Of a DNA stretch of 64,000 nt, positions 1 through 64,000 are shown in pieces. The notes beneath the pieces are model-generated. The model was given only the letters and a program-made list of their open reading frames with translations, was not told where the DNA came from and searched no databases. The DNA lies in NCBI RefSeq assembly GCF_964204645.1, contig NC_134028.1, forward strand, positions 1,116,001 to 1,180,000, read 5' to 3'. The position numbers were made by a program, and so were the translations under genes. Position 1 is the first letter of the stretch; every line of letters begins with the position of its first letter. This DNA comes from Tubulanus polymorphus (Eukaryota; Animalia; Nemertea).

Positions 1-383
1 ATTGCAGTCTCTATGGCTATAAGGGCTTCAAAAATCATAATTATTGATGTAAACGTACATTATCTATCTTCCAGGCTTCAAATGAATTCCGTCGAACGCA
101 GAATTTACTAGAAATTTCTTTATTCTACGCGTCAAAATAGAAATTTTCTAGACGTTGACCACCATTTTGAATGTACTATGTACTGACACGAACATAACGA
201 AAATCAAAGTCATTGACTGGTTGCCGGTTGAATTCTGCGCCACCACCCAAACAGTCGCGGTCAGTGCCCACGGCTTGCATCTAGTCTAGGATGGCTCCTA
301 TCCCACCAAGGGTTCCTAGACGGCCATTCCGAGTGCTCGAACCACAGAATATAAAACGAAAACTCAATTTCCATTGGTCCCAG

Positions 384-389
384 TTTATT
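384..389 (-). terminator. Probable poly(A) signal (AATAAA) of SLC38A10
   Basis: TTTATT on the + strand at 384-389, about 1 kb past the stop codon. Confidence 0.45.
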
Positions 390-518
390 ATAAAACACTT
401 TGAAAACACTTACATATCATCACTAAACCAGAGTAATGAATAAAAATATATACTGAATATTTTACAAATACACAAGAGAGGAACATTTATATATTATTAT
501 GTCTGAAGCGGGTAAAGC

Positions 519-659
519 CACAGGGACTCGTATCAGAGTTGTAGGTAATGTAAAAACGATAATCTGTTAATCCAATGTATAGTATATATAAAATAACTAT
601 ATACTATACATTGGATTAACAGATTATCGTTTTTACATTACCTACAACGAGTCCCTGTG
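519..659. mobile_element. Foldback/MITE-like element with 8-bp TSD
   Basis: Terminal inverted repeats CACAGGGACTCGT / ACGAGTCCCTGTG; inner ~52-bp perfect inverted repeat (about 538-589 vs 598-648); direct repeat GGTAAAGC at 511-518 and 660-667. Confidence 0.8.
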
Positions 660-1383
660 GGTAAAGCACAAAAATGCCTGAATTCTAAGAGATTTCAAAG
701 TCTGGGCACGAAATCTTATTTAACAGAGGTTTAGCCTAGCTGGTGCCAGAAAACACTGGGAGGAATGAACGCTTTTTGCTGCTTCAACTTATGAATTACC
801 ATCAAATGTATGAAACAAATGGATTGACATAGAACAACAGTTCCTATTTACATACATTGAATAATCAGCAGTTTTGTAATGCAAAGTTATACATATAGAA
901 AAAAACTACGTTTATCACAGAGCATCACAATATTCATTACATCAGGGATCCATTCACAACGTACAAAGATTCACCACTTTCCCTATATACACCTTGTTAA
1001 ATTTCGCTTACATAATTCATTAATGGCCTCTGATCAATATTCTTAGCACAGCGTGAAAAATCTGCTGGATTGTCACCAGCAGAAAGAGATAAGTCACTAT
1101 TTCACATGTATTTCTTGAGGAATCTTCTTTTTTAAAATCCAAAATTATGAAATTAAAATTTAGGCAGGTCTCAATTGAATATATTCCAGTTGATCAAGTA
1201 CGGATTACAAACTCTCTATCGGCTGCTACTATCAGGTTTACAGATTACTCTATTCTGGAATAGATAGAGCGTATTCTAGTCAAAACAAGTACACCATCAG
1301 GAGAATTGCGAAACCCGGTAGAGACCAACCTGAACATCATCAGGAACAGTAAACAATGGATGGATGAAGATGAGATAAAACTA

Positions 1384-4300
1384 TCAATGTTGAATCGGTT
1401 CATGTTTTGCAGCGTCACCTACGTTATTATTATTAATGTCTTTATTCGATAAATCGACAGGTTTTAAACCGTGTATTTTACCCGCACCATCCTCCGCAGC
1501 TGCACCTGCTATATTCGGTGCAGCGATATTGTTTTTATTCGTATCACCAATTTTGTTGATGTCGTTATTTAAGATTTTCTGAGCTTCGTTGATGATTTTT
1601 TCTTGCGCTTGCATTTTCTCAACGAGTTTCTGATTTTCTTGTATATTTTTCTGAATAGCGACTTTCGTAACTTGTTGCTGTTTGTCGCCGTGGGCTGCGA
1701 CGTCCTGTTTGATGACTTCCTCTGCAATATTCTTCTTAACGGGGTTCTCAACAACCTGCTGAACTACTGGGTTAGCCGGTTTGACCACTCCTCCAAGATT
1801 GACCCCTCCTGCCTGATTGACCGCTGCTGCAGGATTGACCGCTCCTGCTGGATTGACCACTGCTTCCTCGTTGACCGCTCCTGCCTGATTGACCACTCCT
1901 GCAGGATTGACCGCTGCTGCAGGATTGACTGCTCCAGCAGGATTGACCACTCCTCTAGGATTGACTGCTCCAGCAGGATTGACCCCTCCTGCAGGGTTGA
2001 CCACTCCAGCCGGATTGACCCCTCCTGCCTGGTTGACCACTCCAGCAGGATTGACCCCTCCCACTGGATTGACTGCTGCTGCTGCTTGGTTCCCAGCAGC
2101 AGGATCAATCTAAAAGGAAAATGTTTTTGTTCAAATCAAAAGCTGATGAGACGAGTAATAAATACCATCACACTATATATAAATAGTTATTATTCATACT
2201 GTGATCATTAGCATTATTAATATATTGAAATCTGCGGCAGTTTGTGTAGTATAGATTATACTTGGGCAGTTCATTAGTCTCAAACCTCCACAGGGTCTAG
2301 TATTCAATCTAGTAAACAGTCCCGGGCGGGGTTCACACCTCCACAGGGTCTAGTATTCAATCTAGTAAACAGTCCCGGGGTTCACACCTCCACAGGGTCT
2401 AGTATTCAATCTAGTAAACAGTCCCGGGGTTCACACCTCCACAGGGTCTAGTATTCAATCTAGTAAACAGTCCCGGGCTGGGTTCACACCTCCACAGGGT
2501 CTAGTATTCAATCTAGTATACAGTCCCGGGCTGGGTTCACACCTCCACAGGGTCTAGTATTCAATCTAGTAAACAGTCCCGGGGTTCACACCTCCACAGG
2601 GTCTAGTATTCAATCTAGTATACAGTCCCGGGCTGGGTTCACACCTCCACAGGGTCTAGTATTCAATCTAGTAAACAGTCCCGGGGTTCACACCTCCACA
2701 GGGTCTAGTATTCAATCTAGTATACAGTCCCGGGGTTCACACCTCCACAGGGTCTAGTATTCAATCTAGTATACAGTCCCGGAGTTATTGAGTTTAACAA
2801 ACCTTTTCATTTTCTTTATGGTCCTCTTTATGTTGTTTTAATTCCTTCAATATCTGTTTCTGTTCGACCAATAGTTGTTTTTGTTCTTCTTGTTGTTTTT
2901 CTAACTTTTTAATCAGTTCGTGTTGTTGCTCTTCTAGAGGCTGAACGATCAAAATACAATAACAATCAGTAAACACTAACGAGCCGATCGTAAACAGCTT
3001 TATTCTTGAGGCTTACCTTTTTCTCTTCCTCATTTTTCTTCGCCTCTGGTGGCGCCTTAAGTCCGAGTTTAGCTTCCGTAACTGGCTCCTGTTTATCTAT
3101 AACAACATCCTTCTAAAAATAAACAATGACAACGAATGCCTTAAAAACTGATTTCAAATTTCAGACTTGAACAGAGTACCGGTATATATAGCCTATTGTA
3201 GAATTTTGAGGTTGTAAGTTTTACCAAATAGTGACCATCCGTTTTCAGAGTTAAGCAGGGTCCACAGTGACCACTAACTGAACTCTAACAACGGTATGAT
3301 CAGTTTATACGACCGATGTATGATCAGGGATTGTAAAACTTACAAGTTTTTCATTTGGTTTCTGATCTTTTTCTGACTCATCTGGCGGGTGCGGTATCAC
3401 TGGTTCCAGGCGTTTTTCGTTTCCTGCATCCACTGCAACTAAAAATCAAATCAAAGGTCAGTTTCTAAATTTCAAATTTCATCAAGAGATCCGTACAGAT
3501 GATATATACCTGGTTTTTCTTCAGGTTTTGCTATTTTCTCGACTTCATTCTTTAGTTGTAGGTCATTCTGCTGTTTTAAGTCTATATGAAATTCAATATA
3601 GTTATATTAGACTGATAATGAGTGAAAGGTTACACGTAGAATACAGAAGTCTATTTTCTATAACTCTTAATGTAAACTTCCCTATCACTTCTTGAACTAT
3701 CTCATAGTTGCCAAAGAGCTATTACAAAATCAGCCATTGTTCAAAACTGACCAAAGAGTATTGAGAATGAAGTTGTTCGCATTTCCAGCCGATCACGAAC
3801 CGTGTCATCACGTACTGTGTGTCACAGTGCAATAAGAAGGATAATCTATGAGATAACTCGTAGGGGCAATGATGGAGGAACTGGAATAATGAGATATCGC
3901 CCAGCCAGCAGCAAACATGTCATTCATGTTACCTGGTTTATTTCTGACTATATCAGCAGGATTGGTAATCGGTGGTTGTTGAATTGGAATGTTGTCTGGT
4001 TTGTTGTTATTAGGTTGTACGGGGTCTTGCTGTGATTTATCATGCGACATCAATGTAGTATATGTACTAGCTAACAGTAACGTTACTCCCAGAAACAAAA
4101 CAAACTGAAACAACAAGAGTTTTTAATTTACTGAGCCATTGAGATTTTACTCAATGTAGCCATTCAGTACAGTTCACTCCTTCCTCTTAACACGAATGCA
4201 TCTGGTTGCAAAGAACTTTTTGAGTCTAATGTGAAGCGAAATTATTATTTACATCATAATTTAGTTTCCATTTACCTGTGCTGAAGATTTACTGATTTTA

Positions 4301-6795
4301 CTGTTTGACATGACACTGATGAACATAATAGCGGGAAATATAAAACAGATCAGTGAACCCATCGTTGAACCGGTTAAACCAAGTATAAACTCAACTGCAA
4401 TTACAAAACAGTCATCAGTTACAGAATGAGTGTCACTAACATTCATATAGTTGGATCGTTTTATAAATTCTAAACGTCTTTTTTCCCAAAAACTTACCCT
4501 TAGGCACCATTATACCAATAATGAGCGTAAGACCTATGATAGCGAGCGTAATAATTCTAAACTTTCCCTCAGGAATACGAACAACTCCACCGATATTTTC
4601 ATGATGGTGAGCTGGTTGCTGAAACGAGACGAAACCAAAATCAATCGAGATATCGAATTACTGCTATTGTACTTTTCGCATTATTGCATCCCTCGTTTGA
4701 CAAAATGTATCAGAGTTTATCGGAGCACTTACCTCAGCAAATAGTAATGTATATATACTAGCCCTGCACGGGAAAATGCATAACGGGAAACTGACAGCAA
4801 CCGACAAAACGAAACCAAACTTTATTGCTTCAGAAATTATAGTCGGTTTAAAATGCATGAGAATATCTCCTAATATCACCTGAGCGTCACAGTACGCGAT
4901 ATAACCAAAAAATCCAACCTATAAATAGATAACCGGTTATCAGAAATGAATATTTCTACCAATACTGATTGGTACAGGGTCCCTACAGATCGGTCATTCC
5001 TGGATATAAGGAGTTTTCAAGGAGAAAACTTCAAGGAAGTGTCTGCATCACTTTCATATCCCAATTACTGTAGATTCCGCCAAAATCACAACTAGGCCTA
5101 TTCATCTCAGTAAACCATCAATTTGGTGGTTTTGTAAGCACAATTTTATCCTTACATTAACTAAACTTAGTTTCTAATTTGGTAACCACCTAATTGGGTG
5201 AAGGAAAACTCCTGGTCCCAAGTGGACCGAATACGGCGTACTAGGTCAGCTACTATACCACTACAAACATTTCTAGTTGCTTATTTCTCAACGTTGAAGG
5301 AGTTTTGGGCACTTTTAAAAGCATTTTCTGTTAAGGAGGAGTTTTAAGGAATCGAGGAGTCGTAGGAACTCTGTAATGTGAATTGATACTTACAGCGAGA
5401 TACACAGAAGTACACATGCCGACCGCACTGCGTATTATACTGTTCATCTGTTTTAAAGATGGATCTGGCAGTGCATCGTACATTACAAATAACTGACTAC
5501 AAAACCAATAGTTTAAACGCAAATATTACATTTAAATTCAATGAAAATCAATGAGGAATAAATGAATTAATGATCAATACTTACGTCTGGCATCCGAACG
5601 CCAGAGCAAATATCGGGACACAACGAAAGACTCCCTCCGGTCTCCAGAAATTCACTTTATTTATCCACGCTCCCGACCAGATCTGAGGGAACGCGCTGCC
5701 AAATATCTACAGATAATTACAACAATTAGAAACTATTCACTTAATAACTTAAAGGAATAACTTATAACTTAATTTTATGAAGTCAACCAAAATTCTCTTT
5801 TTCTTACCTGCGCGACAAAAACGGAATAAAATCCGATAGAAAGCGCGCTAACGTTGTTCAAACTTTCGATGTTTCGCAATAGACCCAACGGTGCAACGAC
5901 GCAACACGCTAACACTAAAAGCAGGAATGCACGAAGGGTCTGCGTATTCTAGAATATAGAAAACGATCATTGATAAAAGAATTCGATGACATGAAATCTT
6001 TAAGATTTGAGATTTATTTTACTTACTGGAACACTAAAAGCTTTACTGATGATATTCGGCCCCAAATCACCAATAATAACATGGAATGCTATCATCGAAC
6101 CAATCAGCATACCAATAGTACTAAAATCATTAACAACAACACCATTCGAATTAAACTTAGGAAATATTTGAAAACTTGTCAATTTCCAATTATTCTTTCT
6201 CTTACCAAACTTCCACAGCAAGTTTTCCGGCAGCACCAAATGTATGCTGAGCTACAAGGCAAAAATCAAAACTAATGCGATGTTTTCAAAGGGTCGGTAT
6301 ATTAGATGTTTTTTTACCGTAACTCACCTAAAAATTCGTATGATCGTCTTTTCGAAGCGAATGCGGCACGCATGAGTAGAGTGCAGGAGATTTCAGTGAT
6401 TGTCGCGCTTCCTAATAGTAATATCGTGCCCAGTATAATACCAACCTACAATTCATTTAAAACACAATCCACAAGTGTAAGTTAAACTTAAATCTAAATG
6501 GACTTATTTTGACTGAGGTTTCATGAACTCAAAAGCATATTTGAGGAGTAGGACCAGTTGCTGGAAACTTGGTGAAAGTTAAGCGATGTATTGCCATGAT
6601 GACAATTGAAATAGCATTCCTCCACGGCAGCTATCTCTAAACCACTAACCACCAACTGATTAATGAGCAACTAGATAATGATGCTAGGGGAATGTTTGAA
6701 TGTATTACCTGATGAAAACAGAATGGCATTGCCAGCACACTGACTCCTATAATGCTGTTCCCTAAATTGATAATATACGGCAATGACCCAGCCAT
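1384..6795 (-). CDS. SLC38A10: SLC38A10-like putative sodium-coupled neutral amino acid transporter, 16 coding exons, ~811 aa
   Basis: Exons read by eye with GT-AG ends: 6709-6795, 6328-6445, 6206-6251, 6027-6120, 5808-5948, 5585-5706, 5394-5496, 4733-4918, 4498-4618, 4276-4394, 3933-4104, 3510-3581, 3344-3438, 3017-3112, 2803-2940, 1384-2109 (sum 2436 nt, in frame). Motifs: NSIIGVSVLAMPFCF, RRSYEFLA, AFHVIIGDLGP, PIFALAFGCQTQLF, SFPLCIFPCRASI, LGLTGSTMGSLICFIFPA, and the coiled-coil tail LEEQQHELIKKLEKQQEEQKQLL typical of SLC38A10. A probable non-coding first exon ends near 7182. Confidence 0.92.
1786..2073 (-). repeat. Coding 18-bp tandem repeat (16 x VNP/QAGx) in last SLC38A10 exon
   Basis: Unit like GATTGACCACTCCTGCAG on +; translates on - as VNPAGV/VNQAGG/VNPAAA. 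It explains the overlapping ORFs in the other frames. Confidence 0.92.
2279..2782. repeat. Intronic minisatellite, 10 units of 49/53 bp
   Basis: Unit TTCACACCTCCACAGGGTCTAGTATTCAATCTAGTA(A/T)ACAGTCCCGGG(+/-4 nt)G, in the last SLC38A10 intron. Confidence 0.95.
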
Positions 6796-8322
6796 TCTTA
6801 ATCTCATCTCTTCTTCTTTATAGTCTCAATTAACTGTAAAATACAAAATACATTTTCAATCATCGCCAGTGGAAGGAATTAGGGGGAAGGGAACTCCAGA
6901 GAGGTCGGTCTTTATTCAAAATCAACTGAACAGTTAGACTGATTCCCGCGCGCACAGGCCCAGCAAACAACAGTTTTAAATGAATGAATAGAACAAACTA
7001 GATTTGCGTCAAGGGTTCTTAAACATCTACCTAAATGATGCGGAACAGATGAAATAGTGACAAGAGCAGAACCACCAAGAGGCAAGACACCAAAATTCTT
7101 CTTCGACTTCGTCGTCGTCGTTCGGTGAATTTTGTTTTGCTACTCCTCCTCCTAGCTTTTCTTATCACTGTTGCTGCTCACCTCAATAATGTGAAAACAT
7201 CCCTCACAGCATAAATCATCAGTTTCCAGTGATTATCAGATACTACGTCATGTTTGAAATATATCTGTCACAACATATGAACTTCGCAATCCAAATAGCA
7301 GTGACACGAAGTAAACACCGTACGGTGGCGCCATCACAGTTATTTTGCCGGACACCGACACGGACATTTTAAAGCAGAATGATTGTGCCTCGGCCCGACT
7401 AACCGGACTCTCTGCGGTCGTGTTGACTCCTCCATTCATTATTCAAGTACGCTCAAGTATGACTGACATGCACAAAATAAATACGAGTGAATTTTTTTCA
7501 AGACCGGTTTTTTCTGAGAAGGTTAACAAGTTTTGGCCCACCCACTGATTCCAGGGAAAATTAGTGTGCCCTAGGCGCAAAAAGCCGGCCCGATCGCTTT
7601 GTAGCGGGGGCCGGCGCTGTGGGACGGAACAACCAGTTCATAAGACTCAAATACGAATAAGTATCAAACAAACAGGTGCCAAAGTAAATAGCTATGTGAA
7701 TTTTACCTTATTTGGTAATGTTCTGATTTTTATTTGCTCGTGGTCACAATCACTCGAACTCAATCGGACTTTCCGTGATAAGATTACGGCGCGGCGGGGT
7801 CTTACTCCAGTTGTTGAGTGCCTGGAAATCAGAGATAGAGTCGTCGAAATGATTGAGATGTTTCACCGTGGACAACTAACTTGAATGTTATTGCTGATTG
7901 AACAAGCCCTTATCTCAAAGCCCAGAAAGAAAATTTAACCCAAATTCAATTTTACTGCGGTGGTCGACTGAGACCGAAATTGTCTTAATAAGAAAATTAA
8001 TTTAAGCATCCAAATAATTTCAGCTTCAACTGCGGCATCTAAAGCCAAAGGAGACGTTAAAATGTCGCGTGAACATATTTCACGATTTAAACATTAAACA
8101 TAATTCGCATTGAACTACAACTAGACTTCTAAAGAGCTGAACTATTGCATACGACTTAGTTCGACGAAGCTCGCGGTTCATGAGTCTGACTTCACAATGA
8201 GCGGGTTCGTGTTTAGCCATGAGTGAATACGTAATTGTACTGCTTAATTCCTTAATTGAACTGGCGTGATTTTCCAATACTAATAATAATCGATGCCTAG
8301 CATTGGTGATTCATCGAGATGT

Positions 8323-8434
8323 CCATATAAGGAGATCGTTCCTGGAATCAGACGCCTTGGATTAATACCGGTTCCCTTATATGGAGCGATCCTCGGTTAC
8401 TCACGTGCCGGAGACGTAGCGCGTACTATATAAA
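8323..8434 (+). promoter_or_regulatory. Actin promoter: two CArG (SRF) boxes, E-box, TATA box
   Basis: CCATATAAGG 8323-8332, CCTTATATGG 8375-8384, CACGTG 8402-8407, TATATAAA 8427-8434, about 90 bp upstream of the actin ATG. Confidence 0.88.
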
Positions 8435-8514
8435 GCACAATACAATCGTAGAGGCGTTGCCAGACACGAGCTCGACAGTGTGCAGTTATTATCCGTGGAC
8501 ATCCCGTTTGTTAA

Positions 8515-10224
<1,710 letters not shown>

Positions 10225-10656
10225 ACATGATCTCATGAGTTCCGACGCGGCTCTGAACTCAGCGCATTTCATGACACGCGATCGAGGAGATTGTAGTAAT
10301 TCTGTGATGATAGAAAAAACAGAACAGCGAATTCAAACAATCAGTTATAAATCTCTCTCAAACTCAACTCTGATTATCTCCGTGTGAAGAACATCAATTT
10401 TATACGAACTTGATTTTTATATAGAAACCGAATGACTTGAAACTAATGTGATTCCTGACTAAGCTACTTAAACATGTCTCAAAACCCGGCGAGTGATTTA
10501 CAATTAACTCTCTTTAAATACAATGATAACTTGTAGGAATTTGAATCGATTCATTGTTGTTTCATTTTGTCGAGCATTTTGTTGTATTTTTTAAATGATG
10601 ATGCATTTAGATTAAAATGCCTGCTGTAATTCTTGCTAAACAATTTTGTATTCTTC

Positions 10657-10662
10657 AATAAA
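10657..10662 (+). terminator. Actin poly(A) signal
   Basis: AATAAA about 430 nt after the stop, followed by T-rich sequence. Confidence 0.6.
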
Positions 10663-11095
10663 TTTGTTTTATTAATTTTATTTCGAGTTCATTCCGTTTT
10701 CGAGTTTAATCAGGACTATGGGGATTGATGATTTTGTGTATACAGTCGACACTAATGAGATTCAAGGAACCACAAGATTTTGCCTTCTATATCTTATATT
10801 TGTTAAGGCTTAGATGTTCAAACAATTATCCATCACGTTTCAACCCCTTCACTTCAGACCTTGACAATTGGAGAAATGTAATTATCAGAAATCTGGCATT
10901 TGTAGGAAATTTAGGAGAATTCGTAGAATGTTTCAGAGTGAGGGGGTGGCAAGGTACCACCTATCCTATTGCTGCAACCTAACATCAGATCGAAGGTTCA
11001 TTCATGATCAGACCGAGAACCAAACCACCAGTAGTATATCAGAAATCCAGTAGATGGCGAATGCAGCTGCATCATCACCTCAGAATAAGTCTAAC

Positions 11096-11135
11096 CATGG
11101 ACGTATAAACTAGATTTCTAGTTCATACGTCCATG
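11096..11135. mobile_element. 40-bp palindromic transposon remnant with 7-bp TSD (P-element-like footprint)
   Basis: GTCTAAC [CATGGACGTATAAACTAGA TT TCTAGTTCATACGTCCATG] GTCTAAC; same termini as 49758-49789. Confidence 0.8.
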
Positions 11136-11500
11136 GTCTAACACCGACCTCTAAAGTCTATTAAACCAAACCTGATGAATTTTACAAATATTTCATAGAA
11201 CAAACAAGTAATTATGATCAGATATACAAGTTGCATTATCATAAATAAATAATAATATAAAATCTACACAAATGACAATCACTTACATCTCTCTTCATTC
11301 AGTATTATCAGCAGACGTGGGGTAATTAAATCAAGGAGCAAAGATCGAACGAATTACCTTATCAAATGTAGATAGATATGAATTGTTTTGGCAGGTGATC
11401 CCAAATCGATGCCCTCCTGTAGTTAGGTCTGGGAGACGGCCTCCCTGAGTTAAGAGTAGATATTACAATCAGTTTAACCAATAAAGGTTCGCTAACATTT

Positions 11501-14500
11501 TTAAAGATTTGATTTCATGATGTTTTCAATGTCAAACATGCTGTTTGGAGACGATAGATTTTGTCCACCGTCGATGACGACAGTTTCACCAGTAATTAAT
11601 GATCCTCCGTCTGATAACAAGAACAACACGGCGTTAGCAATTTCATTTCTCTTTCCGGCTCGTTGTAACGGAATGTTTTTCATATACATATCAAATATCT
11701 CTCCTTTCAGTTGCTTTCCACCTGAAATAACAAATAATTCAGTATTTAGTGTAAGTTTTCAACAACTGAGGCCAGTAGAAGTCGAGAGCTGGTTAATGTT
11801 AACTATCAGTCACTATATCAGTAACGCACTGGTAAATTTTAAACATCTTGAGGTACACACCACACCACGGTATTCAACTGCACACCACAGTGATAACTAG
11901 CTGACCATATGCAGTTGTTTGGCCCGGCTGCCCTGCCACTCAACTATCATTTCTACCTCTTACCTAGTTTTCTGTAACCTTCCGTATCCGCAATAGGACC
12001 TGGAGCCACACCTACTACACGAATTCCAAGTGGTCCCCATTCACATGCCAAATGTTTCGTCAAAGCATCTAAAAAAACATAAAAGTTTCATGGTCATGGA
12101 ATTCTGAAGAATGGACTGTGATGTGTGAGGCATGCGATCACTTATGAAGGTCATCATTTCAAATGAAACAGTAGCATGCATCAAATCAATGACGAATATC
12201 CAGCAAACTACTAAACTACATAGGCCTACCTATTGCAGCTTTTGCGGCACCAGCATGAGCCTGTAATACATTGCCTCTGTAGTGCAATGTTGCCGAAATA
12301 TTCAGGATGACTCCTCCATTTTTCTGAAAAATACAAAGCCAAGAAATATCATAGCTATTAGTCAATGCTCTCAACACAGTACCGCTCAACTTTTAGTAAA
12401 CATTTTCTTCAAATGGATACCGTAGAAACCTAATAAAATGACCCCTCGGCGTATGGGTAATTCTATAGAAGAATGAAATGACTATTGATACATGTTTAGG
12501 AGGACCTGGTAATCAAATTTGAAATACGTAAATATTGGTTTTCAATCTCGGTCCCGGGTAGGGGGACAATAGTATAACACAAAAACCTCTTAAACTCATT
12601 GAAAACCACTCAGACACTCGCACAGACGAAAAAATTAAACATGAATAGTATTTATAACATATATATCCGTCAACAGATGTCACTGTCTGACGAAACCGGT
12701 ATGAAACACATTGTTTTTCGAATTTCTCTTTAACTGCAGTCGCGTATTTCATGAATATTGATTTGAAGAGGGCTGCACCACCTGTGAACGCACAATACTC
12801 TCTATAGCTCTGCAATAGCTTCCATATATAGGAACCCGCTCCACCGCGCAGGGTCATCACGAACAAACGGATATCGCGTTTTTGTCACGGACCAGACACT
12901 CGAAGGGTGTGTCTGTATTTACCGCGATTCGTGACTCTTATTCGTGGCTTATATCGAAAACAACTCGGATATCGATCTGGTTTTTAGGATTTACGCGTAC
13001 ATCTGATCGAAAGAAATTAAAATTGACGTAATAGTGAATTATCGTCTTTATTTATTGGAATGTATTCAACACTTCTGTAGAAACGAAAGGATATTTTAAG
13101 ACACACGCATCATATGGATGAGTTTGCGTAAACAAATACTAATCTTCTAGATGACTCTGCAACGCTGTATTTTATACCACTGACTACGAGTGAGATGTAA
13201 TGACTAATAAGACACAAACGAAAACAATGCACATATACTCGAGAGTTCGCTTAGAAAACAATCGAAAACCTTCCGAGTGTTTTAACGCCGAACCACACTG
13301 GTGCCGAGTGGTGAGATGGTAGACCGGAAAAAATAGAACGCGGAACCTATAAGCCAGAGTGTACTAGCAGCATCACTCTCTCTTCATACATAGAGACATG
13401 GAGAGGTCGCTGGCTTATTACAGGGAAACCTGAATCCAAATCATTTGTGATAACTACTTGTATTCAACGCATGAATACATTAACAGTATAAGTATGACTG
13501 CATGAAAGAGAAAACAAAGCATTGTGATATATACTTCAAATCATTCCTTGAAAGTTTTGACGGTTTATAAGTCTGTGATTCGGCGCGATTTCAATATGGA
13601 TAAAATCGATAATAATAATGGTTTGGAAACGTTGGACATCGACGTCAAACAGAAACTATTGAATCGGTTAAAACAGAACAGTTCGCCGCGATGCTTCGAT
13701 AAGATGACAAACCTGGAGGATAACTTACTACGAGCGGTCAGTACGAAATTCGACAAGATACACGAACAGAAACTGGAGGCGATCGGGATCCTCGAAGAGT
13801 TGAAACTACACGAGGACAACAGCATCAACAGCGAGAAGAATCGTCTGGCGAAAGAGCGCGAAAATAAAGCCGAACGAATCGAGAAATTAGAGAGGAACGT
13901 TCACGAGTTGAAACAATCGGTAGAATTTCATTTCAAATTGACGAGTATAATGCGCTGGAAAATAGACGGGTTGAATAAAGAGCTCGACGATACATCCGAC
14001 AAAATGGACGATTTATCGTCCGATTATTACGACATCAAACGCGAGCAAATCGAAGAGAAACTTCACAGCATGAAAAACAACCTGATCGTTTTCGGACTTT
14101 ACGAAGCGAATCACGAAGTGACAGAGAACGCCGTGCGTAATTTCTTCCAGGATCAGTTGAACGTTCGTTACGCTCATATGATAGAACTGTGCGACGTTTA
14201 CAGATTCGGTAAAATTGGCGGCCATCGCCCGCGTCCGATTCTCGTTAAATTCCAACATTTCCGCGACCGCGAACACGTGAAACGAATGGCGCCGAATTTA
14301 CGCAACACGTCGTACGCGATCAGCGAACAATTCCCGAAAGAAATCCAGGAATATCGGAAAAAGTTGTATCCGGTGATGAAAGAGGCGCGGCAACTCAACT
14401 GTAAGGTCGTGCTACGCGTCGATTGTTTGTGGATCGATGGTGAGTTATACGACGGCGCCGGGCCCGCGCCCATAGGGCTCAATAACGACTGGGATTATAC

Positions 14501-17500
14501 GGGCAGTAAGCCGTACTACCCGGGACGTAATCTAACAATGGATTACCGCGGTAGCGTACAAGATTTATCATATCACACAGACGATGATAACTATTACTGA
14601 ATTCTACTGATCTCAGAGAAATTGGGACCAAAGGAAAGAAAATCCTCATGATGAAAGATTTCAAGAGGGTATCGGACAATTAGGGAATCTTTCACTCAAG
14701 AATCTGATGGCTTGAAGGAAATGTGTTTTATTATATCAACCATCCAGGATTGTGCTTAATTCATGTGCGTGTGATTTTTTTTGAATCTATGTAGTATAAT
14801 ATATGAACAGGCAGGCTGTGTTATACAGTTCGGTGTGTGTGCAGTGGTTTAGACGGTTACAGTAGAGAATTCATAAAAACCATTTGTAAAAATCATTAAC
14901 CATTTCGTAACGGGTGATGGGATGGTTGCTTCTATTTGGGAAACATAGCGGGCCTGTATTTCCAGACCCCAGTAATATAATAAGTTTATTTAACCTATTC
15001 ATTTATGTAATTAGCTTCATCGAATCGATGAAGCAATAACTAGAAATTCTCATGAAAATATTCATTGAATATTAATCATCATAATCATCGATATAGAATC
15101 GGCAGCGTGATGGTGAACCATATCACATTCTAGGCTCATGTTTTATTTTTGAATTTCAGACGCATTTTTTTGCGCGAAATTTCAGTCTAAACACAAAATG
15201 TACCTCGTATTATTTACATCGGAGGTAATTATCGGGTCTGTGGATTTCTAACGAAGCTAGCTATGTTTAGCTTTACTGTTTCTAATTAACAAAAACCGTT
15301 CTTTCTTTGCTTTCATTGCGTTGATAAGTTAAAACATTCGTATAAACACACAAGAAAATACAGTCAGACTCAAGCTTTACGTAGTAGAAAATATTAAGAG
15401 AAATTCTTGATTCTCTGAAACTAGATCCCTAATCATTGAATGTGGGCTTTAATATGAACGCACCAGTACAGTGCGCGTTATAGATACATAGATTACCCTG
15501 GACTGTGCTGCTGATTTTATAGAACATAATTGTAATCTATAATCGATAAATCTATTCTCATTGAAGCAGCTGTATTTTATCATGAAATATATTGGTAATT
15601 TCCATATGAATACACAACATACAACACGAAATACATCTCCTATTCTCTACGTTCCACGGAGCAGAATATCTAAACGACTAACTTGTTTAGTTGAGACCAG
15701 TTTTTATCTATAATTTTCAAGCAAATATGACTTTGTAAGAAACAAGTGGTTTTAACGCCTGTAGCGGGCGGAGGGAGGGAGAAACCAATCTGCGTTCAGA
15801 GATATCAGCTCGCTTTGCAGCAGACGCTAAAAAACAGACAACATTCTTTCAGTGTTTAGTAATGTATTTTATACGTGGTTTTTGAATGACTTATGAAGTG
15901 AAAATAGCAATAATCTACAAATACTGTTAACTGCTGATATCGACGACATAAGAAATCAAATACAAATTTGAATTTCAAAAAAATGTGCCCGAAATTTCAA
16001 ACATTGAAGTATCGGTCACGATTAAAGCCTTGAAATGAAACAAAATGCCACTTTCCTCAATTCAGGACATGACTTAATCAATAACTGATAAGATACTGCC
16101 TAAAAATATATAGAGCGAAAACTTTGAACCTTTCGAAAAATATTGTTGTTGTAAAAGGGGTTTGAACGTGTGTAGTTATTATAATGATCACTATGTGATC
16201 GGGACTGCTATCAATCTCATGCATAATGTTCCTACTTCTATGTTACTATGTACTGTAAAATGCAAAATATATATCAATAGAAAATAGACCAATCTATTTT
16301 TTCACGGAATCAATATCATAAAATGCGCTCGACTCCTTTTTGCGAAATAAAAACCAGGTTATTTTACGTTGTTCTATCGTGTGTGCATTATTGCGTATGC
16401 TTCACTATTCATCATAGTCGAACTCGTTACTTCAGAAAACTGCCGGAAATCTCGGAAAACTGTTTCAACCAAAATTCTGTTGTATTTCCAGTGAATTATT
16501 GATCCCGGAGTTACACAGAAACCCTGAACCCAGTTCTACAGTAATCCTGAACCCAATTCTACAGAAACCCTGAACCCAGTAACAGAGAAACCCTGAACCC
16601 AGTCTTACAGTTGACTCTTCAATTAAAATTAGCTTATTTCCTATCTACTAACAATACAGTGAAATCTATGAAAGCTACAGAACTGGATCGTGTAGAATCA
16701 ACTGAAGTTGCAGCAGTCGGCCGAGTGTTATACAGGGGATTCTATTTCAATAATTGTGTAATCGGGGTTTAATTAATCTAATTTTGTGAATGGTCTATAG
16801 TTCATATGAAAGCTTGAACGAGAACATGCGGTCTGCAGTATGTAGGCTATCAGGTCTATACAATAGTGAATTGCTGAAACTCATTCCAATAATTGTCCGA
16901 AAACTGTGAAATCTATTAATAAATCAACTAGTAAGGCGACGAGCACAAACTACTAACACTCTGATGGCCTGTATATTATAAACAATAGTAATCTAGTTCA
17001 TACTACAACAGTCTCGTACGTATATGCAATAATTGTCAGTTAGTCTATATTTCATCTCAATGAAATCATTCTCTCGATGTCAATCATGTTTTATAATCTA
17101 CGTAAATGGACTACACACAAAAACTCCAGCTCATATATTCATGACGTGATGAGTTCTAAAATTTCAGATGTAGATTTTTCAGGTATTTCTATATGAACAT
17201 ACAGTAACCACACATACATACATATACACAGTGAACTGTACAGCAGTCACAGCTGTTCATGTAACTGACACTAACTATTGATCATTCAATATGACACAGC
17301 TTGCTCTTGTAGCGACCCCCGACCCGGGATTCTTTTACATATCGATATCATAGGAATCAGAAATTTCAAACGGACAGATGCAACAAAACAGGTCTAAAAT
17401 ATGGACACTGCATGTACTACTTACAGTACGTGGGCTTATTAGGTCAGCGAATCCAGATCCCTGATATTTCCCGGGGCCCTTGAACAAAAGTTCCTCAATC

Positions 17501-18795
17501 AAATTACGAGATATCCTCGGTATAAGTATAAACTCAATAGGTTCCTAGTGTCACTCATATCCAGCAAGGACAACAAGTGACCATGAACTCTAAGTCTCAG
17601 TTCGATGGTCTGTAAAAAAAGAAGAACCCACGGGCCAGCTTTCTGGACTAGTGTCATCTTTAGCACAGGGGTTAACTCAATTTGTTATTATCAATTCAGT
17701 TCACCCCAGGGTGAATTCAAAAATATCTACTTGGTAATGAATGATTTCTTCAAAACGTGATAAGTTTGTTCTACACATACCTGCATATACTTATCGAAGA
17801 CAGCCTTCGTAACATTGAAAGTTCCCATTGTGTCGATTTCCATCACTGTTTTAAAGGCATTAGACGACATGGACGCAACCGGACACAGAAAATTCCCAGC
17901 CGCATCTTAAAAATAGAGTTAAACACTTTATAGAAATCAGCGCAGCACTATTTGTAAGTTCATCATGTTATACTAAGTAGCACTTATGAGGGATCATTCA
18001 GCGGGTTAGTGGTTCAAAATGGGCAAATGTGTGTTTTGAATGATCCCTTATGGTATCACGTGCTGGAGAGCCTGTTATGGTTTCAGCCATCATTACGATA
18101 GTTGAATACTAACATTATCTAAATGAATTCAGAGAGAATTTCAAAAAGTCTATTCATTAAATGACAAATACTTACTGTTTACTAGATAATCAATTTTGTT
18201 GTATGTTTTCAATGTTTCATCAACTGCATTTATAACATCTTCAGGCTGAAAACGATCATTGGTTAACGCACTTTCTCTCTCGCATGATTCAACGTCAAAA
18301 TTAGTTTGCTTTCATCGATTCAAATGCTGTACCGGTTAAACTTACCTTCCTAACATCCATCTGTATCGTGTGACATTTCTGACCAGTTGTAGATTCTAAC
18401 TGTTTAGCTGCATTTTTCAGTTTCTCCAGATTTCGACTAGCGATGGCTATATCGCATTTGTGCCTGCAGAAAATACATCGCATCTCTCAGAGACTGGATG
18501 GAAATGGTTTAATTAAGGGCTAAAGATATACATACTTCATCAGCTGTTCAGCTATTGTATATCCAATACCGGATCCACCACCAGTAATCAATGCCACTTT
18601 ATTCCTGAATAATAAACAATTCATCATCGTCCTCAAAAATTACTGATCACTTACAAAAAATCTGATAAAATTAGGATATCTCTAGTATCTTATATATTTT
18701 AGGATATTTTTTAGTCATTAAATGTATCCTTACTTAAATAGGTCATCTTTGAAAATTGAAGCGCTGCTACATCGTTTAGCCACAGATTGAGACAT
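11501..18795 (-). CDS. DECR2: Peroxisomal 2,4-dienoyl-CoA reductase (DECR2-like), 8 coding exons, 287 aa
   Basis: Exons 18734-18795, 18536-18604, 18346-18463, 18176-18245, 17781-17905, 12230-12323, 11964-12068, 11501-11721 (864 nt). Motifs: [90 protein letters not shown]; C-terminal SNL is a PTS1-like tripeptide. Confidence 0.95.
13596..14600 (+). CDS. Stand-alone LINE ORF1p-like protein (coiled coil + RRM + CTD; L1TD1/Transposase_22-like), 334 aa, nested antisense in DECR2 intron 5
   Basis: Uninterrupted ORF (first ATG 13596; the ORF-track start 13524 is GTG). Heptad-rich N-half, then [52 protein letters not shown], the pattern of non-LTR retrotransposon type-II ORF1 proteins (recognised by eye). 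No EN/RT ORF downstream. Confidence 0.8.
   Translation: MDKIDNNNGLETLDIDVKQKLLNRLKQNSSPRCFDKMTNLEDNLLRAVSTKFDKIHEQKLEAIGILEELKLHEDNSINSEKNRLAKERENKAERIEKLERNVHELKQSVEFHFKLTSIMRWKIDGLNKELDDTSDKMDDLSSDYYDIKREQIEEKLHSMKNNLIVFGLYEANHEVTENAVRNFFQDQLNVRYAHMIELCDVYRFGKIGGHRPRPILVKFQHFRDREHVKRMAPNLRNTSYAISEQFPKEIQEYRKKLYPVMKEARQLNCKVVLRVDCLWIDGELYDGAGPAPIGLNNDWDYTGSKPYYPGRNLTMDYRGSVQDLSYHTDDDNYY
16515..16690. repeat. Degenerate MITE with tandemly amplified left end (4 x ~22 bp)
   Basis: AAACCCTGAACCCAGTTCTACAG-like unit x4, then body ending CAGAACTGGATC, resembling the termini of 62349-62452. Confidence 0.5.
17989..18048. mobile_element. 60-bp mini element, 12-bp TIR, 4-bp TSD
   Basis: TATG [AGGGATCATTCA ... 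TGAATGATCCCT] TATG in DECR2 intron 4. Confidence 0.55.
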
Positions 18796-19784
18796 CCTAG
18801 CTGTTAAATAAATACAAGCATGTCATTAAAAGATGTAACAGGGCCACATCCGCAATATATCCATCGATTGAATATGCAATATAGAAATATGACAATATAC
18901 TCCACAGCATTTAATTCTTGATTTCTCAACATGCAAATATCCATGGATCGAAACTTTTTTGCCTCAATTAGGTTGTACATTATAGTTAAACTAATTGGTA
19001 AAAAATCGGCCAATTATTTCTAGTTGATGTCATAAAATAAACAAACTGTCTATGATCAACACTCGTACAGTACAGCACTTTTACCAAGTGAAGTATGGGC
19101 CTTAAAACTAGGAAAGCACCATCACAAGAATTCTCCAAGACCAAAGAGCAGCTCACTCCTCCAGACTAAATGAGAGCTCAACAAAATAGGCTGCTACTAA
19201 CAAGTACAGCCTGACAGAACTGACCTAGCTTCTTAATTTCTTAAATTTTTCATAATCATATTTAATGATTGTCTTATAAAGGCGCTTGTGTAATCCGAGG
19301 CCAGACTGAACTGAAAAGCCTGAAGGAAGGGTCAATAAAGAGAGTTTGAATTTGGTCTTCATGTGTTTATGACACTATTAAACGTTGTCAACTCGTTTTA
19401 ATCCTCATTCATAATTCTCTAAATATCAATACACTAAAATCTATTTCAAAACCTGACTACATTTAACACATACCGGCAGCAAAAAACGATTTATTGCCGA
19501 AAATCTGCGCGCTTGAAATTCGTAACACGGACGCGGCCATATTGGATTTATCGAAGATTCAAATTCAAATGACTTTATTGAACCACAAAGTAATATACAT
19601 AAGACAGACATACAAGGTCTAATGCGAGAAAAATTATAGCCCTATAATATGTAATAGATGAAATCGAAGTGACGGACGCCTCGTCACAGCTTGATTAAAT
19701 TTTTCATGTAAGAAATCATAGCGATTCGGGAAAACAACCTCAGATAAAACTAACTCCTGAAAGTAACTGTAGGAATCTGAAAGT

Positions 19785-19869
19785 AACTGTAAGTTTTGAT
19801 TCATTTCTGAAATTTGGGCTTATTTATAATATAAGCCCAAATTTCAGAAATGAATCAAAACTTACAGTT
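19785..19869. repeat. Perfect 39-bp-arm inverted repeat (7-nt loop)
   Basis: AACTGTAAGTTTTGATTCATTTCTGAAATTTGGGCTTAT-TTATAAT-ATAAGCCCAAATTTCAGAAATGAATCAAAACTTACAGTT, preceded by a direct duplication of CTGAAAGTAACTGTA. Confidence 0.92.
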
Positions 19870-20470
19870 TAAACTTAAAGAATCAAACCTCATAATTTTC
19901 TAATCTTATATTATAAGATCAAATGAAATTAGATTTTTTAATTTTTGCGAGAAAAAAACTTGAACAATTTCTTATAAATTATGTCGATCGGAACCACTGT
20001 CTGCTAAACAGATTATTCTTTCGATTTAGAAAAAGTGTCATTTTTTAATGGTTTAAAACTCTTTGTGAAACCATAATGTAAAACCAGGACATTTCTATGA
20101 AGGAAACTGAGAGGGGTTTTTGCAATATTGAAGAATTTTAACCTGGTAGTTAATTTAGAAATTAGCTCCATTTGGATATAATAAAAGGAAGACGAGATGA
20201 TTACAACGCATTTCTTAATTACCTTCAAAGAGAAAAAAATCGAATACCCGTTGAAACGCACAAATCGGAAAATTATTTTCTCCTAAAAAAAAATCGAATT
20301 GGCAGGAAATGCGAATGTCAGTATAAAAATTGATTGCTCTTGCGAAAAATATACATTTCTTTTTTAATCCGCCGGGAATACGGTTCAAAATAAGCAGTGC
20401 CGTGGCCAGCGGTACCGAATTCCTCATTTGGTGAAGAAGGCCGGGGCGGAGTCTGTTTTTGCCGACCGCG

Positions 20471-20769
20471 ATGTTGCTGCTGCTGCTTTCAGTGAAGACT
20501 TTTTGGATATCACAGTCTGAAAACTTCAAAATTAATCTGTAAGATTGGATTAGAACTGACTGAATAAGTTGAATTTAAGACTGTTACTATCTCGAGGACA
20601 AGTGTCTGATGAATTGTGTGTTTTATATTTTGTAGTCTTATAACATGGATAATTTGATGCCTGTTTCGTTCAGTTTAACTGAATTGTATCTGTCTTACAA
20701 CAAGTTGGATAGTTACCCGACGTGGCTTAATGAAAAACTGCCTCACCTCACGACTTTATACCTAAACAG
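20471..20769 (+). pseudogene. Truncated leucine-rich-repeat gene relic
   Basis: Exon-like 20471-20538 (MLLLLLSVKTFWISQSENFKIN, donor GTAAGA) and 20636-20769 (SYN..LTELYLSYNKLDSYPTWLNEKLPHLTTLYLNR, LxxLxLxxNxL motif). The intron phases do not match and no further exons were seen. Confidence 0.55.
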
Positions 20770-21204
20770 GTCGGTACTCAGAATATTCATCTTAGTACTG
20801 GAGAGTTACCTCATTAATATTCATGAGTTGATGATAGTGCGCTGTGCTATTCGCTCCTGTTGCTAAGGGAATTTCAGCTATTTGCAACTCGATCGATCAA
20901 CGCGGTTCATTGTTAAACTATTCATCGACCCAATCTTGTTCGGAATTTCATGAAATAAATACATTCTGAAATAACCCGATCCATAAGTTACCTTATTTTA
21001 GTTAGTGGAATGCCGGATTTTAGCGTGACGTAATTCTACTTCCGATTTCCCCATGAACTTCAAACCGGACGTCAAGTGACGTCATTTTTTTCTGACTTTG
21101 TCAGCTAGTCAGAATCGGTTAAGAAAACACTTTGTAGTATCCACATATACGCGTTTACCAAAGGGACGTCTTCCGGGCGCCCGGCGTCCGTCTATAAAAT
21201 TATT

Positions 21205-21883
21205 ACCCTAGTGTTGGCCTGATCAATCAACGCAGTAACCCTAGTCTTGGCCTGATCAATAAACGCAGTAACCCTAGTGTTGGCCTGGTCAATAAACGCA
21301 GTAACCCTAGTGTTGGCCTAGTGAATAAACGCAGTAACCCTAGTCTTGGCCTGATCAATAAACGCAGTAACCCTAGTGTTGGCCTGGTCAATAAACGCAG
21401 TAACCCTAGTGTTGGCCTAGTGAATAAACGCAGTAACCCTAGTCTTGGCCTGATCAATAAACGCAGTAACCCTAGTGTTGGCCTGGTCAATAAACGCAGT
21501 AACCCTAGTGTTGGCCTAGTGAATAAACGCAGTAACCCTAGTCTTGGCCTGATCAATAAACGCAGTAACCCTAGTGTTGGCCTGTTTAATAAACGCAGTA
21601 ACCCTAGTGTTGGCCTAGTGAATAAACGCAGTAACCCTAGTGTTGGCCTAGTGAATAAACGCAGTAACCCTAGTGTTGGCCTGGTCAATAAACGCAGTAA
21701 CCCTAGTGTTGGCCTGCTGAATAAACGCAGTAACCCTAGTGTTGGCCTAGTGAATAAACGCAGTAACCCTAGTCTTGGCCTAGTGAATAAACGCAGTAAC
21801 CCTAGTGTTGGCCTGTTTAATAAACGCAGTAACCCTAGTGTTGGCCTGGGACAGGCAACCAGTCTACCCTAGTGTTGGCCTGG
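21205..21883. repeat. 33-bp minisatellite, ~20 units, upstream of DHRS7B
   Basis: Unit ACCCTAGT(G/C)TTGGCC-T(GATC/GGTC/AGTG/GTTT)-AATAAACGCAGTA; it produces the artefactual NKRSNPSVGLV and TRPTLGLLRLL ORFs. Confidence 0.96.
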
Positions 21884-22128
21884 AAAGGAAGTTACCATGG
21901 TTGCCCTGATGTGGATATTCTCGGAGCCACCCATTTCTCGCGAAACCTGCAAAGGCGACCCTGCGATTGAACTTTCTTATCTTTTTTCGAGCTGTTAGGT
22001 ATGTGTATGTTCAGGTAACTTAAGAAATAAAAGTTTTTCCATACATATATATTAAAGCTTCCATTTGAGTATTCAATCGTTGACATACTGTTAAACTTGT
22101 TATATTTGACAGCTGAATTTCAGTGAAG

Positions 22129-23795
22129 ATGCATTTCTGTTGCTGCCCGTGTTTGACAACAATTCTTCCAGCCTCAATACTGGCGATTGTCATCTATAAA
22201 TGGATGACCAGAAAGCGTACATCAGTTACAGGAAAGCTGGTCTTCATCACAGGAGCGAGTTCTGGAGTTGGAAAAGGTAAACCGTCCATCGCCGTGGACC
22301 TGAATCACACTCTGCAACATTTCATAAATTCTAAACCTTGTTGAAAACATTTTTCAGCTTGCGCATTTTTATTCCACAAACTCGGAGCCAAAGTGGTTCT
22401 AGCTGCCAGGAATATCGATGCATTGATGTCAGTCAAAACAGATTTAATGAAGAAAAATGATGTCAGTTTTTCTAATAGCTCTATCCTATATATACAATTC
22501 CAGGAATGTTGAATTTTGATGATATCAAATTGATTACAGATGAATGAACCAATAGTTGTCCAGTTGGACCTGTGTGATATCGAGCAAATAACCGAAGTGG
22601 TGAAGAAAGTTGAAGATGAACACGGTCCTATTGACGTTCTAGTGAATAACGCTGGTATGAGTTATAGAGGTGAAATCATTGATACCGATATCACCGTCCA
22701 CCAGAAACTGATGCATGTCAATTACTTCGGTCATGTGGTTCTTACTAAGGGTACGTTTACTTATAGAGAAAGTTTGATGTTATTGACGATTAAAACAATA
22801 ATAGCCCGCCACAGTAGAAATATCGATATCGACCGTCTAGTGCTGCCCCCTACGTGTAACGATAGCGGGAAGAACTAATATAATACTCACTTGCCTATCA
22901 TGATTTATGTTTGAAATGTTTTTGTTTTATTGCAGCTGTCCTTCCTGCTATGATTAAACAGAAATCTGGTCATATCGTAGCAGTTAGTAGTGTACAAGGG
23001 AAGCTTTCGATACCGTTCAGATCAGCATGTGAGTTTAGTTTACACCGACACATCTTGAGTCCGTGTTGTAATGAATGATAGGATATCACTATTCGGAAGG
23101 GTTTCTTATTAAAACCCGGGTTTTGCGGAACATTCTGCATTGAACCCGTGTTTTGAGCGTAGCATAGATGTACAACTCAAGTCTTAAGGAGCATATTAGT
23201 TTATAGTTGAAATTGGAGTAAACTTCTCCTTCCATTCTTAGAGTGTGTGAAATGTTTATATTCTTGTGAGGTTAGTTACTGCTGTATCTTTGCACTGAAT
23301 CAATGAGTGTTTTTCGTTTTAGATTCTGCGTCGAAACACGCGACTCAAGCGTTTTTTGACTGTTTACGAGCTGAAGTTGCCCATCATAATATACAAGTGT
23401 CAGTCGTCAGTCCTGGCTACATCAAAACTAATTTATCACTGAACGCAATGACGGGAGATGGTTCATCTTACGCCAGTAATTAATTACTCATTATTTCGAT
23501 TTTTTAGATGTTAAAAATGCTTAGAAATCTTTACAATTTGTTTTCATCATAAATCAGTTAATTTTATCTGTTTTGCACTTTTCCAGTTGAAGATGCGACC
23601 ACTGCGTCTGGGATGGAACCATCAGTAGTTGCTGAGTCTATCGTCGACGCGATAGAGAGAAGTAAATATGATTTGATATTGGCCCCGATTCATCATCGAC
23701 TCGTCGTCTATTTCAGATCATTATTTCCTGCTCTCGTTGTTTATATTATGAATTTAAGAGCTGCTAAACAATTCAAACTGAAAAATAAATCATGA
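22129..23795 (+). CDS. DHRS7B: Dehydrogenase/reductase SDR family member 7B-like, 6 coding exons, 305 aa
   Basis: Exons 22129-22276, 22358-22461, 22540-22750, 22936-23028, 23323-23475, 23587-23795 (918 nt). N-terminal hydrophobic anchor, [76 protein letters not shown]. Confidence 0.93.
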
Positions 23796-23898
23796 AGTTT
23801 TTAGATACGTATAATGTTTATGATATTCGGTGTTCAGTGTTTATTTCAACAAGAGGAGTCGGGGTACGATATAGTAATCTGGTCATTGACTGACAGTT

Positions 23899-26311
23899 AT
23901 GGCTTCAAATCATGAGGAAAAAAAGCATTTCTTTGTTTATCTCCTGTGAACTGAACAAGTACTGAGTGTGGGCACTACCACGGGCCCGGGCTGACTCCAA
24001 GACTGATGAGACACTGTCCAGACTGGAAGTGTTCTATACATTATGAGACATGGTTCAGACTTGACATTACATGACATTCCCATCTGTTCTACTAGACTGA
24101 ATATTGGTGGTCAGGAACTACCAGAAATATTTCTATCAAGTGTGGTATCGTACGTCTTTATCTATTAGTTCCTGATTTTTCTACTAGATGGCGAGGGTGT
24201 GTCGTGATAAAAGCGTACGACGATCCACACAAATATCTCGCCAAACTATTAGTTCCACGAAATTCTAATAGATGGCAACAAGTGTCCCGCCATTGATTAG
24301 AAAGAACTTTGAGATTGAGAAATATCTCATTGAGTTTCCGCCAAAATTCTGTCGCTATTAGCTACGATACCGAGCTAATAATCATTGTTTACCGATCGAT
24401 AAGGATAGATATACGAAAAAGAAAGAAGAATGTACAATATGTAATTCTGGTGCAATTGGTGATGAATACCATTATCTAATGATCTGTCATTCTCACACCA
24501 GGCTGAGAAGAAGATACCTAACAAGTTACTATTACGAAACTCTAACCGAGCTAAAATATTACGTTATTGAATAAGAAGAAACCGAAATTATTAATGAATA
24601 TCATAAAATGTTCTGTAAATATTTTGTTTCCTACATAGTGTATTAATATGCATGTGTTTCTATATCCTTACAATTGACATTGTCAAGATGAATGAATAAA
24701 GTTAAAGTTAAAGAATCTTATCATCTTATATTAATTAATTAGTTTGCACCAGGGAAACGACTTGCCGACCTAAGTGATGCATTTGAGTGAACTCCAGATA
24801 GAACGGTCTCATAAAAAACATGATCTTCTACCACAGAATATAGCGCCCTAAAATAATGATTTTAAGGGGTGCCACACGATAACTAGCTCCTTGGTGAGTG
24901 GTTTCGTCCAATATCAGATATTCACCTACTGCAGCATGAAACATCACAACCACAGATGAACAAACAGACTTCATATATTATGTATTACTTTTATTAGATA
25001 AATAGGGATATTCAATGGCTTCAAATCATGAGGAAAAAAGCATTTATTTGTAAATATCATGTTTACTGAACAAGTACCGGTACTGAGTATGAGAGAACTA
25101 CCGCAGGGGCCCGGGCAGATACCATCCAGACTGATAGGAGACCGTCCAGACTGGAAGTGTTCTATGCATTATGAGACATGGTTCAGACTTGTTACATGAC
25201 ATTCTCATTTGTTCTATTAGACTGAAGATGGGTGGTAAGAACTATACCAGAAATATTTCTATCATGTGTGGGATTTTGCGTCTTTATCTATTAGTTCCTG
25301 AATGTTCTACTAGATGGCGAGGGTGTGTCATCATAAAAGCGTACGACGATCTACACAAGTACCTCGCCAAACTATAGTTCCACGAAATTCTAATAGATGG
25401 CTACAAGTATCACGCCATTGAATGGAGACAAATAAAGTTATCTTTTCTTATCTTAATCAATTAGTTTGCACCAGAGATTCATGATTATGCATTTGAGCGA
25501 ACTCCAGATAGTTAGAACGGTCTCATAAAAAGCATGATCTACCACAGAATATCGCGCCCCAAAATGATGATTTCAAGGGGTGCCAAAGGATTTAACTAGT
25601 TCCTTGATTAGTGGCCTCGTCCAATGTCAATTATTTACCAGCCTATCACCTAATAGATGAATAGGAATATTCAATGGTTTCAAATCATGAGGAAAAAAGC
25701 ATTTCTTTGTAGATATCGTGTGTACTGAACAAGTACTGAATACTGAGAGCACCACTACCGCAGTACTCAGAACGCATTATGAGACATGGTCCAGACTTGT
25801 TACATGACATTCTCATTTGTTCTATTAGACTGAAGATGGGTGGTAGGAACTACCAGAAATATTTCTATCAAGTGTGGGATTTTACGTGTTTATCTATTAG
25901 TTCCTTATTGTTCTACTAGATGGCGAGGGTGTGCCGTCATAAAAGTGTACGTGATCTGCACAAATATCTCGCCAAATTATTAGTTCCACGAAATTCTAAT
26001 AGATGGCAACAAGTGTCACGCCATTCAATCAATTTGTTTGCATCAGGACCTAAGTGATTATGCATTTGAATGGACTAATGATAGTTAAAACGGTCTCATA
26101 AAAAACATGACCTTCTACCATAGAATATAGCGCCCTAAAATAATGATTTCAAGGGGTGTCACACGATAACTAGCTCCTTGATGAGTGGCCTCGTCCAATA
26201 TCAGATAATCACCTACTGCAGCATGAAACATCACAACCACAGAATATACAAGATGAACAAACAGACTTCATATATTATGTATTTTTTATTAGATAAATAG
26301 GGATATTCAAT
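23899..26311. repeat. Diverged tandem triplication of a ~640-700 bp segment
   Basis: Copies start with ATGG(C/T)TTCAAATCATGAGGAAAAAAGCATT at 23899, 25015 and 25674 and share internal blocks (ATTATGAGACATGG, CTACTAGATGGCGAGGGTGTG, AGTTCCACGAAATTCTAATAGATGG, AACGGTCTCATAAAAA). Confidence 0.92.
24296..24713 (+). mobile_element. 5'-truncated LINE (CR1/L2-group-like) 3' end
   Basis: Reads NFEIEKYLIEFPPKFCRY*LRYRANNHCLPIDKDRY..CTICNSGAIGDEYHYLMIC..RRRYL, the Cys/His C-terminal motif after RT in invertebrate LINEs; ends AATAAAGTTAAAGTTAAAG. Present in full only in copy 1 of the triplication. Confidence 0.8.
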
Positions 26312-29033
26312 ATACAGGTTTCTGTTTCGTGTGATTAAGATTGCACTTTCTCTGTACAATAGGGAGTATAATAATATAACATAATTACACGGGACAGAAC
26401 GGAAGACAAATAGAGAGGAGAATTAATAGTTCATTTAACCATCTAAAACACAAGTCAATTTAACAGAGCTTTCATTTTTTACAAGTTTTAACCTTTGTCT
26501 AAACTATAAACGTAGTGGTTTATTTTCGTAGTTTCAAATCCGTTGATTTAGATGGTTAAAAGCGACGTGTGTAAATAAATAAAAAATTCATGTGAATGAA
26601 ATGAAAATATTCTCTCAATTTCAAACATAAATTTTGCTGATGCGATGATAACTAATAATAATTTTCTCTCATATTTTTTACTGATAATAAACGCAATTAA
26701 TCGCAATTTGATGACAATTACTCTTAAACTTGTGGTTTGAAGACAAATTGCGGGGATATAAATTTGCTTGGCTGGTTTTCATTTCATTGACTGTCTGTAC
26801 ACGATAATGTGAGGCTAACGAAACAATTTTGCTCATGTGGAACAAAACATAGTTTTTTACAACTTGAAAATCGATGCATATTTTATCATTATCGCATTGC
26901 ATATAAAGAGAAGCCATGAATTACGTTTGCAAATAAAAAATCACACTTAAAATAAATGTCGTTTTTCGGCTAATTATGAGTAATGACATAAAATTGTAAC
27001 TTTTCGAATGGTAGCAGTAAATCTGAAAATAGAATTCGATTAAACACTGGTTAATATTGTTGTATCTGTTTTCATGTTTTACAGTTCAGCCAGTGCATTA
27101 GTTAATAGTTCAGATTTACATAGAAACAGCTTCTAATTTCAAATAAATCACAGCAGTCTGAATTCATCGCTAATTCAACCAGTAGTTCAATATATTCCCC
27201 GAGTTCATAAGCCATTGGTTTTTAATTCATCTTATTTTCAATCACTACGCACATAACTCTCGATCAATGTAAACGAAATGGAATTATCTTATATTCAGTC
27301 ATCGCCGGAACGTGTTTACAATTCAAATAGCGGATACAATAAAGAGTGCTGTGGAATCTGTCTAAAAATTTGCAAAATGAAAATTGCCAAATAAAATTCA
27401 AACGGTTTTACATATGATTCAAACAAAAAGGATGAATGACAATGGATATGTGTATATTCAATATAATATATATTTATATATATATATATATGTATATAAT
27501 GTATATATATACCAACAATTGCTGCCAATGCAATAACTACAATGCACTTTTTATTATTCCAATAGTTTCGCTTTTTTATTTGCTGTTTTTCTTAATCATA
27601 ATCGCTGCAGAACTTATAATAGATATGTTGTAAACAGAAATTTTGCACAATCAGTGAGCGCCGCACGCCGTGTGGTAGAGATGTCTGATCGGTAGAAAAT
27701 ATACTCTAGTTTATAATATATAAAATCTTAATATCGTTTATAAAATTCCATAAAACATTTTTGTCATCGTCAATTTTTCTTCCGAGACACAACCGTATTT
27801 TGTAAAAGAAAATCACGTATCAGGTGCTGCTAATAAAAAAACTCAATTGATAAAAACAATATTCGATCTAAAGTACAGGCTGGTATAATTTTACAAGCTG
27901 GTATAATTTTGCACATGAAACAGAGTCTTAAGATTTTTTATCTACGTTGTGCTTAGAAAACACGATTCATGATTTATTTTTCTAAAAATACGCTTCTCCA
28001 GGTAGCGATATTATTACGATTACAACAAACATGGAAATAAAATACATGTTGCCGAAAAGCTTTTCAATTCGCCCAAAATTTCGTAGTCATAAAATGGTCG
28101 TATCTAAATATCTATACAAACTTATTGCGACAATTTGAAACAGAACATATTATTGCATGATTAGGAAATAATTCAGATCGGTAGATTTTTCAAATAAATG
28201 CATTGGGTGTGTTGAAGATTTTAATTAATCTATGCTGACCATAGCAACAACTGGTTTCATTTTCAGTTAATTCAAACTCACTTTTAGGGTTTGAGAGCGA
28301 GAGGGGGGAGAGTATGGTGTAATCGAACAAGATGAAATGATGAATATTCATGAGATAAATAAATGATTGACAGCTGAGAAATCAATATAAAGAAGTGTAC
28401 AAAGGAATTATACAGCAGAAGATTGATTATCCTAAAACAGCAGAAGGTACAATATACGTTAAGCGCACTGATGTCTGAGGCTGCTGCGCTTTTCCTTAAA
28501 GCCTTAAAACGGGAAATCAAAATCATGCCTATTCTAATCGGGTTAGTAAGGATTGAGGAACTGCTCGAAATATAAAAGCTACTTTAATCGGTTCGAATAT
28601 TTCTGCAAACTGACCAGTAAGAACTGAGACCAATTAAATCGGCTAAAACTCATCCTTAACTTCCGATTGAAATAAATATAATCTGATGACCAGAGTTTAA
28701 TGATTAAGATTAGCTTAAGGAAGTCTCAGGCGAATATCAGTAAGGTGTGAAACCCCACGTACAGCGTTTCATAATCATAACAATATCTCTTATCATTATT
28801 CATGTACATTTTTCTCAGTTTCTTTGTTATGTACACGTTGAATATATGTACAAAATTCTCATATAAAAATACGCATTTTTACGAATGCAGGACTATTCAC
28901 AAATCGGTCATTTGGTTGCCGAGCGACGAGCTAACACATCGCCCGCAGCAACGGTGTAAATATGATACGACATAAAATTACACCATGATTACAATAAATA
29001 CATTTATGCGATTACGTCAATTTACAATACCAT

Positions 29034-29037
<4 letters not shown>

Positions 29038-29079
<42 letters not shown>
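29038..29079. repeat. (AAT)n microsatellite in ZMIZ 3' UTR
   Basis: About 14 AAT units. Confidence 0.9.
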
Positions 29080-29082
<3 letters not shown>

Positions 29083-29268
29083 CAGCCTTTACTCCGCACT
29101 TAAAACAATCACTGCGGATCACCTTGTACAAAATGACACACGAACCCTTTGGATTCAATTTAAAATCATTGACATGATTGTGATCGATCGTCCAGTTAAG
29201 TAGAAATAAATAATTTGACCTTAAAAACCATTTACAACTATTTGTTATATTGATCCGTCTGATAAACA

Positions 29269-29400
29269 CGGTCATCAAGAGAGAATGTCTTTGCCCGTGT
29301 CCATCAGCGACCATCAAGAGAGAATGTCCGTGCCCGTGTCCATCAGCGGTCATCAAGAGAGAATGTCTGTGCCATGTCAATCAAGAATGTCTGTGCGTAT
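29269..29400. repeat. 42-bp tandem repeat (~2.5 units)
   Basis: CATCAAGAGAGAATGTC(T/C)..GCCCGTGTCCATCAGCG repeated. Confidence 0.8.
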
Positions 29401-29977
29401 GTCCGTGCAATTTCAACGCAATACTTTCGTCCGTTCGTTCATTTGTATGTACAACAATATCATAGAACATACACAAATACAATCAGCATATATTATATAT
29501 TTACAAACAATTTCATTTTAGAAAATTTTTCTCTGTATTTTTATACGTTTGTGACGACTGACAATCGAATTAATGACACGTGACACGCGATAGTTTGTAG
29601 TGTTCTCTCTCCCGTAACGGCGAGTTCTTCTTGCGAGCGAAGGGCGTGGTGCGGCACGTTTTATTCAACAAATAACTTATAACATTCGACGAGTTTTAGA
29701 ACGCCACGACACTCAAGACATCGAAACAGGCGTACCCCTGTCTCCTACCCCAGGCTGTCTTAGTGACTTTATTATGTTAAAACATCAGCATTTCAGTGCG
29801 GTGAATTCTTCGCTTGATTACGAACATTTGAGTTTTTTTTCTCATTTTTCGCGAGTAAAATATTTTCGTAATAAAATCCATTGCAGTTTTGGTGTAAATG
29901 GCCACATTAAGTGTTTGTTTTTTAACGTATCATTTGTTTTTGGCAAGTACGACGACGACGATAAATATATGAAATCT

Positions 29978-37072
<7,095 letters not shown>

Positions 37073-39859
37073 CTGTAAATATACAAACGAAAACTATTCA
37101 TTAATTCATCGACAAATCTTTGAAAAAACTTCAACCAACTATTTGGAGGAAAACTATAACAGAAATTGTTTTCCTATAGGGAATAGTGGACATATCAATT
37201 TGTAATGATGACGATTTCGTAGATGATACAAAAATCTCATCAGATGCAATCATGTTCTAATCAGTACATGACCCAAATATTAGATCTACATGATGCGCAT
37301 TAATTAGCTGAATGGATTTTAACACCTTCCATGAAATCCAAACATGAATCGAACAAAATCTTTGTTTGATTTCAACACTGCTGTTAGTTCAGCTTATTTC
37401 AACAGTTACCCACAAAATCGGTGTTTGTCCGGTAAGGGAATGTGGACTTGTGCAATTTTAATTAAACACTCAGTCAGTCACTAGCACAGTCATTGAATAT
37501 CGATCCACTTTTTAAGATTTGAAACAGGACCTAAATTTCAACCATAAATAAATCATGAAACATGGTATATATTTCATACATCCCTCCCGACACCTACAAT
37601 GCGCAATCATATCTCATTTCAGTCAATAATTCTTGTATATATTAATAAGTGTTCATGATAGAAACTTCTTTCAGCGTCTAAATTTAGTCGCGATCTGGCC
37701 AGAGGGGTGTCACTTCTGGTTATAAAAAAGGAACAACGCCTTAATATAATTCAACTAACAACCATCAACAAAGTGGTATCCAGTTTATACGCTTTAAATT
37801 ATAAATATAAAGACAAAATAGGTTAAGATTAACTTCATAACTACCTTCCAATGAGAGCAATAATATTTTAGATTACTTTCCGATCATTCCTCTACTTGGA
37901 AATGTAAAAATACACTACTAGTCCAATGAGGAAGTTATGCTTTTAAATGACTTGAGTAAAACCAGTATGTAGGTAAGGGATAAATTCATCCGTGTTTATC
38001 ATCAAGATTTCCCCGTTAATGGATTTCCCCACGACGGATGATAAGATACGTGACATCACAATAACGCATGTCAACGAGTATCCATGTACGCAGTCAACAC
38101 CGAGCGAAATATAACACTATATTATTATAACTGATATAATAAATGGTGTGTTTTAAACGCGTCAGAACAAATAAATACATCTTCTGCAGCTTAATGATCA
38201 ATACTTCTCTCGCTTACGGCTGGAAAAAATGAATTTCATACACGTGCGAAGGTATCCAGTCGTATACAATTATAATCAATGATAGAAAACACTACTGAAA
38301 TATTTCAAGTGAAACGTTTTGTGAAAATAAATAACTGAATCGCGATTGAGAAGAATCAAAACGATCACTGAAAACTTACGTCATAAACGTTCGTGACGTC
38401 GCGCTATTAAATACCATTATTTATTGTTAGATATCGACGTACATCGCCATAACGACAATGACTGTTATTAAGAATCGGGTTTAAACCAATTACTGATTGG
38501 GAGTGGATACTGACGTTAGCGCCACCACGCAGCAGCAGCAGCAGCAGCAGCGGCGGTATCGGTAATCGAGATTTTTTTATTTACGTGCGCCCGTGCTTCG
38601 TCGCTGCACTGACAATTAATCAAGTAAATGATCTCATTACACAGTGCTCCACTCTCAGGGAGAATAACTGTTTTGCGAGACAATCAACCGACGACGCAGT
38701 CTTAAACAGATTTGAATAATTGCTCCGCAGTTCCTAGAAGCAGTTACCATGGTGATGATGGTAGCGGCCGCTCGCTGTTTAAGGTGGTGAAGAGCTACAG
38801 TAACATCTATCGACGATGACTGCTGCTCGCTCGCGCGCGTTCGATCAATCTGTAAAATCTTGATAAAACCTGTCCCGATACACGATACACGGTCTATTCA
38901 ATACTCAGTGTATATCGATTCCCTGTAACCGGTCGGTGGCATTTTGCCATATTTTGTAATTAATTTGTCATAAGACTCCGATGTAAGAAAGAAGACAAAT
39001 CACTATTCAGACGATACTTCTATACACAAATAGGAAAGCAATAATAAGTTGATTTATTCTAATGATTTCTCTGCACTCTATTTCAACGACCGATCGACAA
39101 CCCACACAGCGTAATATCAGTTTCCAACCTACGCGACGACGACTTACTACTCTTTGACACCGGTTAAAATCCCGACAGCATTCAGCATTTCCGAAAACAC
39201 AAATCATCATCGGGGTGCAGTTGATTACGGCTGATTTAAAGCGTAGGCAGGCGCGTGGAGGCGGTTAAACTGACAACTGAGATGATCTGTGACATACCAA
39301 TCTTCTCATAAACTTGTCATTAACTTAAATGTCTTTGCGAACCTTCATAACGAACTCTGTACGTTGACTCAATAGAATAATTAACAGATTACATACATGA
39401 CAATGTTTCTCAACTAACAATTGGATAATTTAACCTCTTAGAAAATCTGTATAATTGGGCAGAAACCACTCCACTATTAACTAACCAAATGATTTATTAC
39501 ACTTCGTAGAACCAACAAAAACCTTTCTATTTTCAATTGTATTCAAATAGAGAGTATTTGTAGATTGGCCTTCACAACACAAGTGGTGAACAGAAGTCAC
39601 AGATGACTGACACGATGCATGTTAACAATAATACCCACCACATCCAAGCTGACCTCTAAAGCCAGTACATGTTCACGACTGGTAAATTACATAAGTGATT
39701 GTTGTATCGATCACCTGAACAACAAGTCAATATCATTGACCATCTATTCAGCTAGTGCTGCCACCTAGAAAGAAGCTTTATAAATCTAGTACGTGATATC
39801 CGATATTGTTTCACCGATTTTGTACGATCAGAGAATGGATTAAAAAGCGACCCGTAACC

Positions 39860-39949
39860 GGGACCATTTTCCATTATAGAAATAGCATTGAAAATCTATC
39901 TAGAGGGACCATTTTCCATTATAGAAATAGCATTGAAAATCTATCTAGA
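39860..39949. repeat. Perfect ~45-bp direct tandem duplication
   Basis: GGGACCATTTTCCATTATAGAAATAGCATTGAAAATCTATCTAGA occurs twice. Confidence 0.88.
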
Positions 39950-42900
39950 TATCGTTACAGTGACATAACGCAATTATCCAACAACTGAGTCTTAAAACAT
40001 CAGTGCACACTGATATCTATCTATGTACTGTGTTTGGTATTGATCAAACATGATATTAATCGCTCAGTGTTTCTCCCTGCTGCCATATATATATATACAC
40101 TGATGTTCATTCCTATCTCTACTGAGTGGAGACTTGTACGTTGTTTAATTGTGGAATGAATCTCACAGACAGATGGTTTAATAGCGCACGCACGCGAGGA
40201 GATGATGTCTCTCGATCTGTGCCTTCGAGCCATTGTCATTTAATATACACAGCGTTGTCGTCGTGAGGAAGGGTTTTCCTTTCATTATTATTTTGTTCTC
40301 GCGGCGATATCAGAACTATTGAAACTTAGTACATCTTCGGCGTTATTACCGATGACTACTTTACCACGAACACCTCCAGCATATACACCGGCGTAGAAAG
40401 GTCATCTAATAGATCAAATCACTGATTCCGGGCAAATTTAAGTTACTAGTGAACTTTTTCAACACACATCAATTTCTATTGTCTTGAAGAAGATGTAGAA
40501 AGGTGCGTGATCTAGCAGTGTCCTTTTGTGGGTAAATAAGACAGTGTGTTACATTGTTAGGAGGAGTCGAGGGAATGGTTGCTAGGCACTTGATGAGCAT
40601 TCTTTGATCAAATGATATCATTTTTATCTACCGATGATCTGATTGGGCTCTGATTGGACTCACGACTGAGATGCATTTTTCAGTTTAGCCGCGATTATTC
40701 AAATAAAATAGGCGCCGATTCTTTTCAGACTCAAACCCAAGTGTCACACGTGTAACAACCACTTAGTCGAGAAGATCCACAAAATACTTGAGAAATTCCG
40801 CAATTATTCAGCAAAAAAAATTAAAGTTCTTGGATAGAAATGTGTATATAGTACGCCTGATGTTTTTAGCCGAAACATTGCTCGAAATATATTCATATAC
40901 ACTGGTATTCAAGAACGTTTCATCTGTTACTGAATTTACTGCGAGATTTCTCTAATGTAAGAACCGAATGTTCATCAGTGAAATGATCACAAATGATTAT
41001 TTTAAACTCGGTTCAATCTATAACTATGTATCGTCATCACTCTCGAGGTTTACGACTGGAGGTAACATATTATTTCTACCTATCACCGACGAATGGACAT
41101 CGACTTGACGACCGTCGAGGGACGAACGAACGAACGACATCGATGCTATAAAGCGGCCATTAGTGCAGCATGTGATGTGTAATGAGAGTCGACTATCAGA
41201 GAGTCTTCTCTAAACTATCGATATTTAAATATTTAACATATCGAACGCTACATTCACCGAGCAAGTAGTTTATCCGCATGAAGTCGACGTAACAGTTTTT
41301 GCTGCCGATTCAATAATAAGCTACAATAATCACACGTTCTATTTCACAAAAAACTCCACCTTTTTCTCATCATTTACAAGAATCTGATTACCGAAAAATT
41401 CATCAGAAATAAAGATCACAGCTTGTAAAATATACGGGGAGATGGTTTATAATTGAACGATAAAATCTGCTGCTGTCGAGTGTTGAGTGGAATAGCGGGG
41501 CACTGAGTACATAACATCGGTCGTCATAAACAATTCAACACCAGAAACATTTGACAGCATTACATCCTCTACCGAGAAACAAGGTATCAACACTAAACTA
41601 TAAAATTGCCATCAAGCTTGCAGCTAATTAGATATATTCAACCTTACGTACCCGTTGTTCAGCGGGACCAGAGGTAATGCGTTCCTGAGTAAAATCTAAT
41701 CTACATTTGTAAGTTGTTTACAAAGTTTATCCTAAGTGAAGTGAAAGAAGAAGGCATTAATTTGATGAACCTCGAAGGAAATAGTTTAGTTAGAGGCTAT
41801 TATAGCTTCGACAGTAATTCGGGAAGTCTGGTTTATAATAACGCGACTTCTATTTCTCAGATCGAGCTCGCTGTAAGGAACATACAGGGGTTTAATCGCC
41901 ATCATTTTTTTCTATCTCGTTCATATCGCGTGTGTGTCTCTAGCTGAAATATGTCACGGATGAAAATAAATCATCATCGCCGGCTCGCGGTGTATTAAAG
42001 CCGGTAGGTTGTGCATTGAGTTAACTCGCTATTGACAATCCGCACAGGTTTGCGCGGATAATTGCCTGCACGGAGCAAGACGTTTCTGATTGATGCGATT
42101 CTGCCGTTCTTATTATTGATCGAAAGAGAAGAGTGGCAAGAGAGCACACACATTCACCGCTGCTAACATGACACCCGCATCGCTGTGCCACCGAGAAAAA
42201 CATACTCTTGTAAAGGCCGCGCTTTGTTATTGCGCGCACACGGAAAATGGCTTCCAATTGGCGAAAATATGGCACTAGTCATCTCTCTCCGAGCTGAGCA
42301 CCTAACTGGCTATTTAAGCGCGTAATATCAACAATCCGATAAACGATAAGAAAGCCATTAAAATACCACCTCTCACCAAACAGTTTATTCAGCAATCACT
42401 GCAGAGAAAAACAGAGTTTCAAATCACTGAGGATCGGGGTAATTACGCTGACAACTAATATCAGGTCAGAATCCACACAAATGAAAGATGGTGTCACGAG
42501 TAACGAGCTGAAAATGAACGCACTCGATCTCATCTCAATTATAGTTATCGATATAATTCACAGATTTTCAGATATCAGACCAAATTATGAGATATCAATA
42601 ATAGATTCGAACGATCAGTCTACCTGGAACGATCATTTTGAGGAAATCGAATAGATAAGCGTCAAATCAGGGTCAGCACAGGTTTTATATACAATAGGAT
42701 TTCCACAAACTGCGGCATCATCAAAACACTTCATGGAATCAGGAATAATGATAATACAGAATCTATTCCACGAAAATCTCATTTTTTAATGATACCGGAA
42801 ATATATAGTCGGTTGTCACTTCTGCGTAATTCTGAGAACAAGTCGCTGAGACACAGCGATGGAACATACTACTTCAATCATTTCTCTCTGCAAATAACAG

Positions 42901-45900
42901 AAGCCGAAGGTCATAAAACCATTGATGATGCTCGGATCGTTGAGAGATTGTAGTGAATGGATTTTCAGTACTATGATCAGCAGACCGTAGTTGATCTTTC
43001 CTCTTAAGTAGATGTATGACGTTTATCATGCACTAATGCATCAACTTCCTGCTTTTGAACATCACTGTACTGAACATTACTGCACTCTCCGGCGCTGTTA
43101 CATAATTGTTTATGAGATCACTGTTCATGGGTTCACTGTTCATGAGATCACTGTTCCTGGGACCATTTTTAAGATGGCTGGTTTTCTTCCAGAGTGGTAT
43201 TGCTTTTACTAACAACTTTCACCACTCCACTATTTCCCAAAAATCTGATAAAATATTTCTAATATCGTTACGATTCGATAAGACCAACTAAGAATGAACA
43301 GGTACGCCATCTGGTGGGATACCAATTCTCTATTTCGACGAGTACATCGCAGAACTCTACAGGAAATGACCACCCCGTAAATTGGGTTATGTTTAAACAA
43401 TCATTTCATTATGAAATTAAGTCACTAAACAGTGAATTCAAATCAAGAGGCACCGACTCTAATCACAGTTAATGCGCTTTAACATCACAGATGTTTTAAC
43501 TACACCACAAATGCGCAACAATAGAACCAATAATATGCAAATTTGATTACTGGTTGCCGTTGGTAATGTATGAATCTGTACTAAGAGTTAATAGAGCACA
43601 TGTCGTTGCGGCGGTTGTCGTGTGAGATATATCTGTATTTATATAATACACTGATATTAATCAATCTAATATTCTGCTACTCGGTAACCATCATCAGTAC
43701 CGGAGTGAGCTAGCTACTGTCACCGCGCCGCCTCGCGTGGCGTAAATCGCCACTCTCACTGTTCGATCTGATTGCTCAACTCTAGTGTATGTCATACACA
43801 ACAACAGGTTTACCAACGATGTGGACATTCGATAAATTAGATATTAAGGCTGCGTCTATGAATTCATTGTTTTACTATGAAATGTACGCATGCTCTGATG
43901 ACATATTCAAACACATTACTGCAATCTCTATAAATTCATATTGTTTATGTATTTTCGAAATCCAATGTTTTTTACATAATCTACTAATAAATATTTGACC
44001 TTATATTCGAATAATTCACAACTGAACGTCGAAACCATCGTATTTCGAAAGCGTCTTGAACTAGGGACATATTTCGTCGGTTGTGATGTGTATATTATTA
44101 CTTCACGCCGATTACAACTGATTTGACGTGTGAACTGAACTTTGATTTTAGCGTACCCTCTATTTAACGGTGTCTGTCTGGCTGGTTAACAACTACTTAT
44201 AGCAAATCGAATACAGCATAATAATTTGATGTATAGGAGTTGATTAAATCAAAATGACAGTTGGTGACAGAGAACTGTAGCATCTGTACTATAAATACAG
44301 TGCAATAACAGATAGAATGCCATCATCGAGTCGATAGCGTTTAGTAGCGAGTAACAGATTGCGAGTATTTGGCAAATAGTTTTAACATGATGAAGTCACA
44401 AGATAATTTCAACAATAGACAATTGATATTCACAACTGGAAAATTCTAACAAAAGCGTCAGTCTAAGTCTCTCATAAATCTAATAATCTTAATAAGAATC
44501 GCCACACTATGATATATCGATAGAGATCCACTAATTAGTAACGCTTCGAGACATTCAAAGAATGCTGGATTATTTCGAGATATTTCATTTATTCGATTGT
44601 ATTCCGATTAAGATTTACACTTCAAAACCATAAAGGTATATAATCTTAATGATTACATTAGGAAGGTGTCACTGATTTCAGAAACAGACTGAACGCAACC
44701 AATTGAAAAAGGACAGGGAAACATAGTACAGAGAATAACAAATCCCTTTCATTATCAATAGATTGGAAGCACACCAAAGGAAGTCAATATGCACCATAGG
44801 GCTTACATAGATAATACTAGACAGTTGTCAAGTGGTCTACCATTATCAGGCATAATATACCAATAACAAGCAATTACAGTAAAGAATGTACAAGATAGTG
44901 ACGTGCCTGGCACCGGTAAATGTGAAGCCAATAGTGACAGCGTTTACAAAATCGGCATTCACTGTTTAGTTCTCTGGAGTTCAGTACAAATTGGCCCTTT
45001 GACACGTAATTACATAGTCTATTCAAGGAAATAAACCCACGAGCACACCGCGCCAATTTATACCGCCTTAACAACAAATAATACCATCGAGTGCTATTAG
45101 GAAATCAAAAGACGCGATTCAAATATTGAAAGGCGATATTAAGCGCTAAAGGTAACAATGCACCTAACAGAACGAGTACAGTTTACTTACACAGCGAGGA
45201 GTTCCGCAGAAGTACCGTTAATATCCATGGTTGACATGACACTGGTGCTGCATTACATCGCCAAGGAAACAATAACGTTTATTGGTATGATTGTTACTAC
45301 GGTATCACAGCCGCACGCCTCAGTCGAGAGCAGTGAGCGAGTCGTTCTAATCAATATCAATGAACAGCCAATGCATTCTTATGAATATTCACGTCGACCT
45401 CTGAACTTCGAGGCCACGTGGAGAACAAACACGGTACTTAACTTACAAATCGAGCAGCATCAAGCTCTCACGGATCAAGCCGGTGATTTGGAAGCGTGGT
45501 AATGTGGCAGTGCGGTGTCAGCGATCATAGTCTACTAATACCTAATAACAACCCGGTTTACTCTCATACGTTCAGCCCTTCCTTACAGTTCTATTAAACC
45601 ATTAACAACGTGTGGATTTCAAACAGATGTTCACTACAAATGACACCGGTGGCTTCCATGATTGTCAAAATGTCATATATGTCTCTAAGTCTAGTGATTA
45701 TTCACAACTCGCTACGAGATAATTGAAACATGAAATATATTTCCTTTTAGTTCACGATTGATTCTCGTTGTTTTGACTTTATCCTAAAAGTCATATTCAG
45801 CGGGTATACTTATAAAGAATAGTTAGAATGTATACAATCAGACTTAACTAATGATAAGATGGTATCAGTACTAATTCAGTATTCCTGACTATCGGAATAT

Positions 45901-48587
45901 CATCAAAATGTCAAAAATTAAATAAAGAACGAAATGCTACTTTTTTAGACTTATGTTTCTTTCAGAATGCGGGAAATAAGAAAATTAGCTTATTGTCATT
46001 ATTCAGATTTACGAACGACTAAATTTCATTTTCTCTGTAGTAGACCTACCTAACCTTGAATCGGCCACAATTATGATTCACCCAATCAATCGACCAATTA
46101 ATACATACATCATGTTTGTCAAGGTTGACTTAATTAGATTTATCACGAAGGAACTGATGTCATCTCTTCACAAACTCAAGTGATAAGAATATCAAATAGT
46201 ATGTTTGTGGCAAGGTTCGTAAAAAAAAAAAACTTTCGTCAATTTCTAAGTAGTTTTCCCCATTTTTTCAGGTCAAATATAAGTGAAATTCATTTTCTGA
46301 ATTGTTTTCACACCTGCACAACTTGATGAAATAACAAACAACATTCAATGCATTGTTCAGGAATTTTAAAAAGATCAAGTGAGACTCCTTACAAGAAGGT
46401 GCTGCCATCTACAAGTCAATAGGTAAACTAGTTAGTGTACTGTTATTTTCCACAAGTTACCTAAACTCATTCTCTAATGTGTGGCACGGTGCACATTTTC
46501 ACGCAAATGAATTATCACAAAATAATCAAATCATTTCGATATATTGGATCCTGAATAAGACGATCACTGATATAATGAATATATATCACACTTGACATAT
46601 AGCGCTATTGTGTTCTTTCTTCTCTCATATTACCGGCCTCAATACTGGATCAATATCGCCGTATTTACTTAAACAAATTTCTATTATCAACACTCCAGGC
46701 GACCAAAACAGTTCATTAAGTGCAACTGAACAATTTTCGATCTATCGAATACCAAGATTATCATTAACCATTTGTACATATAAAAACAGAATGTGAAATG
46801 TAAATTGATTCCTATTGAAGGACTCCGTTAGTTAATACAGGTTGATAGAAATTACTATTTTAAACGAATCAAATACTATTGTTATCAAAGAAAATATGAA
46901 AATTCTAAATCGAATGAGAAAATATCAAGCGGATAGAAAGAATCTTTTCTAATTAATAGCTGCTGCAATCCTGATATCGAAGGAAAAAAAAAAAACATTC
47001 TAAACCTTTTAGGAAGTATCTCAATCACGATAAAGGAAATTTTCCATAAAACTGATTAAAAAAATAGAATTACCATTTCTGCGATTTGTCCGTAGAATAT
47101 AATCTTTTAGCAGCCGTAATCAAAGACAATTTTACTATAAGTAATTGAAAAGACTCGACAGCACTTTCAGTACAGATATAATAATACCACTGATACACAC
47201 ACACATATATATACACATAGTCAATTCAATTCCATTCATTCTTCTATTGATCATGATTTATTATTTGGAAGCATGTTTAAGTAAATAGAGATTAGAACGG
47301 ACAAAGTGAAGCGCACTGATCTGTATAGAGCCTAATCTTATTACAAAATAAAGAGGTGTCAAGTGCTAAAACATTTCTAGAACTCGAGCCGAATATCTGA
47401 CATAAACAATAGCCATATTACTAGCATATTACTCTTCAACAAAATTCGCCCAAAAAAAAAAACAAATGAAAATCTAAGCAGGTACTTCAAATTAACAATA
47501 ATCTACACGCAATTTACACTTAAAATGCCTTCACAGTAAGAGTTAATAAACGTAGTTCAGCCCTAGTAAATACAATCAATTATAAAGCAATATTTTGACA
47601 GACACCTGCGTAACTAACAATACTGTGAACGTTCAAAAATAACAATTATATCGATGATGATTATATGTTTGAACTGCTGATAATGTAAATACAATTGATA
47701 AGCACTTATCGCATACCATATATCAGCTGCAACTTAGGATTATAACGCAAGCGCGTACCGGGGTAAGCATCAGAGAGATAACAGCGAGATATTATCTCAT
47801 AATGATGAAAATGAACAGGTGGACAGGTAAAAAATGTTCTAATTCTTTATTTTATGAACTGAATGTTCAGTAGGTAAAGCGCAAACTATCGGCACTCCTG
47901 ACTACGATATATTTGTCTATTGATGACACATGACATTTCACAGAATTATCAGAAACGCAGCCCGCGCTGCAACTGGAATTTGATAAATCGACTCATGACA
48001 TTCAGAATTAATTCATTCACAAAGGTATCATTCAATCATATATCGCAAGCGCCAAAACTATGTAGGTGTATCGCACCAGTGTAGGTGTCTGTCTGTAGAG
48101 AGAGAGATCGGTACATCAATTCAATCCTACGAAATTCCGATGATTTATTTACTCGCTAGTTTTCTTTTCTTATCGAGGTTGGCTGCGGTTTTTTGTTTAT
48201 TTATTTGTATTACAAATAGACAACATCGGGATCAGTATGAGAAAACTATAAATGCAGCAGTCATCTCGATCAATTTGTATGGCTATCACGCACTACAGGC
48301 TTTGCAATTAATGGATACAGACTATCTGACCTTTCTGGTGAGAACCAGTACCATACAGAAGTGACTAATTACTTGATGCACTATTGACTAGTTTCGCCTC
48401 TGATTTATTTATACCGTTTTCTTTCTGTATTTCTATATAATACAGGTGCGTATATCACAGCGCTGGCGAGAGAGCGGTGAGAGCGGTGAGAGCAGTGAGA
48501 GTGGGGTAAACTCAGTATATACAACAACATAACACCCGATTTGTCTGAACGCCTTCGAGCTTATTCACGAGAAATTGTATCAAAATA

Positions 48588-48619
<32 letters not shown>

Positions 48620-48915
48620 CTACTCTCTTCGCCTAGTGATGATTCTAAACCGCCAGAGGTGACCAATTTACGATTTATGATCAGCAGCGGGTAGACTACA
48701 CCGAGTCAGCTATATGATCATCTCGATGCGCTGGTAAAGCAATCTGAATTGATAAACAGCATTATGAAATGTTGCCACTTGACTTGATATTGCAGCAGCA
48801 GCAGCAGCAGCGTGTGGATAAAACTTAAATATATCAAATAAAACAATAACACAGTAGGAAACCAACTCTTGTCACTGTCAATAAACCACTGACAATATCG
48901 AGATACCTTAAAACC

Positions 48916-49030
48916 CCAGGGGCCGGTTGCACAGTCATGGCTTAGACTTAAGACCAGTCTAAGACCAACTTAGTTCTATAGACCAGTCTTAAGATTTAAG
49001 CCCACTTTTTGACTCAAGTCACGACTGTGC
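48916..49030. mobile_element. MITE-like element, right end truncated, flanked by 8-bp direct repeat
   Basis: GCACAGTCATGGCTT ... AAGTCACGACTGTGC inverted ends; TTAAAACC at 48908-48915 and 49031-49038. Confidence 0.6.
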
Positions 49031-49757
49031 TTAAAACCGATGATGTACATGCTACAATAAGATATTAGACTGACTCACCTGCTAAATGTGACCGTTCTAT
49101 CAAACTCCGCTATTCATTCCTATCTGATTCCTATTCGATATATTTATGTTTATCACTGACTTCGAGATAATCACGTAAAACAGCGTTCAAAGAAAAAACT
49201 ACAATTCCGACATTGTAATTTCGATCTATGCACTTGATTTCCGAGAAACGTTTTTTTACTCACTTCACGGTGAACTAGGTATACATGTATACTCGATATA
49301 AAATCATTATTCCGCAGAAATGTATTTCTTTATCAATGACACGATGGGTTTTTTATGTTAGTGATAAGAAACACAGGTTTCCTTGTATTGAGCTATATTT
49401 GCGGAACAACTTCCGTGTGTGAGATGAGAAACAATTAAGTAATGACTAGACTGTGAAACTGCAGATCATTCCAGACGTATGGCATTGGATGAGGGACAAT
49501 TTTCTAATTTTAAACGGTTTTGTCCTCGGCAAAATTTCAGGTTTCTGTCAATGAATTTGAAATTGGTTTCATTTCAAAATATCGCGCAATTTGTTAACAC
49601 AAATCTATGACACTGTACTGATTATAACATCATGACCTAAATAGAAACATTTAAGCATCCAAACCATTTCTAATTAACAATTCTAATAGAATTTTATCGA
49701 AATCCCATAAAATTAAAGTAAAAATATGCTTTTAAAAATATATCGCCTGCTTTAAAT

Positions 49758-49789
49758 CATGGACGTATAAACTAGATTATACGTCCATG
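49758..49789. mobile_element. 32-bp palindromic transposon remnant with 7-bp TSD (P-element-like footprint)
   Basis: TTTAAAT [CATGGACGTATAAACTAGA TTATACGTCCATG] TTTAAAT. Confidence 0.8.
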
Positions 49790-51350
49790 TTTAAATCGAG
49801 CAGCAACCACAGACAGTTGGGTGATAACAGGTAGCTGGGTGATCACAGATAGTAGGGTGATCACCACTGCTGATTAATTTTAAGTCATTATCTGCTGAAT
49901 TATCTCATAAACGTAGAGAACAATGTTGGGTGTGGCCGCGATGTTAAGATTCCATTGTTTTTTTCTAGAGTCGACGAATTGTTTCGATCTTTATCGAAAA
50001 TGCTGCGAACCACGGAGTTGATGTGAATACCACATACCCATCACGTACCGTGGTGATTTTAATTAAAACACAGCAGATATCAATTACTCGACTATGAGCT
50101 GCTTCTGCTGCTTCTGCGACTAAATATTCTATTTTCAGTAGATGATAACCTTGGTAAAACCAAACGCGGCGATGATGAAAACCGATAACTACAGACAATA
50201 ATAAATCATTTGAAACAAAAACTTCTCTCGCAGTGTCGTCGGCTGTGTCGTCATTGACAATATCTTCACGAATTACCGCAGCGTTCAAAATATAATACAG
50301 ACTACAATATTGTTTTTAAGTTAAACGACGCGCTTGGCAGATTGAAATGACCATCATCTTGTTTCATTTACACAAAAAGAACTGAAGTTTTGAAGATAGA
50401 ATGAATGTGTGTGTGTGGGTATAGTTTACCCGTGTGAAGACGTTTTCCACTGATTTCCGTTCGTTTCTTTGTTTTCGGCGACAAAAGCTCGAAACGTCGT
50501 TTGAGAGAAAGAAAAAAAAAAACTCTTTTGACGAATCGAACAATTAGCGAACTTTTCATCGGACAATAGACGTTTTTATGAAGCCATCTTGGCCATCAGC
50601 GGGATCATCGCGTCGAACAAAGACGCTCGCGACGACCGATTGTCAGACGGACGACAGCGACGACGCTTTCATTCGAAATTTAACGACAATCTGCCCGACG
50701 ATGATTTAATGACACGTTCATTTGTTTAATAATGAAACGGCGTAGACACCTACGAACACCTACACGACTGTAACACACTCGAGAAGCTCGATTAGAGATT
50801 GATTTACCGGATAAAATGCCACGGTCGAATCAACTTTAAATAACCACGGTACAGGATCGTGAAGGGATGTTCATAAGTCACGAACTACCGTGGCTACTGA
50901 AGCACGAATGAGAAGTGGCTACGAATCTGAATTCTCCTCAAAAGAGAGAAGAGATATTAGAATAGATCAATCAGAAAATCTCAAAAGTCTGGTGACTTTC
51001 TTCACTCGAAGATTCAACAATGGGCAGAATTGAGGTAGCGAGATTCTCGGGAGCGGAGAATGAACGGGTTCCTCGGCAACTGTGCATTGTTATAAATTCG
51101 ACTACACAGTCCATACATGCCGCATGTATCAAAGACCGGGTCAACATCGGACAATAGACGATCATGGACAATAGTCAAACACTAGTCAAACACGTGCACA
51201 GTAGAAGCTGGTTCATCGATGGCAATATGGCTGCCAAACATCATTCATACACTAAGGGTATACAATCAACTGAAAGTCGCATCAAATTCATTCACACGAA
51301 AAGAGAAAAGACTTTTTCAAATCCTATATAATCATAACATAGTAAAGAGA

Positions 51351-51500
<150 letters not shown>

Positions 51501-54500
51501 CCACCCGTACTCCGCTCTACTCTGTCAACTCCTGTTTACCTAATACGACTCTACGAATATTTGTTTATATTCTACAGATAAATCCCTTCGTAACGATATA
51601 AATAATTCATATAAGTAGAAATGAAGAACTAGACAAAATTAATCGCGTTGTGAACTACTTACATTATCAACATTGTAAGTCCATTGTTTCCGTGTTAAGT
51701 CAATTCAATTCAATAAACTCAGTTCAGTGGCAGGTTTTAGGCGGGAAATCTAACTCCATTGAGGATGTGATACGTGCAATTAACGCTGCTTATACGTGCA
51801 ATTAACTTAGATCTTCACAAGTTGCAACTCCTGAAATGCCCATCTAAAACTGGGCCCGGTTTATCTATATATATTCCTGCTTCTTGCTTCTAGTCCTGTG
51901 TATGCGCTTATGTACAACTAGCTGTATACATCATAAACCTATAGTAATCATAGTACAAACATCGGCTACATTGCATAATTGCTTAGGAGAGCCAGGCGCT
52001 TTTATTGGGGCTATTTTGGTCATCTCAAAGTACAAAGGACTTAAGATTGTCACATTATGTTAGTCACCCCACACAAAAAGCACAATAAGAAATAGATTGA
52101 CCTACAATAGCTACCTGGCAGTCTACACAAAGGCAAACTGTGGTTCCCGAGGGTATTGTTTATGAAAGCTGCCCATTGGAGCCTATCATAGACATGAATT
52201 AAATCTACACACATTTCACTATGAACCTATTGTCCACCTGTTTCTTGTATGTTTAGGTTCGGAACATATGCGCAGCAATACGAGATCTTAACTTCTCTCG
52301 ATGACTTTCTTTTAATAGCGACATACGATATCTGGTCTCCATGAATATATTTATGACGGATATCCTTTTTTTCCCCCAAAAAAATCCCATAACTTTCTTC
52401 TCGCACCGGAAACTGTTGGTGACATGATAATGCGCGACAATAGCCGGGCCATATTTAGGTTGTAGCATAGTCGATGTACTTTGACGAAAGCCAACAATTG
52501 ACTGCATAGAATCGCTTCTAAAGTGACAAAGTGATAAAGCCATCCACTATTTCTAAACATACGTGAATAGGATACAAGTGAGAGGTGCCCCCATTGAGAA
52601 CAGTCTCACAGACCTCAGAGAGCGAAACCATCAGCCTTTTCACAATATACATATACATAAGCATCTTCTCATATCAATAGAAGTATAATTGCCTCGAGGT
52701 ACTAACGAACTGATGGGACAGTTGAGACTGAGTGAGAAACTGAATCATGAAGACAGTTTTCGAGTAAGAGACTGAATCATCGATATAATAAAAGAACCCT
52801 CGATAGATAAACTACGTATGTTCTCATTGTAAAAGGAAGGAGACATCGTATCTGCCCTCACTGTGAAAGTTATTGATCATGAAATACTGATAAGTTACAA
52901 ACTCCAAAATTACTTATAACAATGAATACTTTAAACTGGCCATCATTGAATAGTATGAAGACAAGCGGAATCTAACTGATGAATGGTGTGAGTACCGAAA
53001 TCACTTAAACAGGAAATTTCACTCGAGATATGATCACTAGTGATTACAGACAGTGGCTGAATATCGGATATGAACGACTAAACAAAAATCGCTTTAAAAA
53101 CGACAAACGATATCATCGACGCCTCGAGTGAAATCCTCCGCCGAATAATGGATACAGAGTTCAGCGTCATTTAAGAATCGACGCCGCCGTTGACAAACGA
53201 GATCTCGTAACGATATTCAAATCGCGCCCACCTCGCGTTCCTCGCTGTTTAATACCACAAGATCCGTGGAGACCCACGACGATCAAAATAGTAACAAACC
53301 GTAAGAATATTTTCACAGGAAACCTGTTGAGCTCGTAATTTAAATTACGTGGACGACACTAAATGTTCTATAAAACGCTGAATTATACGTATAATCTTTT
53401 CTCAAAGGAAGAAACACTTTTGTCAAAAAAGGAAAAAACACAGTCAATTAAACGATTCTTTTGATTGACATGTTTTTCTATTAAATGCCACCATGTTCGC
53501 GGGTCATGGGAAATGAAGGTTCTTTTTTTAGAATTGTCCGTTATATTCAGGTTTATATATTTAGCTGTGATAGCTTCGGTCGGCGATTTAAATTCAAATC
53601 TATTTCATATGATTAATCAGTGGTAGTGTATTTGGATCGATTGCCGAGTGAAGCATCAGTAGATTTATACGAGAAACTGACTATTAGCTAATGAATGTAC
53701 ACTTCAGCTAAAATCATGGACACAGGCATAAAATAGAGAGTAGACATCCTCTTTCAATTAATATTATACCACTTAATACATCTCACAAGGCTACAGAATT
53801 AAAATATCTGTTGAAATTCCTTATGCATCGTATAGGTTTAATAGTAGAGATCGGCTAAACATGAAAGCATCTTTATATCTTAATCAATGGCACTTAGTGA
53901 GAAGACAAACAAACTAAGCTTTTAAGGTTTTTCCTCGGTAATTTGAAGGTAATTTGACAGAACAGACTGTAAGACTTTCTCAGTTACTATCCACGTTGTA
54001 TGTTGTGGGTACATCTAAATATCTTTTCAATTGAAGTTCACTTTTTTTCCTCTATTCTCCAGACAATAAAAATGTAGACCTTTCAAAAAAGAGAGTTTGG
54101 CGACACTGACTTATTTAAGGTGAAAATTATCATTTATCATGTTCTTTACAATTCTGTGACCCGGATTCACATTATTCGTGCTTACACACATTCTGAGCAT
54201 TCTCCTAATACACGCTAGACTTATACTCGCGACCAACGGACCACACTAGCAGGCTAGAGACTAGGATTTCCCGATTTTATGAAAAGTGAAAAGCTACAAG
54301 AAATGTTTCTTCGTAAAACTCAATAGAAAACATAAATTCTTCTTTCTCGTTACAAAAAACTCTTTGTAGAAGCGCAAATAAAAGATCGGGCGAAACTTTC
54401 TTTCTTACAACCAGAAACTGGCCTCATTTTTTAGTCGAGCTTTAGAAATTGTATCTATCAATGAAACACACTTTCTGGCGCGTAACCGAACATGCGATAT

Positions 54501-56840
54501 ATCAAAATCCCCTGCTATCCCCTATTGTTTTTAGCGTCCAAAAATTAGGTTTCCGTAGCATTAATTGGGAGCCAAAAAACTCAGCGAGGTCACTACACAT
54601 CTCATTTGCTATATAACATTTATTTGCTAGTGATATGACATGTTTGCCGACGAGTTATTGTAGATTTTTTTCATGTAACTTGAAGAGTTGCCAATTTGTT
54701 TTATGTACTTTTTTTTATGAAACCACATACACGCATACTTAGCACAACGTATGATTATGCAAGATGAAATCTAGGTGAAATCTAGGCATTTAATAAGTGG
54801 CGTAAGGTTCTGCTGATAAAAGCCGAATTAGCACAGTCAATTTTCGCCACAGGAAAGGTATTCTATAATTTACAACGTGCCCACTCAACGCTATCATTTC
54901 ATAAATAGTTTTTTCACTAGTCTTTCATTGAGAATAATGACCTAAGGGCTGCCTGTAAGCTGCCTGTAAGCAGTCACAATAGCTACAAACAAACTCCATC
55001 AATGACCATCATTGCGTCCACTGACAAGCATATGCCCTGAACAAACTCGGCATATAAAAACCATTAACAAACACCACTTATCAACATTACAACTCTTATT
55101 ACTATATCATAGCATGCGTTCAAAGTACCAAAACAGATCAGGAAACGTCCACAGATCAGACCAGACCAAACTACTTGTTTTCACCAAAAATGAGGGTAAT
55201 TTGACTTCGGAAAATGTAGTATTGTTTCATTGAAAATGAACAAGAAATTATCATGATTTTGAGATTATTTTGATGTTCATGGTAAGAGTAGAAAATACCC
55301 TAAAATAGTTGACATAGTCAGGTCGGCCTTACAAATATGGATGGTGCCAACTGTGAAACCAAGAAACGTAATTCTAAAAACCCTAGAGGCAGCAGCGGCG
55401 GCAGCAGCAGCAGCAGCAGCAGCAGCTAGTTTATAAAGCAGGATGGCTTCACAATTTATCATCTAGTCAATGATCACTTCTCGTTATTTATAGTGTAATT
55501 TAGGCATCAAGGTTTTTCAGTATATAATTATTGTGAATAATTTTGTTGTAATTCCCAGCACAGCTGCTCTTAAAAAAAACACCCTTAACATTGATGCGTT
55601 AATATTTATCAGGTCTAGTGGAGAGCCATGTGACTGAATCACTGAATAAATCATTCATCAGAAATGACCATTCCGCGAGAACAGACCAGAATATCGTCCT
55701 CATTTTAGTGCGACCCGTCGAGCGATCGCGGATAATCACACCCTAATCCAGGCATCTTGGCCTTTTAGTTCACGACAAGTTATTCAATTAGCAGATCGAT
55801 ATATGGCATACAGCACTGACTGTCACCAGCCCGTGTGATACACAGATAGGACTACCACGCCGATATATCAACTCTCTGATTCTACTAGTCTCAACACGCA
55901 TTATGTGATGATTTGATAGCAAGCAGAGGGTAATCAATGTGCAGTCTACAATACTGCCATGTAAATAATGTAATCTGTCTAATGGCTCTAATGATTCGGC
56001 CGCATAATAAGCTTTCTACTCCTGTACGCTCTCCCTCTCCTCTCTCTCTAAACTCACTCGATCAACTTAACTACACATCATCAACTGTAATATCGACATT
56101 CTTCAGATTAAAATAAAAATCATATATTCATAATTTTGTGCATACGTTCGCGGCATACAAGAGGCAACAATTTAAAACCAATCCTCGCAGGGTATTATCT
56201 ATCATATATCAATTAAAAAATACAGCTACATAACCTCCTCACCTAGTACAACTCACAATACACGATCAATGCTTAATCTGTGATACGTAAACGTATCAGA
56301 GAACATCGGTGAACAGGGATCAACGTTCAATGAAAAATATCGGCTTAATTGATTTAGAATTGAATCCAAAAACAATTATGGATAATTTGAATGGCTTGAC
56401 GTGTAATAAACATTGATAGATACATCAATTCTGTCATACAGGATGACACTGTCCAAGAGAGCGTCGACCGGTAGTAGACACCGTTGATTAGTGATATATG
56501 TATGCACAACAATCTCGTAAACTGACACCGAAGTTCATGAAGTCAAAGCTATTTCCATCCAATTATACGGGAAAATAGGAATGAAGTAGATAATCTATTG
56601 ATGAATGAGCTACTAATAAATAACAGGGTCTTACACATCAGCCAATCCAATATAAGCCGATGTTTCACTGACCATCGGCCAAAAATTATCTGATTTAATC
56701 AGAATATATCATCAGTTGGGGCTGTATCTTAGAGAGAGGTGATCCTTGCATCACTAGTCACCAGCAAGAATGACAAGACACCAAAAATTCAAATTCCTTG
56801 ATTATCAAGAATAACTATAGATTCCCTGATTTCTAAAACA

Positions 56841-57004
56841 CCTGAAAATAGCAGATGAAGAATATCTCGTGAAGGATACAAGAAGACTTAGAGACAACAC
56901 AAAACACCCGATGACGTAAAAAAACCCTGAAAACAGCGGATGAAGAATATCTCGTGAAGGATACAAGATGATTTAGAGACAACACAAAACACTCGATGAC
57001 GTAA
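56841..57004. repeat. ~85-bp direct tandem duplication
   Basis: CCTGAAAA(T/C)AGC(A/G)GATGAAGAATATCTCGTGAAGGATACAAGA...ACAACACAAAACAC(C/T)CGATGACGTAA occurs twice. Confidence 0.85.
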
Positions 57005-60000
57005 TCATGGGAAATTTCACAACGATGAAATCTAATCGTTTCTTCATTTCATTCCTCGTAATAAGAAAGTATACAATATCCTGACATACAGCGATAACCT
57101 CTAAACTTCATAGAGTAGAGAGAAACTTTCACAGCATCGAATCGTGAATCTGTATTAATACTGCGTCTTCGAGGAGCTTCGCATAGTTCTGGAGCGAGTA
57201 AAAAATTCATACACCTTCTTTTAAACCAGAACCCGAGAAAAAAAGCGTGAACAATATTCTCTATCCTCGGTAGAACTGACTCCTTACTGAATAACATAGT
57301 TATCTACGAGATGATCGAATACATTTAATGCTGCTCCTGAAAACTACTTTACAACTACTACGGTTTTTTTTTCAAATGACTGATGAACAAATGCAATGAT
57401 TCTTTAATGAGTTGTTTTTGTTGTCTAAGTTTCTTCAGATCATCAATTATTTTGTGAATAACAAGAGTAAAACTAAACCAATTGACAGTAATCGCCATTT
57501 TAAATCATCTTGTTTTGCTCTTTAAGTTTTCCCTTGACAAATGAATTTGTTTTCCACTGGCTTCTATCTACCATCAATGAACAGTATATCCATAACTAAA
57601 ACTTGTTCTCTAATTTTCCGTATAAAATAATCGGATTCCTCATTCCTCATTGTTGAAACAATCAGTCACAACAATATGATCGACTGTAGAGAGAGAAGTG
57701 ACTGCAGCAGTATTCAAACAAAGCGTCTACGAGCAAGTAGGTCAGTTATTTCAGTAAACAGCTAGACAGGTGCTTCACCTGACCCCCAGTCAAGCATTCA
57801 GTCAGTAGCCATAAACAATGTATAGACTACAAACTACATCTCAACTGATGATGATTCTTCAGTTGAGTTTTGCACAGTGTCACATCGCCCTTCCATTCCT
57901 TCCTCTAACGCAATAAGCTCGCAACTGTCAAATACTAATTGATATGATCTCTCCTCGACTAATAGAAATTAGCCGACCATAATTACACCAAACAGACCTG
58001 AAACAGACAATTAGCCATCTCTTGCTGACTGAGAGAAATACAATGCTCAGATTATTGCCCATTTGAGTAGTTTAATACGCTGTACCTACAAATATATCCG
58101 ATACAATGCCAAGAATCTCAAACATGATATCCTACGTTAGAATACCTTCAGAAATTCCCTATATCAGACTCTAGTTGAAGTTTATCCGAAGTCGAAAGAT
58201 AAAAATACTCGTATTAATAGAAGTTATGTATCAATACAAGCCGACAGCAGTAGTTTACTTTCACCGGCTACGTATTACACAAATACAACTCACTGAAATC
58301 AATTATTAAGCCCCATATAATTCATCAACTTCTCTCTCTCTCTGTCTCATACTCAAGAGTTCTATAATTCCCTGTAGTACATTAGAATACGAACGACTGT
58401 ACCATTCAGTTTGCTTTGTAATCCAATAACGTGCAATGATTTTTACCCTAAGCCCTCGATGAGTGGAATATGCAATAATGACAATATTTGTTAAACCACA
58501 TTAAACTCTTATAAGTTGCGTGAACATACACTTACCCAGGTAAATCCCTCCATTGCGCAACCATCAGAGCCACTTAGCGGTGAAGAAGTTTGTGTCTAGT
58601 AATGAAACTTAGCCACTGCGATCGGTTCCAACAACTGTTTTCAAGTACTAATTGTTTTGTAGTCGGTACTGATAATAGTTTTATATAAAGTAACTTCCAA
58701 AGTTTCGCTAGTTTCCAACTTTGTACGCGAGTTGTATATTAGCCATGAGTGCGATCGGAACACAGTTAAAATGGCAAATGGGCCTTTTATACGTTAGCTT
58801 GTCTGTGAATGAATGAACAATAGACTGAGCACAACACACACACACTCACACACACCAACCCAGCCTGATGAATATTTATGATGTGGAAACTTATAACCGA
58901 CGCATATTTTCGAAAGTCATTTATTTCCGTTACGCGTTGTATCTACGTAACGGCTTAACGTTTCAACACTGAGCAAACTAAACCGTTCAGGACGTACGAC
59001 CCTAAACCGCTAAACGCTTCATTAGAATCTCAGATATTGATTGAATTGTGATTTGTTTCGCGTGAAAATAAGCGTCGTTTGATAATTCGTTGTAGAAGCG
59101 CGTGGCTATTTTTAGCCCAGGGTAGTAGCTCGGGGAACATGTGTAGCGAAAGGTAGATCCCGGCACAAGAACAAAAACATCACTTGACCTAGGTCGATAA
59201 ATATACATCCATCCAAAGAACATGTCGGGGATCATTGAGGGGGCATCCCATTCACTAACCACCGTTCAAACAATGTAAATTTATCTTTTAATCTGTCGTA
59301 GTATTAAAATGAATATCATAAATTATCATACAGTCTGTTGCCCCTAATACCGACTCAAATAATCTATTACAAATTAACTACAATAAATGAAAACAATTTT
59401 TCGAAAAATTTCAATTTCTGCTTTTGTCGCATCAAAATAAATCGGATTCTCACGGAAAAATAATTTCAACTTCGATTTGATTTGGATGAAGTAAAAAAGC
59501 TAAATTTCAGAAATTTTTCAATATAAAAATTTTTGTTTTCCCGTTTTTTCTAATTGTTTATTTCATAAATGAAAACGATCTGAATAAAACAAAAGCTGGC
59601 GTTGAATTCACTCTGAAAATGTGGATCGGTATGTGAACGGTTTAATCATTATTTTTTTAAAGTAAAAGTAACTGCTATTTGTGAGGCAGATGACACACTT
59701 GTCAATAAACCAACAAACTCGTTAAGCGCGAGCCTCCTGATTAGCAGATCTATTGTTTAATTAACAGCGTAAACAAAGCTACTTAGAGAGTCAGCAAGTT
59801 GAACCTGTGTAATGCGTTCTCAGTGATTGTTGGAATACAACATTCTCTCACCCGGGGGAGAGAAGAGACTAACGCAGTAAGAGAGAGAGAGAGAGCGAGA
59901 GAGAGAGAGAGCGAGAGAGAGAGAGAGAGAGAGCCAGCCGAGAGAATGCTCATCAGATTGGCTTTTATTTCTGTTGAAAGTCAACATGCGCGAATTTCAA

Positions 60001-61223
60001 TCCACGTCCAACTCGTAACTAATTAGCGACTGTAATTAGGACGAGAATTGATTAAGTTATAGTCAGTCACAATCTTCACTATCCGCACCGAGAGCATTAT
60101 TTATCACTGTTTCGATGTCAAGATAACGAATTAAATACGTTGCGAAAATAAGAAGTTTTCGCAATAATCAGCGGCAATAAGTAAGACTGATCGGGGAGGC
60201 AGTTGCTTGGCAACAATGATGACAGTTTTAATGAAGTAAGATGGTATGTAATAATCAAGTGACTGAACATGGCGAAATCTGATCTCTCAATACTCATAAC
60301 GATATCGATTCACAGGTGGCGCTACCGGACACAACTAGTGAAAATATCATTTTTTCCATCGACGCGTTTAGAGCCTTATTTACGGAACAAAGAAAATCGA
60401 GCATTAAATTGAACGGTCTTTGTGTTCGACCGCCAGTTCGTATAAACAGCAGTTTCTTTTATCAATTTCAATAAAGCGTTCAATCTTTATAAATAAATGA
60501 ATAAATGGAACGTTCGTAACGCCGGCGTGCGATGTTTTTAAAAGCCGAATTTCTGAAAAGTAAACGTTTCAATTATCGCGACGAGATTAAACCAGATTTT
60601 AACGCGATTCAATACAGAGATATTTGAAAACCAGATCAATTTTTAGACTACGTATGAATTGGAAACGTTTGTTTATTCTGTTAAGGACTGGCACACATAT
60701 CTATAACAATCAAACTCGCGCCGAGATTCAACCCAACGACCAATGACGGTTCATCGTTAGATTATTTTTTTGGTTTATTCAAATCTAGGTCGTAACGATT
60801 CAACGTCGCACGCCTATATATTTGAGGATCATTTTTTTTTCTATTTTTCTATTTGCATACACGCAAACTACGTTGGCCGGCGCTAGTATTTTTTGAAAAC
60901 TTCTTTTATCGAGTGGCGTACTACATAGACACCAGTGGTATGGGGTATCCGTCATTACTTTTATACAAAAGAATGTCACAAGGCCAGGTGTCGAGGAAAA
61001 TGTTGTATTTTTACCATTTGAAAAAAGCCAGCGGGCGGATGCCCTGCTTTCAAACAAGCTACAATAACTTTCACCCAAAAATACAAAACATGACAAAGTG
61101 ACCCAATTATTTTTTCAATAAGGGAATCTTCAGATTGATATTCATCCGTTCTATGATAACATATTTATCTTATGAAATCAAACCCATAAAAATGTGATTT
61201 GATAATCAGAAAATGAGAATAGA

Positions 61224-61343
61224 GCCACCACACCTGACTGGTCACCAGCCGCCACACCTGACTGGTCACCAGTCGCCACACCTGACTGGTCACCAGTCAC
61301 CTCACCTGACTGGTCACCAGTCACCTCACCTGACTGGTCACCA
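61224..61343. repeat. 24-bp tandem repeat x5
   Basis: G(C/T)C(G/A)CC(A/T)CACCTGACTGGTCACCA. Confidence 0.92.
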
Positions 61344-61391
61344 TACCACTGGCCTCATACAACACAAACTTCCAAACATCATTAGGTAACT

Positions 61392-61503
61392 CAGGTCTAT
61401 GGTCTAGTGGTAAGAGTGCTGGACTGGCGGGCATGAGGTTAGCGGTTCAAATCCCATGACACGCTAGGGTTAGGGTTAATAAATACACGTAGGGTTAGGG
61501 TTA
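61392..61503 (+). mobile_element. tRNA-derived SINE-like relic followed by TTAGGG repeats
   Basis: Pol III A box TGGTCTAGTGG 61400-61410 and B box GGTTCAAATCC 61444-61454 at tRNA spacing, but the acceptor and anticodon stems do not pair. TAGGGTTAGGGTTA occurs at 61465 and 61490. Confidence 0.6.
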
Positions 61504-62348
61504 AGCGAGGTGAATGGGGTTTGCAAAGGCTAAGTGCCCAGGGCTCATTTCATTTGATTTTTAGCTCATTTTTGGAGCTTTCTCCTTAGATTGACAGTTG
61601 TTGAGAACATTATCTTCACTTATTGCTACTGACCTTTTCAATTTCATACATTGCCCTTCAAAAACATTCAAAAGTTAAATGTCACCCCCCCCCCTCCAAC
61701 CGGTTTTAAAAAACAATTACTTACTATACACGTTAAACATAGCTCAAATAACAACAATTTTAGTTTTTTGACATTTATGTCCAGATGATATTTATGTCTT
61801 TACGATTAGAAAAAAAATGTGAGAAAATAACTGTATTGAGAATTTCATGAAGGACGTTTATAAGTCGACGGCAACGTTCATGATCAGAGAAACAAGGGAA
61901 AAAAAGAGTCACAAGCGAAGAAAATAAGTGAACAAAACTGACGAGCGAGCGAGCGAGCGAGTGAGCGGGAGTCTTACGCAGCCAACGAGAAGATTCATTT
62001 TCCCAGGGGGTTAAATTTCGTTGACGAATGTCGTGATGACTCAAAACACTGAACGAACGAACGACGATGAAAACAACGAGAGCAGCGAGAGCTGATCGCT
62101 CTGATCGCTCGCTCGCTCGGCGCTGCTTCGCGGTATTCTCATCATTCACCGGTTAAAAATGTTCATTCGATTACCATGCCAACTGTCAGTCATCGTTTAC
62201 GCAAAAAAGAAGAAATTGTTTAAAAATTGGTCACAAACAAACAACGCTAATCGATAGGTGATTATATTCATCTATAATTTATAATTAATGATATATATGT
62301 TAACATTAATATTAAAGAAAACCAAGGCCCCGGGTCAATGAAACTCAG

Positions 62349-62452
62349 GTGCAGTTCCACAGTTCCGAGTTAAGATTTGACTCTTGAGTTAACTCATCGA
62401 AAATGAACTAACTTTTACTCAAACTCATAACTCATAACTGTGGAACTGGATC
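62349..62452. mobile_element. MITE, PIF/Harbinger-like (3-bp CAG TSD)
   Basis: CAGTTCCACAGTT (62352-62364) / AACTGTGGAACTG (62436-62448) inverted repeats; CAG at 62346-62348 and 62453-62455. Confidence 0.65.
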
Positions 62453-62804
62453 CAGGTATTCAGTAACACCTCAGTGAAGAGGTTGAGACTAGATATTATA
62501 GGTTTACAAACTAACTGACTATCTAGGCTCTCATTAGTTATATCTTAATGCTCGCTTATAGCAAATGATTCTAATCTCAAATTCACTTTCCAGATTCATA
62601 GGAATATCGAAGGTTTACCGTAAACTAGAGAGATTGTTAGTAAAACTTCAATTTACAGCCAATCATCCCAGAGACAATTCTCCAGGGTAACATAGCTGAA
62701 ATTATGTAGATACATTAACGGCTTTTGGCTTAATGCAAGATGACACCGCAAAACAGCCCTGGTGACATGATGAAATATATCATTCAATTGACTTTTAATA
62801 GCAG

Positions 62805-64000
62805 GAATTCACAGGTCCCATACGATACCTTCATCGCTTACCCCCGTGCATAAACAGAATTCACAGGTCCCATACGATACCTTCATCGCTTACCCCCGTG
62901 CATAAACAGAATTCACAGGTCCCATACGATACCTTCATCGCTTACCCCCGTGCATAAACAGAATTCACAGGTCCCATACGATACCTTCATCGCTTACCCC
63001 CGTGCATAAACAGAATTCACAGGTCCCATACGATACCTTCATCGCTTACCCCCGTGCATAAACAGAATTCACAGGTCCCATACGATACCTTCATCGCTTA
63101 CCCCCGTGCATAAACAGAATTCACAGGTCCCATACGATACCTTCATCGCTTACCCCCGTGCATAAACAGAATTCACAGGTCCCATACGATACCTTCATCG
63201 CTTACCCCTACCCCGCCCACCCCGTGCATAAACAGAATTCACAGGTCCCATACGATACCTTCATCGCTTACCCCGTGCATCAACAGAATTCACAGGTCCC
63301 ATACGATACCTTCATCACTTACCCCTACCCCGCCCACCCCGTGCATAAACAGAATTCACAGGTCCCATACGATACCTTCATTACTTACCCCTACCCCGTC
63401 CACCCCGTGCATAAACAGAATTCACAGGTCCCTTACGATACCTTCATCACTTACACCCCCCCCCCGTGCATAAACAGAATTCACAGGTCCCATACGATAC
63501 CTTCATCACTTACACCCCCCCCCCCCCGTGCATAAACAGAATTCACAGGTCCCATACGATACCTTCATCACTTACCCCTACCCCGCCCACCCCGTGCATA
63601 AACAGAATTCACAGGTCCCATACGATACCTTCATCACTTACCCCTACCCCGCCCACCCCGTGCATAAACAGAATTCACAGGTCCCATACGTTACCTTCAT
63701 CACTTACCCCCGTGCATAAACAGAATTCACAGGTCCCATACGATACCTTCATCACTTACCCCTGTGCATAAACAGAATTCACAGGTCCCATACGATACCT
63801 TCATCACTTACCCCTACCCCGCCCACCCCGTGCATAAACAGAATTCACAGGTCCCATACGATACCTTCATCGCTTACCCCCGTGCATAAACAGAATTCAC
63901 AGGTCCCATACGATACCTTCATCACTTACCCCCGTGCATAAACAGAATTCACAGGTCCCATACGATACCTTCATCACTTACCCCTACCCCGCCCACCCCG
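62805..64000. repeat. 52/66-bp minisatellite running off the window end
   Basis: Unit GAATTCACAGGTCCCATACGATACCTTCATC(G/A)CTTACCCCCGTGCATAAACA; the long variant adds 14 nt (..CCCCTACCCCGCCCACCCC..). About 20 units visible. Confidence 0.96.

What the first reader, a model, noticed from the sequence alone, without database searches (positions are those of the whole stretch)
13596..14600. Intact solo LINE-ORF1 gene nested antisense in DECR2: candidate independent L1TD1-like domestication
Seen: a 334-codon stop-free ORF with coiled coil, RRM-like ([17 protein letters not shown]) and CTD-like ([24 protein letters not shown]) segments. It sits in the only long DECR2 coding-region intron (12324-17780; the others are 60-270 nt). 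No ORF2 (endonuclease/RT) follows, and its CG-rich codons resemble the host actin and ZMIZ exons. Known: LINE copies are normally 5'-truncated, so they lose ORF1 first; mammalian L1TD1 is a host gene domesticated from L1 ORF1. Inference: ORF1 kept intact without ORF2 suggests a host-maintained RNA-binding or condensate protein, perhaps a retrotransposon modulator. The alternative is a non-autonomous ORF1-only (HAL1-like) element.
Basis: partly seen in the sequence, partly recalled or inferred. Interest (0 to 1): 0.78.

Follow-up and report, generated by a model that had tools for sequence, protein, structure and literature searches.

The report
Ribbon worm's likely tamed retrotransposon gene
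Inside an intron of a ribbon worm's fat-metabolism gene lies an intact gene for a retrotransposon RNA-packaging protein, with no extra copies or copying enzyme detected; its mostly silent variation suggests the worm likely keeps it as its own gene, as mammals did with L1TD1.

Summary
A 334-codon ORF (13596-14600, +) lies antisense in the 5,457-nt DECR2 intron, whose splicing is shown by RNA-like contigs. The host DECR2 exon matches the nemertean Tubulanus polymorphus at 100%. The predicted fold is coiled coil-RRM-CTD, best matching human L1 ORF1p (E 1.4e-8, Z 13.2), and a trimer model passes its controls. It belongs to a large invertebrate type II ORF1 family, not specifically L1.

For host retention: genomic depth is single-copy, no diverged copies appear, no ORF2, tail or target duplication was found, and 9 of 12 allelic SNPs are synonymous (4.5 expected, P about 0.005). 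One RNA-like run has faint coverage confined to 12739-16279, ending before an AATAAA. It groups (96/93) with two unnamed proteins that share its acidity and C-terminal motif.

Against or open: nonsynonymous density is not significantly below flanking DNA (P 0.12), RNA depth is at most 1/20 of DECR2 with unknown strand, and no syntenic ortholog could be tested.

Verdict: likely an independent invertebrate ORF1 domestication (0.62); function untested. The scan earlier noted a similar fungal case, not this gene.

The parts
13596..14600 (+). Intact single-exon ORF, 334 aa, type II ORF1p-like protein (P0001); ATG with A at -3 and G at +4
13722..14069 (+). Long helix / predicted trimeric coiled coil, residues 43-158 (net charge -5)
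   Evidence: AlphaFold2 helix 43-158; trimer contacts at residues 77-155; charge
14070..14333 (+). ORF1p-type RRM, residues about 159-246
   Evidence: VIA-align Z 11.2 to 2w7a over model 157-245; Foldseek
14334..14465 (+). ORF1p C-terminal domain, residues about 247-290, with the family-invariant R254
   Evidence: 2yko aligned over model 115-289
14448..14477 (+). Y-x-G-x-G-P-x-P-[IL]-type motif after the CTD, matched only by P0001, P0020 and P0021 among all fetched proteins
14466..14597 (+). Low-confidence acidic, Tyr/Asp-rich tail, residues 291-334
   Evidence: pLDDT <50 for 299-334; net charge -4
12631..13595 (+). CpG-rich upstream stretch (o/e 1.37); inferred promoter and 5' UTR
   Evidence: X2 coverage starts at 12739; role inferred
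14601..16351 (+). AT-rich downstream stretch, inferred 3' UTR, ending at AATAAA 16346-16351; no ORF2 trace
   Evidence: X2 coverage ends at 16279; role inferred
12324..17780 (-). Host DECR2 intron, 5,457 nt, that holds the gene
   Evidence: spliced joint 12323-17781 in run X2
12230..12323 (-). DECR2 exon downstream of the intron
17781..17905 (-). DECR2 exon upstream of the intron

Best explanation
This is an intact ORF1p-like gene nested antisense in a DECR2 intron, with no second copy and no ORF2 detected, and it is likely an old LINE ORF1 that the ribbon worm now keeps as its own gene. Shown: intact frame, intron position, single-copy read depth, and an excess of synonymous alleles. Predicted: a coiled coil-RRM-CTD fold and a coiled-coil homotrimer. 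Inferred: a full-length type II-ORF1 element inserted, the 3 kb behind ORF1 decayed or was lost, and a weak ~3.6-kb + strand mRNA runs from the CpG-rich upstream stretch to the AATAAA at 16346. Untested mechanism I commit to: the protein is acidic where its family is basic, so it would bind RNA more weakly and act by trimerising with or beside the ORF1p of related active LINEs, changing how their RNA particles or condensates form. I give that mechanism about 0.4 if the gene is domesticated; a general RNA or condensate role is the other option.
For: Fold: the ten best Foldseek rows are human L1 ORF1p (best E 1.4e-8); VIA-align Z 13.2, rmsd 3.3 over 169 residues to 2yko, next unrelated row 7.9. 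Trimer: score 0.43 against best control 0.01, contacts agree >=88%, pLDDT >=77. On eukaryotes that mark was reached by 17 of 29 solved pairs and 0 of 30 single chains, and the pass may reflect likeness to the solved ORF1p trimer. Copy number: X1 contig depth is 35.7 over the ORF against 39.7-41.1 on flanking contigs; of 197 X5 reads laid at 80% likeness, 0 were under 90% alike and none gave a listed loose end. Selection: 9 of 12 SNPs seen across five runs are synonymous, 4.5 expected by change type and CpG context, P 0.004-0.005; pN/pS 0.08 by unweighted sites; no indel or stop allele listed. No joint skipping the ORF appears in any laid run. RNA: X2 intronic coverage lies in 12739-16279 at depth 3-13, with zero in bins 12364-12604, 16461-17424 and 17907-18147. 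Divergence from its family: pI 6.16, fifth lowest of 104 full-length members, median 9.2. It groups with acidic P0020 and P0021 at 96/93 in a 46-row tree built without the shared motif.
Against: The SNP set is small and pooled. X1 alone gives 5 of 8 synonymous (P 0.07). Nonsynonymous density 3/805 against flanking non-coding 20/2321 is not significant (P 0.12), and 0 indels in the ORF has P 0.18. Synonymous density is above the flanks, with 5 of 9 at CpG, so mutation bias carries part of the signal. X5 depth over the ORF is 11.7 against 8.5 on seven flanking bins, 1.4-fold; depth tracks GC (rho 0.51), but a partial second copy is not strictly excluded. The RNA signal is 20-80 times below DECR2, has a gap at 13282-13924, has no strand and comes from one run. 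Run X8 shows spliced DECR2 at 12.6 and nothing on the ORF. P0001 is absent from the protein collection although the host's DECR2 is annotated there. P0020 and P0021 are only 28-31% identical and have no known species or context. Core basic charge is only moderately low (+5 against a median of +9).
Confidence: 0.62

Rival explanations
1. It is a selfish ORF1-only retroelement (HAL1-like: internal promoter, ORF1, long 3' UTR) or the remnant of a low-copy LINE that inserted fairly recently and has simply not decayed yet.
For: The layout (about 1 kb CpG-rich leader, 1 kb ORF1, 1.75 kb trailer with AATAAA) fits such an element. The family is large and mobile-like: 4,820 relatives, with multi-locus clusters in Ostrea and Porites. 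ORF1-like proteins fused to IMPACT/UPF0029 or NADAR domains exist, so unusual ORF1 units occur. Expression is faint and nonsynonymous depletion against the flanks is not significant.
Against: A recent insertion needs sister copies, and none above 80% likeness was seen at about 10x depth. There is no run of 8 or more A downstream and only scattered 10-12 nt repeats that do not bracket the unit. A fixed selfish copy should gather alleles neutrally, yet 9 of 12 are synonymous.
Confidence: 0.24
2. It is a host-kept gene, but an ancient one shared with other lophotrochozoans (P0020 and P0021 as orthologs) that moved into this intron later and has no link left to transposon control.
For: The three proteins form a starred clade, share a unique C-terminal motif and low pI, and the two relatives sit on contigs of 1,235 and 1,357 nt, the size of an mRNA.
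Against: The relatives' species and context are unknown; their N-termini differ from P0001; long branches can attract, and the bootstrap had not settled (correlation 0.966). A profile of the three found no further member of the clade among 5 hits.
Confidence: 0.09
3. The synonymous excess is an artefact of reads from a collapsed near-identical paralog, so the variants record selection on the element's lineage and not on this locus.
For: X5 depth over the ORF is 1.4 times the flanks; 44 of 197 reads are 95-99% alike.
Against: One X1 contig of 3,372 nt carries 8 ORF variants and runs through the flanks at single-copy depth. The variants sit at heterozygote-like shares in X5 and recur in other samples.
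Confidence: 0.05

Closest known systems
L1TD1 (eutherian gene from L1 ORF1; PMC4161310 passages, PMC11014241 and PMC11925450 abstracts)
   Same: ORF1p-derived coding sequence without ORF2. L1TD1 has a glutamate-rich domain that helps disperse RNP condensates, and it associates with L1 ORF1p; P0001 is also acidic for its family.
   Different: Different phylum and an independent origin (15-16% identity to human ORF1p in the structural alignments). One ORF1 unit in one exon, against two ORF1-derived coding exons in L1TD1 (PMC12129022 passage). Nested antisense in a host intron. Orthologs, expression and function are not established here.
Lyosin, L1-RFX5, NUP42-L1, USP4-L1 fusion isoforms (PMC12129022, passages)
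   Same: An ORF1-coding segment inside a host gene, most of them under purifying selection.
   Different: Those are sense exons spliced to the host protein. This ORF is antisense to DECR2, has its own ATG and stop, and no joint links it to any exon.
Type II (Tnp22-like, 2yko) ORF1 of L1, CR1, L2 and R1 elements (PMC4120745, first sixth and passages)
   Same: Coiled coil, one RRM and CTD in the same order; 83% of 41 well-conserved family columns are kept.
   Different: No ORF2 follows; no dispersed copies; acidic overall; donor clade cannot be named without ORF2.
HAL1 half-L1 elements (Bao and Jurka 2010; paper not held; features recalled)
   Same: ORF1 alone, with a long trailer in place of ORF2.
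   Different: HAL1s are repeated, mobilised elements; no copies, tail or target duplication were found here.

Membership tests
Type II LINE ORF1p (Tnp22/2yko-like) | Coiled coil followed by one RRM and a CTD | tested here: met
Type II LINE ORF1p (Tnp22/2yko-like) | Homotrimer through the coiled coil | tested here: inconclusive
   Model passes (0.43 against best control 0.01; one of three runs scored 0.04) but may be from likeness to the solved trimer
Type II LINE ORF1p (Tnp22/2yko-like) | Sequence match to Pfam Transposase_22 or to human ORF1p | tested here: inconclusive
   No Pfam hit for P0001; the family profile hits 2yko at E 1.5e-5 and the RRM-CTD construct 2ldy at E 2.1e-4, among many coiled-coil hits
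Type II LINE ORF1p (Tnp22/2yko-like) | Binds RNA and chaperones nucleic acids | not testable with these tools
   R203, R213 and R254 are kept, H202 is Tyr, core charge +5 against median +9; needs an assay
Autonomous LINE element | ORF2 with endonuclease and reverse transcriptase downstream | tested here: not met
   0 families in 12 of 12 frames; longest downstream frame 73 aa; a very old decayed ORF2 would be missed
HAL1-like non-autonomous element | Dispersed copies in the genome | tested here: not met
   Flat X1 depth; 0 of 197 X5 reads under 90% alike; copies under 80% alike not tested, no genome held
HAL1-like non-autonomous element | 3' tail and target-site duplication | tested here: not met
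   No A run of 8 or more; only scattered 10-12 nt repeats; old insertions lose these marks
Domesticated ORF1 gene (L1TD1 kind) | Single fixed locus with intact frame | tested here: met
   Present in samples S1, S2 and S3 with no frame-breaking allele listed and no empty-site joint; the window may derive from S1 or S2
Domesticated ORF1 gene (L1TD1 kind) | Purifying selection on the protein | tested here: inconclusive
   9 of 12 synonymous, P about 0.005, but P 0.12 against flanking DNA in X1 alone; within-species data only
Domesticated ORF1 gene (L1TD1 kind) | Own transcript | tested here: inconclusive
   Faint unstranded X2 coverage at 12739-16279; none in X8
Domesticated ORF1 gene (L1TD1 kind) | Syntenic orthologs in related species | not testable with these tools
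   No animal genome collection is on hand; two candidate relatives lack context
L1TD1 itself (ortholog) | Eutherian origin, two ORF1-derived coding exons | tested here: not met
   Nemertean host; one ORF1 unit in one exon

The most novel reading that the evidence does not exclude
P0001, P0020 and P0021 mark an ancient, undescribed family of acidic ORF1p-derived host genes in spiralian or other invertebrates. They would join LINE ORF1p trimers and dissolve or poison retrotransposon RNA particles: a convergent invertebrate L1TD1 and a protein-level LINE restriction factor outside vertebrates.
Probability: 0.2. Interest if true: 0.8.

Novelty: new variant of a known kind. Interest (0 to 1): 0.52.

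Why it matters
Papers from 2014 and 2024 call L1TD1 the only known host gene made from L1 coding sequence, and the 2025 additions are vertebrate fusion exons (PMC4161310, PMC11014241, PMC12129022). My searches listed no invertebrate stand-alone case. An independent one in a ribbon worm would show that keeping ORF1 without ORF2 recurs across animals. If the shift to an acidic protein is also convergent, it gives a second system in which to test whether tamed ORF1 proteins restrain LINEs, help them, or regulate host RNA granules, a point on which the L1TD1 papers differ.

Tried and rejected
No whole genome is held, so copies were counted from read depth only. Single-sequence Pfam and PDB searches gave only coiled-coil noise. 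Runs X3 and X4 cover the ORF at depth 12-38 and first looked like expression; rejected, because they show no spliced joint, carry chimeric ends (one maps to 19317) and bear the Omni-C bridge (bridge named in bioRxiv 10.64898/2026.09.07.749830, one passage), so they are DNA. No holder was on record as RNA; X7 laid nothing at all: neither counts as evidence. The search for related loci: A1 could not be used on metagenomes; 387 viral stretches matched a pattern and 0 were relatives; A2 gave 1 locus of 410 stretches, L001, not of the P0001 clade as far as tested. The ESM Atlas gave unnamed or Baculo_FP_2nd (PF25298) clusters at 0.90-0.94, leads only. No second ORF1-like segment in the window. Rfam: 0 matches in the intron. 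The sigma-70 scan does not apply to an animal and was not used. A Lyosin-type fusion to DECR2 was rejected: opposite strand, no joint. Tree rows left out: one search used 46 of 148 rows; one search used all 148 but only the quick method. The HAL1 paper was not held; no supplements were read.
Full report
Observation. The ORF at 13596-14600 (+) gives 334 residues and a stop. Its stop-free frame of 364 codons is far beyond 30 shuffles of the window, whose longest was 169. Contigs of run X2 splice 12323 to 17781 at depth 254 with GT..AG ends on the minus strand, so the 5,457-nt DECR2 intron is real; five other joints measure 72-270 nt. The last DECR2 exon is 100% identical to a protein named peroxisomal 2,4-dienoyl-CoA reductase-like of Tubulanus polymorphus, so the host is that nemertean or one indistinguishable at this exon.

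What the protein is. Pfam and PDB searches with the single sequence show only coiled-coil noise. An exhaustive search finds 4,820 relatives at E<=0.001; the best 150 are 28-46% identical. Of 20 looked up for names, three clusters name a species: Ostrea, Porites and Paramuricea. AlphaFold2 on a 148-row alignment gives a helix at 43-158, an RRM and a CTD (mean pLDDT 82). The ten best Foldseek rows are human L1 ORF1p (best E 1.4e-8). VIA-align gives Z 13.2, rmsd 3.3 over 169 residues to 2yko, with the next unrelated fold at 7.9. Three copies of residues 40-295 score 0.43 against a best control of 0.01, with heptad contacts over 77-155; one of three runs scored 0.04, and the pass may come from likeness to the solved trimer. 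This is a type II ORF1. That type occurs in L1, CR1, L2 and R1 elements (PMC4120745, first sixth and passages), so the donor clade cannot be named.

Is it still a transposon? Twelve frames of the flanking intron, read with X at stops, match no Pfam family at E<=1. I had no positive control, and a very old ORF2 would be missed. The 3,180 nt downstream are about ORF2-sized (recalled size), but their longest + frame is 73 aa, at the shuffle median. There is no run of 8 A and no repeat that brackets the unit. No genome is held, so copy number comes from reads. X1 covers 13189-16514 in one contig at depth 35.7, against 39.7-41.1 on neighbours. Of 197 X5 reads laid at 80% likeness, none is under 90% alike and no loose end is listed, while a true repeat at 17534-17682 shows both raised depth and many loose ends. 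X5 depth over the ORF is 11.7 against 8.5 on seven flanking bins; depth tracks GC (rho 0.51, three repeat bins left out). No run shows a joint that skips the ORF.

Selection. Searches list 12 different SNPs in the ORF and no indel or stop (one search hid 61 weaker rows; 28 of the 29 differences of the X1 contig were visible). Nine are synonymous; 4.5 are expected when each change is placed at random by base and CpG context, P 0.004-0.005. X5 alone gives 6 of 8 (P 0.011); X1 alone gives 5 of 8 (P 0.07). Against this, nonsynonymous density in X1 (3/805) is not significantly below flanking non-coding DNA (20/2321, P 0.12), synonymous density is above it (P 0.04), and the lack of indels has P 0.18. 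The signal is real but modest. Selection among alleles of one fixed locus is selection on the host, which is why it matters (inference).

Expression. No holder is on record as RNA. X2 behaves as RNA because it holds spliced DECR2. Its six listed intronic contigs cover 2,450 nt, all within 12739-16279, at depth 3-13; bins 12364-12604, 16461-17424 and the next intron (17907-18147) are empty. Coverage stops 67 nt before an AATAAA at 16346, is highest near that end, and includes the AT-rich part where DNA depth is lowest. That fits a weak + strand transcript of about 3.6 kb better than DECR2 pre-mRNA (inference). The strand is unknown, there is a gap at 13282-13924, and the ORF contig (10.1) is no deeper than the others. 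X8 holds spliced DECR2 at 12.6 and nothing on the ORF. X3 and X4 are Omni-C DNA by their bridge sequence and say nothing on expression. The protein is not in the collection although its host gene is.

Relatives. P0001 groups with P0020 and P0021: SH-aLRT 97 in a quick tree of all 148 rows, and 96/93 in a careful tree of 46 rows cut before the shared motif, with an unsettled bootstrap. Only these three match a Y-x-G-x-G-P-x-P-type motif after the CTD. All three are acidic (pI 6.16, 5.81, 5.21; median 9.2 of 104 full-length members). The two relatives are unnamed singletons on contigs of 1,235 and 1,357 nt and 28-31% identical. They may be orthologs, paralogs or ORF1s of a related element; I could not see their context.

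Mechanism. Most likely a LINE with a type II ORF1 inserted into the DECR2 intron long ago, lost ORF2, and its ORF1 is now kept by the host (0.62). The conserved part of human ORF1p is strongly basic in its RNA clefts and needs a basic N-terminus (PMC5940361, passages). P0001 has net charge -5, core charge +5 against a median of +9, and Tyr for the conserved His202, but keeps R203, R213 and R254. I infer weaker RNA packaging with trimerisation kept, and so a role in altering the RNA particles of related LINEs. L1TD1 offers the precedent: it associates with ORF1p and promotes retrotransposition in one study (PMC11925450, abstract) and dissolves condensates through its glutamate-rich domain in another (PMC11014241, abstract). 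This step is untested. The main rival is an ORF1-only selfish element or young remnant (0.24).

Novelty. It works like L1TD1 as a kind of event but is not its ortholog, and it is not a Lyosin-type fusion (PMC12129022, passages). Searches listed no invertebrate stand-alone ORF1 gene; I saw listings only for most hits, and subscription papers and Repbase are not covered. The scan's notes hold no match to this sequence and one similar fungal case with a different ORF1 type (unchecked). Verdict: real, likely domesticated, not proven without orthologs; new variant of a known kind; interest 0.52.

Noticed in passing
L001:1929-2735: ORF1p-like RRM-CTD fused to a UPF0029 (IMPACT/YigZ-type) domain, E 9.7e-16, on a 3.3-kb metagenome contig; too little DNA follows to tell whether an ORF2 is present.
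   Followed up: partly
protein P0151 (no locus): ORF1p-like protein with a C-terminal NADAR domain, E 7.2e-37: this ORF1 family picks up enzyme-like domains.
   Followed up: partly
window 17534-17682: Short multi-copy repeat in the same intron: X5 depth about 21 and many loose ends; looks like a small dispersed element.
   Followed up: no
window 16515-16629: 23-nt tandem repeat of about 4-5 units; X1 has an allele 46 nt shorter.
   Followed up: no
window 14700-16000: X5 depth drops to 2-4 against 8-12 nearby; low GC or a diverged second haplotype.
   Followed up: no
window 9163-10224: Actin coding exon on +, CpG o/e 1.34; host coding DNA is CpG-rich and uses CGN for most Arg.
   Followed up: partly
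window 22534-22878: Exon of a second short-chain dehydrogenase on + (weak tblastn match to DECR2), divergent from DECR2.
   Followed up: no
window 21198-21872, 2467-2757, 63062-63771: Stop-free frames made of tandem repeats; likely minisatellites, not genes.
   Followed up: no
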